Below, piece by piece: positions 1 to 64,000 of a stretch of 64,000 bases of DNA. The translations under genes were made by a program, and so were the position numbers. The notes below the pieces were generated by a model, which was not told where the DNA came from, did no database searches, and worked only from the letters and a program-made list of their open reading frames with translations. Within the stretch, counting starts at the first letter, position 1. Each line of letters begins with the position of its first letter. The stretch is from Bacillus subtilis subsp. subtilis str. 168 (lineage in GTDB: Bacteria > Bacillota > Bacilli > Bacillales > Bacillaceae), in assembly GCF_000009045.1 (NCBI RefSeq), contig NC_000964.3, forward strand, positions 4,092,001-4,156,000, given 5' to 3'.

Positions 1-666
1 AACGGAGGACAGGCCGAATCCTTTCACCTCGATGTGTCAGATGAAAACAGTGTGAAAGCATTTGCTGATCAAATCAAGGATGCATGCGGAACGATTGATA
101 TTCTGTTTAATAATGCCGGCGTTGATCAGGAAGGCGGAAAGGTGCACGAATATCCGGTTGACCTGTTTGACCGCATTATCGCCGTCGACCTGCGCGGCAC
201 ATTCCTTTGCAGCAAATATTTGATTCCGCTCATGCTCGAAAATGGAGGCTCCATCATCAACACCTCCTCCATGTCAGGCCGTGCCGCGGACCTTGACCGC
301 TCCGGCTACAACGCCGCAAAAGGCGGTATCACCAACCTGACAAAGGCAATGGCAATCGACTACGCACGAAACGGCATCCGCGTCAATTCCATTTCACCGG
401 GCACGATCGAAACACCGCTGATTGACAAATTAGCAGGCACAAAAGAACAGGAAATGGGCGAACAATTCCGCGAAGCCAACAAATGGATCACGCCGCTCGG
501 ACGTCTTGGCCAGCCCAAAGAAATGGCAACAGTGGCACTGTTCCTCGCATCAGACGACAGCTCATACGTCACAGGAGAAGACATCACCGCAGACGGCGGC
601 ATCATGGCGTACACATGGCCTGGGAAGATGCTGATTGAGGAGAAATGGAAGGAAGAAACGAAATAA
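1..666 (+). CDS. yxbG: Short-chain dehydrogenase/reductase (5'-truncated by the window edge)
   Basis: Frame is open from base 1 to TAA at 664-666. SDR motifs NNAG, YNAAKGG (YxxxK) and NSISPG. Confidence 0.9.
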   Translation, partial: NGGQAESFHLDVSDENSVKAFADQIKDACGTIDILFNNAGVDQEGGKVHEYPVDLFDRIIAVDLRGTFLCSKYLIPLMLENGGSIINTSSMSGRAADLDRSGYNAAKGGITNLTKAMAIDYARNGIRVNSISPGTIETPLIDKLAGTKEQEMGEQFREANKWITPLGRLGQPKEMATVALFLASDDSSYVTGEDITADGGIMAYTWPGKMLIEEKWKEETK

Positions 667-689
667 GAGAGGGAGCCCCCTCTCTTTTT
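665..689. terminator. Intrinsic terminator between convergent yxbG and yxbF
   Basis: AAGAGAGGG-agcc-CCCTCTCTT hairpin followed by a T-run. Confidence 0.75.
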
Positions 690-694
690 GTCTT

Positions 695-1837
695 TTAAAG
701 CAATACAACCTTATATTTCTTCACATCCAAAAACTGCAAAAACTCCCTCGCCAGCACTTCAGGCGGATGCGCCTTTCCTTCATCCAGCCGATACAAAAGC
801 AACCCGATAATCATTGCGGATACATAATGGGCATAAAGCTTTTTCTCTGCGTGAATATCAGTTTGCTGATGCAGATAAAACGATTCCAGCGCTTTGAACA
901 TATCAGGTATCACATGAGGAACACCCCATTCCCGATTGAGAAAATGGACAATGGGCATGTTTGACAAAGCAGAAAGCAGAATGGCGAGCGCCTTCTCCGC
1001 TTCCTTTAAGGAAAATTCATTCGGGCTGGAGGCAATCGTCAGGTGATCAATGATCTCCGCACATGATCGCTGTATCATGGTTTGGAGCAATTCCTCCTTA
1101 TTGGCATAGTGATCATAAAAGGTTGCACGGCGGATATTGCTTTTACGCGTAATATCTGAAATCGTGATGCCCGCGTAGTCTTGTTTCTCCGCCAATACAT
1201 CCAGAAATGCCTTCTGCAGCGCCTCTCTCGTTCGAACCACCCGCCTGTCGATTTGCTTCTCCTTCTCTCGCTCTCCTGGCACAGCTTTTCCAAACAGCCA
1301 ATAAAACCGCTTTTGAGAAACAAGCTCCCATACCTTCTGGCTGATGGCTTCAGGAGACGCGGCCGCATCCTCATTCAGCCAATACAGGATAATCGCGTAC
1401 GTGTACAAGGCCCGATAATGTCCATAAATGTCCCGTTCAATCGGCGTTAAATTCACATGGATCGGAGCCAGCAGCACATCCTGCTGAAACACATCCTTAA
1501 AAAAACGATGAAAATGTCCTCTGTTCATCATCACAGAAAAAAAGGAACGATGCTCATGAACAAAGGACAGCGTCGGATGCACCGTTTGCCGTTTTTTGTT
1601 CAAATGAAGGGTATCCATATGACTGAAGGCGTCAAAAAGCGCTTTGCCCAGTCCTTCCTTCATGTCTTCGATCACATCCTCAATGATTGAAAACTTATCC
1701 TCATAATAAAGGTAGAGCGATCCGCGGCTCACTTTGGCCTTCTCAGCGATTTCTTTCATTGTGATGTGTTGAATATCTCTATCTTTCAATAAAGCCAGCA
1801 GCGCCTCTTTCACTTGAGCTTCGGCAGATTCCGGCAC
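695..1837 (-). CDS. yxbF: Transcriptional regulator with two tandem TetR-family modules
   Basis: Two TetR HTHs (ITMKEIAEKAKVSRGSLYLYY; ITISDITRKSNIRRATFYDHY). GTG start at 1837 follows a GGAGG SD (the ORF track extends to 1852). Confidence 0.85.
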   Translation of the reverse strand: MPESAEAQVKEALLALLKDRDIQHITMKEIAEKAKVSRGSLYLYYEDKFSIIEDVIEDMKEGLGKALFDAFSHMDTLHLNKKRQTVHPTLSFVHEHRSFFSVMMNRGHFHRFFKDVFQQDVLLAPIHVNLTPIERDIYGHYRALYTYAIILYWLNEDAAASPEAISQKVWELVSQKRFYWLFGKAVPGEREKEKQIDRRVVRTREALQKAFLDVLAEKQDYAGITISDITRKSNIRRATFYDHYANKEELLQTMIQRSCAEIIDHLTIASSPNEFSLKEAEKALAILLSALSNMPIVHFLNREWGVPHVIPDMFKALESFYLHQQTDIHAEKKLYAHYVSAMIIGLLLYRLDEGKAHPPEVLAREFLQFLDVKKYKVVLL

Positions 1838-1979
1838 AAAAGACACCTCCAATCATTAGACAGATCTTAGATATATGTACGGTAACGTATAGATGGTTCA
1901 CCGTTGTCTTTCTTACAGAAAAGGTACCACCTTATAATAGGTCCGAGAAAAGAAGAAAGCAAATGAGGGGGATTTTACA

Positions 1980-3317
1980 ATGGAACAGCAAGTAAAGGAC
2001 GACATCCAGCGTGTCTTTCAGCTTCAGAAAAAACAGCAAAAAGCCTTGCGCGCTTCAACAGCGGAACAGCGGAGAGAAAAGCTTCAACGCTTTTTAGATT
2101 CCGTCATCGCCCATGAAGAAGAAATCATCGAAGCGATCCGCAAAGACGTCCGCAAACCATATCACGAAGTCAAAAAAGCGGAAATCGAAGGAACAAAAAA
2201 AGCGATTAGAGATAATATGAATAACCTGGAACAATGGATGGCGCCTAAAGAAGTCGGTTCATCGTTAAGCCCTGACGCAAACGGAATTCTTATGTACGAG
2301 CCTAAAGGCGTCACACTCATCCTCGGCCCGTGGAACTATCCGTTTATGCTGACGATGGCGCCGCTTGCCGCTTCTCTCGCAGCCGGAAACAGCGCGATTG
2401 TGAAGCTGTCCGATTTCACGATGAACACGAGCAACATTGCTGCTAAAGTAATAAGAGACGCTTTTGATGAAAAAGAAGTCGCGATTTTTGAAGGAGAGGT
2501 TGAGGTGGCAACCGAACTACTTGATCAGCCGTTCGACCATATTTTCTTCACTGGAAGCACAAATGTCGGGAAAATTGTCATGACAGCGGCTGCCAAACAC
2601 TTGGCATCTGTCACACTTGAGCTTGGCGGCAAGAGCCCGACGATCATTGACAGTGAATACGATCTGATGGACGCAGCGAAAAAGATCGCCGTCGGGAAAT
2701 TCGTAAACGCCGGCCAAACCTGCATCGCACCTGATTACCTGTTCATTAAAAAAGACGTTCAGGACAGGTTCGCGGGGATTTTACAAACAGTCGTCAACGC
2801 TGGATTTATGGAGGATGATCATACCCCAGACCGCAGCAAATTTACGCAGATCGTCAATGACCGCAACTTCAACCGCGTCAAAGATCTGTTCGACGATGCC
2901 ATCGAAAGAGGGGCGGAAGTGGTGTTCGGCGGCGTATTCGATGCCAGCGACCGCACGATCTCGCCAACCGTTTTGAAAAACGTCACGCCTGACATGAAAA
3001 TCATGCAGGAGGAAATCTTCGCATCGATCCTGCCAATGATGAACTATGAAGACATCGACGAGGTCATCGATTACGTAAATGACCGCGATAAACCGCTTGC
3101 ACTTTATGTGTTCAGCAAAAACCAAGATCTGATTGACAACGTCCTTCAGCACACGACATCAGGAAATGCCGCCATCAATGATGTCGTCGTCCATTTCAGT
3201 GACGTCAACCTGCCATTCGGCGGCGTCAACACAAGCGGAATCGGCTCCTATCATGGGGTATACGGATTCAAAGAGTTTTCTCATGAGAAGGGTGTATTTA
3301 TTCAGGCCGCTGAATAA
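1980..3317 (+). CDS. aldX: Aldehyde dehydrogenase
   Basis: PWNYP, FTGS, LELGGKSP, GQTCIAPDY, EEIF and PFGG motifs; GAGGGG SD. Confidence 0.93.
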   Translation: MEQQVKDDIQRVFQLQKKQQKALRASTAEQRREKLQRFLDSVIAHEEEIIEAIRKDVRKPYHEVKKAEIEGTKKAIRDNMNNLEQWMAPKEVGSSLSPDANGILMYEPKGVTLILGPWNYPFMLTMAPLAASLAAGNSAIVKLSDFTMNTSNIAAKVIRDAFDEKEVAIFEGEVEVATELLDQPFDHIFFTGSTNVGKIVMTAAAKHLASVTLELGGKSPTIIDSEYDLMDAAKKIAVGKFVNAGQTCIAPDYLFIKKDVQDRFAGILQTVVNAGFMEDDHTPDRSKFTQIVNDRNFNRVKDLFDDAIERGAEVVFGGVFDASDRTISPTVLKNVTPDMKIMQEEIFASILPMMNYEDIDEVIDYVNDRDKPLALYVFSKNQDLIDNVLQHTTSGNAAINDVVVHFSDVNLPFGGVNTSGIGSYHGVYGFKEFSHEKGVFIQAAE

Positions 3318-3327
3318 TCGCATGATC

Positions 3328-3357
3328 AAAAGGCGCTTCCTTAGAGGAGCGCCTTTT
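3328..3357. terminator. Bidirectional terminator aldX/yxbD
   Basis: AAAAGGCGCTTCC...GGAGCGCCTTTT inverted repeat. Confidence 0.8.
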
Positions 3358-3835
3358 ATTGTAACTCCTTGACCAAAAGCAATTCATCACGGATAGGTAT
3401 TTTATTATCTGCCAGTAAAGGAATTTCGGGCTTCATCTTTCTGGCCGTCTCGACTGCATTCACAAATAGTCGATCCAACCGGTACCCTCTCTTCTGATAA
3501 AACGCTAATGCATGAATATTATCATTGGTTGTGATCAGTTTTATTTGTTTGATATTTCTCTCTCTGCATGCTTCCTCGGCTTTCTCTAGCAGAGCTGTTC
3601 CGATCCCTTTATTCTCAATGACACTATCCAGCGAAATGATTTCACAGGCATCTTCTTCAAATATGTATGTAATAAGGCCAACAATCTGGTTATCATCGTT
3701 GAGCATTCCATAACCATCTAATTCATCGCAGTTATAAATACCGCTAGAAATAACCATTTGCGGACTGCCCCAGTGTTTTTGAAAAAACGCGGAAACAAGA
3801 TCTTTAGGTACCTGGCATGTCGGAATAATATTCAT
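3356..3835 (-). CDS. yxbD: GNAT-family N-acetyltransferase
   Basis: Acetyl-CoA motif (ENKGIGTALL) and NIHALAFYQKRGY; GGAGG SD. Confidence 0.88.
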   Translation of the reverse strand: MNIIPTCQVPKDLVSAFFQKHWGSPQMVISSGIYNCDELDGYGMLNDDNQIVGLITYIFEEDACEIISLDSVIENKGIGTALLEKAEEACRERNIKQIKLITTNDNIHALAFYQKRGYRLDRLFVNAVETARKMKPEIPLLADNKIPIRDELLLVKELQ

Positions 3836-3914
3836 ATTTTCCTCCTTTTAGCTGAACAAAAATAAGAGAATTAACAACCTATTTTATGTCATTAATCCCC
3901 TTATCTAGTATTTA

Positions 3915-4907
3915 CTAGAACTTATAACTTGTCAAAAGCTGTCTGAATACCAATTGCGTGGATTGATAAGGATCAAAATCTGAATCCTGAGATTGGAAGA
4001 TTTGCTCTGGGGTCAATGTCTCTGCGTTCTCTGATAACGTTTGAATCAGACTTTCCAAATATCCATTTAACTCTGATTTGGACGATTCATGTAGGGATTG
4101 ATGATTTACAGCGAGTTCTCTAAATCTGTTATCACTGATTAATTTTTTTCGAAGAGCTGCTAGCATCAAGTCAAGCCATGCAGGCTGGCCAAATGTAATA
4201 TTTAAAGCTAACGTTGCTTGATCAGATTTGGTGGAGTGCCATAAACCTCTTGGCAAATACAGCATGGTTCCCGGTGTTAAATTAACGATTTCTGCATCTG
4301 GCAGATCCTCTTTTGGCGGATCTCCTTTCCAATATGACTGTAAATCATCAGGATAGTAAGGAGCCTCTGATAAATCATAGTGCTGCATTGGATTGCTCAC
4401 ATTTTCATTCTTGGCAAGCTTCCATGTTTTCTCACCTTGAATTTGAAAAATCAAGTTGGTGTAGGCGTCAAAATGGGCTTTGAATCCCCCGCCATTTTTC
4501 GCCGCGTAAACAATGGCTTTGGAAGAAGTACCCGCAGGCAGTCTTAATTCCGCTTTGAGTTTTTCTATCCACCTTCTGACTTGGGGAATAAATAGGTCGG
4601 TGAAATCAAACTCTAATGCAGCCCCTTTTTCATACCACTCTAAAGCCTCTGCAGGTGACACAAGAAATCTGTCTGTGATCCCTTCAGATTCTTCAATCAC
4701 AGCATCACCAACGACCATGACTGGATTATTGTAGATAGCCAATACGTTTTCTAGCGTTCTAACCTTTTCAAACCCCGGTATGCTTGTAAATCTCTCCACT
4801 TCTCCTCTGGCTACCAAAGGTTTTACAGGCCAATATTCTTCTAAAAACTCACTCATCGTTACAGGACTGATGATAGACTCCAAAACCGATTCGGTTACAG
4901 CACTCAT
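3915..4907 (-). CDS. yxbC: JmjC/cupin 2-oxoglutarate-Fe(II) oxygenase
   Basis: HFD...WH facial triad (AHFDAYTN; PRGLWHST) and LTPGTMLYLPRG. ATG at 4907 follows a GGGAGG SD. Confidence 0.88.
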   Translation of the reverse strand: MSAVTESVLESIISPVTMSEFLEEYWPVKPLVARGEVERFTSIPGFEKVRTLENVLAIYNNPVMVVGDAVIEESEGITDRFLVSPAEALEWYEKGAALEFDFTDLFIPQVRRWIEKLKAELRLPAGTSSKAIVYAAKNGGGFKAHFDAYTNLIFQIQGEKTWKLAKNENVSNPMQHYDLSEAPYYPDDLQSYWKGDPPKEDLPDAEIVNLTPGTMLYLPRGLWHSTKSDQATLALNITFGQPAWLDLMLAALRKKLISDNRFRELAVNHQSLHESSKSELNGYLESLIQTLSENAETLTPEQIFQSQDSDFDPYQSTQLVFRQLLTSYKF

Positions 4908-4971
4908 ATTATCCCTCCCAAAAAAAGTAACTTCACCACAAAGATATAACATTTTTTTCTAAAAGTAAATA

Positions 4972-5000
4972 TTGACAGAATTATCAGAGGATTATAATAT
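4972..5000 (+). promoter_or_regulatory. SigA-type promoter for the peptide-yxbB-asnH transcript, overlapped by a CodY-like box
   Basis: TTGACA at 4972-4977. TATAAT at 4993-4998 (15-bp spacer) or TAATAT at 4995-5000 (17-bp spacer). AATTATCAGAGGATT at 4979-4993 matches the CodY consensus AATTTTCWGAAAATT at 12/15. Confidence 0.65.
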
Positions 5001-5048
5001 TTAGTTGTGCGTGATAGCCTATTTTTTTACAAGGAAGGAGGGAAAAGG

Positions 5049-5117
5049 ATGAAAAAGGCTTATAAGAAACCTCGTCTTTTTGAACTGCGCCGTGCTGTAG
5101 CAGCTGGCGGCCATTAA
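5049..5117 (+). CDS. 22-aa putative RiPP precursor, copy 1: MKKAYKKPRLFELRRAVAAGGH
   Basis: AAGGAGG SD, ATG...TAA, YxxPxL motif. Too short for the ORF track; translated by hand. Confidence 0.82.
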   Translation: MKKAYKKPRLFELRRAVAAGGH

Positions 5118-5166
5118 TCTCATATAGCATTTGACATCTAGTACTCTATTTTAGGAGGGATGCTCA

Positions 5167-5235
5167 ATGAAAAAAGCTTATAAGAAACCTCGCCTTTTTG
5201 AACTGCGCCGTGCTGTAGCAGCTGGCGGCCATTAA
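5167..5235 (+). CDS. 22-aa putative RiPP precursor, copy 2 (identical peptide)
   Basis: AGGAGG SD 8 nt upstream. Differs from copy 1 only at synonymous sites (AAG>AAA, CGT>CGC). Confidence 0.82.
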   Translation: MKKAYKKPRLFELRRAVAAGGH

Positions 5236-5284
5236 TCTCATATAGCATTTGACATCTAGTACTCTATTTTAGGAGGGATGCTCA

Positions 5285-5353
5285 ATGAAAAAAGCTTATA
5301 AGAAACCTCGCCTTTTTGAATTGCGCCGCGCTGTAGCAGCTGGCGGTCATTAA
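5285..5353 (+). CDS. 22-aa putative RiPP precursor, copy 3 (identical peptide)
   Basis: AGGAGG SD. Differs from copy 2 only at synonymous sites (CTG>TTG, CGT>CGC, GGC>GGT). Confidence 0.82.
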   Translation: MKKAYKKPRLFELRRAVAAGGH

Positions 5354-5415
5354 TCTTATCCAAAACGATTAACGTTTGAGGCTATCACGCCAACTTGATA
5401 AGGAGGATGCTGAAG

Positions 5416-6150
5416 ATGATTACGGCTGAAGAATGCAGAACGTACAAAGAATTTGTTGATCTTTACCAATCCTATCTTTACCCCTTGCTTGGCGCCAGAC
5501 TGTCCCGGATGTATTCCCCCAAAAACAAAGTCATTATCGATATGGGCACAGGTCCAGGTTATTTAAGCATTCAGTTGGCTAAAAGAACAAATGCGCACGT
5601 GCATGCTGTCGATATTAACCCGGCCATGCATGAAATCGCTCAAGAAGAAGCTAAAAAAAGCGGAGTAAGCAGCCTGATTTCATTTGATTTGGAAGATGTC
5701 CACCATTTATCTTACGCTGACCAATATGCTGACTTCATCGTCTCCTACTCTTGCCTGCATCATTGGGAAGACGTTGTTAAAGGACTTAAAGAGTGCTATA
5801 GAGTTCTGGCTCCGGGCGGAAAAATTGTCATTTTGGATACATTTAATCCCCAAGGAAGCCATTTAGAGATTATGCGAAAACAAATCAAAGAACCGGAATA
5901 CTTCAGGTTTGTAAGAGAGGCATTTGAAGAAAGTTATTCCTTTGAAGACATTCACCAGTTTGTTCAGGATGCCGGCATTCCCAATTATTCATTAGAAACC
6001 TTTCACTTTTTACCGGAGGATTTTATAGAAAGCTTAGATGAGCTGGAGGATGCTCCCCTGTGGGAACAAAATGATCAAAGTACTGATCATGAAATTGAGT
6101 CTGTCACATGGATGTTAACGATAGAAAAAGAAAAGGAAGGTGCATTGTAA
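5416..6150 (+). CDS. yxbB: Class I SAM-dependent methyltransferase
   Basis: Motif [37 protein letters not shown]; AGGAGG SD at 5401. Confidence 0.9.
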
Positions 6151-6419
6151 TGATCAATGAATCAACTGTTTTATCCAAAAATCCAGAAATGCCATCAAGA
6201 AAATATTTGAAAAGCATTATTATAGAGCCGGGCATCACTTTAAATGAAATGGCATCAGATATTTATAACCATATCGACGGCAAGGTCAGCATACATGATA
6301 TTTGCTCAAAAATCGTCAATGAATATGATGTTGATTATCAAACCTGCTTAGAAGATTGTATGGAGCTGTTTGAGTTGCTTATTGATCATGAAGCAATCAA
6401 AGTTAAGCAGGGGGCATGA
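6150..6419 (+). CDS. yxbA: PqqD-family / RiPP recognition element (RRE) protein
   Basis: 89 aa with the PqqD-type pattern [31 protein letters not shown]...[12 protein letters not shown]; start overlaps the yxbB stop (TAATG). Confidence 0.82.
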
Positions 6420-6422
6420 GAA

Positions 6423-6905
6423 TTGGAAAAACAAAAAGTGCTTGCTTTACCAGACGATGTACATGAGCTGAGTACACACCGTTCTAAATCAATCGTAAAT
6501 TACATCATCACTCTGCTTGCCTTTGCCAAAAAACAAGGATTGACTCATCAAGATATTGTAAGCTGGATTCACGAGCAATATGAGGAAAGAGGATATTATG
6601 ATGAGTGGAGACACATTAACAGCCAACAACCAGTTGGATCATTTGTGGAACTCTTTATAAAAGGAAGACGTTTACTTTATGACAAAATTGAATTGTTTGA
6701 AACAGAAGATAAATATGTCGTAAATACCCACACTTGGTATGAAAAAGAACCTAGTGAGGCCTTTTTTTATTTTGAAATTGATCCCGAAGAATTTTCTGCG
6801 TACGCTTCCATTCTCGCAATCGAAAACGCAAAACGTCTCGGAATTAAAATCGATATTGTAAAAGAAACAGATGTAGAGACAGCTTATATCTATAAACATC
6901 AATAA
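6423..6905 (+). CDS. yxnB: Uncharacterised 160-aa protein
   Basis: TTG-start ORF in the operon between yxbA and asnH; no motif recognised. Confidence 0.8.
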   Translation: MEKQKVLALPDDVHELSTHRSKSIVNYIITLLAFAKKQGLTHQDIVSWIHEQYEERGYYDEWRHINSQQPVGSFVELFIKGRRLLYDKIELFETEDKYVVNTHTWYEKEPSEAFFYFEIDPEEFSAYASILAIENAKRLGIKIDIVKETDVETAYIYKHQ

Positions 6906-6925
6906 CGCTATTGGGAGGGAGACAT

Positions 6926-9169
6926 ATGTGCGGGCTCGCGGGTATTATAAATCTGGCTGCTCCCCGTTCTCAGGAATGTACCTTTCATATATTGAAAGGC
7001 ATGGCAGATGCCATCAGCTATAGGGGACCGGATGATGAACAATATCATATTGATTCCAAAGTCGGCTTTGCATTTCGGCGATTGTCCATTCTTGACCTTG
7101 TAAATGGACAGCAGCCCTTTTTAAATGAGGATGGATCAATCGTCGTTATGGTAAATGGAGAAATTTATAACTATAAAGAACTGAAGGCTTCTTTACACAA
7201 TCATATGTTTAAAACGACATCTGATTGTGAAGTAATTGTTCATTTATATGAAGAAAAAGGGATTGGATTTGTAGACGACATCATCGGAATGTTTTCAATA
7301 GCCATTTGGGACAAAAATAAAAACAAAGTATTTTTAGTTCGTGACCGCTTTGGGATTAAACCGCTTTTTTACACAGAGCTAAAACACGAGCTTATATTTG
7401 CCTCTGAAATAAAATCCCTATTTTCTCATCCTCACTGTCCCCGCCAATTTAATTGGAAAGAAGCACTCTCAGACATTTGGCTAAGCGGGGAAGCAGCCAG
7501 TAATCATAAAGAAACCACTTCCTTTTTTGTAAACATCCAAAATCTCGATGCTGGCCATTATCTCGAAATTAATTTGACAACAAATGAACGAAAAACAGCA
7601 AGCTATTGGTCTTTACAGGATATTTTGCTCAGGCAAGGCTATCGTGAGAATCTCCATCCCGATGACCTGATTGAAGGATATAGAGAACTGCTGGCAGATT
7701 CAGTCCATAGATGTTTACAAAGCGACGTTGAAGTCGGGTTGTTTCTTAGCGGTGGCATTGATTCAGCTGCAGTCGCACATTTTGCTGCAGAAAAACAGGA
7801 TCTCCATACGTTTACAGTATTAAGCCAAAGTACATTTACAAATGAAGATGCAAAATATGCCCATTGGCTGGCTAAAGATTTACACCTTCCAAATCATCAG
7901 GTTCTCTATCAATTAGGGAACGATGAGTTATTACAACCAGAGTCATATAAACATTTGTTATGGATCTGTGAAACACCGTTTTGCGGACCGGAACAATTAT
8001 ATAAGTTTCATTTACATAAGTATGCCAAAGCGATAAGGCCAAACCTGAAAGTCATGCTGACCGGCCAGGGCAGCGACGAATTTAACGGCGGTTACAGCAC
8101 GACACTTTCACCAGCCGAGAACCCAAGTTGGGAAGGATTTATTGAATCGGTCAATACGATGGAGATGAACCGGCTGCATCGGCTGCAGGGAAATATCTTT
8201 AGAGTGTGGGAGGAGCATTTTGGACTTTCTCCTATAAACCTTTCTTATTTAAAGAGCAATGATTCCAGCCAAGCAGATCCTTGGCAATCGTATGTCCTGA
8301 CAAAATACCGTGATCTGCAAATGTATAATTGCTGGCATGAAGATCGGATCGCCGCGGCTAATCATATCGAAAACCGTGTACCGTTCTTGGACCATCGGCT
8401 TGTTGAATGGGTTTGCGGAATACCTGATGGACTCCGTAAAGACTTGTTATGGGATAAGTCGGTATTGCGAAAATCATTAACAAATGAGCTGCATACAAGC
8501 TATACCCACCGGCCAAAGGTTCCTTTTTTCTATGGTAAGGACGTGAGATATACACATAAAATGATGTTTCATCTTCTGAAGAAAAACAATTATCAGCTTA
8601 TAGAGGAGGCCTTCTCTCACAGCGATGCCTCCAGCATAATACAGGTTGAACACATTCATGCCATCATGACATATTTGGAGGATGATCCTGAGTTTACAAA
8701 TTTTGAATTTTTATTAAGACTGGTGAACATGGGACTTTTATCAAAAATGACTAAAGAAACCCCTTCTGTTCAATTAGACATAACCAGCCATTTAGAATCG
8801 ATAACAATAAAAGACTGGCACTCACAGGAAGGTGATATTGCCAGTCGTTTAAATATCTCAGCCAATAAGTGTGAAGGACAAGATATTTTGGCGCTAAACC
8901 CTGGCGTCACTCTGTTAAGGCCGGAAAGCGATAGTGAGCATTGCATCTACATTGCGGAAGAAGGATTTATTCAGTTTATTGTTTCGGAGGAAGACGTCGG
9001 AGCTTGGCTGCATATTCTCTGCGATATTAATGGAAAAGACACACTTCATACGATTTTAGACAGACATGGTGTCAGCCTTGAAGAAGTGGCCAAATATATT
9101 CAAGAAGCCATCGAACACAATATCATTTTGATCAAACAAAAAAATCTGCCAGAAGGAGCATATAGATGA
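6926..9169 (+). CDS. asnH: Glutamine-hydrolysing asparagine synthetase-like amidotransferase with C-terminal extension
   Basis: N-terminal MCGLAG (Ntn Cys), RGPDD, PP-loop LSGGIDS, TGQGSDE; GGGAGG SD. Confidence 0.93.
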   Translation: MCGLAGIINLAAPRSQECTFHILKGMADAISYRGPDDEQYHIDSKVGFAFRRLSILDLVNGQQPFLNEDGSIVVMVNGEIYNYKELKASLHNHMFKTTSDCEVIVHLYEEKGIGFVDDIIGMFSIAIWDKNKNKVFLVRDRFGIKPLFYTELKHELIFASEIKSLFSHPHCPRQFNWKEALSDIWLSGEAASNHKETTSFFVNIQNLDAGHYLEINLTTNERKTASYWSLQDILLRQGYRENLHPDDLIEGYRELLADSVHRCLQSDVEVGLFLSGGIDSAAVAHFAAEKQDLHTFTVLSQSTFTNEDAKYAHWLAKDLHLPNHQVLYQLGNDELLQPESYKHLLWICETPFCGPEQLYKFHLHKYAKAIRPNLKVMLTGQGSDEFNGGYSTTLSPAENPSWEGFIESVNTMEMNRLHRLQGNIFRVWEEHFGLSPINLSYLKSNDSSQADPWQSYVLTKYRDLQMYNCWHEDRIAAANHIENRVPFLDHRLVEWVCGIPDGLRKDLLWDKSVLRKSLTNELHTSYTHRPKVPFFYGKDVRYTHKMMFHLLKKNNYQLIEEAFSHSDASSIIQVEHIHAIMTYLEDDPEFTNFEFLLRLVNMGLLSKMTKETPSVQLDITSHLESITIKDWHSQEGDIASRLNISANKCEGQDILALNPGVTLLRPESDSEHCIYIAEEGFIQFIVSEEDVGAWLHILCDINGKDTLHTILDRHGVSLEEVAKYIQEAIEHNIILIKQKNLPEGAYR

Positions 9170-10365
9170 GCATCTTTTATTCGTTTTCCGCACTTAGGGG
9201 ATTAGCAATGGGGATTTTTTCGCCTATTTGGATTCTTTATCTGATATCTAAAGATTATGATTTCCTTCAGATTGGATTAATGGGAGCGGTACTTGAAATT
9301 GCTAAGCTTATATTTGAAGTTCCTTCCGGCGTTTTTGCTGATCGTTATGGAATTAAAATTTCAATTGCCAGTTCATTCTTTTTCTCCATCCTTACATGGG
9401 CCTTCTTCCCTTTTATCGATTCAGCTGCTATTTGCATACTGGCTATGATCATATGGGCTTTATCAGATTCCTTAATTTCCGGTTCTTTTGAAACTTGGAT
9501 GAGCCGTGTCGCAGGGGAAGATCGATTCGGCAAAGAAATGATGAAAAACACACAATTGCTAATCACTTTTTTAATTATTGGAAGTATTGCCAGCGGGTAT
9601 TTGTATTCATTAAATATCTATTTTCCTTTCCTGCTCGTTATGGTGATCTACTTATTACTATTTATTTGGATGTCTGTATTTATTAAAGTCCCTTCTGTTT
9701 CCGAAACAAATCATGGGGATCAGAACCAACATGATTCGATAAAGATTATCAAAGAAAGTTTAAAAATTATCTTTAACAAAAAAAGGGTTCTTTTAATCGT
9801 CATAGCCGGTTTCTTTACAGCCACAGCCTATGACACAATTTCCCGTTACTGGCAGCCTTTTTTGAGTGATTTAGGCTTTTCAGAAAAGTCACTGGGATAT
9901 ATTTTTGCCCTAGGAGGGTTTACCGCTCTCGTTCTTTTGACATTAACCATCAGGTTCGAAAAGAAGATCGAAAAAAATCCATATCTCGCTTTAACCTCAT
10001 TGGATTCCATGGGCATGGTCATGACTTTTCTATTGTCTAGAGCATTCAGGCCGCTGGGCATTCCATGTACAGCGTTTTTGCTTGCAATTGAAGATATTCA
10101 TCATCCGATCGTAACAAGTTACTTAAATAAGTTTTTCCCCGATTCATACAAGAACACACTTTTCTCGTTAAACTCAGGGGTAGGAGCAATTGGAGAAATT
10201 CTTTCCGGTGTCATTTTCGGCATCATTTCCGCAGCCTTTGGGCTCTCTGCCATGTTTGTTGTTGTAGCTGTATTTCTATTAATCCCTATTATCCTTTATA
10301 CGATAGTGCCTAAGATTAAAGACAATGATATGAAAGTTCAGATTGAAAAATCCCAGCAAGTGTAA
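9166..10365 (+). CDS. yxaM: MFS efflux transporter
   Basis: Many hydrophobic segments; MFS motif A-like GVFADRYGIK; overlaps the asnH stop (ATGA). Confidence 0.88.
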   Translation: MSIFYSFSALRGLAMGIFSPIWILYLISKDYDFLQIGLMGAVLEIAKLIFEVPSGVFADRYGIKISIASSFFFSILTWAFFPFIDSAAICILAMIIWALSDSLISGSFETWMSRVAGEDRFGKEMMKNTQLLITFLIIGSIASGYLYSLNIYFPFLLVMVIYLLLFIWMSVFIKVPSVSETNHGDQNQHDSIKIIKESLKIIFNKKRVLLIVIAGFFTATAYDTISRYWQPFLSDLGFSEKSLGYIFALGGFTALVLLTLTIRFEKKIEKNPYLALTSLDSMGMVMTFLLSRAFRPLGIPCTAFLLAIEDIHHPIVTSYLNKFFPDSYKNTLFSLNSGVGAIGEILSGVIFGIISAAFGLSAMFVVVAVFLLIPIILYTIVPKIKDNDMKVQIEKSQQV

Positions 10366-10383
10366 ATGTTTTGTATCACAGTA

Positions 10384-10414
10384 AGAAGACCTTCTTATTA
10401 AAAGAAGGTCTTCT
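10384..10414. terminator. Bidirectional terminator yxaM/yxaL
   Basis: Perfect 13-bp stem AGAAGACCTTCTT/AAGAAGGTCTTCT. Confidence 0.8.
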
Positions 10415-10428
10415 GCTATTCTATTCAG

Positions 10429-11661
10429 TTATTTCCCAAAAGCCATCAGCTTCGTATAACTTCCAATATAAAGTGTTCCGTCCTCAGCGAGCTGAGGAGA
10501 AGACACGACGTTGCTGTCGGTTTGATAGCTCCATAATTCATTGCCGTTTGCGTCTGCCGCATAAACCTTCATATCATCTGACCCGAAATAAACCGTTCCC
10601 TTCGCGTCAATCAGCGGCGCCGTTCTGACAGGGCCGTCTGTGTAGAATGACCAGTTCATATCCCCGTTTTTGCTGATGGAAAACAGCTCGCCGCTTCCTG
10701 AGCCGATGTAGATATTGCCATTATGATCAATCGCAGGAGATGAGCTGGAGAACCCGTTTAGCGGGAATGTCCATTTCAAACTGCCTGTTGATGTATAAGC
10801 ATACAGCTGTCCATCTTGGTTGCCGGCATAAATGTTTCCGTCCTTATCAATCACCGGATATCCTTTAAACGCATTTGACGTCGTTCTGGACCATTTCACC
10901 TGTCCGGTTCCGGAGTTGATCGCATAAAACACGTAATTATATGTGCCGACATACACGGTGCCGTTTTTGGCAAGCACCGGCACAGAGCTGACGACCCCAT
11001 TTGTTTTCAACTTCCAGCGCTCTGTCCAGGTTGATTTTGACGTCGGTTTGATCGCGTGAACATAATTATCAAGTGTTGAGAAATACAACGTCCCGTCTGA
11101 ACCGATCACCGTTTCAGAGCTTGGCCCGCCGCTTAACGGAACCGTTGTTAAAATTTCTCCCGTTTCTTTGTCAATAAAATAAATCTTTTTGTCATAGGAT
11201 GCCAAATAGATAACGCCGTTGGTCCCAAGTACAGGAGATTGCGTATATGTTTTTCCAAGATTGCCCGTCACCCATTTGACTGAGCCGTCTGGATTAAAGG
11301 CTTTCATTTCCCCGTCTCTGGAATGAAGATATACTGTGCCGTCTCCGTCAATCACAGCCCCCGCTCCATTTTGCGGAGTCGTTCTGATGTCGTTTTGCCA
11401 TTTCAGCGTCCCGTCTGTATTTCCGGCGAACCGGCTTTCGCGTGACCAGTTAAACATGGCAGGCGCCATCGCTTGTACATCATATCTTCCTGGCAAAAAG
11501 CCAGATGCTCCATTATTTTGAGAAAACACCGTTTCCGCCGCATAAGCAGCTGTCGGCTGAAGCACTTTGGCAGCGGGCACATCAGAAACAGCGCCGGCCG
11601 AAACAGCCGCCGCCACCGCAGCTCCCGCAATCAAAGCTTTCATACGAAATGACTTGACCAT
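10429..11661 (-). CDS. yxaL: Secreted PQQ-like/BamB-type beta-propeller protein
   Basis: Ala-rich signal peptide; repeated 'G.lkW.f......ssP.i..dGtiY.gs.d..lyA' blades. Confidence 0.88.
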   Translation of the reverse strand: MVKSFRMKALIAGAAVAAAVSAGAVSDVPAAKVLQPTAAYAAETVFSQNNGASGFLPGRYDVQAMAPAMFNWSRESRFAGNTDGTLKWQNDIRTTPQNGAGAVIDGDGTVYLHSRDGEMKAFNPDGSVKWVTGNLGKTYTQSPVLGTNGVIYLASYDKKIYFIDKETGEILTTVPLSGGPSSETVIGSDGTLYFSTLDNYVHAIKPTSKSTWTERWKLKTNGVVSSVPVLAKNGTVYVGTYNYVFYAINSGTGQVKWSRTTSNAFKGYPVIDKDGNIYAGNQDGQLYAYTSTGSLKWTFPLNGFSSSSPAIDHNGNIYIGSGSGELFSISKNGDMNWSFYTDGPVRTAPLIDAKGTVYFGSDDMKVYAADANGNELWSYQTDSNVVSSPQLAEDGTLYIGSYTKLMAFGK

Positions 11662-11761
11662 CATTGAGACCCCCATTATATGTAACTTCTAATTTGTGAC
11701 CATCATAACATATTCATCCATTTTATAAATCTATTTCACAAAAACATCACAAACTAGAAAA

Positions 11762-12187
11762 CTATGTAAGAGTATTCACGGACGTTTTTTCAGCACCCGA
11801 TCGAAATGCAGCCACAAACCAAATGACGTTGACAGCAGCCGCAGCGAGACTAACTCCCAAAACAAAGATCACCTCAGAAAGCAGATGGTCACTAAAGAAA
11901 CTAAACATCAAGATAAAACCGGCCGAAGACAAATGAATCAAAAGCCCGAAGCCGCAAAGCACCGCCATGACATACCTCATTGCATCGACTCCGAGCATAT
12001 AAACGAGAAATGGAATGAAATACAAGACAAGGATCATACCGACAGCTGACCACATGCCAGCTGAATTAAACTGATTGGCCGCCGCTCCCGTTCCGGCCAG
12101 CGGCGAAAGTGAAGCCGCCACAATCACGGCGCAAAAAAGAAACGCAGAAATGGTTGTCATGATCGCCACGCTATTTTTTTTTGACAT
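11762..12187 (-). CDS. yxaJ: Integral membrane protein, four predicted TM segments
   Basis: Hydrophobic ORF with AAGGAGGAG SD. Confidence 0.82.
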   Translation of the reverse strand: MSKKNSVAIMTTISAFLFCAVIVAASLSPLAGTGAAANQFNSAGMWSAVGMILVLYFIPFLVYMLGVDAMRYVMAVLCGFGLLIHLSSAGFILMFSFFSDHLLSEVIFVLGVSLAAAAVNVIWFVAAFRSGAEKTSVNTLT

Positions 12188-12443
12188 CAAACTCCTCCTT
12201 TAATAGAAATATTAACCTTTTTTATTATAAGTAAGTTGAATGTTATATTCATTATATTTTTAAAAAATTCCAGAATACATACACAAATGCTATGCTTCTT
12301 TCTAGTATATTTATATAGTAAAAAACAAAGGATAAAAGACTCATTTTTCTGTAATATCAGGATTTTATCACCATACCATATTGCATGTACATGTTTTTCA
12401 AAGTATACTATTCCAGATTAATTCAGAGGAGAGAGAAAAATAC

Positions 12444-12899
12444 ATGGAAAAACCAGCAGGATTTTGGATTCGTTTTTTAGCTTATTTTATTGACGGCATT
12501 ATTGTATCTGTTCCTAGTTATATTATTCTATTTATTATCAATTCTGTGTTTGTAGCTGGGGCTGTGGCAACAAACCCTTACATGACGGAAGAAGAGTATT
12601 TAGTGAAATACATGACGCTTGCATTTTTGCCTACTATGCTGATCATGATCGTCATCAGCGTGTTATATTACGGGCTGCTCACAGCTTCTAAAATGCAAGG
12701 CACACTTGGCAAAAAAATTCTTGGCCTGAAAGTGGTCAATGAACAAGGTGAACGGGTTTCTGTCGGACAGGGAATTGGCCGTTACTTTGCCTATATCTTA
12801 TCTGGAATCATCTTTTATATCGGGTTTATCATGATCGCCTTTGGAGAGAAAAAAGGCCTGCATGACATCATTTGCAAAACACGTGTCGTGTATAAATAA
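12444..12899 (+). CDS. yxaI: RDD-family membrane protein
   Basis: AGFWIRFLAYFIDG, GTLGKKILGLKVV, GLHDIICKTRVV. Confidence 0.88.
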   Translation: MEKPAGFWIRFLAYFIDGIIVSVPSYIILFIINSVFVAGAVATNPYMTEEEYLVKYMTLAFLPTMLIMIVISVLYYGLLTASKMQGTLGKKILGLKVVNEQGERVSVGQGIGRYFAYILSGIIFYIGFIMIAFGEKKGLHDIICKTRVVYK

Positions 12900-12928
12900 T
12901 AGAAAAAAGTCTAGACGCCAATAGGCAT

Positions 12929-14137
12929 CTAGACTTTTGTTTTCTTTGCAATAGGCTGCCACGACAGATACGTAGCGCTTCTCCACAACCACTCAAACGG
13001 CCCCATCCGAAAGACACGAAGCCAAAGGTGGCTGAAGACCATTTGAACGGCACAAACAGCAATTGTAATGAGCACACCGGCAGCAGGGTACACTTTTCCA
13101 TACAGGCCCAAGCCGTAATGATAAAAAATCCAAGTACACACAATAGACTGCATCAAATAATTGGTAAATGCCATCCTCCCAACAGCGGAGAATGATTGCA
13201 GCACTGTTCTCACTCTTGTTTTATGATAAAGATAGACAACCGTTGTAACATAGAAAAACATGAGGAAAGGCGCGCCAATCAGCAAACATATTTCTTTATC
13301 CGTTACACTGTACAGCACCTGGGCGCCGATGCCGATGACAAGCCCAGCCATCCATAATCGTTTTAATCCTTTGCGATGCTTTTCCGGTTCATGCAAATAC
13401 CGTGATTTTGCTGCCGCAGCTCCCAGCAAAAACATGCTGAAATATGGAATGGATGCAAAGAAGTAGTTGAGCGGATTATACGTAAGCATGCCATTCGAAG
13501 ACATGTAAACAAGACGGTCGTGGATCCGCTGTTCTGCAATATCCTTCAGGCTGCCGCTTCCATAAACATGAATCGCTTGTTTTGCCTGCTGTGTTACCGC
13601 TTGTACCCATTCCTGTCCGTTTGATTGATCAAAACTTGTCAACATGAACGGAATGGAAAACAGAAGATACAAAGAGACCGCCCATATCAGCAGTGTTTTC
13701 GGCTTTGCTTTTCGAAACAAGAGCAGGACAAATCCGAGCAGGGCATATTCTGTTAAAATATCCCCGTCCCATATCAAAAAGGCATGAATCGTTCCAAACA
13801 AGAGAAGCGCCATTAACCTTCTCACATATAACGGAACAAACCGTTTCCCTTTGTTTTCTGCTCTCTCCATCATGACAACCATGCCAAATCCAAATAAAAA
13901 GGAAAACAATAAAATACATTTTGTTTGAATGAAGAATTTCAGTATGTCTGCGGCGGCAAAATCAGCTTCAGACCACTTATCCATGAAAAAATTCTCTTTT
14001 CCAAGCATAGACAAATACATATCCGGATAACTGAAATGTGCCAGATTGACAAATAAGATGCCGAAAATCGCCATTCCTCTCAGCACATCAAGCACACCGA
14101 TCCGCTCATTTGTTAAAGTCGGCTGTAATGAAGACAT
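12929..14137 (-). CDS. yxaH: DUF418-like polytopic membrane protein
   Basis: RIGVLDVLRGMAIFGIL, GRMAFTNYLMQS, GPFEWLWR. Confidence 0.85.
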   Translation of the reverse strand: MSSLQPTLTNERIGVLDVLRGMAIFGILFVNLAHFSYPDMYLSMLGKENFFMDKWSEADFAAADILKFFIQTKCILLFSFLFGFGMVVMMERAENKGKRFVPLYVRRLMALLLFGTIHAFLIWDGDILTEYALLGFVLLLFRKAKPKTLLIWAVSLYLLFSIPFMLTSFDQSNGQEWVQAVTQQAKQAIHVYGSGSLKDIAEQRIHDRLVYMSSNGMLTYNPLNYFFASIPYFSMFLLGAAAAKSRYLHEPEKHRKGLKRLWMAGLVIGIGAQVLYSVTDKEICLLIGAPFLMFFYVTTVVYLYHKTRVRTVLQSFSAVGRMAFTNYLMQSIVCTWIFYHYGLGLYGKVYPAAGVLITIAVCAVQMVFSHLWLRVFRMGPFEWLWRSATYLSWQPIAKKTKV

Positions 14138-14244
14138 AGCCATCACGCTCCTTTTTTCTGTACCTTAAGGGTAGGAAAAAATGAAGCGCGGTAACATCGA
14201 TTTAGGTGTCAGGCCGGCATGAAAACCTTACAATCTTGTCATCT

Positions 14245-15258
14245 TTATGGTTTCATCACCTTTAAATCTAATGCTTCGATATTCTGCAAAATGCGATCAA
14301 AGCGCAAAGCCTGAGGCTCACATGGGAAGATGTGGCCTTCATACGGGTCGCCTAACGTCCGGAAAAACGGTTCAAATAAACCAGGAACCAATACGCCCAC
14401 CATCTTTGTATAGTGAGAATCAAGGCGATAGGAGTGAACGGTATTTGCAGGGACATGCAGGAAATCTCCCGGATTCAGCTGAATTTCCTGGCCATCTGTC
14501 CACATCGTCATCTGGCCTTCAAGGCAATAAAATGTTTCTGTATGATATTCATGGTAGTGATCAACGATTCGGTCACCTTTAGGGCCTTCAGATGATACGA
14601 CGATAAACTGGCCATCTGTATTTTTTTGTGCAGCCACAATGCGGTGAAGCTGATCTCCAGTCAACAGACGATCTCCTTCTCCAGATTCAAGAACGTATGG
14701 AACCGCTCCATCTGGCAGCTCTGTAAGTTCCGCTAATTTGGCCGAACATGCAGGCTTTGCTTCATCTAGAAATACAATGTCCGCTACAGCGGCTGCTTCT
14801 GCAAATCGCTCGTTTGAGACTTCTTCGCTTGCGTACGGCGGATGTTCAGCGTGATCATACGGATTCCCAATAACGGAATACAAGTGCGCTACGTTTCCTT
14901 TCATCGTGTAAGACACCAGTCTTGTTCTGTGGCTCTGCATCCGGTAGCTGTGCGGTGTTCCCGCCGGAATGTTGGCATAATCACCTGATATTAATAAATA
15001 GCGTTCACCATCAAGTGTCAGTTCCAGTTTCCCGTCCAAAACGAGAATTCCTTCATGTGTGTCCTTGTGGACGTGAAGCGGAAAGGCATCTCCTTTTCCC
15101 CCGGAAAGAAGCACGATCTCAAACAAATCACCTGTGCTCCTCCCATTCGCCATCACCGTGGCAACCTGTCTGCCGAACAGATAGCGCTCGCCTTCTCCGC
15201 TCCGGAGCAAATAAGGCATTTTTTCTTTAGGCAATGAATGTGTACATAATGTTTTCAT
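14245..15258 (-). CDS. qdoI: Quercetin 2,3-dioxygenase (bicupin)
   Basis: Two cupin motifs, HVHKDTHE and HYHEYHTE. Confidence 0.92.
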   Translation of the reverse strand: MKTLCTHSLPKEKMPYLLRSGEGERYLFGRQVATVMANGRSTGDLFEIVLLSGGKGDAFPLHVHKDTHEGILVLDGKLELTLDGERYLLISGDYANIPAGTPHSYRMQSHRTRLVSYTMKGNVAHLYSVIGNPYDHAEHPPYASEEVSNERFAEAAAVADIVFLDEAKPACSAKLAELTELPDGAVPYVLESGEGDRLLTGDQLHRIVAAQKNTDGQFIVVSSEGPKGDRIVDHYHEYHTETFYCLEGQMTMWTDGQEIQLNPGDFLHVPANTVHSYRLDSHYTKMVGVLVPGLFEPFFRTLGDPYEGHIFPCEPQALRFDRILQNIEALDLKVMKP

Positions 15259-15277
15259 ATTATCGCTTCCTCCAATT

Positions 15278-15327
15278 TAGACCAGTCTATATATTATCAT
15301 TCATTTGTCTAGACCGTTCTATATAAT
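15278..15327 (-). promoter_or_regulatory. Two tandem QdoR/LmrA operator boxes upstream of qdoI
   Basis: AATATATAGACTGGTCTA (15278-15295) and ATTATATAGAACGGTCTA (15310-15327) on the minus strand. Confidence 0.75.
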
Positions 15328-15351
15328 TGTAGGAGAAAGGATAACAAAATG

Positions 15352-15927
15352 CTACCCTTTTTTTCTCACCAGCACTGGTATTTGTTCGGCAATGAGAAGA
15401 AGAGGCGTTTTGTCTTTATTCGTTAACGAAAGCATGATGCCGCCCTCAATCATCGAATTAATCAGCGTTCCAAGCTGATTTGCTTCTTCTTCTGCAAATC
15501 CGTTTTCCATTAATTTTCTGGCAAAAACCGCTTCCCAGCTTTTAAACACCTTCATGCAAACCGTCCGCAGCGGTTCACTGATTAACGCTGTCTCACTCGC
15601 CAGCAAACCGACTGGAATACCTTTAATGCTTTCTGTGTTGTCAAATTGGCTGGCTGTTTTTTTGATAAAAAGCTGAATCGCTTCAACAGGATCAGAGGAT
15701 TCATCCATGCTTTGCTGTATCAGATGTTCAACGATCTTACCTGTATATGTAACCGCTTCAATTGCTAGTTCTTCTTTGCCATTCGGAAAAAAGTGATAAA
15801 GCGATCCTTTTGGAGCACCGCTTTCTTTTACAATCTGGTTCAAACCTGTCGCGTGATATCCTTGCAGCTGGAACAGACGTGACGCCGTGTGAAGGATTTT
15901 TTCACGTGAATCTCCTCTGCTAGTCAT
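15352..15927 (-). CDS. qdoR: TetR-family flavonoid-responsive repressor
   Basis: TetR HTH (TGLNQIVKESGAPKGSLYHFFP); adjacent to qdoI. Confidence 0.9.
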   Translation of the reverse strand: MTSRGDSREKILHTASRLFQLQGYHATGLNQIVKESGAPKGSLYHFFPNGKEELAIEAVTYTGKIVEHLIQQSMDESSDPVEAIQLFIKKTASQFDNTESIKGIPVGLLASETALISEPLRTVCMKVFKSWEAVFARKLMENGFAEEEANQLGTLINSMIEGGIMLSLTNKDKTPLLLIAEQIPVLVRKKG

Positions 15928-15951
15928 TAAAACATTCCCTCCTAGGTATGG

Positions 15952-15969
15952 TAGAGCGACTTATATAAT
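15952..15969 (-). promoter_or_regulatory. QdoR/LmrA box upstream of qdoR
   Basis: ATTATATAAGTCGCTCTA, similar to the two boxes at 15278-15327. Confidence 0.65.
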
Positions 15970-16057
15970 ATAAAAAAGAACCCTGTGATTGTCAAAAGGG
16001 GTAAGACCCTTCCGGATGGGGTAATGTACAAAAACAGCGTCTAGGAGGGATCTCTCA

Positions 16058-17128
16058 ATGACAATCGATCATTCAGTCACAAATACAGAGCAGCTTGAAC
16101 AACAGAACCCCGCCATAAAAACAAAGCTCAAACTGAAAAAGCTTAAGGATCAGGTGATCGTCATTACCGGCGCTTCAAGCGGTATCGGACTTGTCACGGC
16201 GAGAATGGCAGCTGAAAAAGGCGCAAAGGTCGTGGCAGCAGCGCGAAATGAAGAGGCGCTGAAGGAGCTCACTGATGAACTTAAGGAAAAAGGGCACGAC
16301 GCCATATGGGTAAAGGCGGATGTCGGAAAAGAAGAGGACGTCAACCGCATCGCAGAAACCGCGATCAGCACATTCGGCCGCTTTGATACATGGGTCAACA
16401 ATGCGGCCGTCTCGACTTTCGGACACGCCATGGACGTCACCGTCGAAGACATGAAGCGCATGTTCGACACAAATTTCTGGGGACCTGTTTACGGAACAAG
16501 AGCGGCTGTCAAACACTACACCGGCAGAGGTGTGCCGGGCGCACTCATTAATGTAGGAAGCCTGTTCGGAGACAGGGGAACGGTCATTCAATCCACATAT
16601 GCATCTGCCAAATTTGCGCTTCACGGCTGGACGGAAAGCATCCGAATGGAGCTTGAAAAGGAACAGGCGCCCGTCTCGGTAACGCTCATCCACCCGGGCA
16701 GAATTGACACACCATATAACGAGCATGCGCACAGCTACCTCGACAAACAGCCGGCTCATTACCGCTCCATGATCTATCCGCCGGAAGCGGTCGCCGAAGC
16801 GATCCTGTTTGCCGCCGAACACCCTAAGCGCGACATGTACATCGGCTCACAGGCCAAAGCCATCGCCATGCTGGGCGCGCTTTTTCCTCGTCTGACCGAC
16901 AGACTGATGGAAAAAATCATGTATCACAGCCAGCATGCCGAAAGACCGTCCAATCCGAGAGAAGAAAGCGCTCTTTATGATGCTGGCTGCGGTATGCATG
17001 ACAGAGGCACAAATAAAGGATGGATGAGGTCAAGAAGCTACTACACAAAAGCGACGAAGCGCCCAATTGTATCGGCGGCTGTTGTTGCCGGACTAGTGGC
17101 TTGGGCTGCCGCCAAACGATGCAGATAA
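16058..17128 (+). CDS. yxnA: Short-chain dehydrogenase/reductase
   Basis: TGASSGIG, NNAA, YASAK. Confidence 0.88.
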   Translation: MTIDHSVTNTEQLEQQNPAIKTKLKLKKLKDQVIVITGASSGIGLVTARMAAEKGAKVVAAARNEEALKELTDELKEKGHDAIWVKADVGKEEDVNRIAETAISTFGRFDTWVNNAAVSTFGHAMDVTVEDMKRMFDTNFWGPVYGTRAAVKHYTGRGVPGALINVGSLFGDRGTVIQSTYASAKFALHGWTESIRMELEKEQAPVSVTLIHPGRIDTPYNEHAHSYLDKQPAHYRSMIYPPEAVAEAILFAAEHPKRDMYIGSQAKAIAMLGALFPRLTDRLMEKIMYHSQHAERPSNPREESALYDAGCGMHDRGTNKGWMRSRSYYTKATKRPIVSAAVVAGLVAWAAAKRCR

Positions 17129-17184
17129 TCTCTGACCATAAGAAAAACCCATGCTGTTCCAGCGAACCATGGGTTTTTCAGCTG

Positions 17185-17616
17185 TTAATCGATAAAAGCC
17201 TTGTTCATACGCTGCAGCAGCTCGCCGAACATCTCTTTTTCCTGTGTTGACCATTCTTTCAGCATCTGTTCATAACGTTCAAGGCGCTTTTGCTGATCGG
17301 CTTTTAATAGTTGTTTGCCGAGTTTTGTAATGGTAAACAGGCTGACTCTCCCATCAGACGGGTCTGAGAAACGATAGATGAGCTCCTTTGCCTCTAATGC
17401 AGCTGCTTGTCTTGAAAGAGTAGAAATATCAAGCTTAAACGATTCAGCCAATTCCTTAACACGAGCAGGCCCAAACTCATCCAATTGTCTCAGTAATAAG
17501 TACGAAGATCTCTCCAAATTCCCTGTTCTTTTCTCCGATTGATCCAGATAAACAGCTCTCCTGATAAAAGTCGTCAGCTCATATTCAATTAATTCAACTG
17601 GATTTTGATTTTGCAA
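17185..17616 (-). CDS. yxaD: MarR-family regulator
   Basis: wHTH (VKELAESFKLDISTLSRQAAALE...DGRVSLFTIT); TTG start after a GGGAG SD. Confidence 0.85.
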   Translation of the reverse strand: MQNQNPVELIEYELTTFIRRAVYLDQSEKRTGNLERSSYLLLRQLDEFGPARVKELAESFKLDISTLSRQAAALEAKELIYRFSDPSDGRVSLFTITKLGKQLLKADQQKRLERYEQMLKEWSTQEKEMFGELLQRMNKAFID

Positions 17617-17842
17617 TCGCTCTCGCTCCCTATTCCAATCTCCGGCATTGACAACATCATATATACTTGTATAATACAAATGTACATTAACTGAATAAAT
17701 ACAAGTCGTTATATGACTAAATCAATTATTATACTTGTATAGTACAATCATATAAAAAGAAAGTAAAGCGATTCCTCAGAACCATCCTAGAAGCAAGCAC
17801 CAGAAAGGAGGAAGCTGTTCTGATTGGAGAGCAGCACTTGAT

Positions 17843-18247
17843 GTGAAAGTCATACGAATTATTTTGCAAGTGTTGATATTATATGTATTTTTTATGATCG
17901 GGGAAGCCATTCAGCATCTGTTTCATTTACCCGTGTCAGGAAGCATCGTTGGATTGGTATTGCTTCTGATCTGCTTGGGCCTCCGTATTGTTCCCGTCTC
18001 CATCATTGAAGACGGAGCAGGGTTTTTATTATCCTTCCTTCCATTGTTGTTCATCCCGGCAATGACAGGAGTGATAAACTATCCGTCTCTCATTTCATTC
18101 AATGGCCTGATGCTGCTGATTACAGTCGTTCTCAGCACCATCGTCACGATCATTGCGGCTGGATTCGCCAGCCAGCTATTAGAGAAAAAAGCAAAAAAAC
18201 GGGAGGAGAAAGAGAAATGCAGCAAGCATGTATCGCGATCATTATAA
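17843..18247 (+). CDS. yxzK: CidA/LrgA holin-like protein
   Basis: LPVSGSIVGLVLL, LPLLFIPAMTGV. Confidence 0.85.
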   Translation: MKVIRIILQVLILYVFFMIGEAIQHLFHLPVSGSIVGLVLLLICLGLRIVPVSIIEDGAGFLLSFLPLLFIPAMTGVINYPSLISFNGLMLLITVVLSTIVTIIAAGFASQLLEKKAKKREEKEKCSKHVSRSL

Positions 18248-18909
18248 TTCTTTTAACAGTTGCCGCTTATTTAGCGATGGTCAAACTCTATAAGCGATTC
18301 CCGCTTCCATTTCTGATCCCTGTTCTGACAACGACAATTTTGATTGTAGCGGCTTTGATGATGTTTCATGTTTCCTATGAAGGCTATATGATCGGGGGGA
18401 AATGGATCAATTCTTTGCTTGGGCCGGCTGTTGTGGCGCTGGCCTATCCGCTTTATAAGCAATGGCATATCATTGTCAAACATTGTGTTCCCATTTTAGG
18501 CGGCGTCCTGGTCGGCTTATGCATGGGAATGATCAGCGGGCTGATCTTCGCAGAAGCATTCGGGATTGATCATGATCTCTTATTATCCATTCTGCCAAAA
18601 TCGATCACAACCCCTGTCGCTATTCAGATCGCCGCCGGTCTTGGCGGCGTCCCTTCCATGACAGTCGTATTTGTCATGATTGCGGGCTTTTCAGGCGTCA
18701 TCCTCGGGCCGCTTTTCCTAAAATGGCTTCGCATACGCAGCTCCCTAGGACAAGGCATTGCATTAGGCAGCGCCTCCCATGCACTGGGTACCTCCAAAGC
18801 GTTGGAATATGGGGAATTGGCCGTATCCATGAGTTCCGTCTCCATGACGCTTTGTGCGGTGCTCGGCTCATTCTTCGGCCCGCTCGTCGTCTGGCTGTTT
18901 CATATTTAA
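18217..18909 (+). CDS. yxaC: CidB/LrgB-family membrane protein
   Basis: LLGPAVVALAYPLY, LPKSITTPVAI, GSASHALGT. Confidence 0.88.
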   Translation: MQQACIAIIIILLTVAAYLAMVKLYKRFPLPFLIPVLTTTILIVAALMMFHVSYEGYMIGGKWINSLLGPAVVALAYPLYKQWHIIVKHCVPILGGVLVGLCMGMISGLIFAEAFGIDHDLLLSILPKSITTPVAIQIAAGLGGVPSMTVVFVMIAGFSGVILGPLFLKWLRIRSSLGQGIALGSASHALGTSKALEYGELAVSMSSVSMTLCAVLGSFFGPLVVWLFHI

Positions 18910-18948
18910 CAAAGAAAGACTGCCCCGGGGGAGGGCAGTCTTTTTCGT

Positions 18949-19980
18949 TTAAGAAGCAAAAAAATCAATCAACGGCTGAAAGTCCTTAGATAAATCAACG
19001 TCATTCGGTTCTGCTTGAAGCAGGCGGTCAATCATACGCTCCAGCTCCTCAACATCATTCTTATCCGTATATTCAATGAAGTTTAAGCTTTCAAGCCAAT
19101 CCCGATATGAATGTTTGGCTTTGCCATAGCTGTTTCCAAAGACAAGGCAAGGTGTTTTGGTGATAATCGAGAAAATCATCGCGTGAAGGCGGTCGGTAAT
19201 CACCAATTTACTGGAGCCGATGCGGTCCAGCATCTCCATAAAATGCTTTTCACGATCAGCGTAATCGATGGTGTCTACCGTATCCAGCACCGTATCGGTA
19301 CGCTCTGTGTAAGTTGTTTTTTCTGCCCATTGCTTCATCTGTGAAATAAAATCTTCGTCAGTCACTTTCTCCTTATCCGCTCTTAAAATAAAGAGAACGC
19401 CGTCCCGCTCGAGCTCTCGCGGCACAATATCCAAGGAAAGCACCATGTCCGGTGTAAAGATCACATTGGAGTTGAAGGTCTCTTTCACAACATCCAGTGT
19501 TTGCGTCTCACGCGCAGCAATCGTTAAGTTTGTATTTTGATGGTACGCATCCTGTGTTTTTTTCTTTTCCTTCTGTCCTTCCTCTGTATCCTCAAAATAA
19601 ACGGATTGTGGCAGAGAAATTGATTTGTAGTCTTTAAACGCCGAAAAGACCTTTCTTCTGTCTTCCTCAATATCGAGATAAAGGTTTCCTAAATTCCCTC
19701 CGCCTGTAAAGCAGACAATATCGTCTTCACGAATGATCTCCTTCACCAGTTCAATGCCCTCATCCGTCGCATAATCCATAATCTCAATGTATTCATAATA
19801 CGGAAAATGATTTTTGATAAATTTCTCTTCCGCATACGCAATCGCTTGGTCGCCAATGTTTGTGTAGCTAGGGGAACCAAACAAAAATACTTTTCGTTTA
19901 TCATTTAACAGAGCTTCCGGCTCCACATTTGGCGCAATGCCTTTTACTAGTTTTTTGCCTTTGATTTCTTGTACAGTCAT
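18949..19980 (-). CDS. yxaB: Polysaccharide pyruvyl transferase family protein
   Basis: NIGDQAI, GGGNLGNLY, ITDRLHAMI. Confidence 0.87.
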   Translation of the reverse strand: MTVQEIKGKKLVKGIAPNVEPEALLNDKRKVFLFGSPSYTNIGDQAIAYAEEKFIKNHFPYYEYIEIMDYATDEGIELVKEIIREDDIVCFTGGGNLGNLYLDIEEDRRKVFSAFKDYKSISLPQSVYFEDTEEGQKEKKKTQDAYHQNTNLTIAARETQTLDVVKETFNSNVIFTPDMVLSLDIVPRELERDGVLFILRADKEKVTDEDFISQMKQWAEKTTYTERTDTVLDTVDTIDYADREKHFMEMLDRIGSSKLVITDRLHAMIFSIITKTPCLVFGNSYGKAKHSYRDWLESLNFIEYTDKNDVEELERMIDRLLQAEPNDVDLSKDFQPLIDFFAS

Positions 19981-20072
19981 ATCTGCGTCCTCCTTCTGGG
20001 ATGAATTCCTCATTGTGTGTTAACTGTCTCTACCCAAAAAGAAGGATGGCTATGCATTGGCATGTGCATCGG

Positions 20073-21221
20073 CTATATCAGAAACATCGTTTTCGCCAAT
20101 TTGATAGACGCTGCAATGTCCCGCGCCGTTCTTTCCATATATTCCGCGGCATGTTCAAACGCGTCTTCTAGTGGCACGGCTCCGGGGACGATGCTGAAAA
20201 GCGCATCGATTCCGTGTTGATAGACGGCATTACTGTCTCGGGAAATTGATCCCGCAATGCCGATAACGGGCACATCGTATGATTTAGCGGCCTTGGCCAC
20301 CCCGATCGGTGTTTTTCCATGAACCGTTTGGCTGTCGATTCGTCCCTCGCCGGTAATCACAAGGTCTGCATCCTGAACGATACTTTCAAAATCAACCGCT
20401 TCAAGGACAATATCAATGCCTCTTTTCAGGTCAGCCTGAAGATAAGTTAGCAGGCTCCATCCAAGACCGCCCGCTGCACCGGCGCCCTCTGTATCTCGGA
20501 AGGTTGATCCGAGCGCTTTTTCTGCCATATCAGCGAAATGGCTTACGTTCTGGTCTAGTACATCCAACATGTCGGCCGTCGCGCCTTTTTGCGGCCCGAA
20601 AACAGCCGTAGCACCCTTTGGTCCTGTTAACGGATTGTCCACGTCACAGGCAACTTCCAGTTTGACATTCCGCAATCTGGAATCAAGCCCGCTCACATCT
20701 ATTGATGCAAGCTGAGATAACGCGCCGCCCCCTGGGCCAATCTCGCTGCCTGAGTTATCAAGAAGCCTTCCGCCCAATGCCTGAATCATCCCGGCTCCCC
20801 CGTCGTTCGTGGCGCTTCCGCCGATTCCGATGATCAATCGCTCCGCTCCCGCATCAAGAGCTGCTCCGATTAATTCTCCCGTTCCCCTTGTTGTAGTGAT
20901 GAGCGGATTTCGCTTATCTACAGGCACCAGATGCAGCCCTGAAGCAGCAGCCATTTCAATCACAGCTGTTCTCCCATCTCCCATCATGCCAAAGAAAGCT
21001 CTCACCGGTTCCCCCAGCGGCCCTGTGACAACTTGCTCTATGATCCTTCCATTGGTCGCATCGACCAGAGATTGAACGGTTCCCTCGCCGCCATCCGCCA
21101 CCGGCAATTTTCTGTAATCAGCACCCGGAAAGACCGATTTGAAACCTCTTTCTATCGCTTCGGCTGCCTCCAGAGCTGATAAGCTTTCCTTAAAAGAATC
21201 AGGTGCAATGATGATTTTCAT
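20073..21221 (-). CDS. glxK: Glycerate kinase
   Basis: APDSFKESL, ADGGEGT, GGSATNDGG, GAGAAGGLG, TGEGRID. Confidence 0.93.
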   Translation of the reverse strand: MKIIIAPDSFKESLSALEAAEAIERGFKSVFPGADYRKLPVADGGEGTVQSLVDATNGRIIEQVVTGPLGEPVRAFFGMMGDGRTAVIEMAAASGLHLVPVDKRNPLITTTRGTGELIGAALDAGAERLIIGIGGSATNDGGAGMIQALGGRLLDNSGSEIGPGGGALSQLASIDVSGLDSRLRNVKLEVACDVDNPLTGPKGATAVFGPQKGATADMLDVLDQNVSHFADMAEKALGSTFRDTEGAGAAGGLGWSLLTYLQADLKRGIDIVLEAVDFESIVQDADLVITGEGRIDSQTVHGKTPIGVAKAAKSYDVPVIGIAGSISRDSNAVYQHGIDALFSIVPGAVPLEDAFEHAAEYMERTARDIAASIKLAKTMFLI

Positions 21222-21336
21222 CCAAATCGCCTCTTTCAAAACATGATTCACTTAACCTATTGATCTCCAATGTACCATAATTGATCTGGAAATACATACC
21301 ATGCAATATGGTAAAAATTTAAATAAAAATTAGAAA

Positions 21337-21390
21337 TGAAAGTGTTTGCATAAAAGAAATATTCACGTTATCATACTTGTATACAAGTAT
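21337..21390 (+). promoter_or_regulatory. gnt promoter with upstream cre site and GntR operator
   Basis: cre-like TGAAAGTGTTTGCA at 21337-21350; -35 TTGCAT (21346), 17-bp spacer, -10 TATCAT (21369); perfect palindrome ATACTTGTATACAAGTAT at 21373-21390. Confidence 0.85.
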
Positions 21391-21416
21391 ACTCCTTGAG
21401 TGAGGAAGGTGAGTGT

Positions 21417-22148
21417 ATGCTAGACTCCAAAGACCTGTTGTATCCCGCAAAATGGCTCTCAAAAGCGTCAACCGGAGTTCGTGTCGCATACGAGCTGAGA
21501 ATGCGGATCGTTTCAGGTCTGATTGAAAGCGGTACCATTTTATCAGAAAATACAATCGCCGCCGAGTTTTCAGTAAGCCGTTCGCCGGTTCGCGAAGCGC
21601 TAAAAATACTCGCATCCGAAAAAATCATCCGCTTAGAACGAATGGGAGCGGTCGTAATTGGTTTAACTGAGAAGAAAATCGCGGAAATTTATGATGTGCG
21701 GTTACTATTAGAAACATTTGTCTTTGAACGGCTTGTCAAAATAGACATTGAGCCTTTAGTTAAGGATCTCAGCAAAATTCTTGAAATGATGAAAGTCTCA
21801 ATCAAATATGAGGATGCTGACGAATTTTCATTTCAAGATGTGCTGTTCCATGAAACGATTATCCGAGCGATTGATCATTCATACATTCAGATGATCTGGA
21901 ACAATCTAAAACCCGTCATGGAAAGCTTTATTCTTTTATCGATGCGGGTACGGTTAAAGGAAAAGTATGAAGACTTCACAAGGATTTTAGATAACCACGA
22001 GCTTTATATTCAAGCCATCAAAACAAAGGATAGGGCGCTGATGATTCAGTCTCTTCACCAAAACTTTGATGATGTGCAGGATAAGGTAGAAGACCTATGG
22101 CTCTCACAACAAATGCTGGCAAAAGGAGCTGAATACAACAATGACTAG
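21417..22148 (+). CDS. gntR: Gluconate operon repressor
   Basis: GntR HTH (SENTIAAEFSVSRSPVREAL) plus FCD domain. Confidence 0.93.
   Translation: MLDSKDLLYPAKWLSKASTGVRVAYELRMRIVSGLIESGTILSENTIAAEFSVSRSPVREALKILASEKIIRLERMGAVVIGLTEKKIAEIYDVRLLLETFVFERLVKIDIEPLVKDLSKILEMMKVSIKYEDADEFSFQDVLFHETIIRAIDHSYIQMIWNNLKPVMESFILLSMRVRLKEKYEDFTRILDNHELYIQAIKTKDRALMIQSLHQNFDDVQDKVEDLWLSQQMLAKGAEYNND
21524..21537 (+). promoter_or_regulatory. cre (CcpA) site inside gntR
   Basis: TGAAAGCGGTACCA. Confidence 0.75.
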
Positions 22149-23682
22149 TTATATGTTAGGAATCGATATCGGCACGACAAGCACAAAAGCTGTGCTGTTC
22201 AGTGAAAACGGAGATGTGGTACAGAAAGAAAGCATCGGCTACCCGCTCTATACACCGGACATCTCAACAGCTGAACAAAATCCGGAAGAGATTTTTCAGG
22301 CAGTCATCCATACAACAGCGAGAATTACAAAACAGCATCCCGAAAAACGGATCTCTTTCATTTCGTTCAGCAGCGCCATGCACAGCGTCATTGCAATCGA
22401 CGAAAATGACAAGCCGCTGACGCCATGCATTACATGGGCCGACAACAGAAGTGAAGGCTGGGCGCATAAGATCAAAGAGGAATTGAACGGACATGAGGTG
22501 TACAAACGGACGGGAACACCGATTCATCCGATGGCACCGTTAAGTAAAATTGCCTGGATCACGAATGAAAGAAAAGAAATCGCTTCCAAGGCAAAAAAAT
22601 ATATCGGCATCAAAGAATACATTTTTAAACAGCTGTTCAATGAGTATGTCATCGATTACTCATTGGCATCAGCGACAGGCATGATGAACCTGAAGGGCTT
22701 GGATTGGGACGAAGAGGCACTGCGCATCGCAGGCATCACGCCGGATCACTTATCCAAACTCGTGCCGACAACCGAGATCTTTCAGCACTGCAGCCCGGAA
22801 ATAGCGATCCAAATGGGAATCGATCCGGAAACGCCTTTTGTCATCGGCGCCAGCGACGGCGTGCTGTCCAACCTCGGCGTCAACGCCATTAAAAAGGGTG
22901 AAATCGCCGTCACCATCGGTACAAGCGGTGCCATTCGGACGATTATTGACAAGCCGCAAACCGATGAAAAAGGGAGAATTTTTTGCTATGCCTTGACGGA
23001 CAAGCATTGGGTTATTGGGGGACCTGTGAACAATGGGGGCATCGTCCTTCGCTGGATCAGAGACGAGTTTGCCTCCTCCGAAATCGAAACAGCGACACGG
23101 CTGGGCATTGATCCATATGACGTGCTGACGAAAATTGCCCAACGCGTCAGACCCGGTTCTGACGGTCTGCTGTTCCACCCATATCTCGCCGGAGAACGCG
23201 CTCCGTTGTGGAATCCGGATGTACGCGGCTCATTTTTCGGCTTGACCATGTCGCATAAGAAAGAGCATATGATACGCGCGGCATTGGAAGGCGTCATTTA
23301 CAACCTGTACACGGTGTTCTTGGCGTTAACTGAATGCATGGATGGCCCGGTAACCCGCATCCAAGCGACAGGGGGTTTTGCAAGGTCGGAGGTTTGGCGC
23401 CAAATGATGTCGGATATCTTCGAATCAGAGGTTGTCGTTCCGGAAAGCTACGAAAGCTCATGTCTCGGCGCCTGCATTTTAGGCCTGTATGCAACAGGAA
23501 AAATCGATTCTTTCGACGCCGTGTCCGATATGATCGGCAGCACATACAGACATACGCCGATCGAAGACTCAGCCAAGGAATACAGAACATTAATGCCGAT
23601 TTTCATCAATCTATCAAGATTATTAGAAAATCAATATACACAAATTGCAGATTATCAGAGGGGCTTAATCACACACAAATAG
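22141..23682 (+). CDS. gntK: Gluconate kinase (FGGY family)
   Basis: GIDIGTTSTK, TWADNRS, GASDGVLSNLG, TIGTSGA. Confidence 0.94.
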   Translation: MTSYMLGIDIGTTSTKAVLFSENGDVVQKESIGYPLYTPDISTAEQNPEEIFQAVIHTTARITKQHPEKRISFISFSSAMHSVIAIDENDKPLTPCITWADNRSEGWAHKIKEELNGHEVYKRTGTPIHPMAPLSKIAWITNERKEIASKAKKYIGIKEYIFKQLFNEYVIDYSLASATGMMNLKGLDWDEEALRIAGITPDHLSKLVPTTEIFQHCSPEIAIQMGIDPETPFVIGASDGVLSNLGVNAIKKGEIAVTIGTSGAIRTIIDKPQTDEKGRIFCYALTDKHWVIGGPVNNGGIVLRWIRDEFASSEIETATRLGIDPYDVLTKIAQRVRPGSDGLLFHPYLAGERAPLWNPDVRGSFFGLTMSHKKEHMIRAALEGVIYNLYTVFLALTECMDGPVTRIQATGGFARSEVWRQMMSDIFESEVVVPESYESSCLGACILGLYATGKIDSFDAVSDMIGSTYRHTPIEDSAKEYRTLMPIFINLSRLLENQYTQIADYQRGLITHK

Positions 23683-23710
23683 TACATGACATGAAGGGGA
23701 GGGCATTACC

Positions 23711-25057
23711 ATGCCGTTAATCATCGTTGCACTTGGGATCTTAGCATTACTATTTCTGATTATGGGCTTAAAATTAAACACATTTATTTCCCTGCTGGTC
23801 GTATCGTTCGGCGTGGCACTGGCACTCGGGATGCCGTTCGATAAAGTTGTCAGCTCCATCGAAGCAGGAATAGGGGGGACTCTTGGCCACATCGCGCTCA
23901 TCTTCGGACTCGGTGCGATGCTGGGCAAACTGATCGCGGATTCAGGAGGCGCACAGCGCATTGCGATGACGCTCGTCAACAAATTCGGTGAGAAAAATAT
24001 TCAATGGGCCGTTGTCATTGCCTCATTCATTATTGGGATTGCGTTATTTTTTGAAGTAGGACTGGTTCTATTAATTCCGATTGTCTTTGCGATTTCAAGA
24101 GAATTGAAGATTTCTATTTTATTTCTCGGAATCCCGATGGTCGCGGCACTATCCGTCACACACGGTTTCCTGCCGCCGCACCCGGGACCTACGGCGATCG
24201 CCGGTGAGTATGGCGCAAACATTGGAGAAGTGCTGCTGTACGGCTTTATCGTTGCTGTTCCGACAGTGCTCATTGCAGGGCCGTTATTTACAAAGTTCGC
24301 GAAAAAAATCGTTCCTGCATCATTTGCGAAAAACGGCAATATTGCATCACTCGGCACACAAAAAACATTTAACCTTGAAGAAACACCCGGCTTTGGAATC
24401 AGTGTCTTTACTGCAATGCTCCCGATTATCATCATGTCGGTCGCGACCATTATCGACCTGCTTCAAGAAACAATCGGGTTTGCAGATAACGGAGTTTTAG
24501 CTTTTATCAGATTGATTGGAAACGCATCGACTGCTATGATTATTTCGTTATTGGTCGCAGTCTATACAATGGGCATCAAGCGCAACATTCCAGTCAAAAC
24601 CGTGATGGATTCTTGTTCAACTGCCATTTCACAAATCGGCATGATGCTTTTGATCATCGGAGGAGGCGGCGCCTTCAAACAAGTGCTGATCAACGGCGGT
24701 GTCGGCGATTACGTAGCAGACTTATTCAAAGGAACGGCATTATCGCCAATCATTCTGGCATGGCTCATCGCAGCGATCCTGCGCATTTCTCTAGGATCGG
24801 CGACTGTTGCCGCACTAAGCACAACAGGTCTGGTCATTCCGTTATTGGGCCATTCTGATGTTAACCTGGCGTTAGTCGTACTCGCAACAGGAGCCGGAAG
24901 TGTCATCGCTTCACACGTCAATGACGCCGGCTTCTGGATGTTCAAGGAATACTTCGGATTAAGCATGAAAGAAACATTCGCCACATGGACATTGCTGGAA
25001 ACCATTATTTCCGTTGCTGGACTGGGATTCATTTTATTGTTAAGTTTAGTTGTATGA
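23711..25057 (+). CDS. gntP: Gluconate permease
   Basis: GntP motifs LPPHPGP and SHVNDAGFW. Confidence 0.94.
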
Positions 25058-25079
25058 AATTAAGAAGGAGCTGTAACAC

Positions 25080-26486
25080 ATGTTCAATTCGATTGGTGTC
25101 ATAGGCTTAGGCGTAATGGGAAGCAACATCGCCTTAAACATGGCAAATAAAGGCGAAAACGTCGCTGTCTATAATTACACCAGAGATTTAACGGACCAGC
25201 TTATCCAAAAGCTGGATGGACAATCTCTCAGCCCGTATTACGAGCTTGAGGACTTTGTTCAATCGTTAGAAAAACCAAGAAAAATCTTTTTGATGGTCAC
25301 AGCGGGAAAACCCGTAGATTCCGTCATCCAATCATTAAAGCCTTTGCTTGAAGAAGGCGACGTCATCATGGACGGAGGAAACTCCCACTATGAAGACACA
25401 GAAAGAAGATATGACGAGCTGAAGGAAAAAGGGATCGGCTACCTGGGAGTCGGCATTTCCGGCGGTGAAGTCGGTGCGTTAACAGGGCCTTCCATCATGC
25501 CGGGCGGAGATCGCGACGTCTATGAGAAAGCCGCTCCTATCCTGACGAAAATCGCAGCCCAAGTCGGAGATGACCCTTGCTGTGTCTATATCGGACCAAA
25601 AGGGGCAGGGCACTTTACAAAAATGGTGCACAACGGCATTGAATATGCCGACATGCAGCTGATTGCAGAAGCTTATACGTTTCTAAGAGAAACGCTTCGT
25701 CTGCCGCTAGATGAAATTGCATCTATTTTTGAAACATGGAATCAAGGTGAGCTGAAAAGCTATTTAATAGAGATTACAGCTGAGATTTTACGCAAAAAAG
25801 ACGAAAAAACAGGACAGCCTCTGATCGATGTCATCCTTGATAAAACCGGCCAAAAAGGCACCGGAAAATGGACGAGCATGCAGGCGATTGATAACGGCAT
25901 CCCGTCCACGATCATCACAGAGTCCTTGTTCGCCCGCTACTTGTCATCTTTAAAAGAAGAACGGATGGCAGCTCAAGATGTATTAGCAGGCCCGGAAGCC
26001 GAAGAAAAACACTTGGATAAAGACACTTGGATTGAATACGTCAGACAGGCTCTTTACATGGGGAAAGTATGCGCCTATGCACAAGGCTTTGCCCAATATA
26101 AGATGTCATCTGAGCTTTACGGCTGGAATCTGCCGCTCAAAGACATCGCCTTGATTTTCCGAGGCGGCTGCATCATCCGCGCTGATTTCCTAAACGTGAT
26201 CAGCGAAGCATTCAGTGAGCAGCCAAATCTGGCTAACCTGCTGATCGCGCCTTATTTCACAGATAAGCTCCATGCCTATCAAACAGGCCTGCGAAAAGTC
26301 GTTTGCGAGGGTATCAGCACCGGAATCTCTTTCCCATGCTTAACTACCGCGCTCTCTTATTACGACGGCTACCGCACAGGGCGTTCCAATGCGAACCTCT
26401 TGCAGGCACAGCGCGATTACTTTGGCGCTCACACGTACGAACGGACTGATATGGACGGCGTCTTCCATACGAATTGGTCTGAATAA
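25080..26486 (+). CDS. gntZ: 6-phosphogluconate dehydrogenase
   Basis: GLGVMG, SGGEVGA, KMVHNGIEYADMQLIAE, QAQRDYFGAH. Confidence 0.94.
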   Translation: MFNSIGVIGLGVMGSNIALNMANKGENVAVYNYTRDLTDQLIQKLDGQSLSPYYELEDFVQSLEKPRKIFLMVTAGKPVDSVIQSLKPLLEEGDVIMDGGNSHYEDTERRYDELKEKGIGYLGVGISGGEVGALTGPSIMPGGDRDVYEKAAPILTKIAAQVGDDPCCVYIGPKGAGHFTKMVHNGIEYADMQLIAEAYTFLRETLRLPLDEIASIFETWNQGELKSYLIEITAEILRKKDEKTGQPLIDVILDKTGQKGTGKWTSMQAIDNGIPSTIITESLFARYLSSLKEERMAAQDVLAGPEAEEKHLDKDTWIEYVRQALYMGKVCAYAQGFAQYKMSSELYGWNLPLKDIALIFRGGCIIRADFLNVISEAFSEQPNLANLLIAPYFTDKLHAYQTGLRKVVCEGISTGISFPCLTTALSYYDGYRTGRSNANLLQAQRDYFGAHTYERTDMDGVFHTNWSE

Positions 26487-26494
26487 CCTGTATT

Positions 26495-26531
26495 AAAAAC
26501 ACGGTCAGTTTCAACTGAACCGTGTTTTTTT
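26495..26531 (+). terminator. gnt operon terminator
   Basis: AAAAACACGGTCAGTT...AACTGAACCGTGTTTTTT. Confidence 0.8.
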
Positions 26532-26850
26532 CTTCTATCCCAAACAACAGAAGACATAAGTTATGTTTTAAATATCATAAACAGTGATACAATAATAGCT
26601 AGAAACAATCCCCAAGATCATCATGTGACAGCAGATTGCTGTTCCGTTCTATTCTGCTTTTGGCCATTGTCCTTTGCCCTTGACCATGGTGTCATAAAAT
26701 GTTCAAATGCCAAAACGGCCTGGCATTCTGATTTACAAAAGTCCCTGAAAACCTTATCTAATTGAGAATCAGCCTCTCATTTATTATAAAAGAAATGCCT
26801 AAATCCTACCTGTCACACCTTTATTAAGATGAAAAAAAGTAGGTTATGGC

Positions 26851-26904
26851 TTGACAAAAAATATATATTAATTAATAATTCATATATAATTAGAATTATT
26901 ATTG
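26851..26904 (+). promoter_or_regulatory. ahpC promoter and PerR box
   Basis: TTGACA at 26851-26856, 17-bp spacer, AATAAT; PerR-like TTAGAATTATTATTG at 26890-26904. Confidence 0.65.
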
Positions 26905-26949
26905 AAAGCGATTATGCTTTCTAATACATTTTTAGGAGGAATATACATT

Positions 26950-27513
26950 ATGTCTTTAATCGGTAAAGAAGTACTTCCATTCGAAGCAAAAGCATTCAAA
27001 AACGGTGAATTCATCGATGTAACAAACGAAGATTTGAAAGGCCAATGGAGCGTATTCTGCTTCTACCCAGCAGATTTCTCTTTCGTATGCCCAACTGAGC
27101 TTGAAGATCTTCAAGAACAATATGCTGCACTTAAAGAATTAGGTGTTGAAGTATACTCTGTTTCTACAGATACTCACTTCGTACACAAAGGCTGGCATGA
27201 CAGCTCTGAAAAAATCAGCAAAATCACTTACGCAATGATCGGTGACCCATCTCAAACGATCTCTCGCAACTTCGATGTTCTTGACGAAGAAACTGGCCTT
27301 GCTGACCGCGGAACATTCATCATCGATCCAGACGGCGTTATCCAAACTGTTGAAATCAATGCAGGCGGTATCGGCCGTGACGCAAGCAACCTTGTAAACA
27401 AAGTAAAAGCAGCTCAATACGTTCGTCAAAACCCAGGTGAAGTTTGCCCGGCTAAATGGGAAGAAGGCGGCGAAACTCTTACACCTAGCCTTGATCTAGT
27501 AGGTAAAATCTAA
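26950..27513 (+). CDS. ahpC: Alkyl hydroperoxide reductase C
   Basis: [13 protein letters not shown] and GEVCPAKW. Confidence 0.96.
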
Positions 27514-27526
27514 GGAGTGCATTCAA

Positions 27527-29056
27527 TTGGTACTTGATGCAAATATCAAAGCACAATTAAATCAATATATGCAGCTAATTGAGAATGACATTGTTCTCAA
27601 AGTTAGCGCAGGCGAAGATGACACTTCTAAGGACATGCTGGCTCTCGTTGATGAGCTGGCTTCCATGTCATCGAAAATTTCAGTTGAAAAAGCTGAATTA
27701 AACAGAACGCCGAGCTTCAGTGTCAATCGTGTCGGAGAAGACACTGGCGTGACTTTCGCCGGTATCCCTCTGGGCCACGAATTCACATCATTAGTGTTGG
27801 CGTTGCTCCAAGTGAGCGGCAGACCGCCTAAGGTAGACCAAAAAGTCATTGATCAGGTGAAGAAGATCAGTGGTGAATACCACTTCGAATCTTATATCAG
27901 CCTGACATGCCACAACTGTCCTGATGTTGTACAAGCTTTAAACATGATGAGCGTGCTGAACCCGAACATTACGCACACGATGATTGACGGTGCAGCATAC
28001 AAAGCAGAAGTTGAAAGCAAAAACATCATGGCAGTGCCGACCGTTTACCTGAATGGCGAATCCTTCGGAAGCGGCCGTATGACGCTTGAAGAAATTCTTG
28101 CGAAAATGGGCAGCGGCACAGATGCATCTGAGTTTGCTGACAAAGAGCCGTTTGACGTTCTTGTGGTCGGAGGCGGACCTGCTGGTGCAAGTGCAGCGAT
28201 CTACACTGCACGTAAAGGCATCCGAACTGGTGTTGTCGCTGAGCGCTTCGGCGGACAGGTTCTCGACACCATGAGCATCGAAAACTTCATCAGCGTCAAA
28301 GCGACGGAAGGACCGAAGCTAGCGGCAAGTCTTGAAGAGCATGTGAAGGAATATGATATTGATGTCATGAACCTTCAGCGTGCGAAACGCCTTGAGAAGA
28401 AAGATCTGTTCGAACTTGAACTCGAAAACGGCGCTGTCCTGAAAAGTAAAACAGTGATCCTTTCAACAGGTGCACGCTGGCGCAATGTCAACGTCCCCGG
28501 TGAACAAGAGTTCAAAAACAAAGGTGTCGCATACTGCCCGCACTGTGATGGGCCATTGTTTGAAGGCAAAGACGTTGCGGTAATCGGCGGCGGAAACTCT
28601 GGTATCGAAGCAGCGATTGATCTTGCAGGTATTGTCAATCACGTTACTGTACTAGAATTCGCGCCGGAACTGAAAGCAGACGAAGTCCTGCAAAAACGTC
28701 TCTACAGCCTGCCTAACGTTACTGTCGTGAAAAACGCACAAACAAAAGAAATCACAGGTGATCAGAGTGTTAACGGCATCACATATGTAGACCGCGAAAC
28801 AGGCGAAGAAAAACACGTTGAACTTCAAGGTGTATTCGTCCAAATCGGTCTCGTGCCAAACACAGAATGGTTAGAAGGAACGGTTGAACGCAACCGCATG
28901 GGCGAAATTATTGTCGACAAACACGGCGCAACAAGCGTACCAGGCTTATTTGCTGCCGGCGACTGCACAGACAGTGCGTACAACCAAATTATTATTTCTA
29001 TGGGATCAGGTGCAACTGCCGCCCTCGGCGCGTTTGATTACCTAATCCGTAACTAA
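27527..29056 (+). CDS. ahpF: Alkyl hydroperoxide reductase F
   Basis: CHNC, GGGPAG, CPHCDG, GGGNSG. Confidence 0.96.
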
Positions 29057-29062
29057 TATAAG

Positions 29063-29104
29063 AAATCCGCTATATTGCCAGATTGGCAGGATAGCGGATT
29101 TTTC
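29063..29104. terminator. Terminator between ahpF and bglA
   Basis: AAATCCGCTAT...ATAGCGGATTT followed by a T-run. Confidence 0.7.
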
Positions 29105-29165
29105 TTTTTCTACAGAAAAAAACCGAACCAGGCACTACGGTAAAAGTGCTCGATTCGAGCGCTTC

Positions 29166-31036
<1,871 letters not shown>

Positions 31037-31055
31037 TTCACCCACCCCTTCGTTT

Positions 31056-31069
31056 TGGTTACGCTTTCA
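31056..31069 (-). promoter_or_regulatory. cre site upstream of the PTS pseudogene-bglA transcript
   Basis: TGAAAGCGTAACCA on the minus strand. Confidence 0.65.
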
Positions 31070-31192
31070 TTATAATTGTAACGGTATAATTTATCAATTC
31101 CGAAACAAAATATTTACGCACTAACTATCATTGTAAGCGGTTTATGCTATAATTTTGACAAGTGAAACTAAACGAATAAATGAGGAATGCGT

Positions 31193-31903
31193 ATGTTAAA
31201 ATACCAGCAAATCGCAACGGAAATTGAAACATATATAGAAGAACACCAGCTTCAGCAGGGAGACAAACTGCCAGTCCTAGAAACCCTCATGGCCCAGTTT
31301 GAAGTCAGCAAAAGCACCATCACAAAGTCCCTCGAGCTATTAGAGCAAAAAGGCGCGATCTTTCAGGTCAGAGGAAGCGGCATTTTCGTCAGAAAACATA
31401 AACGAAAAGGCTATATCAGCCTTCTGTCGAATCAGGGATTTAAAAAAGATCTCGAGGATTTCAACGTCACCTCAAAAGTCATCGAACTGGACGTGAGAAA
31501 GCCAACACCGGAAGCGGCGGAAAACCTGAACATCGGAATGGACGAGGACATCTACTATGTCAAAAGGGTCCGCTACATCAACGGCCAGACCCTTTGCTAC
31601 GAAGAATCCTATTACACCAAATCCATCGTGACGTATTTAAACAACGAAATCGTCTCCCACTCCATCTTCCATTACATCCGGGAAGGACTGGGGTTGAAGA
31701 TTGGTTTTTCTGATTTGTTTCTGCACGTGGGCCAGCTTAATGAGGAAGAAGCGGAATATTTGGGATTAGAGGCTGGACTGCCGAAGCTGTATATAGAAAG
31801 TATTTTTCACCTGACAAATGGGCAGCCGTTTGATTACTCGAAGATTTCGTATAATTATGAGCAGTCGCAGTTTGTGGTACAGGCTAATAGTTTTTTATTA
31901 TAG
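31193..31903 (+). CDS. yydK: GntR/HutC-family regulator (UTRA domain)
   Basis: LPVLETLMAQFEVSKSTITKSL HTH; VRGSGIFV. Confidence 0.9.
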   Translation: MLKYQQIATEIETYIEEHQLQQGDKLPVLETLMAQFEVSKSTITKSLELLEQKGAIFQVRGSGIFVRKHKRKGYISLLSNQGFKKDLEDFNVTSKVIELDVRKPTPEAAENLNIGMDEDIYYVKRVRYINGQTLCYEESYYTKSIVTYLNNEIVSHSIFHYIREGLGLKIGFSDLFLHVGQLNEEEAEYLGLEAGLPKLYIESIFHLTNGQPFDYSKISYNYEQSQFVVQANSFLL

Positions 31904-31930
31904 GGCTCTTCACTACGGTAGGTGGTCGAC

Positions 31931-32089
31931 ATGTACAAAATTATCATTCCTGCCATACTAGCCATCTTTGCGCTCTGGATACTCTTACAGATTTCACTAG
32001 AGATGAGCATCGTTAAGAATCCAATGAACTACTTTATCGTATTCATTATCTTTTTCCTCTTTGTAAAGATGGTGAAAGAAAAACAATAA
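31931..32089 (+). CDS. 52-aa membrane protein with two hydrophobic helices
   Basis: MYKIIIPAILAIFALWILLQISLEMSIVKNPMNYFIVFIIFFLFVKMVKEKQ with AGGTGG SD; below the ORF-track cutoff. Confidence 0.65.
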   Translation: MYKIIIPAILAIFALWILLQISLEMSIVKNPMNYFIVFIIFFLFVKMVKEKQ

Positions 32090-32185
32090 TAGTTTGGGCG
32101 ATGCAAACAGAAAAACATCCTTCCCTTAACAAACTCAGCCAGTCACATGCATTAATCTTGATGTTAATGATATATAGGTGCACAT

Positions 32186-32212
32186 AAAAAGCTACTTCAT
32201 TGTGAAGTAGCT
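32186..32212 (-). terminator. epe operon terminator
   Basis: AGCTACTTCA-caa-TGAAGTAGCT followed by TTTT on the minus strand. Confidence 0.75.
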
Positions 32213-32219
32213 CCCTTTA

Positions 32220-32942
32220 TTAAAGGCCCATTTTGATCCATCTAGTTTTAGAAAAGCGAAGGACAATCGCATTTATGATAATAATTGAAACTAAATACAA
32301 AATAATAAATAAAACATCATTACTCCCAAGTGTCATGTTATCAGATTGCAGCACTCTTTCTATTCGGGGGTACATAGTGTTACCTGCCTCAAAAGGAGCA
32401 ATGAAACCAAACGTTTTATTGCTTATAGCTACTAAGATAACAGAAGTCATCCAATAAACGATACTGACACCTATACTAATTAATATATTAGGACATAACA
32501 CGCTTATAGTTCCGATAATTAGAATATACTGCAGTATAACTGCAGAAAATAAAAAAAGTAATAATGCAAAATGCGAAAAATCATGGTACATCAACGATAT
32601 GATTAGCAGGCCTAGCGTTATAAATGCAAAACATTCTAAAAATAAAACAGCTATCTTTTTATAAAAGAAAGTATAGATGTTCTCTCCAATTAACTTGTAA
32701 AAGAGAATATTTTTGTTTGAATACTCTCTATTAATAAAGAAAGCTATAACAAATGAAAATAACATCAAACCAAACTGGGTCGCAACAGTATAGGAGCTAA
32801 AGAAAAACATTTCAGGTGTAACATTACTGACTTTATCGATTCCAACAAGTAAAAAATAACCCAGCAAAAATAAAAATACAAACATTGCTCCTAAAATAAT
32901 GATAACTTTGTTGCTAATACTCTTTTTAAACTCTAATTTCAT
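32220..32942 (-). CDS. yydJ: ABC transporter permease, epipeptide immunity (EpeB)
   Basis: Six hydrophobic segments; last gene of the yydFGHIJ operon. Confidence 0.88.
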   Translation of the reverse strand: MKLEFKKSISNKVIIILGAMFVFLFLLGYFLLVGIDKVSNVTPEMFFFSSYTVATQFGLMLFSFVIAFFINREYSNKNILFYKLIGENIYTFFYKKIAVLFLECFAFITLGLLIISLMYHDFSHFALLLFLFSAVILQYILIIGTISVLCPNILISIGVSIVYWMTSVILVAISNKTFGFIAPFEAGNTMYPRIERVLQSDNMTLGSNDVLFIILYLVSIIIINAIVLRFSKTRWIKMGL

Positions 32943-32962
32943 CTCAAGCCCCCACTGTTTTA

Positions 32963-33592
32963 TTACTCATTTATATACACTTCAATTAATTTATCCACTG
33001 AATGATATTGTTGAATTTCTTGGTGATTAAATATATAATAATCCCCTTCTATCGCCTTTAAATCAGACAAATCATGTGTAATGTTGATGATAATCTTCTC
33101 GGGGTTCTCCTGAATATACTTGTTTAAGAAGCCATGAATCTCTATAACCGTTTTTTTGTCTAATGAATTCGTTATTTCATCTAAAACAATAATATTTTTA
33201 TCCTCTAATAAGAAACTGAGCAATTTTAATTTTTGCTTTTGTCCATCACTCAAATTTTTGATCAGAACTTTTCCATCAATATTATCCAGATTAAGTAAAT
33301 ATGCGATTTTATCTATCATTTTTGCATCAAATTTTTTACTCAAAAAGTGTAATAAAAAGTCCTTAGAAACATCATTAGGTATATTCGACGAGCTGGATAT
33401 TAAAGAAACATTTTGACGAATATCTCTGCCGATTCTTTTGCTATTATTCAACAAAAAGTCTTTAGCAAGCTGTGATTTACCGACTCCATTTTTTCCGACA
33501 ACGTGATTAATTTTCCCGCTCGAAAAATGCAAGTCGGTGTCCTGAAGTAACGTTTTGCCTTTCACTTTTAAAGTGTAATTCGCTATATTCAT
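32963..33592 (-). CDS. yydI: ABC transporter ATPase (EpeA)
   Basis: GKNGVGKS, LSDGQKQK, IVLDE. Confidence 0.9.
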   Translation of the reverse strand: MNIANYTLKVKGKTLLQDTDLHFSSGKINHVVGKNGVGKSQLAKDFLLNNSKRIGRDIRQNVSLISSSSNIPNDVSKDFLLHFLSKKFDAKMIDKIAYLLNLDNIDGKVLIKNLSDGQKQKLKLLSFLLEDKNIIVLDEITNSLDKKTVIEIHGFLNKYIQENPEKIIINITHDLSDLKAIEGDYYIFNHQEIQQYHSVDKLIEVYINE

Positions 33593-33741
33593 ATACATAC
33601 TCCTAGGAAATATTTGCATAATAATAAAATGTTCTGCCTTGTGATTTGTTACTAATGTCTAAGCTTTTGAGGTACCTCTTTCGTTTCCGATCCGGAAGCG
33701 AAAGAAATGTTTTTAGATGGCTAATTTGGAGATCTTTTACT

Positions 33742-34500
33742 CTAGTTTACAATATATAATATCCAATGTACAACTGAATTCACTGCAAGGCCAATCCCTA
33801 TAATTTGAATCGTAAGAACTAACCAATGATTTGTCTTAAAACGGCTATATTCATCTAAGCTCAGAAAAGCTAAAAGAATTTTGTAACCATCAGAATTCAA
33901 TATTGGGATTAAGTTCCACAATAAAGTAGACGAGAAAAGCATAAATGCCATAGTTAATGCTTCACTGGAAAATGTAAATTGATTTATTAATTCTAATGTA
34001 TTTATTAAAAGATAATTGATAAACAAGCCAAATAAATGAACGATTATCTTTTCATTTCTTGATAGCATGTAGGTTTCATTCAATTGGACATAAAAAGCAG
34101 GAAATACATAAAAATTCAGTTTGAATCCCACTTTATCAAAGTTTTTCCCGAAAAATTTTAAGGAATAAATATGTCCCAGTTCATGAAGCACTATATTCAT
34201 TATAAAATAAATAACTATAATTATCCACATTTTCCAGCCGTAAAATACTGAGGACAATCCATTTTGCAATTTTATTAAATGAATATAATTTAATATGAAC
34301 ATGAGAGCCGTAAAGGATAAGAACAGATAAAAAAACTTTGGTGATACTTTCTCTTTATACATTTTAAAACGTAATAATTGTTTATCTGACAGAGAATTTA
34401 AACTATTTTTATAGTATTCTCCGCTTTTTTTGTCTTTTATAAATACGTTGTTTTGCACAAGCACTTCATATTTTTCATCTTCATACTTTAAAATTTTCAT
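33742..34500 (-). CDS. yydH: Membrane metalloprotease, M50-like (EpeP)
   Basis: HELGH within TM segments; NLIPILNSDG. Confidence 0.88.
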   Translation of the reverse strand: MKILKYEDEKYEVLVQNNVFIKDKKSGEYYKNSLNSLSDKQLLRFKMYKEKVSPKFFYLFLSFTALMFILNYIHLIKLQNGLSSVFYGWKMWIIIVIYFIMNIVLHELGHIYSLKFFGKNFDKVGFKLNFYVFPAFYVQLNETYMLSRNEKIIVHLFGLFINYLLINTLELINQFTFSSEALTMAFMLFSSTLLWNLIPILNSDGYKILLAFLSLDEYSRFKTNHWLVLTIQIIGIGLAVNSVVHWILYIVN

Positions 34501-35440
34501 TATAGTATTTTTCCATATAAGGATAGAAGTAGTTTATTTTTTCTGCAGAGTTGAATAAGGAACCACAAACTCCACAAATAGAGGAAAATTCATAAGGAAT
34601 GTCAAATTCCTCTATTTTGTTATTTTCTTTTAAAATATTCAAAAACCATTTGAATCCTTCTTTTCTAAGAATAAATAATAGCAAATTGGAATTTAACTTT
34701 TCCACGGTTCTTTCGAAACTTTGGTTATATTCTTCCCTTAGGGTTATTTTCGTTTCAAAAATAGCAGGGGAACAACATGGATAAATTTCTCCATCATGAT
34801 GATATACAATGTCATATCCGGGACAATGTAAGGAATCTTCATCTTCAAGACTGTAAAATTTATGTATGTTTTCTTGCTTAATTCTAGTTTTAGCAGCGCC
34901 AACTGATATCATTGGAAATTTTGTTATCTTTACACCTAAGATTGAATCCCCCAATTCCTCTAAAATGTGGTTGGACATTTTGTCTTTGGTAACTGCCATA
35001 TTAAGAGAAATATCGATATCAGGGTATTTCCTGCTATGTTCTAATATGTTTTTAATACTGGAAGACTTGACAAATGGAGCATGGTACTCATCATAACTTA
35101 TAGTCAGTGCTATCACATTTAAAGAATTCATATCATGAAAGTACTCCTGGACCTTTTTCTTGCTCAAACCCCAAAATCCATTAGAGATCAACGTTATTTG
35201 TTTTTCATATGGTTTAATGATTTCCATTAGTTCTTTTAAAAATTTATAATCTAAAAAAACTTCCCCACCTGTAAAAGAAATCACTTGAATGGTTTTGTTT
35301 TTTGCAAATTCAGTTACTAACTCTCTTATGTATTCTTTTTCCATCCTGGTTGTTGAAGTTGGTGAACTAGAAAAACAACAATGGTCACAGGATGCATTAC
35401 ACCTTGAATCTAAATTGATTGATACTGTTTTATTATACAT
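34481..35440 (-). CDS. yydG: Radical SAM peptide epimerase (EpeE)
   Basis: CNASCDHC (CX3CX2C), FTGGE, C-terminal Cys residues. Confidence 0.92.
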   Translation of the reverse strand: MYNKTVSINLDSRCNASCDHCCFSSSPTSTTRMEKEYIRELVTEFAKNKTIQVISFTGGEVFLDYKFLKELMEIIKPYEKQITLISNGFWGLSKKKVQEYFHDMNSLNVIALTISYDEYHAPFVKSSSIKNILEHSRKYPDIDISLNMAVTKDKMSNHILEELGDSILGVKITKFPMISVGAAKTRIKQENIHKFYSLEDEDSLHCPGYDIVYHHDGEIYPCCSPAIFETKITLREEYNQSFERTVEKLNSNLLLFILRKEGFKWFLNILKENNKIEEFDIPYEFSSICGVCGSLFNSAEKINYFYPYMEKYYNENFKV

Positions 35441-35462
35441 GAAATATCCCCCAACAAATGGT

Positions 35463-35485
35463 AAAGGAGAGTTAGACTCTCCTTT
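35463..35485. other. Perfect stem-loop between precursor and epimerase genes (probable mRNA processing/stabilising element)
   Basis: AAAGGAGAG-ttaga-CTCTCCTTT. Confidence 0.65.
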
Positions 35486-35497
35486 GTACCCCTCTAA

Positions 35498-35647
35498 TTA
35501 ATGACCACTTCCAAGAATCCAGCGATTTTCTTTTGATTTTACAAAATACCAAAGATCATTCACTTTTGCTAACTTTTGTGATTCATCTAATAGACCCTTA
35601 AATTCTAAGTTTTTCACAGTCTCATTGTTAGTGATTTCCTTTTTCAT
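35498..35647 (-). CDS. yydF: Epipeptide precursor EpeX, 49 aa (MKKEITNNETVKNLEFKGLLDESQKLAKVNDLWYFVKSKENRWILGSGH)
   Basis: Translated by hand; strong AGGAGGAGGG SD; directly upstream of the radical SAM gene. Confidence 0.92.
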   Translation of the reverse strand: MKKEITNNETVKNLEFKGLLDESQKLAKVNDLWYFVKSKENRWILGSGH

Positions 35648-36118
35648 ATTATCCCTCCTCCTTTTCTAATATAAACCAATTATTCTATATCATTCAATAC
35701 ATGTCAATATATTGTACCTAAAAAATCTGAAAAATGTCACTATTCTTGGTATATAAAGCCTATAGTCCTCTAGCCCCTCTAAGCTATACCGAATGAAAGG
35801 CCATAGTTTGATTTAAAGCTTCGTAATGAAAAGTAAAACATCAATATTGACTACACTAGTTAAGGGATATACAGATTTTAAGTGGAAGAAATGAGGCAAA
35901 CAATCTTACCCTAAACCAACCTGTACTGAAAAGCTGTTTTAAGCTCTTGCTTACCCCATTTGGCACCTCTTTCTCTCGTTTTAATTGTCTCTAAAAGCAG
36001 TTATGCGGTACTATCATATAAAGGTCCAATGTTTAAAAATAATGTCATACTTTTAAATTCACCTTATCATGCACATGCTCATAAAGAGGGGTTTATTCTA
36101 AAAAGGGGATGGACGGTT

Positions 36119-38044
36119 TTGGAAAGCAAGTACCTAGATCTACTCGCACAAAAATACGATTGTGAAGAAAAAGTGGTAACAGAAATCATCAATTTGAAAG
36201 CGATATTGAACCTGCCAAAAGGCACCGAGCATTTTGTCAGTGATCTGCACGGAGAGTATCAGGCATTCCAGCACGTGTTGCGCAATGGTTCAGGACGAGT
36301 CAAAGAGAAGATACGCGACATCTTCAGCGGTGTCATTTACGATAGAGAAATTGATGAATTAGCAGCATTGGTCTATTATCCGGAAGACAAACTGAAATTA
36401 ATCAAACATGACTTTGATGCGAAAGAAGCGTTAAACGAGTGGTATAAAGAAACGATTCATCGAATGATTAAGCTCGTTTCATATTGCTCCTCTAAGTATA
36501 CCCGCTCCAAATTACGCAAAGCACTGCCTGCCCAATTTGCTTATATTACGGAGGAGCTGTTATACAAAACAGAACAAGCTGGCAACAAGGAGCAATATTA
36601 CTCCGAAATCATTGATCAGATCATTGAACTTGGCCAAGCCGATAAGCTGATCACCGGCCTTGCTTACAGCGTTCAGCGATTGGTGGTCGACCATCTGCAT
36701 GTGGTCGGCGATATTTATGACCGCGGCCCGCAGCCGGATAGAATTATGGAAGAACTGATCAACTATCATTCTGTCGATATTCAGTGGGGAAATCACGATG
36801 TCCTTTGGATCGGCGCCTATTCCGGTTCCAAAGTGTGCCTGGCCAATATTATCCGCATCTGTGCCCGCTACGACAACCTGGATATTATTGAGGACGTGTA
36901 CGGCATCAACCTGAGACCGCTGCTGAACCTGGCCGAAAAATATTATGATGATAATCCAGCGTTCCGTCCAAAAGCAGACGAAAACAGGCCAGAGGATGAG
37001 ATTAAGCAAATCACAAAAATCCATCAAGCGATTGCCATGATCCAATTCAAGCTTGAGAGCCCGATTATCAAGAGACGGCCGAACTTTAATATGGAAGAGC
37101 GGCTGTTATTAGAGAAAATAGACTATGACAAAAATGAAATCACGCTGAACGGAAAAACATATCAACTGGAAAACACCTGCTTTGCGACGATTAATCCGGA
37201 GCAGCCAGATCAGCTATTAGAAGAAGAAGCAGAAGTCATAGACAAGCTGCTATTCTCTGTCCAGCATTCCGAAAAGCTGGGCCGCCATATGAATTTTATG
37301 ATGAAAAAAGGCAGCCTTTATTTAAAATATAACGGCAACCTGTTGATTCACGGCTGTATTCCAGTTGATGAAAACGGCAATATGGAAACGATGATGATTG
37401 AGGATAAACCGTATGCGGGCCGTGAGCTGCTCGATGTATTTGAACGATTCTTGCGGGAAGCCTTTGCCCACCCGGAAGAAACCGATGACCTGGCGACAGA
37501 TATGGCTTGGTATTTATGGACAGGCGAATACTCCTCCCTCTTCGGAAAACGCGCCATGACGACATTTGAGCGCTATTTCATCAAAGAGAAGGAAACGCAT
37601 AAAGAGAAGAAAAACCCGTATTATTATTTACGAGAAGACGAGGCAACCTGCCGAAACATCCTGGCAGAATTCGGCCTCAATCCAGATCACGGCCATATCA
37701 TCAACGGCCATACACCTGTAAAAGAAATCGAAGGAGAAGACCCAATCAAAGCAAACGGAAAAATGATCGTCATCGACGGCGGCTTCTCCAAAGCCTACCA
37801 ATCCACAACAGGCATCGCCGGCTACACGCTGCTATACAACTCCTACGGCATGCAGCTCGTCGCCCATAAACACTTCAATTCCAAGGCAGAAGTCCTAAGC
37901 ACCGGAACCGACGTCTTAACGGTCAAACGATTAGTGGACAAAGAGCTTGAGCGGAAGAAAGTGAAGGAAACGAATGTGGGTGAGGAATTGTTGCAGGAAG
38001 TTGCGATTTTAGAGAGTTTGCGGGAGTATCGGTATATGAAGTGA
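36119..38044 (+). CDS. fbp: Fructose-1,6-bisphosphatase class III
   Basis: [32 protein letters not shown]; TTG start after an AAGGGG SD. Confidence 0.93.
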
Positions 38045-38534
38045 GGGGTGTGGGGTTCAGGGATGGTGATATGCTGCTCCCCTAAAAGTAGATAGATGAA
38101 TTTTAGAAAATCTGTTTGCCTTGGGGAGTTTTTTCATGGCTGGACAATTATACTACAAGGAAGAAATACTAATACTTATAGAATGTAATTGGGTAATGAT
38201 TCGGAGAAAGAGGTTGCGAAATAATATGGTATTACACTGAAACAATTATCAATGGAGAACATGCACGATATAGCCGTTCTATATTCTCCCTCTATTATGG
38301 CACTCATTAGTAGACATAACCGTAAAAAAATGCACTCAAAAAAAGTCCATTCTATATAACTCTCGCTAGGGTGGACCTTTTTCAACATTCAAAGTACTAG
38401 ATTTTTTCTAGTGAAAGAATAAGAAAAGACATAAGTTCTATTTTATCACTCTGTTATAGGTTAAGTTATTACGGTGTTTCATTATATACTGAATTTAAAC
38501 ACCCTTGACATTATGGGAATTTTTAAAACAGGTT

Positions 38535-38560
38535 AAAAGGAAGTTCTATAAGAACTCCCT
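38535..38560 (-). terminator. Terminator after yydD
   Basis: AGGGAGTTC-ttata-GAACTTCCT followed by TTT on the minus strand. Confidence 0.6.
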
Positions 38561-38577
38561 AGTTTAATATTATTTGG

Positions 38578-40338
38578 TCAAAATCTAAAACCAAAAAATC
38601 TATTTTTATCTTCATTGTTTCTATCTAATTTTGCAACAATCATACCTTTCGACTCTAATTCTTGAAGGTCATCTAATAATAATTCATTTTTATTTATTGT
38701 TACAAAATATTGTCCGATCCTATTCTCTAACAGACTTGAATTGATATGTTTTAATAATGTACCTTTTACATGAGGATCAGGATTAGAATAAGATCCGTCA
38801 TGAATTAAAATATTCAAACTACACTTATTTATACACCTGTATAAAAACCAAGTAAGATCAAATATATTTATCTTCATATGGAGTCTACCATGTGAACGTT
38901 CATCCGGTATAGAACAAGAAATTTTGATCCTTCCTGTAGTTGATTGTTTTGCGTTACTTATTCTATTATCATATTCAAAATCTAAAAATCCATGTTGGTT
39001 GTATGTAACATCCATTAGATTATTAAAAAGCTTCTTTAACTCACTAACTATAGCGCTATAAGATTGAAACTCATCATAATACATTGAATTAACTCTTAAT
39101 ATTTCATGTTGAAGTTCATTAATCTTATCAAAAATATGGTTTTTTTTATCGTAGTCACTAATTCTCAATCTTACTTCCGCTAACTCTATTTCTTTCCTTC
39201 TTTGTTCTTCCATCACAATGGAAATATCCTCAATGAAATTGTTACTCTTTAAAATTCTGGCACTTGATTCCAGTTGTTCTGTTAATCCTTGCTTTTTGAT
39301 ATTAAGTTTTTTTAAATCGGCTTGTATTTTAACAATTTTATCTTTAAAATAACTCCCTCTACTTTCTACCATGAAATTATAGAACTCTTGGACTTTATTA
39401 TAATTCTGTTTTACTTCCTCTGGAAAAAAACCTACAATATCTTCATAGAATTTTTCTATATTTTCTAATTCTTTAATCTTAGTTACTTTTTTATTTAAAT
39501 CATCTATATTTCTTTGATATTGTTTACAAATATGTTCATTTTCAAATATTTCATTTTGTATTTTATTAAGTTCACTTTTAATTTCTGAGTACCTATTTGT
39601 ATCATTATTATATTTATTGGCAGTCTTAGTTTGATAGATAACTCTATTGTAATCCTCTATCTCATTTATTAATTCATCTTCCTTAACTTTTAAATCGCCA
39701 ATGTTAATATTCATTGATTCAATCAATTTTATTTCACTATTTAATTTTTCAATCTTATCCCGAAAAACCTTTATGTTTTTTTCTGTATGAGTTGGTAAAG
39801 TAAAAAGATAGTTAAGTAATTTATATTGTTTTAACCCTCCCCTATTCGGTAAAACTATATCATTAAACCCTGTCTTTTCGTCTCTTATAATATACTCCCT
39901 TAACGCCGCAAAAGTTATATCCTCTTTCTCACCCTTTAAAATTTCCTTTTCAATAAATTTTTTATATACACTTATACTAACTTTTTTCCATTCCTCCAAA
40001 TTAAAAGTTAAAGAAGTATCATGTAATGTATAACCATGTTTAGGAGAATTAAAAGATCTAGCAAGGAATACTTGATTTCCATCAATTTCCACATTCAAAA
40101 CAATAAAAACGTTTTTATTGAGAAGAATTTCATTTGTCGTATAAAAATTTGATATAGTCTTCCCTAGTAAAAAGGAGATGCATTCAATCATCGTTGACTT
40201 ACCTACACCATTAGTCTCTTCATGATCTTCTCTCTTTTCACCAAGTATTATATTTACTCCTACAGCATTAAATTTATACTCTTTCAAAATTTCTTGGGAA
40301 TTGCAAACAAAAAGATTTTTTATAATCATAACAATCAC
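38578..40338 (-). CDS. yydD: SMC/Rad50-like ABC ATPase with long coiled coil (ABC-3C / Lamassu LmuB-like)
   Basis: Walker A NGVGKST, long heptad-rich region, signature-like RSHG, Walker B ILIHD. Confidence 0.82.
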   Translation of the reverse strand: MIVMIIKNLFVCNSQEILKEYKFNAVGVNIILGEKREDHEETNGVGKSTMIECISFLLGKTISNFYTTNEILLNKNVFIVLNVEIDGNQVFLARSFNSPKHGYTLHDTSLTFNLEEWKKVSISVYKKFIEKEILKGEKEDITFAALREYIIRDEKTGFNDIVLPNRGGLKQYKLLNYLFTLPTHTEKNIKVFRDKIEKLNSEIKLIESMNINIGDLKVKEDELINEIEDYNRVIYQTKTANKYNNDTNRYSEIKSELNKIQNEIFENEHICKQYQRNIDDLNKKVTKIKELENIEKFYEDIVGFFPEEVKQNYNKVQEFYNFMVESRGSYFKDKIVKIQADLKKLNIKKQGLTEQLESSARILKSNNFIEDISIVMEEQRRKEIELAEVRLRISDYDKKNHIFDKINELQHEILRVNSMYYDEFQSYSAIVSELKKLFNNLMDVTYNQHGFLDFEYDNRISNAKQSTTGRIKISCSIPDERSHGRLHMKINIFDLTWFLYRCINKCSLNILIHDGSYSNPDPHVKGTLLKHINSSLLENRIGQYFVTINKNELLLDDLQELESKGMIVAKLDRNNEDKNRFFGFRF

Positions 40339-40736
40339 TAACTCTCCGTTCTGCTAATCATATTTTGATTAAAAGAAACTTTACCTAATGAATATAAAAA
40401 AGTTAACGATAAATACAGTATCCGTTCAATATTCAAATTTATTATAATACCTTGACTCTTAGCATAATCAAGAAAAAGTTGATCAATATGTTTTTCCTTC
40501 TCTAACAGTTCATAAAGTATCTTTGATGAGTATAAAATATTTTCTTCCACAGCATTATATTTAGTTAATAAAAAATGATTCATTTCTGGCCTCTCCGCCT
40601 TTTCCTTTTTTAAAGGAGAATTATTCACTAGAGGAATAAGATCATTTCCAATTTGAATGTTTTTAAACTCATTTTCTAATAAAACATAAGAGTATTTGAG
40701 AATATTTTCAGCTGTTTCAATTTTAAGATCAATCAT
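40338..40736 (-). CDS. yydC: Small protein; putative ABC-3C middle component / LmuC-like
   Basis: Overlaps both neighbours (translational coupling); family assignment is from position and size only. Confidence 0.7.
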   Translation of the reverse strand: MIDLKIETAENILKYSYVLLENEFKNIQIGNDLIPLVNNSPLKKEKAERPEMNHFLLTKYNAVEENILYSSKILYELLEKEKHIDQLFLDYAKSQGIIINLNIERILYLSLTFLYSLGKVSFNQNMISRTES

Positions 40737-42174
40737 TCTTAACACTTCTTTTGTTATCATTAAAAATCTCACATTCATAAATGCACCAACATGTTAAAAT
40801 CTTAATGTATTTTTTCGTTAAAGCCTTTGAATATGGTAAAACTGAATGACATTCTAGATAAATCTCATTAACAATTTTTACAAATATCTCATCTCCATTA
40901 TTATATTGATTATGAAACTCTAGATATTTGTCTACTATCGTCTCAGCAATCAATTCCTTTTTATCAGCACTTACATACGAAGTGGAATCCATTATATGGT
41001 TTATCACACCAAAATACTCAGAATAACTATCGAATTTCCGTTTAAAAGTTTCCCCACTTTTCATATCATAAAATTTTTTATCTAAACCAATTTGATTATC
41101 AAAATTACTAGTAAATGTTTTATAACTTTCTCTATACTCATGAAAATCTATAATAAAGCTCTTAAACTCATCTTCATCAATTTTATCATCGTTATCTTCT
41201 ATTTCTTTTTCAATAAGGCTCTCTAATCTATTAATCTTATAATTTAACTTCCCTTCCTGTAGTCTCCTTCCTCCTTGGTTGTTTTTTGACCAGTATTTAT
41301 ATTCGGTATTCCAAATGTAGTATGTTACTTCTGTCTCGCCATTATCTAAATTCACATCCACCGAAATAAATTCTGGAGTAGCATACTCATCCTTTATAAT
41401 GGCTCCACTTACTAATTCTAAGAATGGATTTTCATTTGTATTTGCAGTAATATTAAATGAAGAATCATGTACATGTCCTGCCAAATATAGATCAATAAAG
41501 TAATCATCAAAATGTGCCTTTATTGATTCTCTTTCGGAAGATTCAATACAACCTAACGTATGGTGCCCAATAGCTATATTTAATACCTTGCCCTTATTTT
41601 TCTCTTTGTTCATCTTCCTTATTGCTTTATATAATTTCATCTGTGCAGTTAATAACGTTCCTTCTTCACCTTTTTTATCTGATAACAGACATGTATTTAT
41701 TGATAAAACATTATACTTCTCCGATTGATACAAAAAATGCAAATCTTCTTCCGGATATTTAACACCCATAAAATCTTCATAAAAATCGAAAAATTTCCTT
41801 TGACCTTCCACTAATATATTTGTAGCTTTTTGATCTAGTTTATCCAACATTTCTGAGGGGTTAGGAGATTTCATAATACTATCAATCAAAAGTGTCCTCG
41901 TCATGTCTCTAGATATATCGTGATTTCCTGGCACTAAGTGTACGTTATTCTTACTTAATCCCATACTTTTAATAATTCCATTAAGATATTCTTTAACATC
42001 TTCGTTATACACATCACCTTTGTGTGCTATATCTCCAGTTAATAATAAAAAATCAAAATCTGACTCTCTTCTTAAAACTTCTATAAAATCTAATAATTTA
42101 TCTCTCATTACAATAGTGTCATAATTTTGAAACTGAAAATGCAAATCAGAAATTTGTAAAAAACGTACCTTCAA
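40729..42174 (-). CDS. yydB: Calcineurin-like metallophosphoesterase with C-terminal helical domain (putative effector)
   Basis: SDLH, TGD, GNHD, GHH and GHVH motifs; C-terminus ends ...CWCIYECEIF...; GAGAGG SD. Confidence 0.85.
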   Translation of the reverse strand: MKVRFLQISDLHFQFQNYDTIVMRDKLLDFIEVLRRESDFDFLLLTGDIAHKGDVYNEDVKEYLNGIIKSMGLSKNNVHLVPGNHDISRDMTRTLLIDSIMKSPNPSEMLDKLDQKATNILVEGQRKFFDFYEDFMGVKYPEEDLHFLYQSEKYNVLSINTCLLSDKKGEEGTLLTAQMKLYKAIRKMNKEKNKGKVLNIAIGHHTLGCIESSERESIKAHFDDYFIDLYLAGHVHDSSFNITANTNENPFLELVSGAIIKDEYATPEFISVDVNLDNGETEVTYYIWNTEYKYWSKNNQGGRRLQEGKLNYKINRLESLIEKEIEDNDDKIDEDEFKSFIIDFHEYRESYKTFTSNFDNQIGLDKKFYDMKSGETFKRKFDSYSEYFGVINHIMDSTSYVSADKKELIAETIVDKYLEFHNQYNNGDEIFVKIVNEIYLECHSVLPYSKALTKKYIKILTCWCIYECEIFNDNKRSVKND

Positions 42175-42435
42175 TACAAACATCCTCTCATAAGTATATT
42201 TATCCCCTATATATTTCTAGAAAACTTTTTATTCTATATCATCTTTACTCTTTAATATATTAAGACTCTTTCCACACCATCAAATAAATTATAACCTAAA
42301 CATAACTCTTTACTCATTTTAGTATTGTATTTAAGTCAAACATTGCATTGGTTGCTGAAATATTATATTCATTGAATTATTCCATTAAATAGCTTTTAGT
42401 TGAACTTTAGTCTTTCTGTAATGGTGGAGATGCTC

Positions 42436-42915
42436 TTACTTATGATAAGGCTCCCCACGATTAATCCGAAAAGCCCGATAAATCTGCTCCACTAAAATAA
42501 GCCGCATCAACTGATGAGGAAATGTCATCTTCGAGAACGATAGCTTCTCGTCCGCTCGCTTCATCACCGTGTCACTCAATCCGAGTGATCCGCCGATGAC
42601 GAAGGTGACTTTGCTTTTTCCATAAGTAGCCAGCTTATCTATTGTATCGGCTAGTTCTTCGGATGTTTTCATTTTTCCTTCGATGGCGAGGGCGATGACG
42701 TGGGCGTCGGGGCTGATTTTGGATAGGATGCGGTCGCCTTCTTTGTCTTTTATGATTTTCATGTCCTGGTCGCTTAGGTTTTCCGGCGCTTTTTCGTCCG
42801 GGAGTTCGATGATGTCGATTTTTGCGTAGGCCGAAAGTCGTTTGGTGTATTCTTCAATGCCTTGCTTGAGGTATTTTTCTTTTAGTTTTCCGATTGTCAC
42901 AATATTGATATTCAC
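42436..42915 (-). CDS. rlmH: 23S rRNA m3-pseudouridine-1915 methyltransferase
   Basis: [33 protein letters not shown]. Confidence 0.96.
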
Positions 42916-43294
42916 AGGTCATCCCCACTTTAAAAACAAGTTATTCATATATGTTGTCCACAATTGTGGATATCTTTTCTGTATTTTGTGTAAGATCATT
43001 CGTTCCCCACTATATATACTGCGGGGTCTCCACATAATTCACAGGCTGTGGATAAACTGTTAGTATGTTCGATTTTTCTGATTTCGGGCGGCAGCTCGTG
43101 GTCGTCTATGTACATATCCAGCACCGTTTCGATGTGTTCTTCACAAGAATAATACGCTTGTTTCATGTTCAAATCCTCCGATGTTTTCTTCCATTTTTAC
43201 AAATGTTCTCTTCTCAATATAACCTATTTATTCACATGTTAGTAGTGCTTCGGGCTGAGTTTTATCCACAATTCGACAAACAAGCTGTTGATGA
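42908..43294. promoter_or_regulatory. DnaA-box cluster
   Basis: Perfect boxes TGTGGATAA 43047-55, TTATTCACA 43228-36, TTATCCACA 43262-70; 1-mismatch boxes at 42941, 42954, 42965 and 43035. Confidence 0.8.
42996..43166 (-). CDS. yyzF: 56-aa CxxH/CxxC protein
   Basis: MKQAYYSCEEHIETVLDMY...ACELCGDPAVYIVGNE; GGAGG SD; translated by hand. Confidence 0.82.
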   Translation of the reverse strand: MKQAYYSCEEHIETVLDMYIDDHELPPEIRKIEHTNSLSTACELCGDPAVYIVGNE

Positions 43295-43350
43295 CTCTAT
43301 TTCGCTCGTGTGTTAGTTTGGATGTAACCGATGTGTGGGGAGGTCTGCAT

Positions 43351-43764
43351 TTGCGCTTTAGATGGGTTTGGCTTTTTGTGATTATGTTGCTGCTTGCTGA
43401 GTGTCAGCCATCTTATTGGGTGTTGGAGAAGGATCGAATCGGTGAAGGCAGTCCAGACTTAGAAATATACGCTAATTATCTCCAAATGCATGATGACGTG
43501 AAAGGATATCAAGTCTTCACCATATCAGAAGGCAAAAAAATGGTCGTCGTGTCTCTCGGAAGCAGCGAGAAAGATAAGAAGCTTGAAGTGTCGGACGTCA
43601 AATTCTCATCTAAAGAAACGATTGTAACTGTGGAGCGAAAACCTGCTCCTACGGCAAATGAGAAAAACCCTTTTATTTTGATTGGACTGGACAAAATTGA
43701 AGGGGATTTAATTGTTCAAGACGAAACAGGAGATCGCTTTGAAGAAACGGATTACCAGCAATAA
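43351..43764 (+). CDS. yycS: Exported/lipoprotein-like protein
   Basis: TTG start after GGGGAGG; hydrophobic N-terminus followed by LAEC. Confidence 0.8.
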   Translation: MRFRWVWLFVIMLLLAECQPSYWVLEKDRIGEGSPDLEIYANYLQMHDDVKGYQVFTISEGKKMVVVSLGSSEKDKKLEVSDVKFSSKETIVTVERKPAPTANEKNPFILIGLDKIEGDLIVQDETGDRFEETDYQQ

Positions 43765-43797
43765 AGCCGGCGTTCTGAGAACGTCCGGCTTTTTCTT

Positions 43798-45024
43798 TTA
43801 CTTCAATGTCCCATGCGGGTCGATGACGAATTTTTTGGCTGCGCCTTTGTCGAAGTCGCTGTAGCCTTTTGGCGCGTCGTCCAGAGAAATAACGGTGGCA
43901 TTGACGGCTTTTGCGATCTGCGCTCTGCCGCTCAGGATCGCTTTCATCAAATTGCGGTTGTATGTCATGGCGGGCGTTTGTCCGGTGACGAAGGTGTGGG
44001 CTTTGGCCCAGCCGAGTCCGAAGCGGATTTTTAATGAGCCTGTTTTGGCGTCCGCATCCTTTGCACCGGGATCTTCGGTCACGTATAAGCCTGGAATGCC
44101 AAGGCTGCCTCCGACCTGGGTGACGTCCATGATTGAGTTCAGCACGGCGGCTGGCGCTTCTCCTTGATTGCCGTGCCCAGATGCTTCAAAGCCGACACAG
44201 TCCACTGCAGCATCAACGGTTGGTTCACCTAGTATTTGTTCAATTTGCTCGCCGAGGCGGTCGTGTTTTTGCACGTTGACCGTTTCACAGCCGAAGCTTC
44301 TGGCCTGTGCCAGCCTGTCTTCGTTCAGATCGCCGACAATCACGGTAGAGGCGCCTAGGAGCTGAGCGGAGTGTGCAGCTGCCAAGCCGACAGGACCCGC
44401 TCCAGCGATATAAACGGTTGAACCTGTTTGCACGCCCGCTGTATAAGCTCCATGGAAGCCGGTCGGAAAAATGTCGGACAGCATGGTCAAATCGAGAATC
44501 TTTTCTAGCGCCTGTTCTTTATCAGGGAATACCAAAAGCTGAAAATCAGCGTATGGCACCATGACATATTCAGACTGGCCGCCGACCCAGCCGCCCATAT
44601 CGACGTAGCCGTAAGCCGATCCCGGCCGGTCCGGATTGACATTCAGGCACACATGCGTTTTCTGCGTTTTGCACATCACACAGCGTCCGCAGGCAATATT
44701 GAAAGGAACGGATACGATATCTCCTTTTTTGATAAATTCAACATCACGCCCCGTTTCAATGACTTCTCCCGTAATTTCATGCCCGAGCACCAAGCCTTCT
44801 GGCGCCGTTGTGCGGCCTCTGACCATATGCTGGTCGCTTCCGCAAATGTTGGTTGTAATGACTTTGAGAATAACCCCATGCTCACATTTTCGATTCACAT
44901 TCGCCTTCGGGACGCCGGGCCCGTCCCTCAAGATTAACTCCGGATAACCGATATCCTCCACCGCTACAGTCCCTTTGCCTTTGTACACAACCGCTTTGTT
45001 TCCTGTCAACGCCATTCCTCCCAT
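43798..45024 (-). CDS. yycR: Glutathione-independent formaldehyde dehydrogenase (Zn-MDR)
   Basis: NICGSDQH, GHE, CGRCVMC...C, GAGPVG; SD spacing suggests the true start may be TTG at 45009. Confidence 0.92.
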   Translation of the reverse strand: MGGMALTGNKAVVYKGKGTVAVEDIGYPELILRDGPGVPKANVNRKCEHGVILKVITTNICGSDQHMVRGRTTAPEGLVLGHEITGEVIETGRDVEFIKKGDIVSVPFNIACGRCVMCKTQKTHVCLNVNPDRPGSAYGYVDMGGWVGGQSEYVMVPYADFQLLVFPDKEQALEKILDLTMLSDIFPTGFHGAYTAGVQTGSTVYIAGAGPVGLAAAHSAQLLGASTVIVGDLNEDRLAQARSFGCETVNVQKHDRLGEQIEQILGEPTVDAAVDCVGFEASGHGNQGEAPAAVLNSIMDVTQVGGSLGIPGLYVTEDPGAKDADAKTGSLKIRFGLGWAKAHTFVTGQTPAMTYNRNLMKAILSGRAQIAKAVNATVISLDDAPKGYSDFDKGAAKKFVIDPHGTLK

Positions 45025-45086
45025 TCATGTGTTTGGACTCTCCGTCCTTGAACATGACTTCGGTTCGGCATGACTCTTTCCCTTTT

Positions 45087-45257
45087 TCACGACTGTTTTT
45101 TCTGTATTCTTACAACAACAAATATGCCAAGAAAGCATCCAATAATGGTTCCGCCGATGTCTAAGAAGTCGACTTTACATCCATTTAACAAGAACACAGT
45201 AATGGCCGAAACCAGGCAGATCATAACTGCCAGAAGAATAACCCGATTTGTCTGCAT
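45087..45257 (-). CDS. yyzG: 56-aa membrane protein with two hydrophobic helices
   Basis: MQTNRVILLAVMICLVSAITVFLL...FLGIFVVVRIQKKQS; AAGGAGG SD; translated by hand. Confidence 0.7.
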   Translation of the reverse strand: MQTNRVILLAVMICLVSAITVFLLNGCKVDFLDIGGTIIGCFLGIFVVVRIQKKQS

Positions 45258-45361
45258 GTAATTCCTCCTTTGGATTCGTTTCTAAACCATACCCAAAATC
45301 CTCTGCAAACTTCGGTTCAACAAAAAAAGAGACTTCACACCAGTCTCTTCATAAACAGAGA

Positions 45362-45610
45362 TCACTCAAAAAATTTCCTGAGAAATAATGTGGCAACACT
45401 CGTTACTAACGCAATTGCCGTATACATAACAACCCAAAATATGAATGAGCTATTCCCCGAAGCTAACGTAACTAACAATATCAAGCTCGTGATAAGAACG
45501 ATGAGCGGTGCCACCCAAAATCTTTTAAATAAAAAATGACCCGCTATACCAAATACACCTGCGACGATCGGAAAACCAAAAACGATAAATAAAACGGCGA
45601 TGGCTCCCAT
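45362..45610 (-). CDS. yycQ: Small membrane protein, three predicted TM segments
   Basis: Hydrophobic 82-aa ORF with AAGGAGG SD. Confidence 0.8.
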   Translation of the reverse strand: MGAIAVLFIVFGFPIVAGVFGIAGHFLFKRFWVAPLIVLITSLILLVTLASGNSSFIFWVVMYTAIALVTSVATLFLRKFFE

Positions 45611-45625
45611 ACTACCCTCCTTGCC

Positions 45626-46789
45626 TTAAAACCTCTTCATCACCTCAACATCATACAGCTTCAAATGACTCTTCGGCGTCACGACATCCTTTACCTTCCC
45701 AATCTCTTTTTCTTTCATTTTCTTTCCGGTTTTCAGGCTGTACTGTTCAATGTAGGCAGGCTTGTGATACGTGTATGTGAAGAAATAGAGGCTGCTGCCT
45801 TTTTGGGTGATTTCTTTGAATTCGGCTTTCATTTTGTCCGGGGAAAGGGTGAAGACGATGCTTGTTTTTCCTGTCTTGGCATCGATTTTGTGTACCTTTC
45901 CGAAGCCGTCAATGAAATACAGGTTCCCGTCATAAGGGAAAAAGCTGTTTTTAAAGCTGAAGGGCATGGAGCTGTATATCGTTTGTTCGTCGTTTTTGTA
46001 TTCGGCGATATCGTGCAGCTCTACTTCGCCGCTTTTTTTGTTGATCTTGACCATTTGATAGAGATCGTGGGCTTTTTGGCCGCGAACCATAACATACACA
46101 GCTTGGTCGTCCACGGCAAGTTGGGATTCGACTGAGGCTCCTTCCCGGTACTGCCATTCCGTTATGCTGAGATAGGTAAGCTTCTTCTGATCTGCTTGAA
46201 TCTGAAGGAGCTGATAGCCTTTTCCGTCATCTGTCGGGACGAGTGCGTAAATGGCGCCATCATGGAAACCGGAGGCTCGGATGTAGTAGGGGATGACGTC
46301 TTTTTTCCACTCTCCGTCCATTTGGCGGTACAGCTCTGAGCGGTATCCGTCTCCCTTTTTGTCGTAGCCGGAGTTGTATAAGGTGTAAAAGCCGTCCGTG
46401 TTTTGCAGAAAGCCCGCGCTGTCGCCTGTGTGCTGATAGGTTCTTTTATGGGAGCGCAGGCCGTTTTTGATCGTATAAATCGTGTTTTTGTCCTCCAGCA
46501 TCACGCTGTCACCGTGAACCTTTGCTGAGCCCAGCTCAAGGCCCTTCATCTGAAAGGAAGACAGCGTCCCGTCATGGCTGATAAACAGGGCGTAGCTTTT
46601 CCCGCCGCCAAATGCATCTTGATCCGCAGAGGATGAGAAATACAGCAGGACTTCTTTGTCATCCAGGAAATCGGGATTTCTGAGATCCTGCTGACTCACG
46701 GTTTTATGGCTTTTGAGAGGAGAAATGAAGACAAATAGTGCGATTCCTGCGAGAATCAGCATGGCGATGGTAATCATCCACTTTTTCAT
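45626..46789 (-). CDS. yycP: Membrane-anchored extracellular protein, beta-rich
   Basis: N-terminal signal/anchor MKKWMITIAMLILAGIALFVFI. Confidence 0.8.
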   Translation of the reverse strand: MKKWMITIAMLILAGIALFVFISPLKSHKTVSQQDLRNPDFLDDKEVLLYFSSSADQDAFGGGKSYALFISHDGTLSSFQMKGLELGSAKVHGDSVMLEDKNTIYTIKNGLRSHKRTYQHTGDSAGFLQNTDGFYTLYNSGYDKKGDGYRSELYRQMDGEWKKDVIPYYIRASGFHDGAIYALVPTDDGKGYQLLQIQADQKKLTYLSITEWQYREGASVESQLAVDDQAVYVMVRGQKAHDLYQMVKINKKSGEVELHDIAEYKNDEQTIYSSMPFSFKNSFFPYDGNLYFIDGFGKVHKIDAKTGKTSIVFTLSPDKMKAEFKEITQKGSSLYFFTYTYHKPAYIEQYSLKTGKKMKEKEIGKVKDVVTPKSHLKLYDVEVMKRF

Positions 46790-46799
46790 AGCCTTCTCC

Positions 46800-47537
46800 T
46801 TAGTAAATGGTCATAATGGTTGTCGTATAAGAAGAACTAGTGATGTCGCGCGGATACACGCCTAAGCCTCCGTTGCTGTCTATATCAATCCCTGCTTTCA
46901 GCAAAAAGGCAGACCATAGGAGCTTTGAACAGTTTTTGGCGCCGTCATGGCCGGTATTTCTGTTATTGACGAAGTTAAATGAGTATGGGTCGCCGACTTT
47001 TGATACCGCCCAGTCGGCAGCAGCTGTTTTTTGAGATGAGGATACGCTGACGGTTTGCACAATGGAGTTGTCTTCCACGTCTCTGGCATTATACGCGATC
47101 TGCCTGACGCCGTCGCTCGGGACAGATTCAACAATTTTGTCAGCGGCGGAGTACATGCCGACATGGCCGTGATTGTAGTAGGCTGTGTAGGAGTTCGTGT
47201 AATAGATATTGCCTTTCGCGCTTGTCGGGAGTTTTTTCGTGCCGGACGAGCCGCCCATGATAGACATGCCGCTTTCCTTGGCGAGCCGGTCCCCCTCTGC
47301 TTTATCAGCCGTGATCTCCTTATAGAACTGTTTTAGGATAACGTCCTGCTTTACGTGCTGCTGTTTGGCAATCTGGCTGGCAGATTTCATGATTTCTTCC
47401 GGTGTCGTGCCTGGCTGCAGTGCGGCGATTTCTTCAGCATAATTTGTGGTCTTTACGGCTTTGGCGGGAGTAACAAACAGGCCGCCGCACATTGTGAGCG
47501 CTACCAAAAACATCGACACTCGTTTCTTCAACTTCAT
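46800..47537 (-). CDS. yycO: Secreted protein with a permuted papain-like (YiiX/YaeF-type NlpC/P60) domain
   Basis: Signal peptide ending AKA; HGHVGMY precedes NCSKLLW (His before Cys). Confidence 0.78.
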   Translation of the reverse strand: MKLKKRVSMFLVALTMCGGLFVTPAKAVKTTNYAEEIAALQPGTTPEEIMKSASQIAKQQHVKQDVILKQFYKEITADKAEGDRLAKESGMSIMGGSSGTKKLPTSAKGNIYYTNSYTAYYNHGHVGMYSAADKIVESVPSDGVRQIAYNARDVEDNSIVQTVSVSSSQKTAAADWAVSKVGDPYSFNFVNNRNTGHDGAKNCSKLLWSAFLLKAGIDIDSNGGLGVYPRDITSSSYTTTIMTIY

Positions 47538-47678
47538 TACATCTCCTCTTTTCTTGTGAGTGTAGGAAAGGTAATTTCCTCACCCACATTATATTAGGAA
47601 AATAAGGAAAGTAACTAGGTTATTTACAGAATTTTTAGAAATCGTTTACAGAAAAAGGCCTTTATCAGGCCCTTTTCG

Positions 47679-48149
47679 TTAAAGCTTCTTGCTCATCACT
47701 ACGTCTGTTTCTTGAAATCCGGTTTGCTCATATAGCTTTCGAGCCGTCTGATTATGGGCAAAGACATGAAGGGACAGCTTGCGGATTCCCATACTGCGTG
47801 CCGCTTGATCTAATGCCGCCAATGCTTGCTTTGCGTAGCCCTTTCCCCGATACGGTTCATATAACCCGAAATCATAAATAAACGCTTCCTGCTGCGGATG
47901 CTCCGGTTCAGCATGTATCCAGAGCCAGCCAACGATATCCTTTTCATTCAGCTTGAGGCTCCACAAATGGTGATGGGGTGTTTCGAGCCCTCTCGGAAGC
48001 AGATCAGTAAACACCTGCTTAGACAAAAGCTGGGCATCTTCAGGCAGCCATGTTCCCGCTTTTACCTTTTCTTCCGCGTAATGCTTTGTTGTGTACGTGA
48101 GATAAGACCGAAATTCTTCTGTCTGCATAGGGGTTAGCATAATTGTCAT
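47679..48149 (-). CDS. yycN: GNAT acetyltransferase
   Basis: YRGKGYAKQAL, NQTARKLYEQTGF. Confidence 0.88.
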   Translation of the reverse strand: MTIMLTPMQTEEFRSYLTYTTKHYAEEKVKAGTWLPEDAQLLSKQVFTDLLPRGLETPHHHLWSLKLNEKDIVGWLWIHAEPEHPQQEAFIYDFGLYEPYRGKGYAKQALAALDQAARSMGIRKLSLHVFAHNQTARKLYEQTGFQETDVVMSKKL

Positions 48150-48259
48150 ATCATCTCTCCTTCATATATTGACTAGAGGATTTTACATAAAATAGAAAGA
48201 GGTGTTACTATCAGAATAAGCAACTGAGATTGATAAGTCACTAGAGAAAGGAGTTTCAC

Positions 48260-49357
48260 ATGAATAAGATCGCACCCGCAGAAATCGCTAGCATGCTCAA
48301 CGATTGGTACCTTGCCATCAAGAAACATGAAGTTGAAGAATCCTCCCGTTTATTTGAAGAAGTGAAGCCTTTATTGGATGACATGGAAGAGGATCAGGAG
48401 GTGCTTGCCTACTTCTCCTTATTGGAACTGCGCCACAAGGTTTTGCTTCACGAGGCGAGAGGACAGGGCTTTCAGCATGAGGAGCCTTCTCATATGAATG
48501 CTACGTCTGACATGCTGAAATATTACTTTTTTCTGTTTGAAGGCATGTATGAGGCCTATAAAAATAATTATGACATTGCCATTGGGCTGTATAAAGATGC
48601 AGAGCAGTATCTCGACAACATTCCCGATCCGATTGAAAAAGCCGAATTTCACCTGAAGGTCGGTAAGCTCTATTATAAGCTGGGACAAAATATTGTGTCC
48701 CTCAATCATACACGGCAAGCAGTCAAAACATTCAGAGAAGAGACAGATTATAAAAAGAAGCTGGCTTCAGCCCTGATTACCATGTCAGGCAATTTTACAG
48801 AGATGAGCCAGTTTGAAGAAGCTGAGGCTTATTTGGACGAAGCAATTCGGATCACGAGTGAATTAGAGGATCATTTTTTTGAAGCCCAGCTTTTGCATAA
48901 CTTCGGCCTTCTACATGCGCAAAGCGGCAAATCAGAAGAAGCGGTTTCGAAATTAGAGGAGGCTCTACAGAACGATGAGTATGCCCGCTCCGCCTATTAT
49001 TATCATTCTGCCTACTTGCTGATACGAGAGCTGTTTAAGATCAAAAAGAAAGAACAGGCCTTATCTTATTACCAAGACGTGAAGGAAAAATTGACTGCTG
49101 AGCCGAATAGAATATGTGAGGCAAAAATAGACATTTTATATGCCATTTATGCAGAAGGGGGTCATGCGGAAACGTTTCACTTATGCAAACAACATATGGA
49201 TGACTTGTTGTCCGAGAAAGAGTATGACAGTGTAAGAGAACTTTCCATTTTGGCTGGCGAACGGTATAGGGAACTTGAGCTTTACAAAGAAGCTGCCCAC
49301 TTTTTTTATGAAGCATTACAGATTGAAGAACTGATTAAACGAACGGAGGTTATATAA
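48260..49357 (+). CDS. rapG: Rap-family TPR regulator
   Basis: Typical Rap N-terminus (LNDWYLAI) and TPR repeats; followed by a phr gene. Confidence 0.92.
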   Translation: MNKIAPAEIASMLNDWYLAIKKHEVEESSRLFEEVKPLLDDMEEDQEVLAYFSLLELRHKVLLHEARGQGFQHEEPSHMNATSDMLKYYFFLFEGMYEAYKNNYDIAIGLYKDAEQYLDNIPDPIEKAEFHLKVGKLYYKLGQNIVSLNHTRQAVKTFREETDYKKKLASALITMSGNFTEMSQFEEAEAYLDEAIRITSELEDHFFEAQLLHNFGLLHAQSGKSEEAVSKLEEALQNDEYARSAYYYHSAYLLIRELFKIKKKEQALSYYQDVKEKLTAEPNRICEAKIDILYAIYAEGGHAETFHLCKQHMDDLLSEKEYDSVRELSILAGERYRELELYKEAAHFFYEALQIEELIKRTEVI

Positions 49358-49474
49358 ATGAAAAGATTTCTGATTGGCGCAGGCGTCGCAGCGGTGATTT
49401 TATCAGGTTGGTTTATTGCGGACCATCAAACCCACTCACAGGAAATGAAAGTCGCTGAGAAAATGATTGGATAA
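49358..49474 (+). CDS. phrG: Phr signalling peptide precursor, 38 aa (C-terminal EKMIG)
   Basis: MKRFLIGAGVAAVILSGWFIADHQTHSQEMKVAEKMIG; GGAGG SD inside the rapG 3' end. Confidence 0.92.
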   Translation: MKRFLIGAGVAAVILSGWFIADHQTHSQEMKVAEKMIG

Positions 49475-49478
49475 ATGA

Positions 49479-49706
49479 AAAACCCCCGCGGGATGCGGGG
49501 GTTCAATTTAACGAAAGAATCCTAAAACGGTTTGTAGTTTTAGGATTCTTTCATCTTTTCAGCGTGATTGAAAACCCTTGAAGTCTAGGAAGAACGAGCA
49601 TTGGAGCGCAGCGAATGTTTGGAATTCGTGAGCACCGAAGCGCAGGCCTGACAACGAATGCGAGGGTTTGTCGACACGCTGAAACCCCCGCGGGTGCGGG
49701 GGTTTT
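49479..49706. repeat. Structured intergenic element: duplicated terminator hairpin flanking a 128-bp unit with terminal inverted repeats
   Basis: AAACCCCCGCGGG(A)TGCGGGGGTT at about 49479 and 49681; 16-bp perfect stem at 49513-49552; TTTCAGCGTG (49557) / CACGCTGAAA (49684). Confidence 0.7.
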
Positions 49707-49710
49707 CTTA

Positions 49711-50601
49711 TTACAGCAGCTTCTTCCCTAACAGGGATTCTACGAGCTCTACTGCTGTTTTGCCCGTTTTGTTTTTGTGATCAAGGATCGGGTTAACCTC
49801 AACGAATTCGGCTGAGGTAATGATGCCTGCGTCATACAGCATTTCCATAGCCAAATGGCTCTCCCGGTAGCTGATGCCGCCGACGACAGGGGTTCCGACA
49901 CCCGGTGCGTCGTTCGGATCAAGTCCGTCCAGATCAAGGCTCAGATGGACGCCATCACATGCTGATAAATAATCAAGGGTTTCTTCAATGACCTTTGTCA
50001 TGCCAAGACGATCGATTTCGTGCATTGTGTACACCTTCATGCCGCTTTCCTTAATGTACTTGCGCTCCCCTTCATCAAGTGACCGGGCGCCAATGATGAC
50101 GACGTTTTCCGGTTTGATTTTAGGCGCGTAGCCTTCAAGGTTAACCAGTGACTCGTGGCCAATGCCTAGGCTGACCGCGAGCGGCATGCCGTGAATATTG
50201 CCCGATGGTGAAGTTTCAAGTGTATTCAAATCGCCGTGCGCGTCATACCAGATGACGCCGAGATTATCGTAATGCTTCGCTGTGCCTGCAAGCGTGCCGA
50301 TCGCAATACTGTGGTCACCGCCCAGGACAAGCGGGAATTTTTTCTCTTCAATGACTTTGTTGACCTTTTGCGCGAGTTTTTCATTTCCCGCCAAAACGGA
50401 ATTCAGGTTTTTCAGTTCCTCGTCATTTTTGATTTTTTCGCGATTGATCGGAATGTCACCGAGATCTTCAACCGTATACCCCATGTCTGACAGCCTCTCG
50501 ATCAGATGAGCGTACCGGATGGCACTCGGGCCCATATCCACTCCGCGTCGTGCTTGTCCTAAATCCATTGGCATTCCAATAACCGAAATCGTTTTATCCA
50601 T
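49711..50601 (-). CDS. rocF: Arginase
   Basis: GGDHS, DAHGD, SGNIHGM, SLDLDGLDP. Confidence 0.95.
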   Translation of the reverse strand: MDKTISVIGMPMDLGQARRGVDMGPSAIRYAHLIERLSDMGYTVEDLGDIPINREKIKNDEELKNLNSVLAGNEKLAQKVNKVIEEKKFPLVLGGDHSIAIGTLAGTAKHYDNLGVIWYDAHGDLNTLETSPSGNIHGMPLAVSLGIGHESLVNLEGYAPKIKPENVVIIGARSLDEGERKYIKESGMKVYTMHEIDRLGMTKVIEETLDYLSACDGVHLSLDLDGLDPNDAPGVGTPVVGGISYRESHLAMEMLYDAGIITSAEFVEVNPILDHKNKTGKTAVELVESLLGKKLL

Positions 50602-50674
50602 CTGTGATTCCACCTCAACATTTAAGATAATGTCCTATGCGGGTTATAACAAAGATGACTTGCGGACAACGTTT

Positions 50675-52078
50675 TTAAAGCTCTAGCTGACGATTTGCCT
50701 GCTGGCGTTTTTTAATGACGACATGATAAATGATGTAGCAAATGATCATAAACGGTACGCCGCAATACAGCGCGATACGCTGCTCCGGATCAAATGCAAG
50801 ACTGATGAGCACGACCGTATTTAACGTTAGGCCGATCAGCGGAAGCACCGGGTACAGCGGTGTTTTAAATTTCAAATCTTCTATCTTCCCGCCCTCACGG
50901 ATATATTTGCGTCTGAACATGATTTGGGAAAGCGAGATCGTAATCCAGCCGACCTGCGCGCTCATGCCCGCCAAAGATAACAGTACCATATATACGGTTT
51001 CAGCCTGCGCAAACTTTGTCAGAAGTGATAGGCAGGCCACAGCCATCGTTACGATTAACGAGTACATCGGTACACCGCGCTGATTTGTTTTGCCAAGCGC
51101 TTTGAAGGCTTGTCCTTCATTCGCCATCGCGTACAGAATACGTGTTGATGCGTATAAACCTGAGTTCGCAACAGATAACAGTGCGATTAAAATAACAAAG
51201 TTCATGATATCAGCTGCATATGGGATTCCGATTTGCTCAAATACGGCAACAAATGGACTTTCCACGACACCCGCCTGTTTCCACGGAATCATGCCGGCAA
51301 TGACAATGATTGAAAGCACAAAGAACACAAGCGTTCTCCATACTGTCTGTTTGATGGACCGCGGAATCGTTTTTTCAGGGTCTTCACTTTCTCCGGCTGC
51401 AACCCCGATCAGCTCAGTCCCCTGAAACGCAAAGTTCACAGTAATCATCGTAATCAGCATTGCCTTTATGCCGTTCGGAAATAACCCGTCTTCATAAAAA
51501 TGTGTCAAAAACGGCGCCTGCTCTCCGCCCTTCAGATCAATCAGGCCAAACATGGCAGCTCCGCCGAGAATAATAAATAAAAGGATAATCAAAATTTTAA
51601 TGCCTGAGAACCAGAATTCAGATTCCGCAAAGGCTTTTGTGGTGATCGCATTTAAAATAAACATCAGTGCCGCAAAGACCAGACACCAGATCCACACGTC
51701 TATATGCGGAAACCAGCGTTGCATCAGCTGCCCCGCTGATAAAAATTCAATGGCGCATGTAACCGCCCAGCCGAGCCAGTACAGCCAGCCGAACGCAAAC
51801 CCGAAGGCCGGGCTGATAAATTTCGTGGCATAGGTCTGGAAGGACCCCGACACAGGAAAGGCGACTGCCAGCTCTCCTAAGCAGAGCATGGTCAAAAACA
51901 TGATAAAGCCGCCCACTAAATAGGACAGAACCGCGCCGAGCGGTCCCGCTTGGTTAATGGTAAACCCGGTTCCAAGGAAGAAACCGGTTCCGATCACTCC
52001 GCCCAATGAAATCATGAACAAATGGCGTGATTTCATTGTCCGCTGGAGCTGATTTCCGTTATCTTGGTTTGTATTCAC
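50675..52078 (-). CDS. rocE: Amino acid (arginine/ornithine) permease, APC family
   Basis: RHLFMISLGGVIGTGFFLG, FQGTELIG. Confidence 0.92.
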   Translation of the reverse strand: MNTNQDNGNQLQRTMKSRHLFMISLGGVIGTGFFLGTGFTINQAGPLGAVLSYLVGGFIMFLTMLCLGELAVAFPVSGSFQTYATKFISPAFGFAFGWLYWLGWAVTCAIEFLSAGQLMQRWFPHIDVWIWCLVFAALMFILNAITTKAFAESEFWFSGIKILIILLFIILGGAAMFGLIDLKGGEQAPFLTHFYEDGLFPNGIKAMLITMITVNFAFQGTELIGVAAGESEDPEKTIPRSIKQTVWRTLVFFVLSIIVIAGMIPWKQAGVVESPFVAVFEQIGIPYAADIMNFVILIALLSVANSGLYASTRILYAMANEGQAFKALGKTNQRGVPMYSLIVTMAVACLSLLTKFAQAETVYMVLLSLAGMSAQVGWITISLSQIMFRRKYIREGGKIEDLKFKTPLYPVLPLIGLTLNTVVLISLAFDPEQRIALYCGVPFMIICYIIYHVVIKKRQQANRQLEL

Positions 52079-52300
52079 ATTCTGCACCCCTTCAGCAACT
52101 TGTATTGGATCTAAGCTGGAACATCTGCATGGTGCTATCCCAGTTTGCTGTCCAAAGAGTCTCTATCTATTTAATATAAAATTCACTTCTTCTCATAAAG
52201 ATACATTATACTAAAATACTGTAGCTGAGCAAATAGGGAGTGCTGATTTTTCTGTTGTAAATTTATACAAACGAAGTGAATATCCCGCCATGGTGCGGAT

Positions 52301-53506
52301 TTATGCGTTTCGCAGCACGTGCTTAATTTTCTCTATCGCCCAATCCAAGTCCTCTTTGGAAATGATTAATGGCGGTGCAAAACGAATGACTGTATCATGC
52401 GTTTCCTTGCATAAAAGTCCCTCTTCCTTCAAACGCTCACAATACGGACGTGCCGCTTCAGTCAATTCCACACCGATAAACAGCCCTCTGCCGCGGACTT
52501 CTTTAATGACAGGGCTGTCAATACTCTCAAGCTCGCTTTTAAAGTATTCACCAAGTTCAAGAGAACGATCCGCCAGCTTTTCATCCTCCAGCACTTCTAA
52601 TGAAGCGATAGACACTGCACATGCAAGCGGGTTTCCACCAAATGTTGAGCCGTGTGAGCCAGGGTTAAACACGCCTAGGATCTCGCGGTCCGCCGCAATG
52701 CAAGAGATCGGGAACACACCGCCGCCAAGCGCTTTGCCCAAGATATACATATCCGGAACAATGCCGTCCCAGTCACAGGCAAACGTCTTGCCTGTACGTC
52801 CGAGACCCGTCTGAATTTCATCCGCAATAAACAAGACATTCTCTTCCTTACAAATCGCCGCCGCTTCCTGTAAAAATCCTTCAGGCGGAATCACAATGCC
52901 CGCTTCGCCTTGAATCGGTTCAAACAAGAATGCCGCTGTATTCGGCGTAATGGCCTGTCGAAGCGCTTCCACATCGCCGTAAGGAATGAGTTTGATTCCT
53001 GGAAGCATCGGGCCGAATCCTCGTTTATATTCCTCTTCAGAAGAAAGAGATACCGCCAGCATCGTGCGGCCGTGGAAGTTCCCGACACATGCGATAATTT
53101 CCGCTTGATTGTCAGCTACGCCCTTCACTTCATACGCCCAGCGTCTCGCCGCTTTCACCGCGGATTCAACCGCTTCGGCTCCTGTATTCATCGGCAGAAT
53201 CATCTCTTTGCCTGTCAGTTTAGCTGTTTTTTCGTAAAACGGCCCAAGCTGATCGTTATGAAACGCGCGTGACGTGAGGGTGATTTTATCAGCCTGATCC
53301 TTTAATGCCTGAATGATTTTCGGGTGTCTGTGCCCCTGGTTTACCGCAGAGTAAGCACTCAGCATATCCATATATTCATTGCCTTCCGGGTCCTTTACCC
53401 AAGCACCCAGCGCTTCAGAAATAACAATCGGGAGCGGGTGATAATTGTTGGCTCCGTAATGAGACGTCTGATCAATAATTTCTTTGGATTTAGATAAAGC
53501 TGTCAT
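52301..53506 (-). CDS. rocD: Ornithine aminotransferase
   Basis: [29 protein letters not shown]. Confidence 0.95.
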
Positions 53507-53565
53507 ATTTGAATTCCCCCTTGTTTTCTGTTTCAACATGTTATCCTGCTTTCCCTTTATATAAA

Positions 53566-53582
53566 TGCAAGTTCTGTGCCAA
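53566..53582 (-). promoter_or_regulatory. SigL (sigma-54) -24/-12 promoter of rocDEF
   Basis: TTGGCACAGAACTTGCA on the minus strand. Confidence 0.9.
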
Positions 53583-53664
53583 ATCAAGAATTCGTGTGTT
53601 TTCTACAATTTTCGAGGACAAGGTGCAAAAACATTCTGATATTTCGAGCGAAAATTTCAGCAAG

Positions 53665-53681
53665 TGCAAAATTCTTTTGCA
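53665..53681. promoter_or_regulatory. Upstream activating sequence (RocR site)
   Basis: Palindrome TGCAAAA-ttc-TTTTGCA about 85 bp upstream of the -24 element. Confidence 0.65.
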
Positions 53682-53746
53682 TATCCTCTCCGTTTTTTTA
53701 TAAAATAGAAGCAATATTAAGAAAATAATTGAGGGAGGTTCATACA

Positions 53747-55132
53747 GTGGTCAAAGACAGCGAATTCCTCACATTGGTTTTTCAGAGTATTTTAGATGAA
53801 ATCGATGTTGGCCTGCACGTGGTAGACGAGCATGGAAACACAATCGTTTATAACAATAAAATGATGCAGATTGAAGATATGGAGAAGCATGACGTCTTGA
53901 ATAAAAACCTGATGGATGTGTTTATGTTTTCAAAGCAGCAGGACAGCACACTGGTACAGGCTCTTCAGGAAGGCAAGACGATTAAAAACGTCAAACAGAG
54001 CTATTTCAATAATAAAGGCCAGGAAATTACGACGATCAATCATACATATCCCATCGTCCAAGACGGCAAAATCAGGGGCGCCGTTGAAATTGCCAAGGAT
54101 GTGACAAAGCTGGAACGGCTGATCAGGGAGAATATGAACAAAAAAGGCAGCACAACCTATACGTTTGACAGTATTCTCGGCACCAGTCCGGCCATTCAAG
54201 ACGTCATCGAAAACGCCAAGCGGGCAACCCGTACGTCATCATCTGTCCTTCTAGCAGGCGAAACCGGCACGGGAAAAGAACTGTTCGCGCAAAGTATCCA
54301 TAATGGAAGCGATCGTTCTGGCGGCCCGTTTATTTCGCAAAACTGCGCGGCACTGCCAGACAGCCTTGTGGAAAGCATTTTGTTTGGGACGAAAAAAGGC
54401 GCGTTTACCGGCGCTGTCGACCAGCCCGGCCTGTTTGAACAAGCCCACGGCGGCACACTGCTGTTAGATGAAATCAACTCGCTGAATCTCAGCCTTCAGG
54501 CGAAGCTGCTGCGCGCCCTTCAAGAACGGAAAATCAGGCGCATCGGTTCAACAAAGGATACACCGATTGACGTACGTATTATTGCCACGATGAATGAAGA
54601 CCCAATTGATGCAATTGCAGGCGAACGAATGCGGAAGGACTTGTATTACAGGCTGAGTGTCGTCACACTGATCATCCCGCCGCTTCGGGAACGAAAAGAA
54701 GACATTTTGCTTCTCGCGTCGGAGTTCATCCAGAAAAACAACCATCTGTTCCAAATGAATGTTGAACACATCAGCGATGACGTGAAGCAATTTTTCCTTT
54801 CTTATGACTGGCCGGGAAATATTCGCGAGCTTGAGCATATGATCGAAGGCGCAATGAATTTCATGACGGACGAGCAAACGATTACGGCTTCCCATCTGCC
54901 CTATCAATACCGCATGAAAATCAAGCCGGCTGACATCCCAGAGCCGGAAACACCAAGACACCAGCCAGCCGCGGACTTAAAAGAAAAAATGGAAAGCTTC
55001 GAAAAATATGTGATAGAGAACGTGTTAAGAAAACACGGCCATAACATCTCGAAAGCTGCTCAGGAGCTTGGCATCAGCAGACAAAGCCTCCAATATCGGC
55101 TGAAGAAATTTTCTCACTCGTCTAACGAATAA
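53747..55132 (+). CDS. rocR: Sigma-54-dependent activator (PAS-AAA+-Fis HTH)
   Basis: GETGTGKE, GAFTGA, LLDEI, WPGNIRELE. Confidence 0.95.
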   Translation: MVKDSEFLTLVFQSILDEIDVGLHVVDEHGNTIVYNNKMMQIEDMEKHDVLNKNLMDVFMFSKQQDSTLVQALQEGKTIKNVKQSYFNNKGQEITTINHTYPIVQDGKIRGAVEIAKDVTKLERLIRENMNKKGSTTYTFDSILGTSPAIQDVIENAKRATRTSSSVLLAGETGTGKELFAQSIHNGSDRSGGPFISQNCAALPDSLVESILFGTKKGAFTGAVDQPGLFEQAHGGTLLLDEINSLNLSLQAKLLRALQERKIRRIGSTKDTPIDVRIIATMNEDPIDAIAGERMRKDLYYRLSVVTLIIPPLRERKEDILLLASEFIQKNNHLFQMNVEHISDDVKQFFLSYDWPGNIRELEHMIEGAMNFMTDEQTITASHLPYQYRMKIKPADIPEPETPRHQPAADLKEKMESFEKYVIENVLRKHGHNISKAAQELGISRQSLQYRLKKFSHSSNE

Positions 55133-55302
55133 TCCGGAGCAGGAAGCCTGATCAGAAAAACAGTGCCTCTGCCGATTTCACTTTTCACTTCAATCGTCCC
55201 ATTGTGATTGTCGATAATCGATTTCGTTATGGCAAGGCCTAATCCCGAACCTCCATATTTCCGGGAGCGGGATGGGTCTGCCTTGTAAAACCGGTCAAAC
55301 AC
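55114..55302 (-). pseudogene. C-terminal fragment of a sensor histidine kinase (HATPase_c)
   Basis: VFDRFYKADPSRSRKYGGSGLGLAITKSIIDNHNGTIEVKSEIGRGTVFLIRLP with no upstream kinase sequence or SD. Confidence 0.8.
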
Positions 55303-55433
55303 TAAAAAACGTCACTTCTTATGCATTGAAGAAAGAAAATGGCACCTATGTGTATCACAGCCAGCAACCACACGGTACAAACCATTAAAGTCCATGCAAA
55401 TAACGGAAGTATTTGCAGCTAACTGCCATTTGC

Positions 55434-55449
55434 TGTTTCACGTGTAACA
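55434..55449. other. parS centromere site (Spo0J/ParB binding)
   Basis: TGTTTCACGTGTAACA; reverse complement TGTTACACGTGAAACA matches the consensus TGTTNCACGTGAAACA. Confidence 0.88.
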
Positions 55450-55566
55450 TCCATCTTGTATTTTTCTTCATATTCGATATATCCTTTTTCAACTGAACGG
55501 GCGTGACCCCTGTTCAGTTTTTTTTGCATATCAAAACAGCCTGGCAACGATGCCAGACTGCTTTTA

Positions 55567-56769
55567 TTAACTGCCTAATTGGTCTGCGGAGGACAGCTTG
55601 ATATCAACAGATTTTTCTTTTCCGCCGCGATAAAACTTCACCTTCACCCGGTCACCGACTTTTTTCTGATAAAGCCGTTTTCGCAGGTCAACAATATCAT
55701 TTACTTTGTATCCGTCAAATTCCGTGATGACATCCAGTTCCTTCAGCCCCGCTTTTCCGGCAGGTGAAAAGGCGTCTACACCCATCACAACCGCTCCATT
55801 GGTGACGTTCTTAGGAAGCTTTAATGTTTCATCCCAATGATAGCTTGCGATGTCACTTAGCGATTTCATCTCAATGCCAAGGAACGGGCGTTTGACCTTT
55901 CCGTATCTCTCTAAATCCTCTATCACAGGGATCACGAGCTTAGACGGAATGGACAGGCCAATCCCTTCAACCGCTGACTCGGCAATTTTCATTGAATTGA
56001 TGCCAATGACCTTCCCATCCATATTTAACAAAGCGCCGCCGCTGTTCCCAGGGTTAATGGCCGCATCTGTTTGCAGGACTTCAGCGTTCCAGTCAGGCTG
56101 TCCATCACCGTTTGAATCTACTGGGATCGCCCTCTCCGTACCCGAGATGACGCCTTGTGTGACAGAGCCTGCAAACTCAAGGCCTAACGGGTTCCCGATC
56201 GCAATAACCGGCTCCCCAGACTTCACTTTATCTGAATTTCCGAAATCAGCGACTGCTTTAATCTTATCGCTTTTCACCCGTAAAACGGCAAGGTCCATCA
56301 GCTGGTCGCTGCCGACAAGATCAGCTGATACACGTGAGCCGTCTTTCAAGCTGATTTCAATTTGGGAAGCGCCTTCGATGACATGATGGTTGGTCACGAC
56401 ATAAGCGGAATGGTCATTTTTCTTATAGATGACGCCAGAGCCGCTCCCAGCCTCGCCGCTCTCTCCCCAAATATCTGATTTTTGGATGTTCACAACACCG
56501 ACAACGGCGGGCGACATATTGCTGACAATCTTGGTGACGGCATTGTTGACACTGACATTCACCGTCCTGATTGATTCCCGGCCATTGTTGTTTTGCTGCT
56601 GATCTAAGGCGCCTGTATCCAGCCCTTCATTTGAAAGGTACGGCATGATAAACGCCATTAATACGGCACCGACAATCACGCCAATCAGACTCGAAAGAAA
56701 ATATCCTTTTTTGCTTCTCTTTGGCTGTTCAGGAGTAGTATGTTCTTCCTCACGTTCGTAATCCACCAT
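55567..56769 (-). CDS. htrC: HtrA-family serine protease with PDZ domain
   Basis: TNHHV, DLAVL, NPGNSGG, PDZ. Confidence 0.92.
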
Positions 56770-56850
56770 ATTCCATCCTTTCCAAGAACGTTAATATGGT
56801 TATATTGTGGGTTAGAAACTCCTAGAATAGTCATGATTTACATAGAAAAA

Positions 56851-57645
56851 TTATACAGCGCAAAGCGGAGTGGCCTTCTTCGGATCGGTGTCGTATAAGT
56901 CAAATGTCTCACCCGTCACAAATCCTTTAGAAGCCAATGTCTGCTGCACAGACATTCTTGCCAGCTCCTTCATGTTGTTGTCCTGGCTCAAATGCGCCAG
57001 GTAAATACGAGACGTCTCATCGCCAATGACATCCGTCATCGCCAAGGCAGCATCTTCATTTGACACGTGCCCGACGTCACTTAAAATCCGCCGCTTAATG
57101 CTCCATGGGTATCTTCCCATTTGCAGCATACCGACATCGTGATTGCTTTCAAACACAAATACATTCGCTGAACGGATAATGCCTTTCATCCGGTCGCTGA
57201 CATATCCCGTATCTGTCATTAACGCGAGCTTTCGGCCGCTATAATGGAATACATAAAACATCGGTTCCGCCGCATCGTGGGAAACGCCAAACGATTCAAC
57301 ATCAAGTCCGCCGAACGACTTCACCGTCTCCATTGGAAATACAAACTTTTGATCGGTGTCAATTTTGCCGATTTGATTCTCCATCGCTTTCCAAGTCTTC
57401 TCATTCGCATAGATCGGAAGCTTGTACTTTCTGGCGACGACACCAAGGCCCTTAATATGGTCACTATGCTCATGCGTCACAAAAATGCCGTCTACATCAT
57501 CCAGCTTACGCCCGATCTGCGCCATCAGCCCATCCATGGCTTTTCCGCTCAAACCGGCGTCCACTAAAAATGCGTGATCCTCTGTTTCGAGGTAAAACGC
57601 ATTTCCCGTACTCCCGCTCGCAAGTACGCTAAATTGCAAGCTCAT
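56851..57645 (-). CDS. walJ: Metallo-beta-lactamase-fold nuclease
   Basis: [18 protein letters not shown]. Confidence 0.92.
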
Positions 57646-57666
57646 GTTTGTCTCACTCCATTATTT

Positions 57667-58509
57667 TCATTGATCTGTATCTAAAATCGTACTCTCCAAA
57701 GCATTCACAGTAAAATACTCTTGTACTGTCTTTTTCTCACCGTTCACTTTTTTCTCGTACTCGACCGTAATTCTCCATACCGGCGCCAGCACCTGCGTAC
57801 TTGTCAGCGGATATTGTGCTACATAGCCGAATTTACAGCTCTTCACAGTGCTGTATTCTTTTAATTGATTTTGATAGTACAATAGCTCAACCGCATCCAT
57901 TTCAGTAATTAAGCTTTCTTTCTGGATTTGCTTGAAGGTCTCAAGCGTAGTCTGGTCGTATGACACAACCTCGTTTTTACCGTTTAAGTGCAGCACCACT
58001 TGCCCGATCATATTAGAGGGATTGTCGGTCTTTTGGTAAATATAATGACCTTCGTACGTTTGGAAGAAAATAATTTCTTTCTTCGATTTATCAACCTTCC
58101 AAAGCTTATATTTTTCGCCATCTTGAATTTTCGAAGAAACAAGTGCCTGAGCATCGTCCTCGATATCCTTCTTTGATAGTGCGATTGGATTTGCAAACTT
58201 CATTTTCAGGCTCGTTACTTTATGATCATCACTAGGCATGTCCATCAAAGGCTTTTGATCCTTCAGCGCCTCAATTTCCTCCTTGGAGAAAGACTTTTGA
58301 TTTGCCGTGATCCGATAGCCTTCTGTTGCTTCCTTATTCAAGCCTTCATACGTGATATGATCGGCCTTCATGTCATGCTCGACATCATTTTTAATGACTT
58401 CATATTCTTTGCCGGTAGCCTGCCATTTTTGAAAAAACTGATAGCCTAAGAAAATATCTAAAATGAGGAAGGCAACGATGAAGATTGATTTTGTCTTATT
58501 CCACTCCAC
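57667..58509 (-). CDS. yycI: WalK regulator
   Basis: [21 protein letters not shown] anchor; position in the wal operon. Confidence 0.92.
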
Positions 58510-59863
58510 TGTTAGCCCCCTCCTTCCTCAATAAATCCTTTGTAATCGGCACAATTTTTCCATTTACTTTCATCGCCCAAACCGGTTCCAGTTCAACGAG
58601 AGGATCATCGTTGGTTGATGTTGATACCAATTGATAAGCAAGGAAGATCTGATCAATTTTGTCCGTATCATAAGCGGTTTGTTTCGAAAGCAGCATCTTC
58701 ACTTCGCTGCCGCCCATGAGCTCTGTTTCACTTGTTTTAATCGGATTCGTTCCGAGACTGTAATTCGGCCGCTTATAGCTGAGAATATCATCATTCGCCC
58801 ATTGCACCGTAATCGCCGATGTCGCCCCGAAAGGTTTGGCGGTGCTGTTAATGACCGGGATCTGATCCATAAAAATATAGAAGCTCAACTGCTGGCTGTC
58901 ATTGATATTGAAAAATTGATAGTGATCCGTCCAGCTTCCGGTATCCTCAAGGTATTTTTGGCTCTTTTTGATTAATTCACCTGTTTGATAGGATGTGCTC
59001 TGCACCAAATTGCGCTGCTGAAATTGCACCTGTCTCTGGCTTAGATTCACATCTAACCGGCTGATCCCATCTGTCAGCACATTTCTGTTGTTGTAATTCG
59101 AATCTTCTCTTACAATGCTCGGATCACTAAACAAAGCCTGCTTAAAGGTATTTGTTTTAATCGATTCTGTGACAAATTCTTTTTTGTCCATCGTAAGCGG
59201 TTTGTTCGGCAGCAAGAACTCTTTCTTTGAGCCAATGGAGAACAAACTGAACGCCGGCATATTTGATTGCCTGTTTTTCAAGTCGTTCATAATGTTCCGG
59301 TAGTTTGCTGATTCAACCGTCACTTCAAGAATGAGCTGCTTGCTGTATGACACCAAATAGATTTTCTTGTTCGCTTTTGTTTCATTGAACGGGATCAGAA
59401 TATGGTCAAACGAACTGTATTCAAACGACTGATTAGACCATTTAAACAGCGTTTGGAAAATATCAATCGGGATCGTATCGCTGAATTGCAAGTCAAGCTT
59501 GGCTTCAGAACCGCCTATTCCATAAAACCAGCTTTTGAATCCAGCCTTGTCATACTGATCCGAAATATCTTTAATTCCTTTCACATCCCAATGCGGCAAG
59601 TCAGACCAAATTTCTTCATAGAGGGCATTGTCATCCACTTTGTAATGAGCGCCGTCATCATGGATAAACATGTCCCTTGGCCTTACCGTTTCAGACAGCT
59701 TTTGGGTGGTTTTTTCGATTTTATGTTTCACACGAACAGTAGACTCTGTTGAGGATGAGCCTTCAGAAAAGTTTGGCTGGAACGTCCATATCCCCCATGT
59801 AAAAACAAGACTGATGACGACGAGTACCGTAAGTAATATCGTTTTTATATTTTCACGCTTCAT
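58496..59863 (-). CDS. yycH: WalK regulator
   Basis: [23 protein letters not shown] anchor; position in the wal operon. Confidence 0.92.
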
Positions 59864-61688
59864 CCCAATCATCCTCTTGTTCCTCTTTATATGGAAGAGT
59901 AAATGTAATCGTCGTGCCTTTTCCTTCTATGCTGTCCGCCCAAATATCTCCACCGTGCGCCTGTACCATTTCCTTGGCAATCGCCAATCCCAGACCGGTG
60001 CCGCCAAGCTTTCTCGTTCTCGCTTTATCCACCCTGTAGAAGCGGTCAAAGACTTTTTCGACATCTTTTTTCGGAATGCCGATCCCTTCATCCTTCACGC
60101 TGATATAGAGAAGTTCTTCCTCTTCATTGACATCAATCGAGAACGTGACATGTCCGCCTTCCGGTGAATATTTTAAAGCGTTAGAAATAATATTATCGAG
60201 CACCTGCGTTATTTTATCCTGGTCAATCTCGACATACAGATCTCTGTCCGGCAGATTGCGGATAAACTCCACATGCTGCTCTTTTGTCATTTCAAAACGG
60301 TCAATAATAAGTGACATAAACCGGACAATCTGAATCCATTCCCGGTTAAATTGATAATCTTTACTGTCAAATTTCGACAGCTGAAGCAGATCATTGACAA
60401 GCCGGATCATACGCTCTGTTTCATTTTGCGTCACCATTAAGAAGCGCGGAGCAATGTCTTTATTTTCCCACGCGCCTTCAGCTAACGCTTCTAAATAGCT
60501 GCGCATTGTCGTAAGCGGCGTCCGCAGCTCATGTGATACATTCGCAACGAATTCTCTGCGTTCCTGATCCATTTTCTCTTGTTCGGTTACATCGTAAATG
60601 ACAGCGATTAAACCATCAATTTTGCCGTGTTCCCTTTGAATCACAGAGAAATTCACGCGAAGCACCGTTAATTCATCATCGCGCTCAATTTCAAGCAGCA
60701 TAGAATCCTGCTGTTCCACTAAATCTTCAAAAGTATAATTCTCTTGAAGCCCCAGCAAACTCGTAATCGGCATTTCTAAGGCTGTTTCACGTGAAACGTT
60801 CAACAGTTCCAGCGCCGGGCTGTTTAAGAGAATAATCGCTCCGTTTCGGTTTGTGGCGATAACGCCGTCTGTCATATAAGCAATGACAGAGGCTAGCTTT
60901 CTGCGTTCTCCTTCAGTCATCGCCTGGGCATCTTCAAGCTCTCTCGTTAAGTGGTTAAACGTTGTGGCCAGCTGCCCAATTTCATCATGTCCATACTTTT
61001 TAACCTTCCTCGAGAAATTCCCTTTCGCAAGCTCCATCGCCTGCTTTCGCATATCTGAAAGCGGGTGGGTAATGGTTCTTGCCAGAAAAATACCGAGAAG
61101 AGCCGTCAAAACAAGTGCCAAACCTGTGCCGGACGCCAGTATCGTGTTGATCGTCTTCATTTGATTAAAGACATCTTCCATACTCGCGACAACGTAGATC
61201 GCGCCCACAACCTCTTGGTTTTCAGTCATGACGGGCTTCGCGGAAATAAGAACTCTGATTTTGCTTTTCGGGTCATAATATTTTCTTAAATACGACTGTT
61301 TGGTAGAAAAGATTCTTTTGAAAATCAGATCGGTCGTTTGTTTCCCAGCCACTTCCTCACCGTACGGCTTTGAAGAACCGACCACTTCATAGCTTTTATC
61401 TACAAAGCTAATTTCCCGAACCTCATCACTTTTCGTGAAGTCATTCAAAATACGGCTGACGTCATCCTTTATGACGGTACTGTCGTTATCGCTCTTATAT
61501 TCTTGTTCGATATAATAAGAAAGGTTGTCGATTCGCTGATTCAGCGATTGTTCATAAGAGCTGATCAGCGACTTCTCTACCTGATTGACAAAATACACAC
61601 CAATGATTTGCATGGCAATGATAATCAAAAGCACATAAATCAAGGTAATCTTAAATTGGATCGACCGAAAAAAACCAACCTTATTCAT
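59853..61688 (-). CDS. walK: Essential sensor histidine kinase
   Basis: HAMP, PAS, H-box VSHELRTPL, N/G/F boxes. Confidence 0.96.
   Translation of the reverse strand: MNKVGFFRSIQFKITLIYVLLIIIAMQIIGVYFVNQVEKSLISSYEQSLNQRIDNLSYYIEQEYKSDNDSTVIKDDVSRILNDFTKSDEVREISFVDKSYEVVGSSKPYGEEVAGKQTTDLIFKRIFSTKQSYLRKYYDPKSKIRVLISAKPVMTENQEVVGAIYVVASMEDVFNQMKTINTILASGTGLALVLTALLGIFLARTITHPLSDMRKQAMELAKGNFSRKVKKYGHDEIGQLATTFNHLTRELEDAQAMTEGERRKLASVIAYMTDGVIATNRNGAIILLNSPALELLNVSRETALEMPITSLLGLQENYTFEDLVEQQDSMLLEIERDDELTVLRVNFSVIQREHGKIDGLIAVIYDVTEQEKMDQERREFVANVSHELRTPLTTMRSYLEALAEGAWENKDIAPRFLMVTQNETERMIRLVNDLLQLSKFDSKDYQFNREWIQIVRFMSLIIDRFEMTKEQHVEFIRNLPDRDLYVEIDQDKITQVLDNIISNALKYSPEGGHVTFSIDVNEEEELLYISVKDEGIGIPKKDVEKVFDRFYRVDKARTRKLGGTGLGLAIAKEMVQAHGGDIWADSIEGKGTTITFTLPYKEEQEDDWDEA
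60783..60798. other. parS site inside walK
   Basis: TGTTTCACGTGAAACG, 1 mismatch to the consensus. Confidence 0.8.
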
Positions 61689-61695
61689 ATGGGCA

Positions 61696-62403
61696 TTAGT
61701 CCTGTTCTGGGTTTCTCAAGTAATAACCTACACCACGGCGTGTGACGATCCAATTTGGATGGCTCGGGTTGTCCTCGATTTTTTCACGAAGCCGGCGGAC
61801 TGTTACGTCAACCGTTCTGACATCGCCGAAGTAATCATAGCCCCAAACGGTTTGAAGCAAATGTTCACGGGTCATCACTTGTCCGATATGTTTTGCTAAA
61901 TAATGAAGCAATTCGAACTCACGATGAGTCAATTCGATTGTTTCGTCTCGTTTTGATACAACGTACGCGTCAGGGAAGATGACGAGAGAGCCGATATGAA
62001 TCTCGTTAGAGGAAGGCTCTTCCTCCGCAGGCGCTGTTGTCAGCTGGCGGCGCAGGTTCGCTTTTACACGCGCCAAGAGCTCGCGTGTGCTGAATGGTTT
62101 TGTGACATAGTCATCAGCACCGATTTCAAGCCCGATAACCTTGTCAATTTCTGAATCCTTAGCCGTCAGCATAATGATTGGCATATCGTATTTCTTTCTG
62201 ACTTCGCGGCATACTTCAACGCCGTCTTTATTTGGGAGCATAATATCTAAAAGAATTAAATCAGGCTGAAGCTCTTCTACCATTTCAACGGCTTCGTTTC
62301 CGTCGTGGGCACAGTGCACTTCATAGCCTTCTTTTCTTAAGTTAAATTCCAATATATCTGCAATCGGTTTTTCATCATCTACTACAAGGATCTTTTTATC
62401 CAT
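61696..62403 (-). CDS. walR: Essential OmpR-family response regulator
   Basis: [28 protein letters not shown]. Confidence 0.96.
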
Positions 62404-62786
62404 CATTTTGATTTTCCTCCTGCCGAATGACTTCATTTCATCTATATAACATTCGTTTCATCACTTATGGCCCATGTAAAGAATGGGTCCTTGTCTATTA
62501 TAACGGTTTAAGGTCAAAAGATAAAAAAAATAAAGGTTTAGAAAAAAAACACATGTTTCACCTTTATCGCCAGTTGTTTATCTATTGTCATGCTGGTCAA
62601 CTTTTTTTAAAAAAGATAACTTTATTGAAACCTCCCCTCACCGGAGTGCGTCTTTATCAATGACGTCTTCTTCTTTGAACCGGCCGCAGGGCCGGTTCTC
62701 CCTTTTTCTTCTATTATAACACTCCTCATGTTTGCCTTTTTCCTAAAAGAAAAAACGCACCTACGATTGCAGATGCGTTTGGTAAG

Positions 62787-62859
<73 letters not shown>

Positions 62860-62894
62860 AAATGTTTTATTTTTCTCTACTAAGTAAAGTAAAA

Positions 62895-62971
62895 TGGCGG
62901 TCCGGACGGGACTCGAACCCGCGACCTCCTGCGTGACAGGCAGGCATTCTAACCAACTGAACTACCGGACC
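62895..62971 (-). tRNA. tRNA-Asp (GTC)
   Basis: GGTCCGGTAGTTCAG...CTGTCAC...GTTCGAGTCC...CCA. Confidence 0.95.
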
Positions 62972-63052
62972 TTACAGTAATTGCCCGGAGAGCTGTCGTG
63001 TCAGCTCTCACAGACAAATAAGGAATTTAGCAATAACGCTAAAGTAAATCAA

Positions 63053-63124
63053 TGACCCGTACGGGATTCGAACCCGTGTTACCGCCGTGAAAGGGCGGTG
63101 TCTTAACCGCTTGACCAACGGGCC
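63053..63124 (-). tRNA. tRNA-Glu (TTC)
   Basis: GGCCCGTTGGTCAAGCGG...CTTTCAC...GTTCGAATCC. Confidence 0.95.
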
Positions 63125-63133
63125 TTCACGAAA

Positions 63134-63209
63134 TGGTGAGCCATGAAGGACTCGAACCTTCGACCCTCTGATTAAAAGTCAGATGCTCTACCAACTGAGC
63201 TAATGGCTC
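63134..63209 (-). tRNA. tRNA-Lys (TTT)
   Basis: GAGCCATTAGCTCAG...CTTTTAA...GTTCGAGTCC...CCA. Confidence 0.95.
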
Positions 63210-63300
63210 TTAAAGATGTCGGAATTTCTATAGAGCAAACGACTTAAATCTAGTTCTCATCTTGTACTCTATTGAAGCAGTTTCCGTAACAACGAGATTT

Positions 63301-63329
63301 ATAATATCACGAACAAATAGAAGTGGCAA
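63301..63329 (-). promoter_or_regulatory. SigA promoter of the tRNA cluster
   Basis: TTGCCA, 17-bp spacer, TATTAT with an extended -10 TG. Confidence 0.7.
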
Positions 63330-63390
63330 TAACTTTTTTGGTTTTTTTTCATATTTTTTTCTCAGACCAACTTATATGCGGCTTTCAAAC

Positions 63391-63418
63391 AAAAACAAGC
63401 CCCTTAAATAGGGGCTTG
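63391..63418 (-). terminator. purA terminator
   Basis: CAAGCCCC...GGGGCTTG followed by TTTTT on the minus strand. Confidence 0.75.
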
Positions 63419-63432
63419 CAGACATATTCTAT

Positions 63433-64000
63433 TTAGTTCGCACGGTACACACTGCGAAGGACATTTGTTTGTGAGCGGTCTGGACCGACAGAGAAAATAG
63501 AAAGCGGAATGCCTGTCAGCTGAGACACACGCTCAAGATAATGGCGCGCATTTTCCGGAAGCTCGCTCAAGCTCTTCGCACCTGTAATATCCTCAGTCCA
63601 GCCCGGCATTTCTTCATATACCGGCTCACATTCAGCAAGTGCCTTAAGACTTGCTGGGAATTCTTCAATGATTTCGCCTTTGTAGCGGTACGCCACACAG
63701 ATTTTCAACGTTTCAATTCCTGCTAGGACGTCAATTGAGTTCAGAGAAAGATCTGTAATTCCGCTCACACGGCGGGCGTGGCGGACAACAACGCTGTCAA
63801 ACCAGCCGACACGGCGCGGGCGGCCTGTTGTTGTTCCATATTCGCGTCCGACTTCACGGATTTGATCGCCGATTTCATCTTTCAGCTCAGTCGGAAAAGG
63901 ACCGTCGCCGACACGAGTCGTATATGCTTTTGATACACCGACAACGTGCTTGATTTTGGTCGGGCCGACACCAGAACCGATCGTGACACCGCCGGCAACC
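63433..64000 (-). CDS. purA: Adenylosuccinate synthetase (3' part; truncated by the window edge)
   Basis: [31 protein letters not shown]. Confidence 0.95.

Follow-up and report, generated by a model that had tools for sequence, protein, structure and literature searches.

A probable RiPP-type biosynthetic gene cluster of undescribed class at the asnH locus of Bacillus subtilis 168

In the fosfazinomycin system FzmA/FzmZ, described in 2026, FzmA, an enzyme that is asparagine-synthetase-like (AS-like), carries a fused C-terminal RiPP recognition element (RRE) and modifies a 22-mer scaffold peptide with a YxxP motif at its C-terminal carboxylate (PMC13622209). Its partners are a discrete RRE, a methyltransferase (MT), and an MFS protein; general peptidases take off the leader (PMC13622209). 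Amidation or nitrilation of RiPP C-termini has been reported for PesC, TsrC, and ScdTA (PMC13060819). Lasso cyclases are AS-like enzymes as well; they work with RREs of the PqqD type and with YxxP leaders (PMC13381572). Two preprints from 2026 describe closely analogous AS-like systems.

The asnH operon of B. subtilis 168, which is reported to be controlled by CodY and AbrB (PMC6200986; Morinaga 2010, as cited), lies in the window analysed here, a stretch of 64,000 nucleotides of contig NC_000964.3. With a probability of about 0.8, block 3356-10365 of this window is a RiPP-type biosynthetic gene cluster of undescribed class, in which short ORFs encode the precursors, an RRE binds their leader, and AsnH acts at the C-terminal carboxylate. 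A RiPP-type cluster with the 22-residue ORFs as precursors had been proposed in a sequence-only reading and is supported by a conserved gene set and by selection on the peptide.

As had been noted in that reading, the block is more AT-rich than its surroundings, with a G+C content of 36-43% compared to 45-52% in the flanks. Terminators had been assigned to both ends; the right one was recovered by the terminator scan, and the left hairpin is visible in the sequence but missing from the scan list because its stem is bulged. The gene content read for the operon and for the divergently transcribed genes of a JmjC protein (YxbC) and a GNAT (YxbD) agrees with the Pfam assignments, YxnB being the one protein without a Pfam family (Table 1). 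A near-consensus sigma-A promoter is located directly 5' of the peptide array. The array consists of three tandem 118-bp units (5049-5402), each with a GGAGG followed by a 22-codon ATG ORF. The three Shine-Dalgarno-preceded ORFs previously seen at the 5' end of the operon are present and all translate to MKKAYKKPRLFELRRAVAAGGH, which means one peptide encoded three times; the unmodified 22-mer has a computed monoisotopic mass of 2526.448. Three identical ORFs within a DNA repeat alone are no proof, and the evidence beyond chance comes from other genomes.

Table 1. Features of the asnH locus, with positions given in the window.
Feature	Position	Strand	Remarks
Bidirectional hairpin between aldX and yxbD, left boundary	3328..3357		Read from sequence as AAAAGGCGCTTCC...GGAGCGCCTTTT
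yxbD, RimI/Nat-type GNAT acetyltransferase	3356..3835	-	Pfam Acetyltransf_1, E 1e-14; best NCBIfam match rimI
yxbC, JmjC/ROX-type Fe(II)/2-oxoglutarate hydroxylase	3915..4907	-	Pfam JmjC_2, E 1e-15; start refined by orthologue alignment (M16 of the ORF, 4907)
Sigma-A-type promoter, peptide/asnH operon	4972..4999	+	TTGACA 4972-4977, TATAAT 4994-4999
Long-range RNA stem, 5' arm (predicted)	5004..5020	+	12 nt perfectly complementary to 5379-5390; one-bulge extension in MFE fold
Putative precursor/scaffold peptide ORF 1	5049..5117	+	MKKAYKKPRLFELRRAVAAGGH; Shine-Dalgarno AAGGAGGG upstream
Putative precursor/scaffold peptide ORF 2	5167..5235	+	Peptide identical to ORF 1; pN/pS against orthologues 0.03-0.41
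Putative precursor/scaffold peptide ORF 3	5285..5353	+	Identical peptide; 3 synonymous differences from ORF 2
Long-range RNA stem, 3' arm (predicted)	5379..5396	+	Just 5' of the yxbB ribosome-binding site
yxbB, class-I SAM-dependent methyltransferase	5416..6150	+	Pfam Methyltransf_11/25, E 1e-23 to 1e-25; start (5416) refined by orthologue alignment
yxbA, discrete PqqD-type RRE	6150..6419	+	Pfam PqqD PF05402, E 1e-10; start (6150) refined by orthologue alignment
yxnB, orphan alpha/beta domain, probably GNAT adaptor	6423..6905	+	AF2 model; fusions elsewhere
asnH, glutamine-dependent asparagine-synthetase-like enzyme, C-terminal RRE-like domain (about residues 650-740)	6926..9169	+	GATase_7 + Asn_synthase; start (MCG, 6926) refined by orthologue alignment
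yxaM, MFS exporter	9166..10365	+	Pfam MFS_1, E 7e-26
Terminator hairpin, right boundary	10384..10414		13-bp stem, terminator scan

A search for similar peptide ORFs beside homologous clusters, which the sequence-only reading had suggested as a check, found at least eight independent loci, spread over two phyla, in which such an ORF lies next to homologs of YxbC, YxbB, YxbA, YxnB, YxbD, AsnH, and an MFS exporter. The recurring set, found in Anoxybacillus, Alicyclobacillus, Bacillus xiamenensis, Paenibacillus, Streptomyces, and metagenomes, comprises 1-5 peptide copies per locus, a methyltransferase, a PqqD-type RRE, YxnB, a GNAT, an AsnH-like enzyme, an MFS exporter, and a JmjC hydroxylase. It stays together while gene order differs between genera and phyla, and in Streptomyces sp. 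SL13 and two metagenomic lineages one operon holds the peptide, the MT, PqqD, a YxnB::GNAT fusion, the MFS protein, the AS-like enzyme, and JmjC. A yxbB homolog adjoins the peptide ORFs in all loci and a yxbC homolog is present in every complete cluster; complete clusters also carry an MFS gene, which belongs to one of two different MFS types. A GNAT gene is lacking from the Anoxybacillus cluster, so that acetylation is not essential everywhere, and a leader protease was found in none of the loci compared. The cluster family is rare, is located on mobile islands and not with genes for amino-acid metabolism, and is decaying in the B. pumilus group.

For the peptide ORFs of six Bacillota taxa, pN/pS is 0.03-0.48 at a pS of 0.46-0.99. 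In a metagenomic locus (L001) with three copies of MKKAYKKPRLFELRRAVVAGGH, each ORF has 11-15 nucleotide differences to the window, one alone of which alters an amino acid; counted as changes, these are 9-13 synonymous and 1 non-synonymous per ORF. The peptides of the two loci are 95% identical, the enzymes only 55-68%. The ORFs are 82% identical, and the inter-ORF spacers 61%, compared to 54 +/- 5% in shuffles, leaving the Shine-Dalgarno sequence of the spacer apart. Judged by these substitution patterns, the peptide ORFs are under strong purifying selection at the protein level while the spacers diverge, and comparison between genomes identifies the three 22-codon ORFs as precursor or scaffold peptide genes.

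A different role has been given to the triplication by Morinaga et al. 2010, who reportedly assign it an RNA-stabilising function. The array is indeed bracketed by a predicted long-range stem, which would join the mRNA 5' end to the segment behind the last peptide ORF and the 12-nt length of which was reached by none of 2000 shuffles. Equivalent brackets of different sequence are found at L001, L003, L004, L005, L006, and L017, and 7 of 8 Bacillota loci have one, with non-homologous arms and G-U pairs as sole mismatches; the stem is conserved and covaries. Together with the strong ribosome-binding sites, it probably explains the published 'RNA-stabilising triplication'. If this 'long sequence triplication' were solely an RNA element that stabilises asnH mRNA, the small ORFs would be incidental or serve ribosome loading and the peptide would have no function. 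The stem and the strong Shine-Dalgarno sequences fit this explanation, but it is the amino-acid sequence and not the RNA that is conserved, with near-saturated synonymous change, unalignable spacers, and motifs and length of the peptide that hold across phyla. The variable copy number further indicates that the triplication itself is not conserved, and a purely RNA-based function is extremely improbable. RNA and coding roles are compatible, and the 'RNA only' version alone is contradicted.

The peptides encoded at the loci fall into 12 distinct sequences, 21-23 residues long. All 12 start with MKK, contain YxxP[R/K], and end with GGH before the stop codon, the stretch from Tyr to the terminal His always spanning 17 residues, and these motifs and their fixed spacing are retained from Bacillus to Streptomyces. 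Of the YxxPxL motif originally proposed, the YxxP[R/K] part is thus conserved across species, and the remainder is not. Glu or Asp at position 12 is kept in 11 of the 12 variants. The variant MKKITYKKPKLIKLSSVTQLGGH from locus L017, which adjoins an AS-like enzyme, contains neither Asp nor Glu, and the C-terminus is the sole invariant carboxylate. The invariant GGH at a fixed distance from YxxP points to C-terminal chemistry and not to modification of the whole peptide.

AsnH looks like a peptide-directed amidotransferase. It contains the SGGIDS PP-loop motif, and its orthologues start with MCG in Bacillota and with MCG or MCA in actinobacteria, the glutaminase Cys2 being kept in all seven full-length orthologues of the main family. 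Beyond GATase_7 and Asn_synthase (Pfam), AsnH has about 160 extra C-terminal residues, which are conserved in orthologues and are modelled by AF2 as strands followed by three helices (mean pLDDT 61). The top Foldseek matches of this domain are the RRE-bearing RiPP enzymes TruD, PbtF-RRE, ThcOx, MccB, TbtB, and MadB at E 0.04 or worse, and hhalign to the YxbA family gives a probability of 67% (E 5e-5); a supporting sequence match to an RRE was found neither in Pfam nor in the PDB. These weak scores suggest an RRE-like domain, in line with the earlier proposal that AsnH acts on a peptide.

AsnH might also be a cyclase that forms a macrolactam (lasso-like or tail-to-side-chain), or might amidate Glu/Asp12 and not the C-terminal carboxylate. 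Lasso cyclases are likewise AS-like and rely on RREs of the PqqD type and on YxxP leaders (PMC13381572), the acidic residue 12 is nearly always kept, the peptide has several Lys amines, and the L017 enzyme lacks the N-terminal Cys, like cyclases. Every main-family orthologue, however, keeps the glutaminase Cys, no locus encodes a B2 protease that would free the N-terminus, and the peptide at L017 lacks acidic residues; a change from Glu to Gln could, moreover, simply be encoded in the gene. With a score of 190, AsnH also fails the lasso-cyclase model (cut-off 525). A ring-forming or side-chain-directed AsnH is unlikely on this evidence, and the lasso-peptide reading was rejected, as the initial assignment to a non-lasso class had anticipated.

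YxbA had been described as a PqqD-like RRE, and a profile of nine orthologues indeed matches PqqD (3G2B) and the lasso B1 proteins 9X90_B, TbiB1, and TfuB1; its top NCBIfam match, the lasso PqqD chaperone, is below the cut-off. YxbC is identical to PDB 1VRB/7ZCC and has an HxD...H motif (AHFD, WHST). After these, the solved sequences closest to it are those of the histidyl hydroxylases MINA53 and NO66, and YxbC has been placed in the MINA53/NO66/YcfD clade (PMC2938197). YxnB matched no family in Pfam and NCBIfam, and of 1.84 billion proteins searched, just 50 representative clusters matched it. Its AF2 model (pLDDT 88, pTM 0.83) has no natural structural relative, all TM values being below 0.5. 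In about ten representatives YxnB is fused to a YxbD-like GNAT, and in Alicyclobacillus, B. xiamenensis, Streptomyces, and others this GNAT domain sits C-terminal to a YxnB-like domain in one protein. By this Rosetta-stone link, yxbD belongs to the system, and YxbD is probably the functional partner of YxnB, which would be a GNAT adaptor.

Yoshida et al. reportedly found in 1999 that plasmid-borne asnH complemented an E. coli asparagine auxotroph, and AsnH can thus probably also use free aspartate. AsnH also passes the NCBI asparagine-synthase equivalog TIGR01536 (361 bits, cut-off 267). With AsnH as an ordinary asparagine synthetase of a metabolic operon, the ORFs would be regulatory leader peptides for attenuation or ribosome arrest, as their location in the operon 5' leader, the control by CodY (PMC6200986), and the possible sequence conservation of arrest peptides would allow. 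The peptide ORFs of the window, however, contain no Asn codon, and asparagine supply therefore cannot be sensed; up to five identical tandem copies are foreign to attenuators, and no terminator or antiterminator was found between the ORFs and yxbB by terminator scan and RNA fold. The operon partners (a peptide-binding RRE, a peptide-type hydroxylase, a GNAT except in Anoxybacillus, and an exporter), the mobile-island setting, and the extra RRE-like domain on AsnH likewise argue against a regulatory function of this kind, which is very unlikely.

In the proposed biosynthetic pathway, several precursor copies would be needed because each peptide molecule is consumed. The N-terminal part MKK-x-Y-x-x-P-R..E-L would serve as the leader, with YxxP bound by YxbA and the RRE-like domain of AsnH, and the 17-residue spacing would place the invariant Gly-Gly-His into the active sites. 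AsnH may then adenylate the C-terminal carboxylate of His22 and transfer the nitrogen freed by its intact glutaminase domain. The product would most likely be a C-terminal carboxamide, with a nitrile or another N-substituent as possible outcomes; amidation or other N-functionalisation of the C-terminal His is the most likely function of AsnH. YxbC could hydroxylate a side chain, for which His22 or Arg9 are candidates since the closest relatives that have been characterised act as hydroxylases on His and Arg. YxbB would add a methyl group, and YxnB with YxbD might contribute an acetyl group or else protect the producer by inactivating the product, before the MFS pump YxaM exports it. Since the cluster lacks a protease gene and has an exporter of the MFS type, the exported product is probably a small C-terminal fragment, which housekeeping peptidases would release; alternatively, the whole modified 22-mer may be exported.

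Literature searches found no description of this cluster or its product, which agrees with the sequence-only reading, though analogues from 2026 exist. The repeat was reportedly published in 2010 as an RNA stabiliser only. Among known systems, lasso peptide clusters have an AS-like cyclase, a PqqD-type RRE, and a YxxP leader in common with the asnH cluster; in contrast, AsnH keeps the glutaminase Cys and its cluster has no B2 protease. The closest precedent is FzmA/FzmZ, which the asnH cluster resembles in the AS-like enzyme with a putative fused RRE, the discrete RRE, the MT, the MFS protein, and the 22-mer YxxP peptide.

The genes at the locus are arranged in the order aldX-yxbD-yxbC / yxbB-yxbA-yxnB-asnH-yxaM / yxaL, and the block from yxbD to yxaM has a G+C content of 36-43% vs 45-52% outside. 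A second sharp G+C dip (0.33-0.34) is found just past yxaL and a small membrane-protein ORF. The three repeat units between the divergent genes yxbC and yxbB show 100, 98, and 67% identity to the first unit, and the ORFs in all of them encode the same peptide, MKKAYKKPRLFELRRAVAAGGH. The sequence-only reading had proposed a RiPP gene cluster consisting of three Shine-Dalgarno-preceded 22-residue ORFs and a set of enzymes in an AT-rich block, and all of these elements are present in the sequence. Its domain assignments are borne out by Pfam and NCBIfam, which identify YxbB as a SAM methyltransferase of class I, YxbA as a PqqD protein, YxaM as an MFS protein, YxbC as a JmjC_2 protein, YxbD as a GNAT protein, and AsnH as a glutaminase plus asparagine-synthase with matches to GATase_7 and Asn_synthase and about 160 additional C-terminal residues. 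YxnB has no family in Pfam or NCBIfam. Orthologue alignments shift the starts of four proteins, for which the longest-ORF starts are probably wrong, and the shifted start of yxbA overlaps the yxbB stop as TAATG.

Positions of features and predicted peptides at the asnH locus of B. subtilis 168 (window coordinates) and at related loci (coordinates of the respective locus)
Locus	Feature	Position	Strand	Remark
B. subtilis 168	boundary hairpins	about 3328-3357 and 10384-10414
B. subtilis 168	yxbC, longest ORF	3915-4952	-	start probably wrong; 4907 by orthologue alignment
B. subtilis 168	sigma-A promoter, near-consensus	TTGACA 4972-4977, TATAAT 4994-4999		directly upstream of the peptide ORFs
B. 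subtilis 168	complementary arms	5004-5020/5379-5396		3' arm just past the last peptide ORF
B. subtilis 168	tandem repeats	5049-5402		three 118-bp units, head-to-tail, 354 bp, between divergent yxbC and yxbB
B. subtilis 168	peptide ORFs	5049-5117, 5167-5235, 5285-5353	+	22 codons, ATG, GGAGG ribosome-binding site in every unit
B. subtilis 168	yxbB, longest ORF	5395-6150	+	start probably wrong; 5416 by orthologue alignment
B. subtilis 168	yxbA, longest ORF	6108-6419	+	start probably wrong; 6150 by orthologue alignment
B. subtilis 168	yxnB	6423-6905	+
B. subtilis 168	asnH, longest ORF	6911-9169	+	start probably wrong; 6926 (MCG) by orthologue alignment
B. subtilis 168	second G+C dip	12000-12750
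L001 (metagenomic)	complementary arms	3304-3316/3667-3679
L001	peptides			MKKAYKKPRLFELRRAVVAGGH
L003 (Anoxybacillus mongoliensis)	complementary arms	8654-8668/8927-8941
L003	peptide			MKKEYKKPRAFELRRAVIAGGH
L003	two acyl-CoA thioesterase fragment copies flanking the cluster; IS66-type transposase	5160-5516, 5606-6861, 14046-14597
L004 (bracketed locus)	complementary arms	1499-1511/1638-1650
Alicyclobacillus	peptide			MKKVYKAPRIVEIERAAVVGGH
L005 (Bacillus xiamenensis)	complementary arms	8401-8414/8993-9006
L005	peptide			MKKVYKTPRLVEIRNVVVAGGH; further copies with K6R, T7N, E12D
L006 (Bacillus sp. 28A-2)	complementary arms	8861-8874/8993-9006
L007 (Paenibacillus wenxiniae)	comM/yifB-like Mg-chelatase gene and its 3' end duplicated on the far side	2834-4927 vs 13492-13887
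L007	HTH-containing ORF	12767-13825		at the island edge
L007	peptide			MKKVYKKPRALELRRMTIDGGH
Streptomyces	peptide			MKKYVAPRVVEVRQATVLGGH
L013 (further peptide-bearing locus)	peptide			MKKYVAPRVVEVRRATVAGGH
L017 (distant variant)	complementary arms	237-253/381-397
L017	peptide	291-362		MKKITYKKPKLIKLSSVTQLGGH; no acidic residue
L017	AS-like enzyme	1846-3666		starts MPLTITKD

Three identical ORFs inside a DNA repeat are no independent evidence, and other genomes were therefore examined. YxnB, the rarest protein of the block, was used as search bait. When 5.8 billion proteins were searched with YxnB by a word index, only one relative (56% identity) was retrieved, on the metagenomic locus L001, which has the same layout as the window: a divergent JmjC gene followed by three ORFs of 22 codons and the genes for methyltransferase, PqqD, and YxnB. 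The L001 peptides end in AVVAGGH and otherwise read as the B. subtilis peptide. Each of these ORFs has 11-15 nucleotide differences from the window ORFs, but the amino-acid sequence is affected by a single codon change. Identity between the two loci is 82% in the ORF, 61% in the inter-ORF spacer, Shine-Dalgarno aside (shuffles 54 ± 5%), and only 55-68% in the enzymes flanking the ORFs. With two YxnB sequences as query, HMMER extended the family to 50 representatives among 1.84 billion, and a 12-sequence YxnB alignment led to five genomic loci in Anoxybacillus mongoliensis, Alicyclobacillus suci, Bacillus xiamenensis, Bacillus sp. 28A-2, and Paenibacillus wenxiniae; a two-sequence alignment gave none, and a 43-sequence alignment was too diverse for a pattern. 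A word-indexed search with the C-terminal 163 residues of AsnH returned only the self-match, and a degenerate DNA pattern of the peptide had no matches in JGI metagenomes.

All five genomic loci contain the peptide ORF in one, two, or five copies; every copy is preceded by a Shine-Dalgarno sequence, and the same enzymes are encoded alongside. Three more family members were found in Streptomyces sp. SL13 and two metagenomic lineages, in which the peptide, methyltransferase, PqqD, a YxnB::GNAT fusion, MFS, an enzyme resembling asparagine synthetases (AS-like), and JmjC are encoded in one operon, the AS-like enzyme having 732-734 residues and an MCG or MCA start. Short ORFs next to homologous clusters, for which the sequence-only reading had suggested a search, are thus present in at least eight independent loci from two phyla, encoding peptides of 21-23 residues with the conserved motif YxxP[R/K]. 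All 12 distinct peptide sequences start with MKK, contain this motif, and end in GGH directly before the stop codon, with a constant distance of 17 residues between the Tyr and the final His. Pairwise pN/pS values among six Bacillota taxa range from 0.03 to 0.48, with synonymous sites near saturation. Judged by these comparisons, the peptide ORFs are protein-coding genes under strong constraint. Two generic hallmarks of RiPP clusters, a precursor gene conserved together with its modifying enzymes and a PqqD-fold RiPP recognition element (RRE), here YxbA, are found, and the recurrence of peptide and enzyme set across two phyla supports the RiPP-cluster interpretation. The exact 22-residue peptide is already deposited in NCBI/UniRef without a name, and no NCBIfam model covers it.

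The seven protein genes co-occur in varied orders and orientations, which marks them as one system. The divergent arm of the Paenibacillus locus encodes JmjC-MFS-GNAT, and the Streptomyces genes are all co-directional. YxnB and a YxbD-type GNAT form a single polypeptide in Alicyclobacillus, B. xiamenensis, Streptomyces, and about ten of the family representatives; this Rosetta-stone fusion settles the membership of yxbD, about which the earlier reading had been uncertain. The GNAT is missing in the Anoxybacillus locus only, where an IS66-type transposase is found at its expected place next to the JmjC gene. A protease is encoded neither in the window block nor at any of the related loci.

Judged from its genomic surroundings, the cluster has the character of an accessory island, one sign of which is its high A+T content in B. 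subtilis. In the B. pumilus group, it has undergone stepwise deletion at one chromosomal site: the cluster of B. xiamenensis is complete and includes five copies of the peptide; in Bacillus sp. 28A-2, the greater part of the JmjC gene, four of the peptide copies, and the genes for the MFS and AS-like proteins have been lost; and in a metagenomic relative (L010) the methyltransferase and most of PqqD are gone as well. The island of P. wenxiniae is located in a comM/yifB-like Mg-chelatase gene, the 3' end of which is duplicated on the far side, and an HTH-containing ORF is found at the island edge. In A. mongoliensis, a fragment of an acyl-CoA thioesterase occurs on both sides of the cluster, which also has the IS66-type transposase.

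The precursor cassette is also distinguished at the RNA level. The predicted 5' end of the B. subtilis mRNA is complementary to a segment beyond the peptide ORFs, and such a bracket, with unrelated arm sequences, is present in seven of eight Bacillota loci, where it encloses arrays of one, two, three, or five ORFs as a whole. In the two imperfect brackets, G-U pairs are the sole differences, and by this comparison the arms covary. The perfect run of 12-17 nt was reached by none of 2000 shuffles in five loci. As a whole, the leader folds with an unremarkable energy (z = -1.37), the significance being confined to the long-range stem, and no Rfam family matches positions 4900-5450 of the window. 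The Paenibacillus and actinobacterial loci have a local hairpin after the ORF instead of the bracket. A duplex at the very 5' end and strong ribosome-binding sites are known stabilizers of B. subtilis mRNAs. The bracket is probably an RNA clamp that stabilizes or excises the precursor cassette, and we know of no comparable long-range 5'-3' clamp described for RiPP precursor genes. An asparagine-sensing attenuator was rejected as a function of the peptide ORFs, the peptide having no Asn codon. The same DNA, 5049-5402, has been described as an RNA-stabilizing "long sequence triplication" (Morinaga et al. 2010, Microbiology 156:1632); neither the title of that report nor the papers citing it propose a coding capacity or a link to peptide modification. 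The effect of the triplication is probably based on the 5' duplex together with the strong ribosome-binding sites. By keeping the precursor mRNA abundant, the clamp would offer a mechanism for maintaining it in excess over the enzyme mRNA, which is a long-known problem.

In AsnH, the N-terminal Cys nucleophile and the PP-loop motif SGGIDS are kept, an MCG start, or MCA in one metagenomic locus, is common to all seven full-length orthologues, and the protein scores 361 bits against the asparagine-synthase equivalog TIGR01536 (cut-off 267). Plasmid-borne asnH reportedly complemented an E. coli asparagine auxotroph in work by Yoshida et al. in 1999. Because of this complementation and the model match, activity with free aspartate is likely to be retained. 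A housekeeping asparagine synthetase B consists of glutaminase and synthetase domains only and is encoded in a context of primary metabolism, and AsnH does not have this architecture. The gene is without exception part of the peptide/RRE/JmjC/GNAT/MFS island, on the flanks of which other genomes show insertion scars. Among solved structures, AsnH is closest to the hydroxyamidotransferase 7YLZ, with E. coli AsnB ranking behind it. The AS-like enzyme of the distant variant L017 has no N-terminal Cys and may, judged from this difference, either cyclize its substrate or use free ammonia.

The C-terminal extension of AsnH comprises about 110-160 residues and is conserved from Bacillus to Streptomyces. 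Searches of Pfam with E-values up to 10 (DnaD_N, NPR2) and PDB profile searches with this domain returned noise only. An AlphaFold2 model shows strands followed by three helices, with a pLDDT of 74-85 in this region and a mean of 61. In a Foldseek comparison of the extension with the PDB, nearly all of the top matches are RiPP enzymes that contain an RRE (TruD, the PbtF RRE, ThcOx, MccB, TbtB, MadB), at weak E-values of 0.04-2, and hhalign aligns the region of the 'DG..T' helix with the YxbA family with a probability of 67% and an E-value of 5e-5. Fold model and profile-profile comparison give moderate support to the view that this domain is RRE-like.

YxbA matches PF05402 with an E-value of 1e-10, its family profile matches PqqD and lasso B1 structures, and by these matches it is a PqqD-fold RRE with PqqD and lasso B1 proteins as closest relatives. 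In L017, the RRE motif RKYLK reads RPYLK, a possible co-change with E12K in the peptide. The best NCBIfam match of YxbA is the lasso PqqD chaperone, and TbiB1 and TfuB1 are among its nearest solved relatives. The cluster resembles those for lasso peptides in its PqqD-type RRE, its YxxP leader motif, and its enzyme of the AS family. A lasso cluster was rejected, however, because a B2 (transglutaminase-like) peptidase is encoded neither in the window block nor at the related loci and because AsnH fails the lasso-cyclase model NF033535 (190 bits, cut-off 525) and keeps the glutaminase Cys. Lasso cyclases are not known to have this Cys. The peptide is also too short, and its only acidic residue is located at position 12 of 22 in the conserved leader-like part, where it is not placed to close a ring of 7-9 residues, and is missing altogether in L017.

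YxbC matches PF08007 (JmjC_2) with an E-value of 1e-15, and the HxD...H iron-binding motifs AHFD and WHST are conserved in its orthologues. Its sequence is that of two crystal structures in the PDB, 1VRB and 7ZCC, and the histidyl hydroxylases MINA53 and NO66 are the other nearest solved relatives. YxbC has been placed in the MINA/NO66/YcfD clade (Iyer et al. 2010, PMC2938197). With these ribosomal oxygenases of the JmjC/cupin-4 type, which hydroxylate His or Arg in ribosomal proteins, it shares the HxD...H motif, and the peptide contains both an invariant His and an invariant Arg/Lys; the difference is that the putative substrate is a 22-residue peptide encoded next door. The AlphaFold2 model of YxnB (pLDDT 88, pTM 0.83) has four helices on a four-stranded sheet. 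Foldseek returned only de novo designs, as well as H-NOX and Bet3 below a TM-score of 0.5, and no natural PDB relative at or above 0.5. By this model, YxnB represents an orphan-fold family of only about 50 representative clusters. Its near-invariant positions are W48, G57, G81, R82, G140, and E152. The lack of obvious catalytic residues and the fusion with GNAT suggest that YxnB is an adaptor or substrate-binding domain.

The following reaction sequence is proposed. The YxxP segment would serve as a leader bound by the RRE, as established for lasso and related RREs (PMC13381572; PMC13622209), the sequence-variable but length-constant residues 14-19 would be a spacer, and the chemistry would take place at the C-terminal GGH. 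AsnH would most likely adenylate the C-terminal carboxylate and then add a glutamine-derived nitrogen. The C-terminus is favored over Glu12 because no other carboxylate is invariant, Asp and Glu being absent from the L017 peptide, because a change from Glu to Gln could simply be encoded in the gene, and because the characterized non-cyclase AS-like RiPP enzymes, namely TsrC, ScdTA, PesC, and FzmA, all act on the C-terminal carboxylate (PMC13060819; PMC13622209). YxbC would hydroxylate His22 or Arg9, YxbB would methylate, YxnB/YxbD would acetylate, and YxaM would export the product. MFS export and the lack of a protease, a combination also shown by fosfazinomycin, suggest that the product is a small C-terminal piece released by general peptidases, which is the weakest step of the scheme.

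Taken together, the observation of three peptide ORFs next to this enzyme set is confirmed, and the interpretation as a peptide-modifying cluster is supported. More tentatively, with a chance of roughly one in three, the 22-mer may be a disposable scaffold on which a small His-derived metabolite is built at the invariant Gly-Gly-His and then exported, with the cassette mRNA separately stabilized by the clamp. A (Gly-Gly-)His-amide bearing hydroxyl, methyl, and/or acetyl groups would be one example of such a product, which could bind metals in an ATCUN-like manner or serve as an antimetabolite. If this scaffold reading is true, the best-studied Gram-positive laboratory strain would harbor a new class of scaffold-peptide natural products, and asnH would natively encode no asparagine synthetase. 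Seven genes of the Gram-positive reference organism B. subtilis 168 (yxbD, yxbC, yxbB, yxbA, yxnB, asnH, yxaM) are at present without a pathway, and the 354-bp repeat has been read only as an RNA stabilizer. If they were shown to form one pathway, the 'primary metabolism' gene asnH, whose present name is misleading, would be renamed, functions would be assigned to the crystallized orphan JmjC protein and to the orphan-fold YxnB, and a new branch would be defined in the only lately recognized family of AS-like enzymes acting on the C-terminus of 21/22-residue scaffold peptides. Full-text searches of the open literature retrieved no paper that prints the peptide or ties the asnH/yxb genes to RiPPs or peptide modification.

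Small molecules made on scaffold peptides include PQQ (PqqA with PqqD), mycofactocin, the pearlins, and pantocin A. As is proposed for the asnH cluster, these systems carry a peptide of about 20-30 residues on a PqqD-fold chaperone, perform the chemistry at few invariant residues, and rely on non-dedicated peptidases; MFS export is known for pantocin A and microcin C. Unlike these systems, the asnH cluster encodes no radical-SAM, LanB-like, or ThiF-like enzyme. The LPP family (Popov et al. 2026, PMC13381572) was rejected as a match, being characterized by a SipW-like peptidase, an HprK kinase, and precursors of 35-200 residues. A parallel to the proposed AsnH reaction is provided by PesC (nitrilobacillin), TsrC (thiostrepton), and ScdTA, which adenylate the C-terminal carboxylate of a RiPP and add a glutamine-derived nitrogen; in the pes pathway, a neighboring hydroxylation is a prerequisite (PMC13060819). 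Unlike the asnH cluster, the pes cluster has MNIO and HExxH oxygenases, M16 peptidases, and a longer precursor ending in R(V/T)DN, and it is without JmjC, GNAT, and YxnB. About 300 RiPP-associated AS-like enzymes are uncharacterized (PMC13060819), and the asnH family may be among them.

By architecture, the closest described system is the FzmA/FzmZ/FzmT/FzmH module of fosfazinomycin. This consists of an AS-like enzyme with a fused C-terminal RRE (FzmA), a 22-mer scaffold (FzmZ), a discrete RRE (FzmT), and a SAM methyltransferase (FzmH), and FzmA-type enzymes occur with discrete PqqD RREs in 79% and with MFS transporters in 54% of cases, as well as with '21/22-mer' YxxP peptides missed by automated tools (PMC13622209, preprint of September 2026). 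B. subtilis AsnH is mentioned neither in this preprint nor in that on nitrilobacillin (PMC13060819). The fzm clusters differ in their nucleotidyl transferase, kinases, AurF-like oxygenases, and phosphonate/hydrazine genes and in a peptide ending in Val-Arg, whereas the asnH family has the JmjC hydroxylase, YxnB plus GNAT, and the Gly-Gly-His end and lacks hydrazine, phosphonate, and nucleotidyl-transferase genes. Both have a precursor of 21/22 residues with an N-terminal YxxP, which in fosfazinomycin escaped notice for years on account of its small size, a glutamine-amidotransferase-type AS-like enzyme with a C-terminal RRE (FzmA) or putative RRE-like domain (AsnH), a separate PqqD-family RRE, a SAM methyltransferase, often an MFS exporter, and no dedicated protease. 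The FzmA-type combination of an intact Cys glutaminase and PP-loop synthetase is present in the seven AsnH orthologues, and all 12 precursors are YxxP peptides of 21-23 residues. The 2026 precedents temper the conceptual novelty, and the asnH cluster is a variant of an emerging kind of system that combines an AS-like enzyme, RREs, and a 21/22-mer scaffold peptide.

What the first reader, a model, noticed from the sequence alone, without database searches (positions are those of the whole stretch)
5049..5353. The 118-bp triplication is protein-coding: three identical peptides with only synonymous differences
Seen: each unit reads SD-ATG-21 codons-TAA and gives MKKAYKKPRLFELRRAVAAGGH. The 5 nucleotide differences among copies (K3 AAG/AAA, R9 CGT/CGC, L13 CTG/TTG, R15 CGT/CGC, G21 GGC/GGT) are all synonymous. 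If roughly a quarter of random changes are silent, five of five is about a 1-in-1000 outcome, which points to purifying selection on the peptide. From memory (not verified), this triplication has been described as a 5' leader that stabilises the asnH transcript; ribosomes loaded on these ORFs could also explain that. The ORFs are below common gene-calling cutoffs and absent from the supplied track.
Basis: partly seen in the sequence, partly recalled or inferred. Interest (0 to 1): 0.9.

Follow-up and report, generated by a model that had tools for sequence, protein, structure and literature searches.

The report
Tandem genes for a conserved mini-peptide
[quoted passage not shown] It always sits next to a peptide-binding chaperone and tailoring enzymes, so the operon looks like an unrecognised peptide natural-product pathway in a model organism.

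Summary
Window 5049-5353 holds three ORFs, each with a GGAGG ribosome-binding site, all encoding MKKAYKKPRLFELRRAVAAGGH. The five variable sites are all synonymous.

The strongest evidence is comparative. Ten further distinct loci anchored on the neighbouring gene yxnB carry the same small ORF. Their cluster enzymes are only 29-68% identical to the window's where measured. The ORF occurs in 1-4 copies and gives 10 distinct full-length peptides of 22-23 aa. dN/dS is about 0.01 against a locus where synonymous sites are near saturation and the spacers are at random identity. The peptide is the best-conserved product in every locus compared.

Tyr, Arg, Gly and the C-terminal His are invariant, and the Tyr-to-His distance is always 17. 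Y-x-x-P-x-L matches the lasso-leader motif bound by PqqD-type recognition proteins, in the same -17 to -12 register.

The neighbours are a PqqD-type protein, a JmjC oxygenase, a methyltransferase, a glutamine amidotransferase, a GNAT and an MFS exporter. I read this as a new RRE-dependent peptide-modification (RiPP-like) cluster with tandem precursor genes. The chemistry is inferred, not shown.

A covarying long-range RNA helix brackets the ORF array. The published RNA-stabiliser role is compatible with this reading. No paper in the held library makes the connection.

The parts
3356..3835 (-). GNAT acetyltransferase gene (yxbD-like), a probable member of the system
   Evidence: NCBIfam gives RimI-like GNAT hits. 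In other organisms a domain 41-51% identical to it is fused to, or lies next to, YxnB.
3915..4907 (-). yxbC, a JmjC/cupin Fe(II)/2-oxoglutarate oxygenase transcribed divergently from the peptide genes
   Evidence: Pfam JmjC_2 9.9e-16. Identical to PDB 1VRB/7ZCC 'YxbC'. The nearest characterised relatives are the ribosomal histidyl hydroxylases MINA53 and NO66. Found beside the peptide genes in L001, L003, L004, L011 and L024.
4972..5000 (+). Sigma-A-type promoter-like site (TTGACA-17-TAATAT) for the peptide genes and the operon
   Evidence: Consensus scan, 10 of 12 matches. The published operon regulators are SigA, CodY and AbrB (table quoted).
5009..5020 (+). 5' arm (GCGTGATAGCCT) of a long-range helix that brackets the ORF array, close to the predicted 5' end of the transcript
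   Evidence: Perfect 12-nt inverted repeat with 5379-5390. 0 of 5000 shuffles reach it. The equivalent bracketing helices in L001, L003 and L004 have different sequences.
5049..5117 (+). Peptide gene copy 1 (22 aa, MKKAYKKPRLFELRRAVAAGGH); GGAGG at 5037-5041
5167..5235 (+). Peptide gene copy 2 (identical peptide); GGAGG at 5154-5158
5285..5353 (+). Peptide gene copy 3 (identical peptide); GGAGG at 5272-5276
5379..5390 (+). 3' arm (AGGCTATCACGC) of the bracketing helix, between the last peptide stop codon and the yxbB ribosome-binding site
   Evidence: A similar 3' arm (GGGCTATCGCGCC) is visible in the truncated locus L008.
5416..6150 (+). yxbB, a class I SAM-dependent methyltransferase
   Evidence: Pfam Methyltransf_11 7.8e-25. 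Conserved directly downstream of the peptide genes in L001, L003, L004, L007, L008, L011 and L013.
6150..6419 (+). yxbA, an 89-aa PqqD-family protein and the candidate RiPP recognition element (peptide chaperone)
   Evidence: Pfam PqqD 1.1e-10. The best NCBIfam and PDB hits are lasso-peptide PqqD chaperones, both below threshold. Called next to yxnB in every related locus whose contig reaches that position; L009 and L010 stop about 50 nt upstream of yxnB.
6423..6905 (+). yxnB, a 160-aa protein of unknown fold that serves as the signature gene of the cluster
   Evidence: No Pfam or NCBIfam hit. 48 cluster representatives among 1.84 billion proteins. AF2 model has pLDDT 94 but no real PDB fold match.
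6926..9169 (+). asnH, a glutamine-dependent amidotransferase of the asparagine-synthetase family with an extra C-terminal part beyond residue ~590 of 747 (its last ~190 residues have no significant Pfam domain)
   Evidence: GATase_7 + Asn_synthase, the latter ending at ORF residue 591. Begins MCGLAG. Passes TIGR01536 (361 > 267) and fails the lasso-cyclase model (190 < 525). Best PDB hit is 7YLZ, a hydroxyamidotransferase. Tail search.
9166..10365 (+). yxaM, an MFS transporter and candidate exporter
   Evidence: 399-aa ORF. MFS_1 in the called genes of identical loci. Conserved in L003, L007, L008, L011 and L024.

Best explanation
The '5' leader triplication' is three tandem, independently translated genes for a 22-residue, very basic peptide.

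That peptide is the dedicated substrate (precursor or scaffold) of the enzymes encoded around it. Together they form a RiPP-like pathway that depends on a RiPP recognition element (RRE).

**Proposed mechanism**
1. At the transition to stationary phase the promoter fires. It is published as SigA-dependent and repressed by AbrB and CodY.
2. Ribosomes load on three strong Shine-Dalgarno sites, so each transcript yields several peptides for each set of enzymes.
3. The PqqD-family protein YxbA binds the N-terminal Y5-x-x-P8-x-L10 motif, which is the lasso-leader recognition motif.
4. YxbA presents the C-terminal A-G-G-H end, always 17 residues after the Tyr, to the tailoring enzymes:
   - YxbC, from the histidyl/arginyl-hydroxylase family;
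   - YxbB, a methyltransferase;
   - AsnH, which would activate a carboxylate with ATP and amidate it. The C-terminal alpha-carboxylate is the only carboxylate present in every peptide;
   - the YxnB/GNAT pair.
5. YxaM exports the product.

**RNA level**
- A conserved helix pairs the 5' end of the transcript with the segment just after the last peptide gene.
- Together with ribosome loading, this plausibly gives the peptide-coding segment its high stability and abundance. That would be the RNA-stabiliser effect already published.

**Shown here:** the ORFs, their purifying selection, the conserved gene neighbourhood, the motif and its register, and the covarying helix.

**Inferred:** translation, binding by YxbA, every chemical step, and export.
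For: **1. The ORFs are coding**
- The three ORFs are identical at peptide level and have GGAGG sites.
- Against L001, pS is 0.69 and pN 0.02.
- The spacers are at background identity: 61% against 57 +/- 4% for shuffles, while the ORF is 83% identical.
- Only the + frame is open and conserved.
- Within L001 the three copies differ at 5-8 sites, all silent.
- The same ORF occurs in 11 distinct loci in all, giving 10 distinct full-length peptides plus one fragment. Named hosts include Anoxybacillus mongoliensis and Alicyclobacillus suci. Every copy whose upstream sequence lies on the contig has a purine-rich SD-like site, and none is disrupted.
- B. subtilis strains carry 2-4 intact copies.

**2. 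The peptide is the best-conserved product of the cluster**
- Peptide identity across the seven loci compared (one of them the 16-residue fragment) is 59-95%; the enzymes are 29-68% identical.

**3. The gene context is conserved**
- Peptide + PqqD + YxnB are present wherever the contig reaches them. The methyltransferase, AsnH, JmjC, MFS and GNAT recur, sometimes in a different order.
- YxnB-GNAT fusions tie yxbD into the system.

**4. The recognition motif fits**
- Tyr is invariant, Pro is present in 8 of the 10 distinct peptides, and a hydrophobic or small residue sits at +5.
- YxxPxL occupies -17 to -12 in lasso leaders (PMC10368454).
- Discrete RREs of Bacillota bind YxxP/WxxP motifs (PMC13381572).
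- The Tyr-to-C-terminus distance is 17 in all 10 peptides, including the two 23-mers.
- YxbA's best family and PDB hits are lasso PqqD chaperones.

**5. Pointers to the chemistry**
- The L013 peptide has no Asp or Glu, yet that locus keeps AsnH, which leaves only the C-terminal carboxylate.
- AsnH keeps its N-terminal Cys and its nearest solved relative amidates a natural-product carboxylate.
- YxbC's nearest characterised relatives hydroxylate His in ribosomal proteins.

**6. RNA**
- The bracketing helix is significant and covaries.
Against: - No direct evidence of translation is available here: no Ribo-seq, proteomics or peptidomics.
- No modification has been observed.
- The cluster has no protease gene and the peptide has no obvious leader/core split, so it does not fit the textbook RiPP plan.
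- YxbA's similarity to lasso RREs is below curated thresholds (29.7 bits against an 80-bit cut-off; PDB E = 0.046).
- AsnH passes the curated 'asparagine synthase' model and is described in the literature as one of three B. subtilis asparagine synthetases. A housekeeping role is therefore not excluded.
- The published function of the triplication (RNA stabilisation) needs no peptide product.
- The bracketing helix is not detectable in the most distant loci (L013, L022-L024).
- The motif register argument is a numerical coincidence until binding is measured.
Confidence: 0.7

Rival explanations
1. Translated cis-acting leader ORFs only. The small ORFs are translated, but their job is to load ribosomes near the 5' end (STAB-SD-like protection) or to couple translation to expression of yxbB-asnH. 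The peptide itself has no function in trans.
For: - The title of Morinaga 2010 assigns the triplication an RNA-stabilising role.
- Each unit carries a very strong SD.
- 5'-proximal ribosome binding is an established mRNA stabiliser in B. subtilis (general knowledge).
- Copy number varies from 2 to 4 among strains, as expected for a dosage element.
Against: - A ribosome-loading element needs an SD and a start codon, not a fixed 22-residue sequence.
- Here the amino-acid sequence is held at dN/dS of about 0.01 while the spacers randomise.
- Length, the Tyr-to-His spacing and the C-terminal GGH persist across loci whose enzymes are only about 30% identical.
- There are no Asn codons or other features of amino-acid-sensing attenuation.
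- Arrest peptides can be sequence-conserved. That does not explain strict co-occurrence with a peptide-binding PqqD protein and tailoring enzymes.
Confidence: 0.12
2. A stand-alone small protein. The 22-mer is made and acts unmodified, for example as a cationic antimicrobial, signalling or nucleic-acid/ribosome-binding peptide. The neighbouring enzymes act on something else.
For: - The peptide is strongly cationic (pI 11.1, net charge about +5.6), like many membrane-active or RNA-binding peptides.
- No modification has been demonstrated.
- YxnB was recovered in an RNA-binding-proteome screen (bioRxiv 2025.03.21.644579).
Against: - The peptide's linkage to PqqD and YxnB, with the remaining enzyme genes recurring and sometimes reordered, across distant taxa is hard to explain without a functional link.
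- It has no signal peptide or double-glycine leader for export.
- The invariant C-terminal G-H and the YxxPxL register match RRE-guided modification.
Confidence: 0.1
3. Non-coding structured RNA repeat. The triplication works purely as RNA (a stabiliser or protein-binding platform) and the ORFs are incidental.
For: - Long treated as a 5' leader.
- A real conserved long-range helix exists at its borders.
Against: - The whole leader folds no better than shuffles (z = -0.61 in the window, +0.52 in L001).
- Rfam finds nothing.
- Substitutions between loci fall almost only on synonymous positions, and only the sense frame stays open.
- RNA-level conservation cannot produce that pattern.
- The conserved helix lies outside the ORFs.
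Confidence: 0.03

Closest known systems
Lasso-peptide biosynthesis (precursor A, PqqD-type RRE B1, protease B2, asparagine-synthetase-like cyclase C)
   Same: - A discrete PqqD-family protein is encoded next to an asparagine-synthetase homologue and a small peptide gene.
- The peptide carries YxxPxL at the distance from the reactive residue (-17 to -12) that is typical of lasso leaders.
- YxbA's best family and PDB hits are lasso chaperones.
- An exporter gene is present, and multiple precursor copies occur.
   Different: - There is no B2 cysteine protease. YxnB has no Cys at all and an unmatched fold.
- AsnH keeps a working-looking glutaminase domain and scores far below the lasso-cyclase cut-off.
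- In the lasso register the 'core' would be a single residue, so no 7-9-residue macrolactam is possible.
- One family member has no Asp or Glu at all.
Peptide-derived cofactors and small molecules made on a scaffold peptide with a PqqD-type chaperone (PQQ: PqqA/PqqD/PqqE; mycofactocin: MftA/MftB/MftC)
   Same: - A very short precursor (about 22-30 aa) bound by a PqqD-family chaperone.
- Chemistry focused on invariant C-terminal residue(s).
- The whole peptide is conserved, rather than showing a variable core.
   Different: - No radical-SAM enzyme is present. The tailoring set is a JmjC oxygenase, a methyltransferase, an amidotransferase and a GNAT.
- An MFS exporter suggests a secreted product.
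- No dedicated peptidase is present to release a small molecule.
Asparagine-synthetase-like amidotransferases that tailor natural-product carboxylates (e.g. PDB 7YLZ hydroxyamidotransferase; C-terminal amidation in thiopeptide pathways, the latter recalled from memory)
   Same: AsnH aligns over residues 1-547 with 7YLZ at E = 1.1e-47. It retains the Ntn-Cys and the synthetase domains.
   Different: - The substrate here is unknown.
- AsnH has an extra C-terminal part beyond the Asn_synthase domain with only weak resemblance to a winged-helix/PqqD-like segment.
- It is annotated and studied as an asparagine synthetase paralogue.
LPP family of Bacillota RiPPs (Popov et al. 2026, PMC13381572)
   Same: A discrete RRE in Bacillota recognises a YxxP leader motif, and a newly found family exists alongside lasso systems.
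   Different: - LPP clusters are defined by a SipW-like signal peptidase and an HprK-like kinase, with a 45-residue core.
- None of these is present here.
- That paper mentions no asparagine synthetase, JmjC, methyltransferase or YxbA.
5' mRNA stabilisers of Bacillus (STAB-SD, 5' stem-loops, ribosome loading near the 5' end)
   Same: - Strong SD sequences sit close to the 5' end.
- The 5' end is paired.
- A stabilising effect of this very repeat has been published (Morinaga 2010, title only).
   Different: - The SDs here start conserved ORFs.
- The 5' end pairs with a site about 360 nt downstream, enclosing the ORFs, rather than forming a local hairpin.

Membership tests
Protein-coding gene under purifying selection | Open frame with a start codon, an SD and a stop codon, kept intact in relatives | tested here: met
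   11 distinct loci and 10 distinct full-length peptides. All are intact, and every copy whose upstream sequence lies on the contig has a purine-rich SD-like site.
Protein-coding gene under purifying selection | Excess of synonymous over non-synonymous change | tested here: met
   pS 0.69 against pN 0.02 (window vs L001). All within-array differences are silent in the window, L001, L003 and L011.
Protein-coding gene under purifying selection | Direct evidence of translation (ribosome footprints, peptide detection) | not testable with these tools
   No Ribo-seq or MS data are accessible. Literature searches found none.
RiPP (ribosomally synthesised, post-translationally modified peptide) cluster with an RRE | Small precursor gene clustered with a RiPP recognition element (PqqD-like) | tested here: met
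   YxbA hits Pfam PqqD at 1.1e-10, 42.1 bits against a 23.4-bit cut-off. A PqqD gene lies downstream of the peptide gene in every locus that shows both. It is directly adjacent only where no methyltransferase intervenes, e.g. L022-L024.
RiPP (ribosomally synthesised, post-translationally modified peptide) cluster with an RRE | Leader motif suited to RRE binding | tested here: met
   YxxP(x)L is present. Tyr is invariant. The motif is documented for lasso and LPP leaders.
RiPP (ribosomally synthesised, post-translationally modified peptide) cluster with an RRE | Physical binding of the peptide by the RRE | not testable with these tools
   Needs pull-down, ITC or fluorescence polarisation. No multimer prediction was available.
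RiPP (ribosomally synthesised, post-translationally modified peptide) cluster with an RRE | Demonstrated post-translational modification of the peptide | not testable with these tools
   Tailoring-type enzymes are co-encoded, but no product data exist.
Lasso peptide | Core with an N-terminal Gly/Ala/Ser/Cys and an Asp/Glu at core position 7-9 for the macrolactam | tested here: not met
   In the lasso register the core would be His22 alone. E12 is not conserved, and L013 and L022 have no acidic residue.
Lasso peptide | B2 transglutaminase-like cysteine protease | tested here: not met
   No such gene occurs in any locus. YxnB has no Cys, no Pfam or NCBIfam hit, and no fold match.
Lasso peptide | Lasso cyclase (asparagine-synthetase homologue matching the cyclase model) | tested here: not met
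   NF033535 scores 190 bits against a 525-bit cut-off. TIGR01536, the Asn synthase model, is passed instead.
PQQ / mycofactocin-type peptide-derived cofactor | Radical-SAM enzyme partnered with the PqqD-type chaperone | tested here: not met
   No radical-SAM gene appears in the window cluster or in any related locus.
Non-coding 5' stabiliser RNA | Conserved or unusually stable RNA structure across the repeat | tested here: not met
   z = -0.61 and +0.52 for the whole leaders. No Rfam hit. Only the flanking long-range helix is conserved.
Non-coding 5' stabiliser RNA | Measured effect on mRNA half-life | not testable with these tools
   Reported by Morinaga 2010 according to its title. The text is not held.

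The most novel reading that the evidence does not exclude
**A RiPP-like pathway with a one-residue 'core'.** Residues 1-21 act as a lasso-type leader or scaffold, bound by YxbA through YxxPxL. The only residue chemically worked on is the invariant C-terminal histidine.

The candidate steps are hydroxylation by a relative of the ribosomal histidyl hydroxylases, methylation, and amidation of its alpha-carboxylate by AsnH.

The end product would be one of two things:
- an exported 22-mer with an exotic C-terminus; or
- after release by a general peptidase, a small histidine-derived metabolite made on a ribosomal scaffold, as in PQQ, mycofactocin or the pearlins.

In evolutionary terms it would be a sister of lasso biosynthesis in which the asparagine-synthetase homologue still works as an amidotransferase.
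Probability: 0.25. Interest if true: 0.9.

Novelty: new variant of a known kind. Interest (0 to 1): 0.8.

Why it matters
- Bacillus subtilis 168 is the reference Gram-positive organism, and its peptide natural products are considered well catalogued. If this reading is right, a complete and deeply conserved peptide-modification pathway has been in plain view for over 15 years, labelled as a '5' leader' plus an 'asparagine synthetase operon'.
- It would give candidate functions to six poorly characterised genes: yxbD, yxbC (structure solved, substrate unknown), yxbB, yxbA, yxnB and yxaM. It would also re-interpret asnH.
- It would define a new peptide family whose members are missed by gene callers. 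Nine of nine non-subtilis peptides are absent from a 15-billion-protein collection.
- It would give an experimentally tractable link between lasso-type leader recognition and other chemistries.
- It is a reminder that 'long 5' leaders' and repeats in bacterial operons may hide tandem precursor genes.

Tried and rejected
- **Rfam** (E-value mode) on 4800-5600 gave no hit.
- **Whole-leader RNA folding** was no more stable than shuffles in the window and in L001. This rejects a structured-repeat RNA.
- **Pfam and NCBIfam** searches with the peptides and YxnB found nothing.
- **YxnB structure.** The single-sequence AF2 model was poor (pLDDT 49). The alignment-based model was good (pLDDT 94), but Foldseek against PDB matched only de novo designs at TM < 0.5. 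The fold gives no functional lead.
- **Word-based homologue search with YxnB** found only 2 clusters. The exhaustive HMMER search was needed to find 48.
- **Locus searches.**
  - The search for related loci with the wide alignment failed because no stretch was conserved enough.
  - The narrower alignment returned only two genomes and did not return B. subtilis itself.
  - The degenerate DNA pattern for the peptide, run against 241 million metagenome records, found only L001 again and a B. subtilis contig. The strict-motif family is therefore rare there.
- **Lasso-peptide membership** was considered and rejected on three defining features (see the membership test).
- **Asn-sensing attenuation** was considered and rejected, because the peptide has no Asn codon.
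- **AsnH C-terminal tail as a second RRE.** There is only a weak DnaD_N hit (E = 0.0067, below cut-off) and a weak BLASTP match to YxbA (E = 0.012). This is left as a lead.
- **Literature.** Ten searches found no paper linking this operon or peptide to RiPPs. Morinaga 2010 could not be read.
- **Assembly gaps.** Two B. subtilis assemblies (L015, L016) have N-gaps inside the repeat and were not used for copy counts.
Full report
**1. What is in the sequence**

Window 5049-5356 is a tandem repeat with a 118-bp period, 2.6 copies and 97% identity.

It contains three ORFs at 5049-5117, 5167-5235 and 5285-5353. Each is ATG + 21 codons + TAA and each encodes MKKAYKKPRLFELRRAVAAGGH. GGAGG lies 7-8 nt before each ATG. 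A TTGACA-17-TAATAT promoter-like site lies at 4972-5000.

The chance of five silent changes out of five is 0.0011 if all substitutions are equally likely. All five are transitions, and on that basis the chance is 0.0052. This is suggestive rather than decisive.

**2. Where it is**

The neighbours identify the B. subtilis yxbD-yxbC / yxbB-yxbA-yxnB-asnH-yxaM region.
- The JmjC protein on the minus strand is identical to PDB 1VRB/7ZCC 'YxbC'.
- Identical YxnB sequences occur on many NCBI assemblies of about 4.1 Mb.
- Irnov et al. 2010 list a 420-nt yxbB leader with 617 cDNAs. [quoted passage not shown]

**3. The decisive evidence is comparative**

YxnB has no Pfam or NCBIfam family, so I used it as the cluster-specific anchor. 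An exhaustive HMMER search found 48 representatives among 1.84 billion proteins. Contigs carrying them, together with a genome scan, gave ten further distinct loci.

| Locus | Source | Copies | Peptide |
|---|---|---|---|
| window | B. subtilis | 3 | MKKAYKKPRLFELRRAVAAGGH |
| L001 | metagenome | 3 | MKKAYKKPRLFELRRAVVAGGH |
| L003 | Anoxybacillus mongoliensis | 2 | MKKEYKKPRAFELRRAVIAGGH |
| L007 | sequencing-run assembly | at least 2 (TTG start) | MKKAYKKPRLFELRRAVVLGGH |
| L008 | sequencing-run assembly | fragment only | ...KPRVFELRRAIVAGGH |
| L011 | metagenome | 2 | MKKAYKKARMFELRRLVVDGGH |
| L004 | Alicyclobacillus suci | 1 | MKKVYKAPRIVEIERAAVVGGH |
| L013 | NCBI assembly GCA_040545495.1 | 1 | MKKKYSSARVVRLRRAVIASGH |
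| L022 | metagenome | 1 seen | MKRKYMKPKALRLRRAYVAGGH |
| L023 | sequencing-run assembly | 1 | MEAKKYVAPKMYRLRRAYAAGGH |
| L024 / L025 | metagenome / sequencing-run assembly | 1 | MENKQYVKPKVVNLVRAGIAGGH |

All copies are intact. Every copy whose upstream sequence lies on the contig has a purine-rich SD-like site.

Selection measures:
- Between the window and L001 the ORFs differ at 11-15 nucleotides, with one amino-acid change. pS is 0.69 and pN 0.02.
- The spacers are at shuffle-level identity, 61% against 57 +/- 4%.
- Only the sense frame is open and conserved.
- In each of the seven loci compared, the peptide is more conserved than any enzyme of the cluster: 59-95% against 29-68%.
- Copies within one array have diverged at silent sites only (dS up to about 0.7 in L001). 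Multi-copy arrays are therefore maintained and are not fresh duplications.
- B. subtilis assemblies show 2, 3 and 4 intact copies, with one extra silent variant. Short-read collapse of the repeat cannot be excluded for the 2-copy cases.

**4. What the peptide looks like**

Alignment of the 10 distinct full-length peptides gives these features:
- Tyr5, Arg15, Gly21 and the C-terminal His22 are invariant.
- Position 9 is always basic, position 13 is Leu or Ile, and Ala16 and Gly20 are nearly invariant.
- Pro8 is present in 8 of 10.
- The two 23-mers have their extra residue at the N-terminus. The distance from the Tyr to the C-terminal His is therefore 17 in every case.

Y-x-x-P-x-L is the conserved recognition motif of lasso-peptide leaders, where it spans positions -17 to -12 (PMC10368454). 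Discrete PqqD-type RREs of Bacillota have been shown to bind YxxP/WxxP motifs (PMC13381572). In that register the '+1' residue here is the C-terminal His itself.

**5. The neighbours**

| Gene | What the searches show |
|---|---|
| yxbA | PqqD family. Best NCBIfam and PDB hits are lasso PqqD chaperones, below threshold. |
| asnH | Intact glutaminase and synthetase domains, starts MCGLAG. Passes the Asn-synthase model and fails the lasso-cyclase model. Nearest solved relative is a natural-product hydroxyamidotransferase (7YLZ). |
| yxbC | Nearest characterised relatives are the ribosomal histidyl hydroxylases MINA53 and NO66. |
| yxbB | Class I SAM methyltransferase. |
| yxaM | MFS transporter. 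|
| yxnB | Confidently predicted fold with no PDB match. Fused or adjacent to a GNAT that is 41-51% identical to window ORF 3356-3835, which pulls yxbD into the system. |

The peptide gene, PqqD and YxnB are found together wherever the contig reaches them. The other genes recur, sometimes in a different order. In L024 the order is PqqD-YxnB-MFS-AsnH-JmjC.

The L013 peptide has no acidic residue, yet AsnH is present in that locus. The only carboxylate common to all family members is therefore the C-terminal one.

**6. Most likely mechanism**

Inference is marked as such.
- *Shown:* the ORFs are real genes under strong constraint, embedded in a conserved cluster that contains an RRE.
- *Inferred:*
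  - they are translated from their own SDs and give several precursor molecules per transcript;
  - YxbA binds the YxxPxL segment and presents the A-G-G-H end to the tailoring enzymes;
  - candidate steps are His or Arg hydroxylation (YxbC), methylation (YxbB), amidation of the C-terminal carboxylate (AsnH) and acetylation (YxbD, with YxnB as partner);
  - YxaM exports the product.

The published AbrB/CodY control and transition-state induction would suit a secreted stationary-phase peptide. From general knowledge, several other B. subtilis peptide antibiotics are AbrB-controlled.

I put 0.95 on 'coding and selected for its peptide' and about 0.7 on the full substrate/precursor model.

**7. 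RNA level**

A perfect 12-nt inverted repeat (5009-5020 / 5379-5390) pairs the start of the transcript with the segment between the last peptide stop and the yxbB SD.

Equivalent helices with different sequences bracket the arrays in three other loci:
- L001: 13 bp.
- L003: 15 bp, with one G-U pair.
- L004: 13 bp.

They share a G-R-TAGC core with compensatory changes around it.

| Locus | Shuffles reaching the helix, Watson-Crick only | With G-U allowed |
|---|---|---|
| window | 0/5000 | 65/2000 |
| L001 | 2/5000 | 33/2000 |
| L003 | not comparable (longest Watson-Crick run is 8 bp) | 10/2000 |
| L004 | 0/5000 | 8/2000 |

L011 has only a 9-10-bp candidate that is not significant once G-U pairs are allowed. 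The most distant loci lack a detectable helix.

This helix, rather than the repeat body, is the conserved RNA feature. The body folds no better than shuffles. It is a good candidate for the stabilising or processing determinant.

**8. Comparison with what is known**

- The system works most like lasso-type, RRE-guided biosynthesis. It is not a lasso system: it has no B2 protease, no cyclase-type C protein and no possible macrolactam (see the membership table).
- It also resembles PQQ and mycofactocin in having a tiny, fully conserved precursor with an invariant C-terminus. It lacks a radical-SAM enzyme.
- It is distinct from the recently described LPP family.
- No paper in the held library links this operon, these genes or this peptide to RiPPs. 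Subscription literature is not covered, so earlier description elsewhere cannot be excluded.
- The B. subtilis peptide is called in at least one NCBI/UniRef record. Its relatives are not called anywhere.

**9. Verdict**

I rate it a new variant of a known kind: an RRE-dependent RiPP-like pathway of a new family with tandem precursor genes. Interest is high (0.8) because it sits in a model organism, reassigns a published 'leader' and an 'asparagine synthetase' operon, and can be tested directly.

Noticed in passing
window 5009-5020 and 5379-5390 (also L001 3304-3316/3667-3679, L003 8654-8668/8927-8941, L004 1499-1511/1638-1650): A long-range helix encloses the whole peptide-gene array. It covaries between loci around a shared G-R-TAGC core, and its 5' arm lies at the predicted start of the transcript. 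It may be the real stabiliser or processing site (for example for RNase III) behind the published effect.
   Followed up: partly
window 3356-3835 (-) and L004 2655-3677, L009 539-1012, L011 8834-9334: YxnB homologues are often fused to, or lie next to, a GNAT domain that is 41-51% identical to the window's yxbD-like ORF. This gene-fusion link suggests that YxnB and the acetyltransferase work together.
   Followed up: partly
window 8750-9166 (AsnH C-terminal tail): AsnH extends beyond the Asn_synthase domain (which ends near residue 590 of 747). The last part of that tail aligns weakly with the PqqD-like helix region of YxbA (BLASTP E = 0.012), and the last ~190 residues give a sub-threshold winged-helix (DnaD_N) hit. 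It could be a second, fused peptide-recognition domain.
   Followed up: partly
L015-L021 (B. subtilis assemblies), repeat region about 1000-1440: Copy number is 2, 3 or 4 in different assemblies. Two assemblies have runs of N inside the repeat, and several metagenome or read-assembly contigs (L006, L007, L008) end inside it. The repeat evidently breaks short-read assembly, so copy counts from draft genomes are unreliable.
   Followed up: partly
window 5150-5169 and 5268-5287 versus 5399-5418: The ribosome-binding region of copies 2 and 3 (AGGAGGGATGCTCAATG) resembles that of yxbB (AGGAGGATGCTGAAGATG), whereas copy 1 has a different one (AAGGAGGGAAAAGGATG). This hints at where the duplication junctions lay.
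   Followed up: no
literature: PMC11426337, PMC9319509: YxbA protein was detected only in an ssrA (tmRNA) mutant, and yxbB transcript levels respond to tmRNA status. This could be indirect, or it could reflect ribosome behaviour on the three small ORFs.
   Followed up: no
L013 4882-4909: In the most distant single-copy locus the peptide gene is followed by a perfect 11-bp GC-rich hairpin instead of the long-range helix. This is the classic arrangement downstream of RiPP precursor genes. The same locus has an ABC transporter in place of the MFS gene, and no JmjC gene was seen.
   Followed up: no
Genome-contig scan: The YxnB motif scan of 185,579 species representatives returned only Anoxybacillus mongoliensis and Alicyclobacillus suci. 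It returned neither B. subtilis itself nor its close sister species. Either the region is masked in that collection or the cluster is patchily distributed even within the B. subtilis group.
   Followed up: no

Follow-up and report, generated by a model that had tools for sequence, protein, structure and literature searches.

A probable peptide-modifying gene cluster around asnH in Bacillus subtilis, with a triplicated 22-residue YxxP precursor and an asparagine-synthetase-like enzyme

Among the closest described systems is FzmZ/FzmA of fosfazinomycin ('cluster 58'; Cha et al., bioRxiv 2026), in which FzmA converts the C-terminus of FzmZ, a 22-mer YxxP peptide, into a hydrazide, amide or hydroxamate, after which a methyltransferase acts on the FzmA product (PMC13622209). 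A fused C-terminal RRE has been reported for the FzmA clade, and FzmA-type systems co-occur with a PqqD RRE (79%) and with an MFS transporter (54%) (PMC13622209). In a second system, PesC turns the C-terminal carboxylate of a peptide first into an amide and then into a nitrile, and according to its authors no sequence feature predicts the nitrile over the amide (PMC13060819). Work on the asnH operon of Bacillus subtilis goes back to 1999 and has treated it as an asparagine-synthetase operon whose leader is oddly triplicated. In lasso peptides, the leader motif YxxPxL is the one bound by the RRE (B1), and lasso cores need a leader Thr at -2, an Asp/Glu acceptor at position 7-9 and a transglutaminase-like B2 peptidase. 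A sequence-only reading of the 5' region of this operon had proposed that lasso-style leader recognition is reused there for different chemistry, on a core of 10 residues or fewer ending in Gly-Gly-His.

Here we analysed a 64,000-nt stretch of the B. subtilis subsp. subtilis str. 168 genome (the window; GCF_000009045.1, contig NC_000964.3, positions 4,092,001 to 4,156,000), and all coordinates below count from its first letter. Our data suggest that positions 3356-10414 probably form a cluster for a RiPP or a peptide-scaffolded small molecule, in which RRE-guided amidation or nitrogen transfer by AsnH would be followed by tailoring and MFS export. The precursor genes and the elements that surround them are as follows.

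4972-5000, forward strand: sigma-A-type promoter (TTGACA, 17 nt, TAATAT; promoter scan, 10/12 matches)
5009-5020, forward strand: 5' arm of a predicted long-range stem closing the precursor array (12-nt perfect inverted repeat with 5379-5390)
5049-5117, forward strand: precursor peptide gene copy 1, MKKAYKKPRLFELRRAVAAGGH (ORF list, TRF, codon comparison, ribosome-binding site)
5167-5235, forward strand: precursor peptide gene copy 2, same peptide as copy 1 (TRF, codon comparison, ribosome-binding site)
5285-5353, forward strand: precursor peptide gene copy 3, same peptide as copy 1 (TRF, codon comparison, ribosome-binding site)
5379-5390, forward strand: 3' arm of the closing stem, just 5' of the yxbB ribosome-binding site (inverted repeat, fold)

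The 22-residue peptide MKKAYKKPRLFELRRAVAAGGH is specified by three tandem ORFs with ATG codons at 5049, 5167 and 5285, which lie in three copies of a 118-bp unit with 97% matches (TRF). As previously read from the sequence, residues 5-10 are Y-K-K-P-R-L, the ORF starting from the ATG at 5049 and its Tyr codon lying at 5061. The Y..P motif by itself is not above chance level, with some 10 other short ATG ORFs carrying an N-terminal Y..P in a scan of the 64-kb window. All five codon differences between the three copies are synonymous, and a GGAGG ribosome-binding site is found 7-10 nt 5' of each ORF. The same gene set was found again in seven other loci, whose enzymes are only 35-59% identical, and the peptide is nonetheless conserved; between species, synonymous changes in the precursor far outnumber non-synonymous ones (e.g. 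10 vs 1 and 9 vs 3). The precursor is therefore taken to be real, since the copy differences are synonymous, each copy has its own GGAGG and the peptide is conserved in the seven other loci; judged by these comparisons, the 22-mer ORFs are coding. Such precursors evade gene callers, being 22 codons long, unannotated and below ORF filters of at least 30 aa. The triplication and the key enzyme, AsnH, were both absent from the sequence-only reading.

Eight distinct precursors could be compared. Y-x-x-P-[RK]-[LV] is kept throughout, as are a C-terminal Gly-Gly-His and a fixed spacing of 17 residues from Tyr to His. The 22-mers comprise the three of the window, those of L001, L004, L005, L010, L013 and L017, and that of a Streptomyces locus (L016), while one of the eight distinct precursors is a 66-aa form (L009); the precursor is present as a single copy, without triplication, in L004, L005, L010 and L013. 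Lys2, Lys3 and Lys6 are kept in all eight 22-residue precursors, and the L009 form has Arg at the Lys6 equivalent. L010, L009 and L014 have V or A in place of E12, and the peptides of L010 and L014, one of which ends in Gly-Ala-His, have no Asp or Glu at all, so that in these two the C-terminal carboxylate is the sole one open to an adenylating enzyme. A pattern scan of metagenome contigs returned the window's own sequence (L008), L001 again (L006) and one chance match (L007), which sits within a 243-aa ORF. In a genome-contig collection, neither a YxnB-alignment scan nor a search with a degenerate DNA pattern encoding YKxP[R]L[FL]EL[R][R]A gave any match; the region is probably masked there, since B. 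subtilis itself should match, and the result is no sign of rarity. A Brevibacillus locus (L018) with an AS-like enzyme of 45% identity has another gene context and no clear YxxP precursor.

The same DNA has previously been read as an RNA element. Morinaga et al. (Microbiology 2010), as cited in PMC9319509, assigned an RNA-stabilising role to a 'long sequence triplication', that is, to three 118-bp units between the promoter and yxbB that are tied in that account to transcript stability, where we read three precursor-peptide genes. Passages of the citing literature also tie the triplicated leader to AbrB/CodY control. CodY binding at the asnH operon promoter has been reported (PMC6200986), and a CodY-box-like sequence, AATTATCAGAGGATT, lies at 4979-4993, with 3 mismatches and alone not significant. 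With 617 cDNA reads, the leader that holds the three ORFs is highly abundant, and it is catalogued as a long 5' leader, a 420-nt 5' UTR (Irnov 2010, PMC2965217). The closing stem, predicted to lie right at the transcript's 5' end, is seen in MFE and centroid folds alike, and analogous bracket stems made of other sequences occur in L001, L004, L010 and L017; the leader as a whole folds no more stably than shuffled sequences (z = -0.63), the closing stem alone being notable, and an Rfam search of the leader gave no match. The RNA-stabilising assignment, the catalogued leader and the stem would all fit a locus in which the triplication is merely a non-coding, mRNA-stabilising leader, AsnH a third asparagine synthetase, and the small ORFs and the PqqD protein incidental. 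We consider this unlikely, as the single-copy loci preserve the peptide's amino-acid sequence (most changes are synonymous), a canonical ribosome-binding site stands at each copy, and the operon encodes a PqqD RRE, a methyltransferase, a JmjC enzyme, a GNAT and an MFS transporter, which have no role in asparagine synthesis. Coding and RNA stabilisation are compatible, and the demonstrated RNA-stabilising effect could be the main role of the triplicated segment. In the searchable literature, no paper reads the triplication as coding and none contains the peptide sequence.

The precursor reading gains its meaning from the genes around the array, which are listed here with the end of the operon.

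3356-3835, reverse strand: GNAT acetyltransferase gene, cluster member downstream of yxbC (Pfam Acetyltransf_1, E 1e-14)
3915-4907, reverse strand: yxbC, divergent, JmjC/cupin Fe(II)/2-oxoglutarate oxygenase (Pfam JmjC_2)
5416-6150, forward strand: yxbB, class I SAM-dependent methyltransferase (Pfam Methyltransf_11, E 8e-25)
6150-6419, forward strand: yxbA, stand-alone PqqD-type RRE of 89 aa (Pfam PF05402)
6423-6905, forward strand: yxnB, small uncharacterised family, GNAT partner domain
6926-9169, forward strand: asnH, glutamine-hydrolysing, asparagine-synthetase-like, with an extra C-terminal domain (GATase_7 and Asn_synthase)
8885-9136, forward strand: candidate RRE-like C-terminal domain of AsnH, about residues 654-737 (AF2, hhalign, Foldseek)
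9166-10365, forward strand: yxaM, MFS transporter, presumed exporter (Pfam MFS_1, E 7.5e-26)
10384-10414, forward strand: intrinsic terminator at the operon end (13-bp stem, then a T-rich tail)

Genes for the methyltransferase, the PqqD protein and YxnB (with or without GNAT) are present in every related locus, the PqqD gene being truncated in L014/L015. The first enzyme gene 3' of the precursors is yxbB in all related loci except L014/L015, where it lies on the other strand. In the window, the yxbB stop and the yxbA start overlap (TAATG), as do the asnH stop and the yxaM start. YxbB matched no NCBIfam model above its cut-off. YxbC corresponds over its full length to PDB 1VRB/7ZCC 'YxbC' (E about 1e-223) and has the histidyl hydroxylases MINA53/NO66 as its nearest characterised relatives, with the H-x-D...H motif kept in orthologues. 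The JmjC gene is found in the window and in L001, L004, L009, L010 and L017, and the MFS gene in L003, L005, L010, L014/L015 and L017. The GNAT shares 52% identity with its counterpart in a B. thuringiensis cluster (L003) and 38% with the GNAT domain of a YxnB-GNAT fusion in B. altitudinis (L017), and L005 pairs its PqqD gene with a radical SAM/SPASM enzyme. The cluster contains neither protease genes nor genes for a hydrazine or hydroxylamine donor, and the nitrogen donor at this locus is probably plain glutamine.

YxnB was described in 2025 as unique in databases, and it has no match in Pfam or NCBIfam. An exhaustive profile search recovered 53 representatives in 1.84 billion proteins, a word-index search falling far below this with 2 proteins. 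The longer members of the family (321-345 aa) carry a fused C-terminal GNAT in all seven cases scanned. The AF2 model of YxnB has a pLDDT of 94, and a fold search with it returned only designed proteins and weak H-NOX/Bet3-like matches (TM at most 0.46). There is no invariant Cys in the family and the fold is not protease-like.

An AS-like gene is present in every non-degenerate contig that reaches its position (L003/L004, L005, L009, L010, L017), the contigs of L001 and L013 ending short of it. In AsnH the MCG N-terminus, R52, N77-G78-E79, D100 and the SGGIDS PP-loop are invariant in 5 homologues, and the protein scores 361 bits (cut-off 267) against TIGR01536, the NCBIfam model of glutamine-hydrolysing asparagine synthase (asn_synth_AEB). 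Yoshida and colleagues are said to have found in 1999 that plasmid-borne asnH complemented an E. coli asparagine auxotroph, which implies that AsnH can amidate free aspartate to some degree, and that an asnH deletion had no growth phenotype. The model match and the complementation would suit a third asparagine synthetase behind a non-coding leader; against it stand the unaltered growth of the deletion and an extra domain of about 110 aa that AsnH has in common with FzmA-type peptide-modifying enzymes. The operon is also described as possibly asparagine-making in PMC8002186. The best PDB match of AsnH is the hydroxyamidotransferase 7YLZ (E 1e-47), and over its full length AsnH is 41% identical to the Streptomyces AS-like enzyme of L016. 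The L016 enzyme is encoded next to PepM, to a PqqD gene and to a 22-mer that lacks annotation, MKKYIKPQVKKVSFGSVLSNVA, an arrangement of the kind described for FzmA homologues (PMC13622209).

The extra domain of AsnH is modelled by AF2 as four beta-strands followed by three helices, with a core pLDDT of 85-89. Aligned to the YxbA family (hhalign), it gave an E of 5e-4 at 31% probability; Foldseek matches were weak (E >0.06) and include the RRE-bearing MibB, TbtB, ThcOx, MccB and McbBCD, and Pfam gave sub-threshold winged-helix matches only. With moderate confidence, we regard the domain as RRE-like, and it may be the main reader of the YxxP motif. A further protein, P0167, was set aside as proof of PqqD identity, its PqqD match lying in an additional domain that follows the AsnH-type C-terminal domain.

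An AS-like enzyme may also make rings. As a cyclase, AsnH would join the adenylated C-terminus to an internal amine (the N-terminus or Lys2/3/6) to give a macrolactam. Members of the AS family do form lactams (PMC13622209), with lasso cyclases and beta-lactam synthetase as models. AsnH gives a partial match to the NCBIfam lasso-cyclase model NF033535 (190 bits, cut-off 525), and the three lysines kept in the 22-residue precursors would provide amines. The glutaminase residues Cys2, R52, N77, G78, E79 and D100, however, are invariant across distant homologues, and neither cyclases nor beta-lactam synthetase are known to need a glutaminase domain. Moreover, the nearest characterised relatives (FzmA, the 7YLZ hydroxyamidotransferase and PesC) transfer external nitrogen nucleophiles. 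We therefore give macrolactam formation little credence and retain nitrogen transfer by AsnH as the preferred reading.

A genuine, if unusual, lasso-peptide cluster might be considered as well, given the YxxPxL-like motif of the precursor, the family of AsnH and the best matches of YxbA, which are lasso B1 chaperones in NCBIfam (lasso_PqqD_Bac, 30 bits, cut-off 80) and in the PDB (lasso PqqD chaperone, E 0.046). YxbA is indeed the 89-aa PqqD-like protein recognised before, matching PF05402 above its cut-off (E 1.1e-10; 42.2 bits, cut-off 23.4). The earlier observations that the peptide has no Thr, and thus none at -2, and that E12 is its sole acidic residue also hold for MKKAYKKPRLFELRRAVAAGGH. 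None of the cluster proteins is transglutaminase-like in Pfam and NCBIfam, so that the absence of a recognisable B2 peptidase was rightly called, and the seven related loci have none either. E12 is not conserved, two relatives are acid-free, and the NCBIfam cyclase and B1 models are both missed by a wide margin. The precursors keep the leader motif and the very C-terminal end invariant, but no ring acceptor. With E12 replaced in relatives, no B2 and AsnH failing the lasso-cyclase model, the core is unfit for a lasso, as had been argued; a lasso peptide is refuted at the sequence level, and we see next to no chance of such a cluster here. Reuse of the YxxP motif for non-lasso chemistry, with a Gly-Gly-His end, gains support from the comparative data and from FzmZ/FzmA, and the idea is no longer without precedent (PMC13622209). 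The proposed core of at most 10 residues fared less well: a short target segment is supported, and a 10-residue core is not, the target being probably the His carboxylate with a few nearby residues.

For the cluster reading, we infer the following course. Three identical, highly expressed 22-residue precursors would present an N-terminal MKKxYKxP[RK][LV] recognition motif to YxbA, to the RRE-like C-terminal domain of AsnH, or to both. Binding would put the C-terminal His, 17 residues past the Tyr, into the synthetase site of AsnH, which would adenylate the alpha-carboxylate of His22. Nitrogen from glutamine or a glutamine analogue, freed at the Cys2 glutaminase site, would then go to His22 to give a C-terminal carboxamide, possibly carried on to a nitrile or another N-derivative. 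YxbB, YxbC and YxnB with the GNAT might subsequently tailor the Gly-Gly-His end or residues close by, and YxaM would export the finished product. The predicted modification of the C-terminal carboxylate has indirect support, two relatives having no other carboxylate and the C-terminal His varying neither in identity nor in its distance from the Tyr. What the methyltransferase, JmjC enzyme and GNAT would act on is guesswork.

As to the product, we tentatively picture, at somewhat less than even chances, that B. subtilis makes an unseen natural product in which Gly-Gly-His is amidated or nitrilated, hydroxylated, methylated and possibly acylated, and which is either released as a small molecule derived from His or Gly-Gly-His or exported on the peptide. 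Since Gly-Gly-His is well known as a tripeptide that binds Cu(II)/Ni(II), the product might bind metal; a nitrile or amide protease inhibitor is another possibility. The searchable literature reports no modified peptide from this locus. If the reading is true, the YxnB family gains a function as a substrate-recruiting GNAT partner, the published 'RNA stabiliser' and 'asparagine synthetase' are both recast, and the operon becomes a testable natural-product pathway in a fully tractable host.

Of the pathways that resemble this one, PQQ and mycofactocin share a short precursor used stoichiometrically and a PqqD-family RRE; their product is released from the peptide, and in mycofactocin the chemistry is likewise centred on the last residues; their key enzyme is a radical SAM protein, whereas here it is an AS-like amidotransferase. 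Lasso systems (A, B1, B2, C) resemble this locus in their YxxP(x)L-type leader motif, in an RRE of the PqqD type (B1-like here) and in using an Asn-synthetase superfamily enzyme, but here the glutaminase site is intact and the conserved target is the C-terminus. The thiopeptide-type enzymes TsrC and ScdTA, in the summary given in PMC13060819, also perform AS-like, glutamine-dependent amidation of a peptide C-terminal carboxylate; they come into play late, on cores that are already heavily modified, and the summary names no 22-mer YxxP leader, fused RRE or PqqD/MFS/methyltransferase context.

Nitrilobacillin biosynthesis by PesC (Cha et al., JACS 2026; PMC13060819) is a Bacillus-related RiPP pathway in which glutamine nitrogen is used by an AS-like enzyme that adenylates the precursor's C-terminal carboxylate, once an iron oxygenase has hydroxylated a neighbouring residue. 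PesC precursors differ in ending R(V/T)DN and in being recognised through an MNIO partner protein; their cluster encodes M16 peptidases, and both a YxxP 22-mer and a PqqD gene are missing from it. The supplements of two van der Donk papers mention neither B. subtilis nor AsnH.

The likeness to FzmZ/FzmA goes further. Both systems have a ribosomal peptide of 21/22 residues that carries YxxP near its N-terminus, and in both the AS-like enzyme is about 740 aa long, keeps its glutaminase domain intact and bears an RRE at its C-terminal end (the RRE with moderate confidence here). Also shared are a separate PqqD RRE and MFS transporter (YxbA and YxaM), a SAM methyltransferase, which here would likewise act after the AS-like step, and the absence of a dedicated protease. 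The 41% full-length identity of AsnH was measured to the L016 enzyme, a presumed clade member. Genes for phosphonate or hydrazine formation, a kinase or a nucleotidyltransferase are absent here, unlike in the fosfazinomycin cluster; the tailoring genes encode a JmjC oxygenase and YxnB/GNAT, the precursor gene is triplicated, and the peptide ends in an invariant Gly-Gly-His where the Fzm peptide ends in Val-Arg. The AS-like/RRE/22-mer logic set out in 2026 would thereby extend from actinomycete phosphonates to Firmicutes, with a different tailoring set and an invariant Gly-Gly-His.

The window holds the yxb/asnH region of Bacillus subtilis, with these features:

3356-10414, the gene cluster
3356-3835, minus strand, GNAT acetyltransferase gene (52% identity to its counterpart in the B. 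thuringiensis cluster)
4972, TTGACA of a sigma-A-type promoter, in the interval separating yxbC from yxbB, which are transcribed divergently
5049-5117, 5167-5235 and 5285-5353, precursor ORFs, all encoding MKKAYKKPRLFELRRAVAAGGH
6150-6419, YxbA
6423-6905, YxnB

Downstream of the TTGACA promoter lie three tandem 118-bp units (TRF, 97% matches), each with one GGAGG ribosome-binding site and one 22-codon ORF. Translation confirmed what the sequence-only reading had claimed for the peptide, namely YKKPRL at residues 5-10, no Thr and E12 as the sole acidic residue; the triplication had not been part of that reading. Short ORFs with an early Y..P are frequent, with about 10 other cases in the window; the case for these genes rests on other evidence. 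The three copies differ at 5 codons, all synonymously, and in related loci most codon changes in the peptide are synonymous as well, with synonymous to non-synonymous ratios of, for example, 10 : 1 in one locus (L001) and 9 : 3 in another, from a high-GC Firmicute (L005). Together with a GGAGG site at every copy, this predominance of synonymous change shows that the 22-codon ORFs are real genes under purifying selection.

The related loci were recovered via YxnB and AsnH homologues, and seven of them encode the same peptide beside the same enzymes, the latter at only 35-59% identity to those of the window. The precursors are:

L001, 3 copies, MKKAYKKPRLFELRRAVVAGGH
L004, B. thuringiensis, 1 copy, MKKEYKQPRLFELRRAIVAGGH
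L005, high-GC Firmicute, 1 copy, MKKQYKKPRLLELRRAVVAGGH
L010, low-GC, 1 copy, MKKAYKTPKVVVIRNANITGGH
L013, 1 copy, MKKVYKAPRLVEIRNAVIVGGH
L017, B. altitudinis, 3 copies, MKKVYKTPRLVEIRNVVVAGGH
L009, 1 copy, a 66-aa form ending ...LGLYRKPRLVAISSDLAVGGH

Tyr5, Pro8, [RK]9, [LV]10 and a C-terminal Gly-Gly-His are invariant in the window and these seven loci, and the Tyr-to-His distance is always 17 residues, the 66-residue precursor included. E12 is not conserved, and the peptides of L010 and L014 lack any Asp or Glu. In L009 (65-265) the 66-residue precursor has an N-terminal extension ending ...EMEVISGG, resembling a double-glycine export leader, followed by a YRKPRL...GGH module; its identical spacing argues that the Tyr-to-His module works as a portable C-terminal unit. 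[quoted passage not shown] In L005 (6029-7471) a radical SAM/SPASM enzyme and a second methyltransferase are encoded directly after the PqqD gene. This locus retains the precursor together with the AS-like enzyme and the methyltransferase, and its 9.6-kb contig has no JmjC gene; this enzyme set points to a different tailoring route on the same Gly-Gly-His scaffold. Neither the YxnB profile nor the exact degenerate peptide pattern matched in 185,579 species-representative genomes, a collection that probably masks or lacks the region; since the locus is present in B. subtilis and B. altitudinis, this lack of matches is not a sign of rarity.

The triplicated segment has been read before as RNA. 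Morinaga 2010, as cited in later papers (PMC9319509), assigned the 'long sequence triplication' a role in stabilising RNA, with control by AbrB and CodY; in Irnov 2010 (PMC2965217) the segment appears among the 5' UTRs, at 420 nt and with 617 cDNA reads. A coding role can go together with stabilisation, since mRNA is protected both by Shine-Dalgarno sites occupied by ribosomes and by a stem at the 5' end. A long-range inverted repeat does bracket the precursor array:

window, 5009-5020 and 5379-5390
L001, 3304-3316 and 3667-3679
L004, 1624-1632 and 1767-1775
L010, 1328-1336 and 1451-1459
L017, 6256-6269 and 6610-6623

These repeats are perfect, 9-14 nt long and of a different sequence in each of the five divergent loci, so the structure covaries; the 5' arm in the window sits at the predicted transcript start. 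The stem probably underlies both the published RNA-stabilising effect and the surplus of reads from the leader relative to those from downstream. In L005 and a Streptomyces locus (L016), a local hairpin directly 3' of the precursor gene takes its place. In the promoter spacer, AATTATCAGAGGATT (4979-4993) differs from the CodY box at 3 positions, a match that is not significant alone (7 matches found vs 9.5 expected) and that fits the CodY binding of the asnH-operon promoter reported in PMC6200986.

Among the cluster proteins, YxbA was confirmed as PqqD-like (PF05402, E 1.1e-10), a stand-alone RRE of PqqD type. YxbB is a class I SAM methyltransferase and YxaM an MFS transporter. YxbC matches PDB 1VRB and 7ZCC 'YxbC' over its full length (E about 1e-223) and is a JmjC oxygenase, with the ribosomal histidyl hydroxylases MINA53 and NO66 as nearest characterised relatives; it is also the top structural neighbour of CzlI, a RiPP peptide hydroxylase (PMC11575548). 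The stop codon of yxbB overlaps the start of yxbA, and asnH and yxaM are joined in the same way. Among relatives, the PqqD gene either overlaps the YxnB(-GNAT) gene or lies immediately beside it; that of L017 overlaps the methyltransferase gene too. This arrangement suggests that YxbA assists the tailoring enzymes.

Later papers call YxnB unique and of unknown function, and the asnH operon possibly involved in asparagine synthesis (PMC8002186). With 53 representatives among 1.84 billion proteins, no matching Pfam or NCBIfam model and, for a confident AF2 model (pLDDT 94), no convincing solved structural neighbour, YxnB defines a small, undescribed domain family. All seven of the longer members scanned (321-345 aa) carry a C-terminal GNAT domain, and the window GNAT is 38% identical to the one fused to YxnB in B. 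altitudinis; from the fusion, YxnB probably recruits substrate for the cluster acetyltransferase.

AsnH was reportedly named an asparagine synthetase by Yoshida in 1999. It scores above the cut-off of the NCBIfam glutamine-hydrolysing asparagine synthase model (361 vs 267 bits) and below that of the lasso-cyclase model (190 vs 525 bits), and its best solved relative is the hydroxyamidotransferase 7YLZ (E 1e-47). The N-terminal MCG, R52, N77-G78-E79, D100 and the SGGIDS PP-loop are invariant in 5 distant cluster homologues, which argues that its glutaminase and adenylation sites both work. An extra C-terminal stretch of about 110 residues is modelled as four beta-strands then three helices (AF2, core pLDDT 85-89); its alignment to the YxbA family is weak (hhalign E 5e-4), and its Foldseek matches, all weak (E 0.07 or higher), include the RRE-bearing RiPP enzymes MibB, TbtB, ThcOx, MccB and McbBCD. 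The full-length search recovered a large clade of 720-770-residue enzymes from Firmicutes, Actinobacteria and other phyla, covering 98-100% of AsnH at 38-59% identity.

The analysis establishes the gene set and its homologies, and that the peptides are coding and conserved; the route inferred as most likely is the following. The RRE domains would bind the MKKxYKxP[RK][LV] segment, and the fixed 17-residue spacing would bring His22 to the AsnH synthetase site. AsnH would adenylate the alpha-carboxylate, in some relatives the sole carboxylate available, and attack by glutamine nitrogen would give a C-terminal carboxamide, possibly converted onward to a nitrile. Methylation, hydroxylation and acylation would follow, and YxaM would export the product. 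No protease gene is encoded in the cluster; general peptidases may trim the peptide, as with fosfazinomycin.

Such chemistry has published counterparts. AsnH-type enzymes are the subject of two van der Donk laboratory papers of 2026 (PMC13622209, PMC13060819); the B. subtilis AsnH and this peptide are mentioned in neither, nor in the searchable literature. [quoted passage not shown] PesC takes a peptide C-terminal carboxylate to amide and then nitrile with glutamine and two ATP (PMC13060819). A clade member from Streptomyces (L016, GCA_003248355.1), 41% identical to AsnH end to end, lies in a cluster with PEP mutase, phosphonopyruvate decarboxylase, a nucleotidyltransferase, an MFS transporter and a PqqD gene. 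Adjoining the AsnH homologue and PqqD gene of this PepM phosphonate cluster is an unannotated 22-codon ORF (7853-7921), MKKYIKPQVKKVSFGSVLSNVA; its MKK..Y..P start, shared with the Bacillus peptides, suggests homology across phyla for the precursors as well. The earlier proposal that lasso-style leader recognition is reused for different chemistry on a short core ending in Gly-Gly-His is supported, by the failed lasso-cyclase model, the variable E12 and the FzmZ/FzmA system. The asnH locus shares with the FzmA type an AS-like enzyme, an RRE and a short YxxP peptide, and it is probably a member of a recently defined type, AS-like, RRE-guided C-terminal modification of short YxxP peptides, hosted here by a model organism in which the precursor genes had hitherto been read as non-coding.
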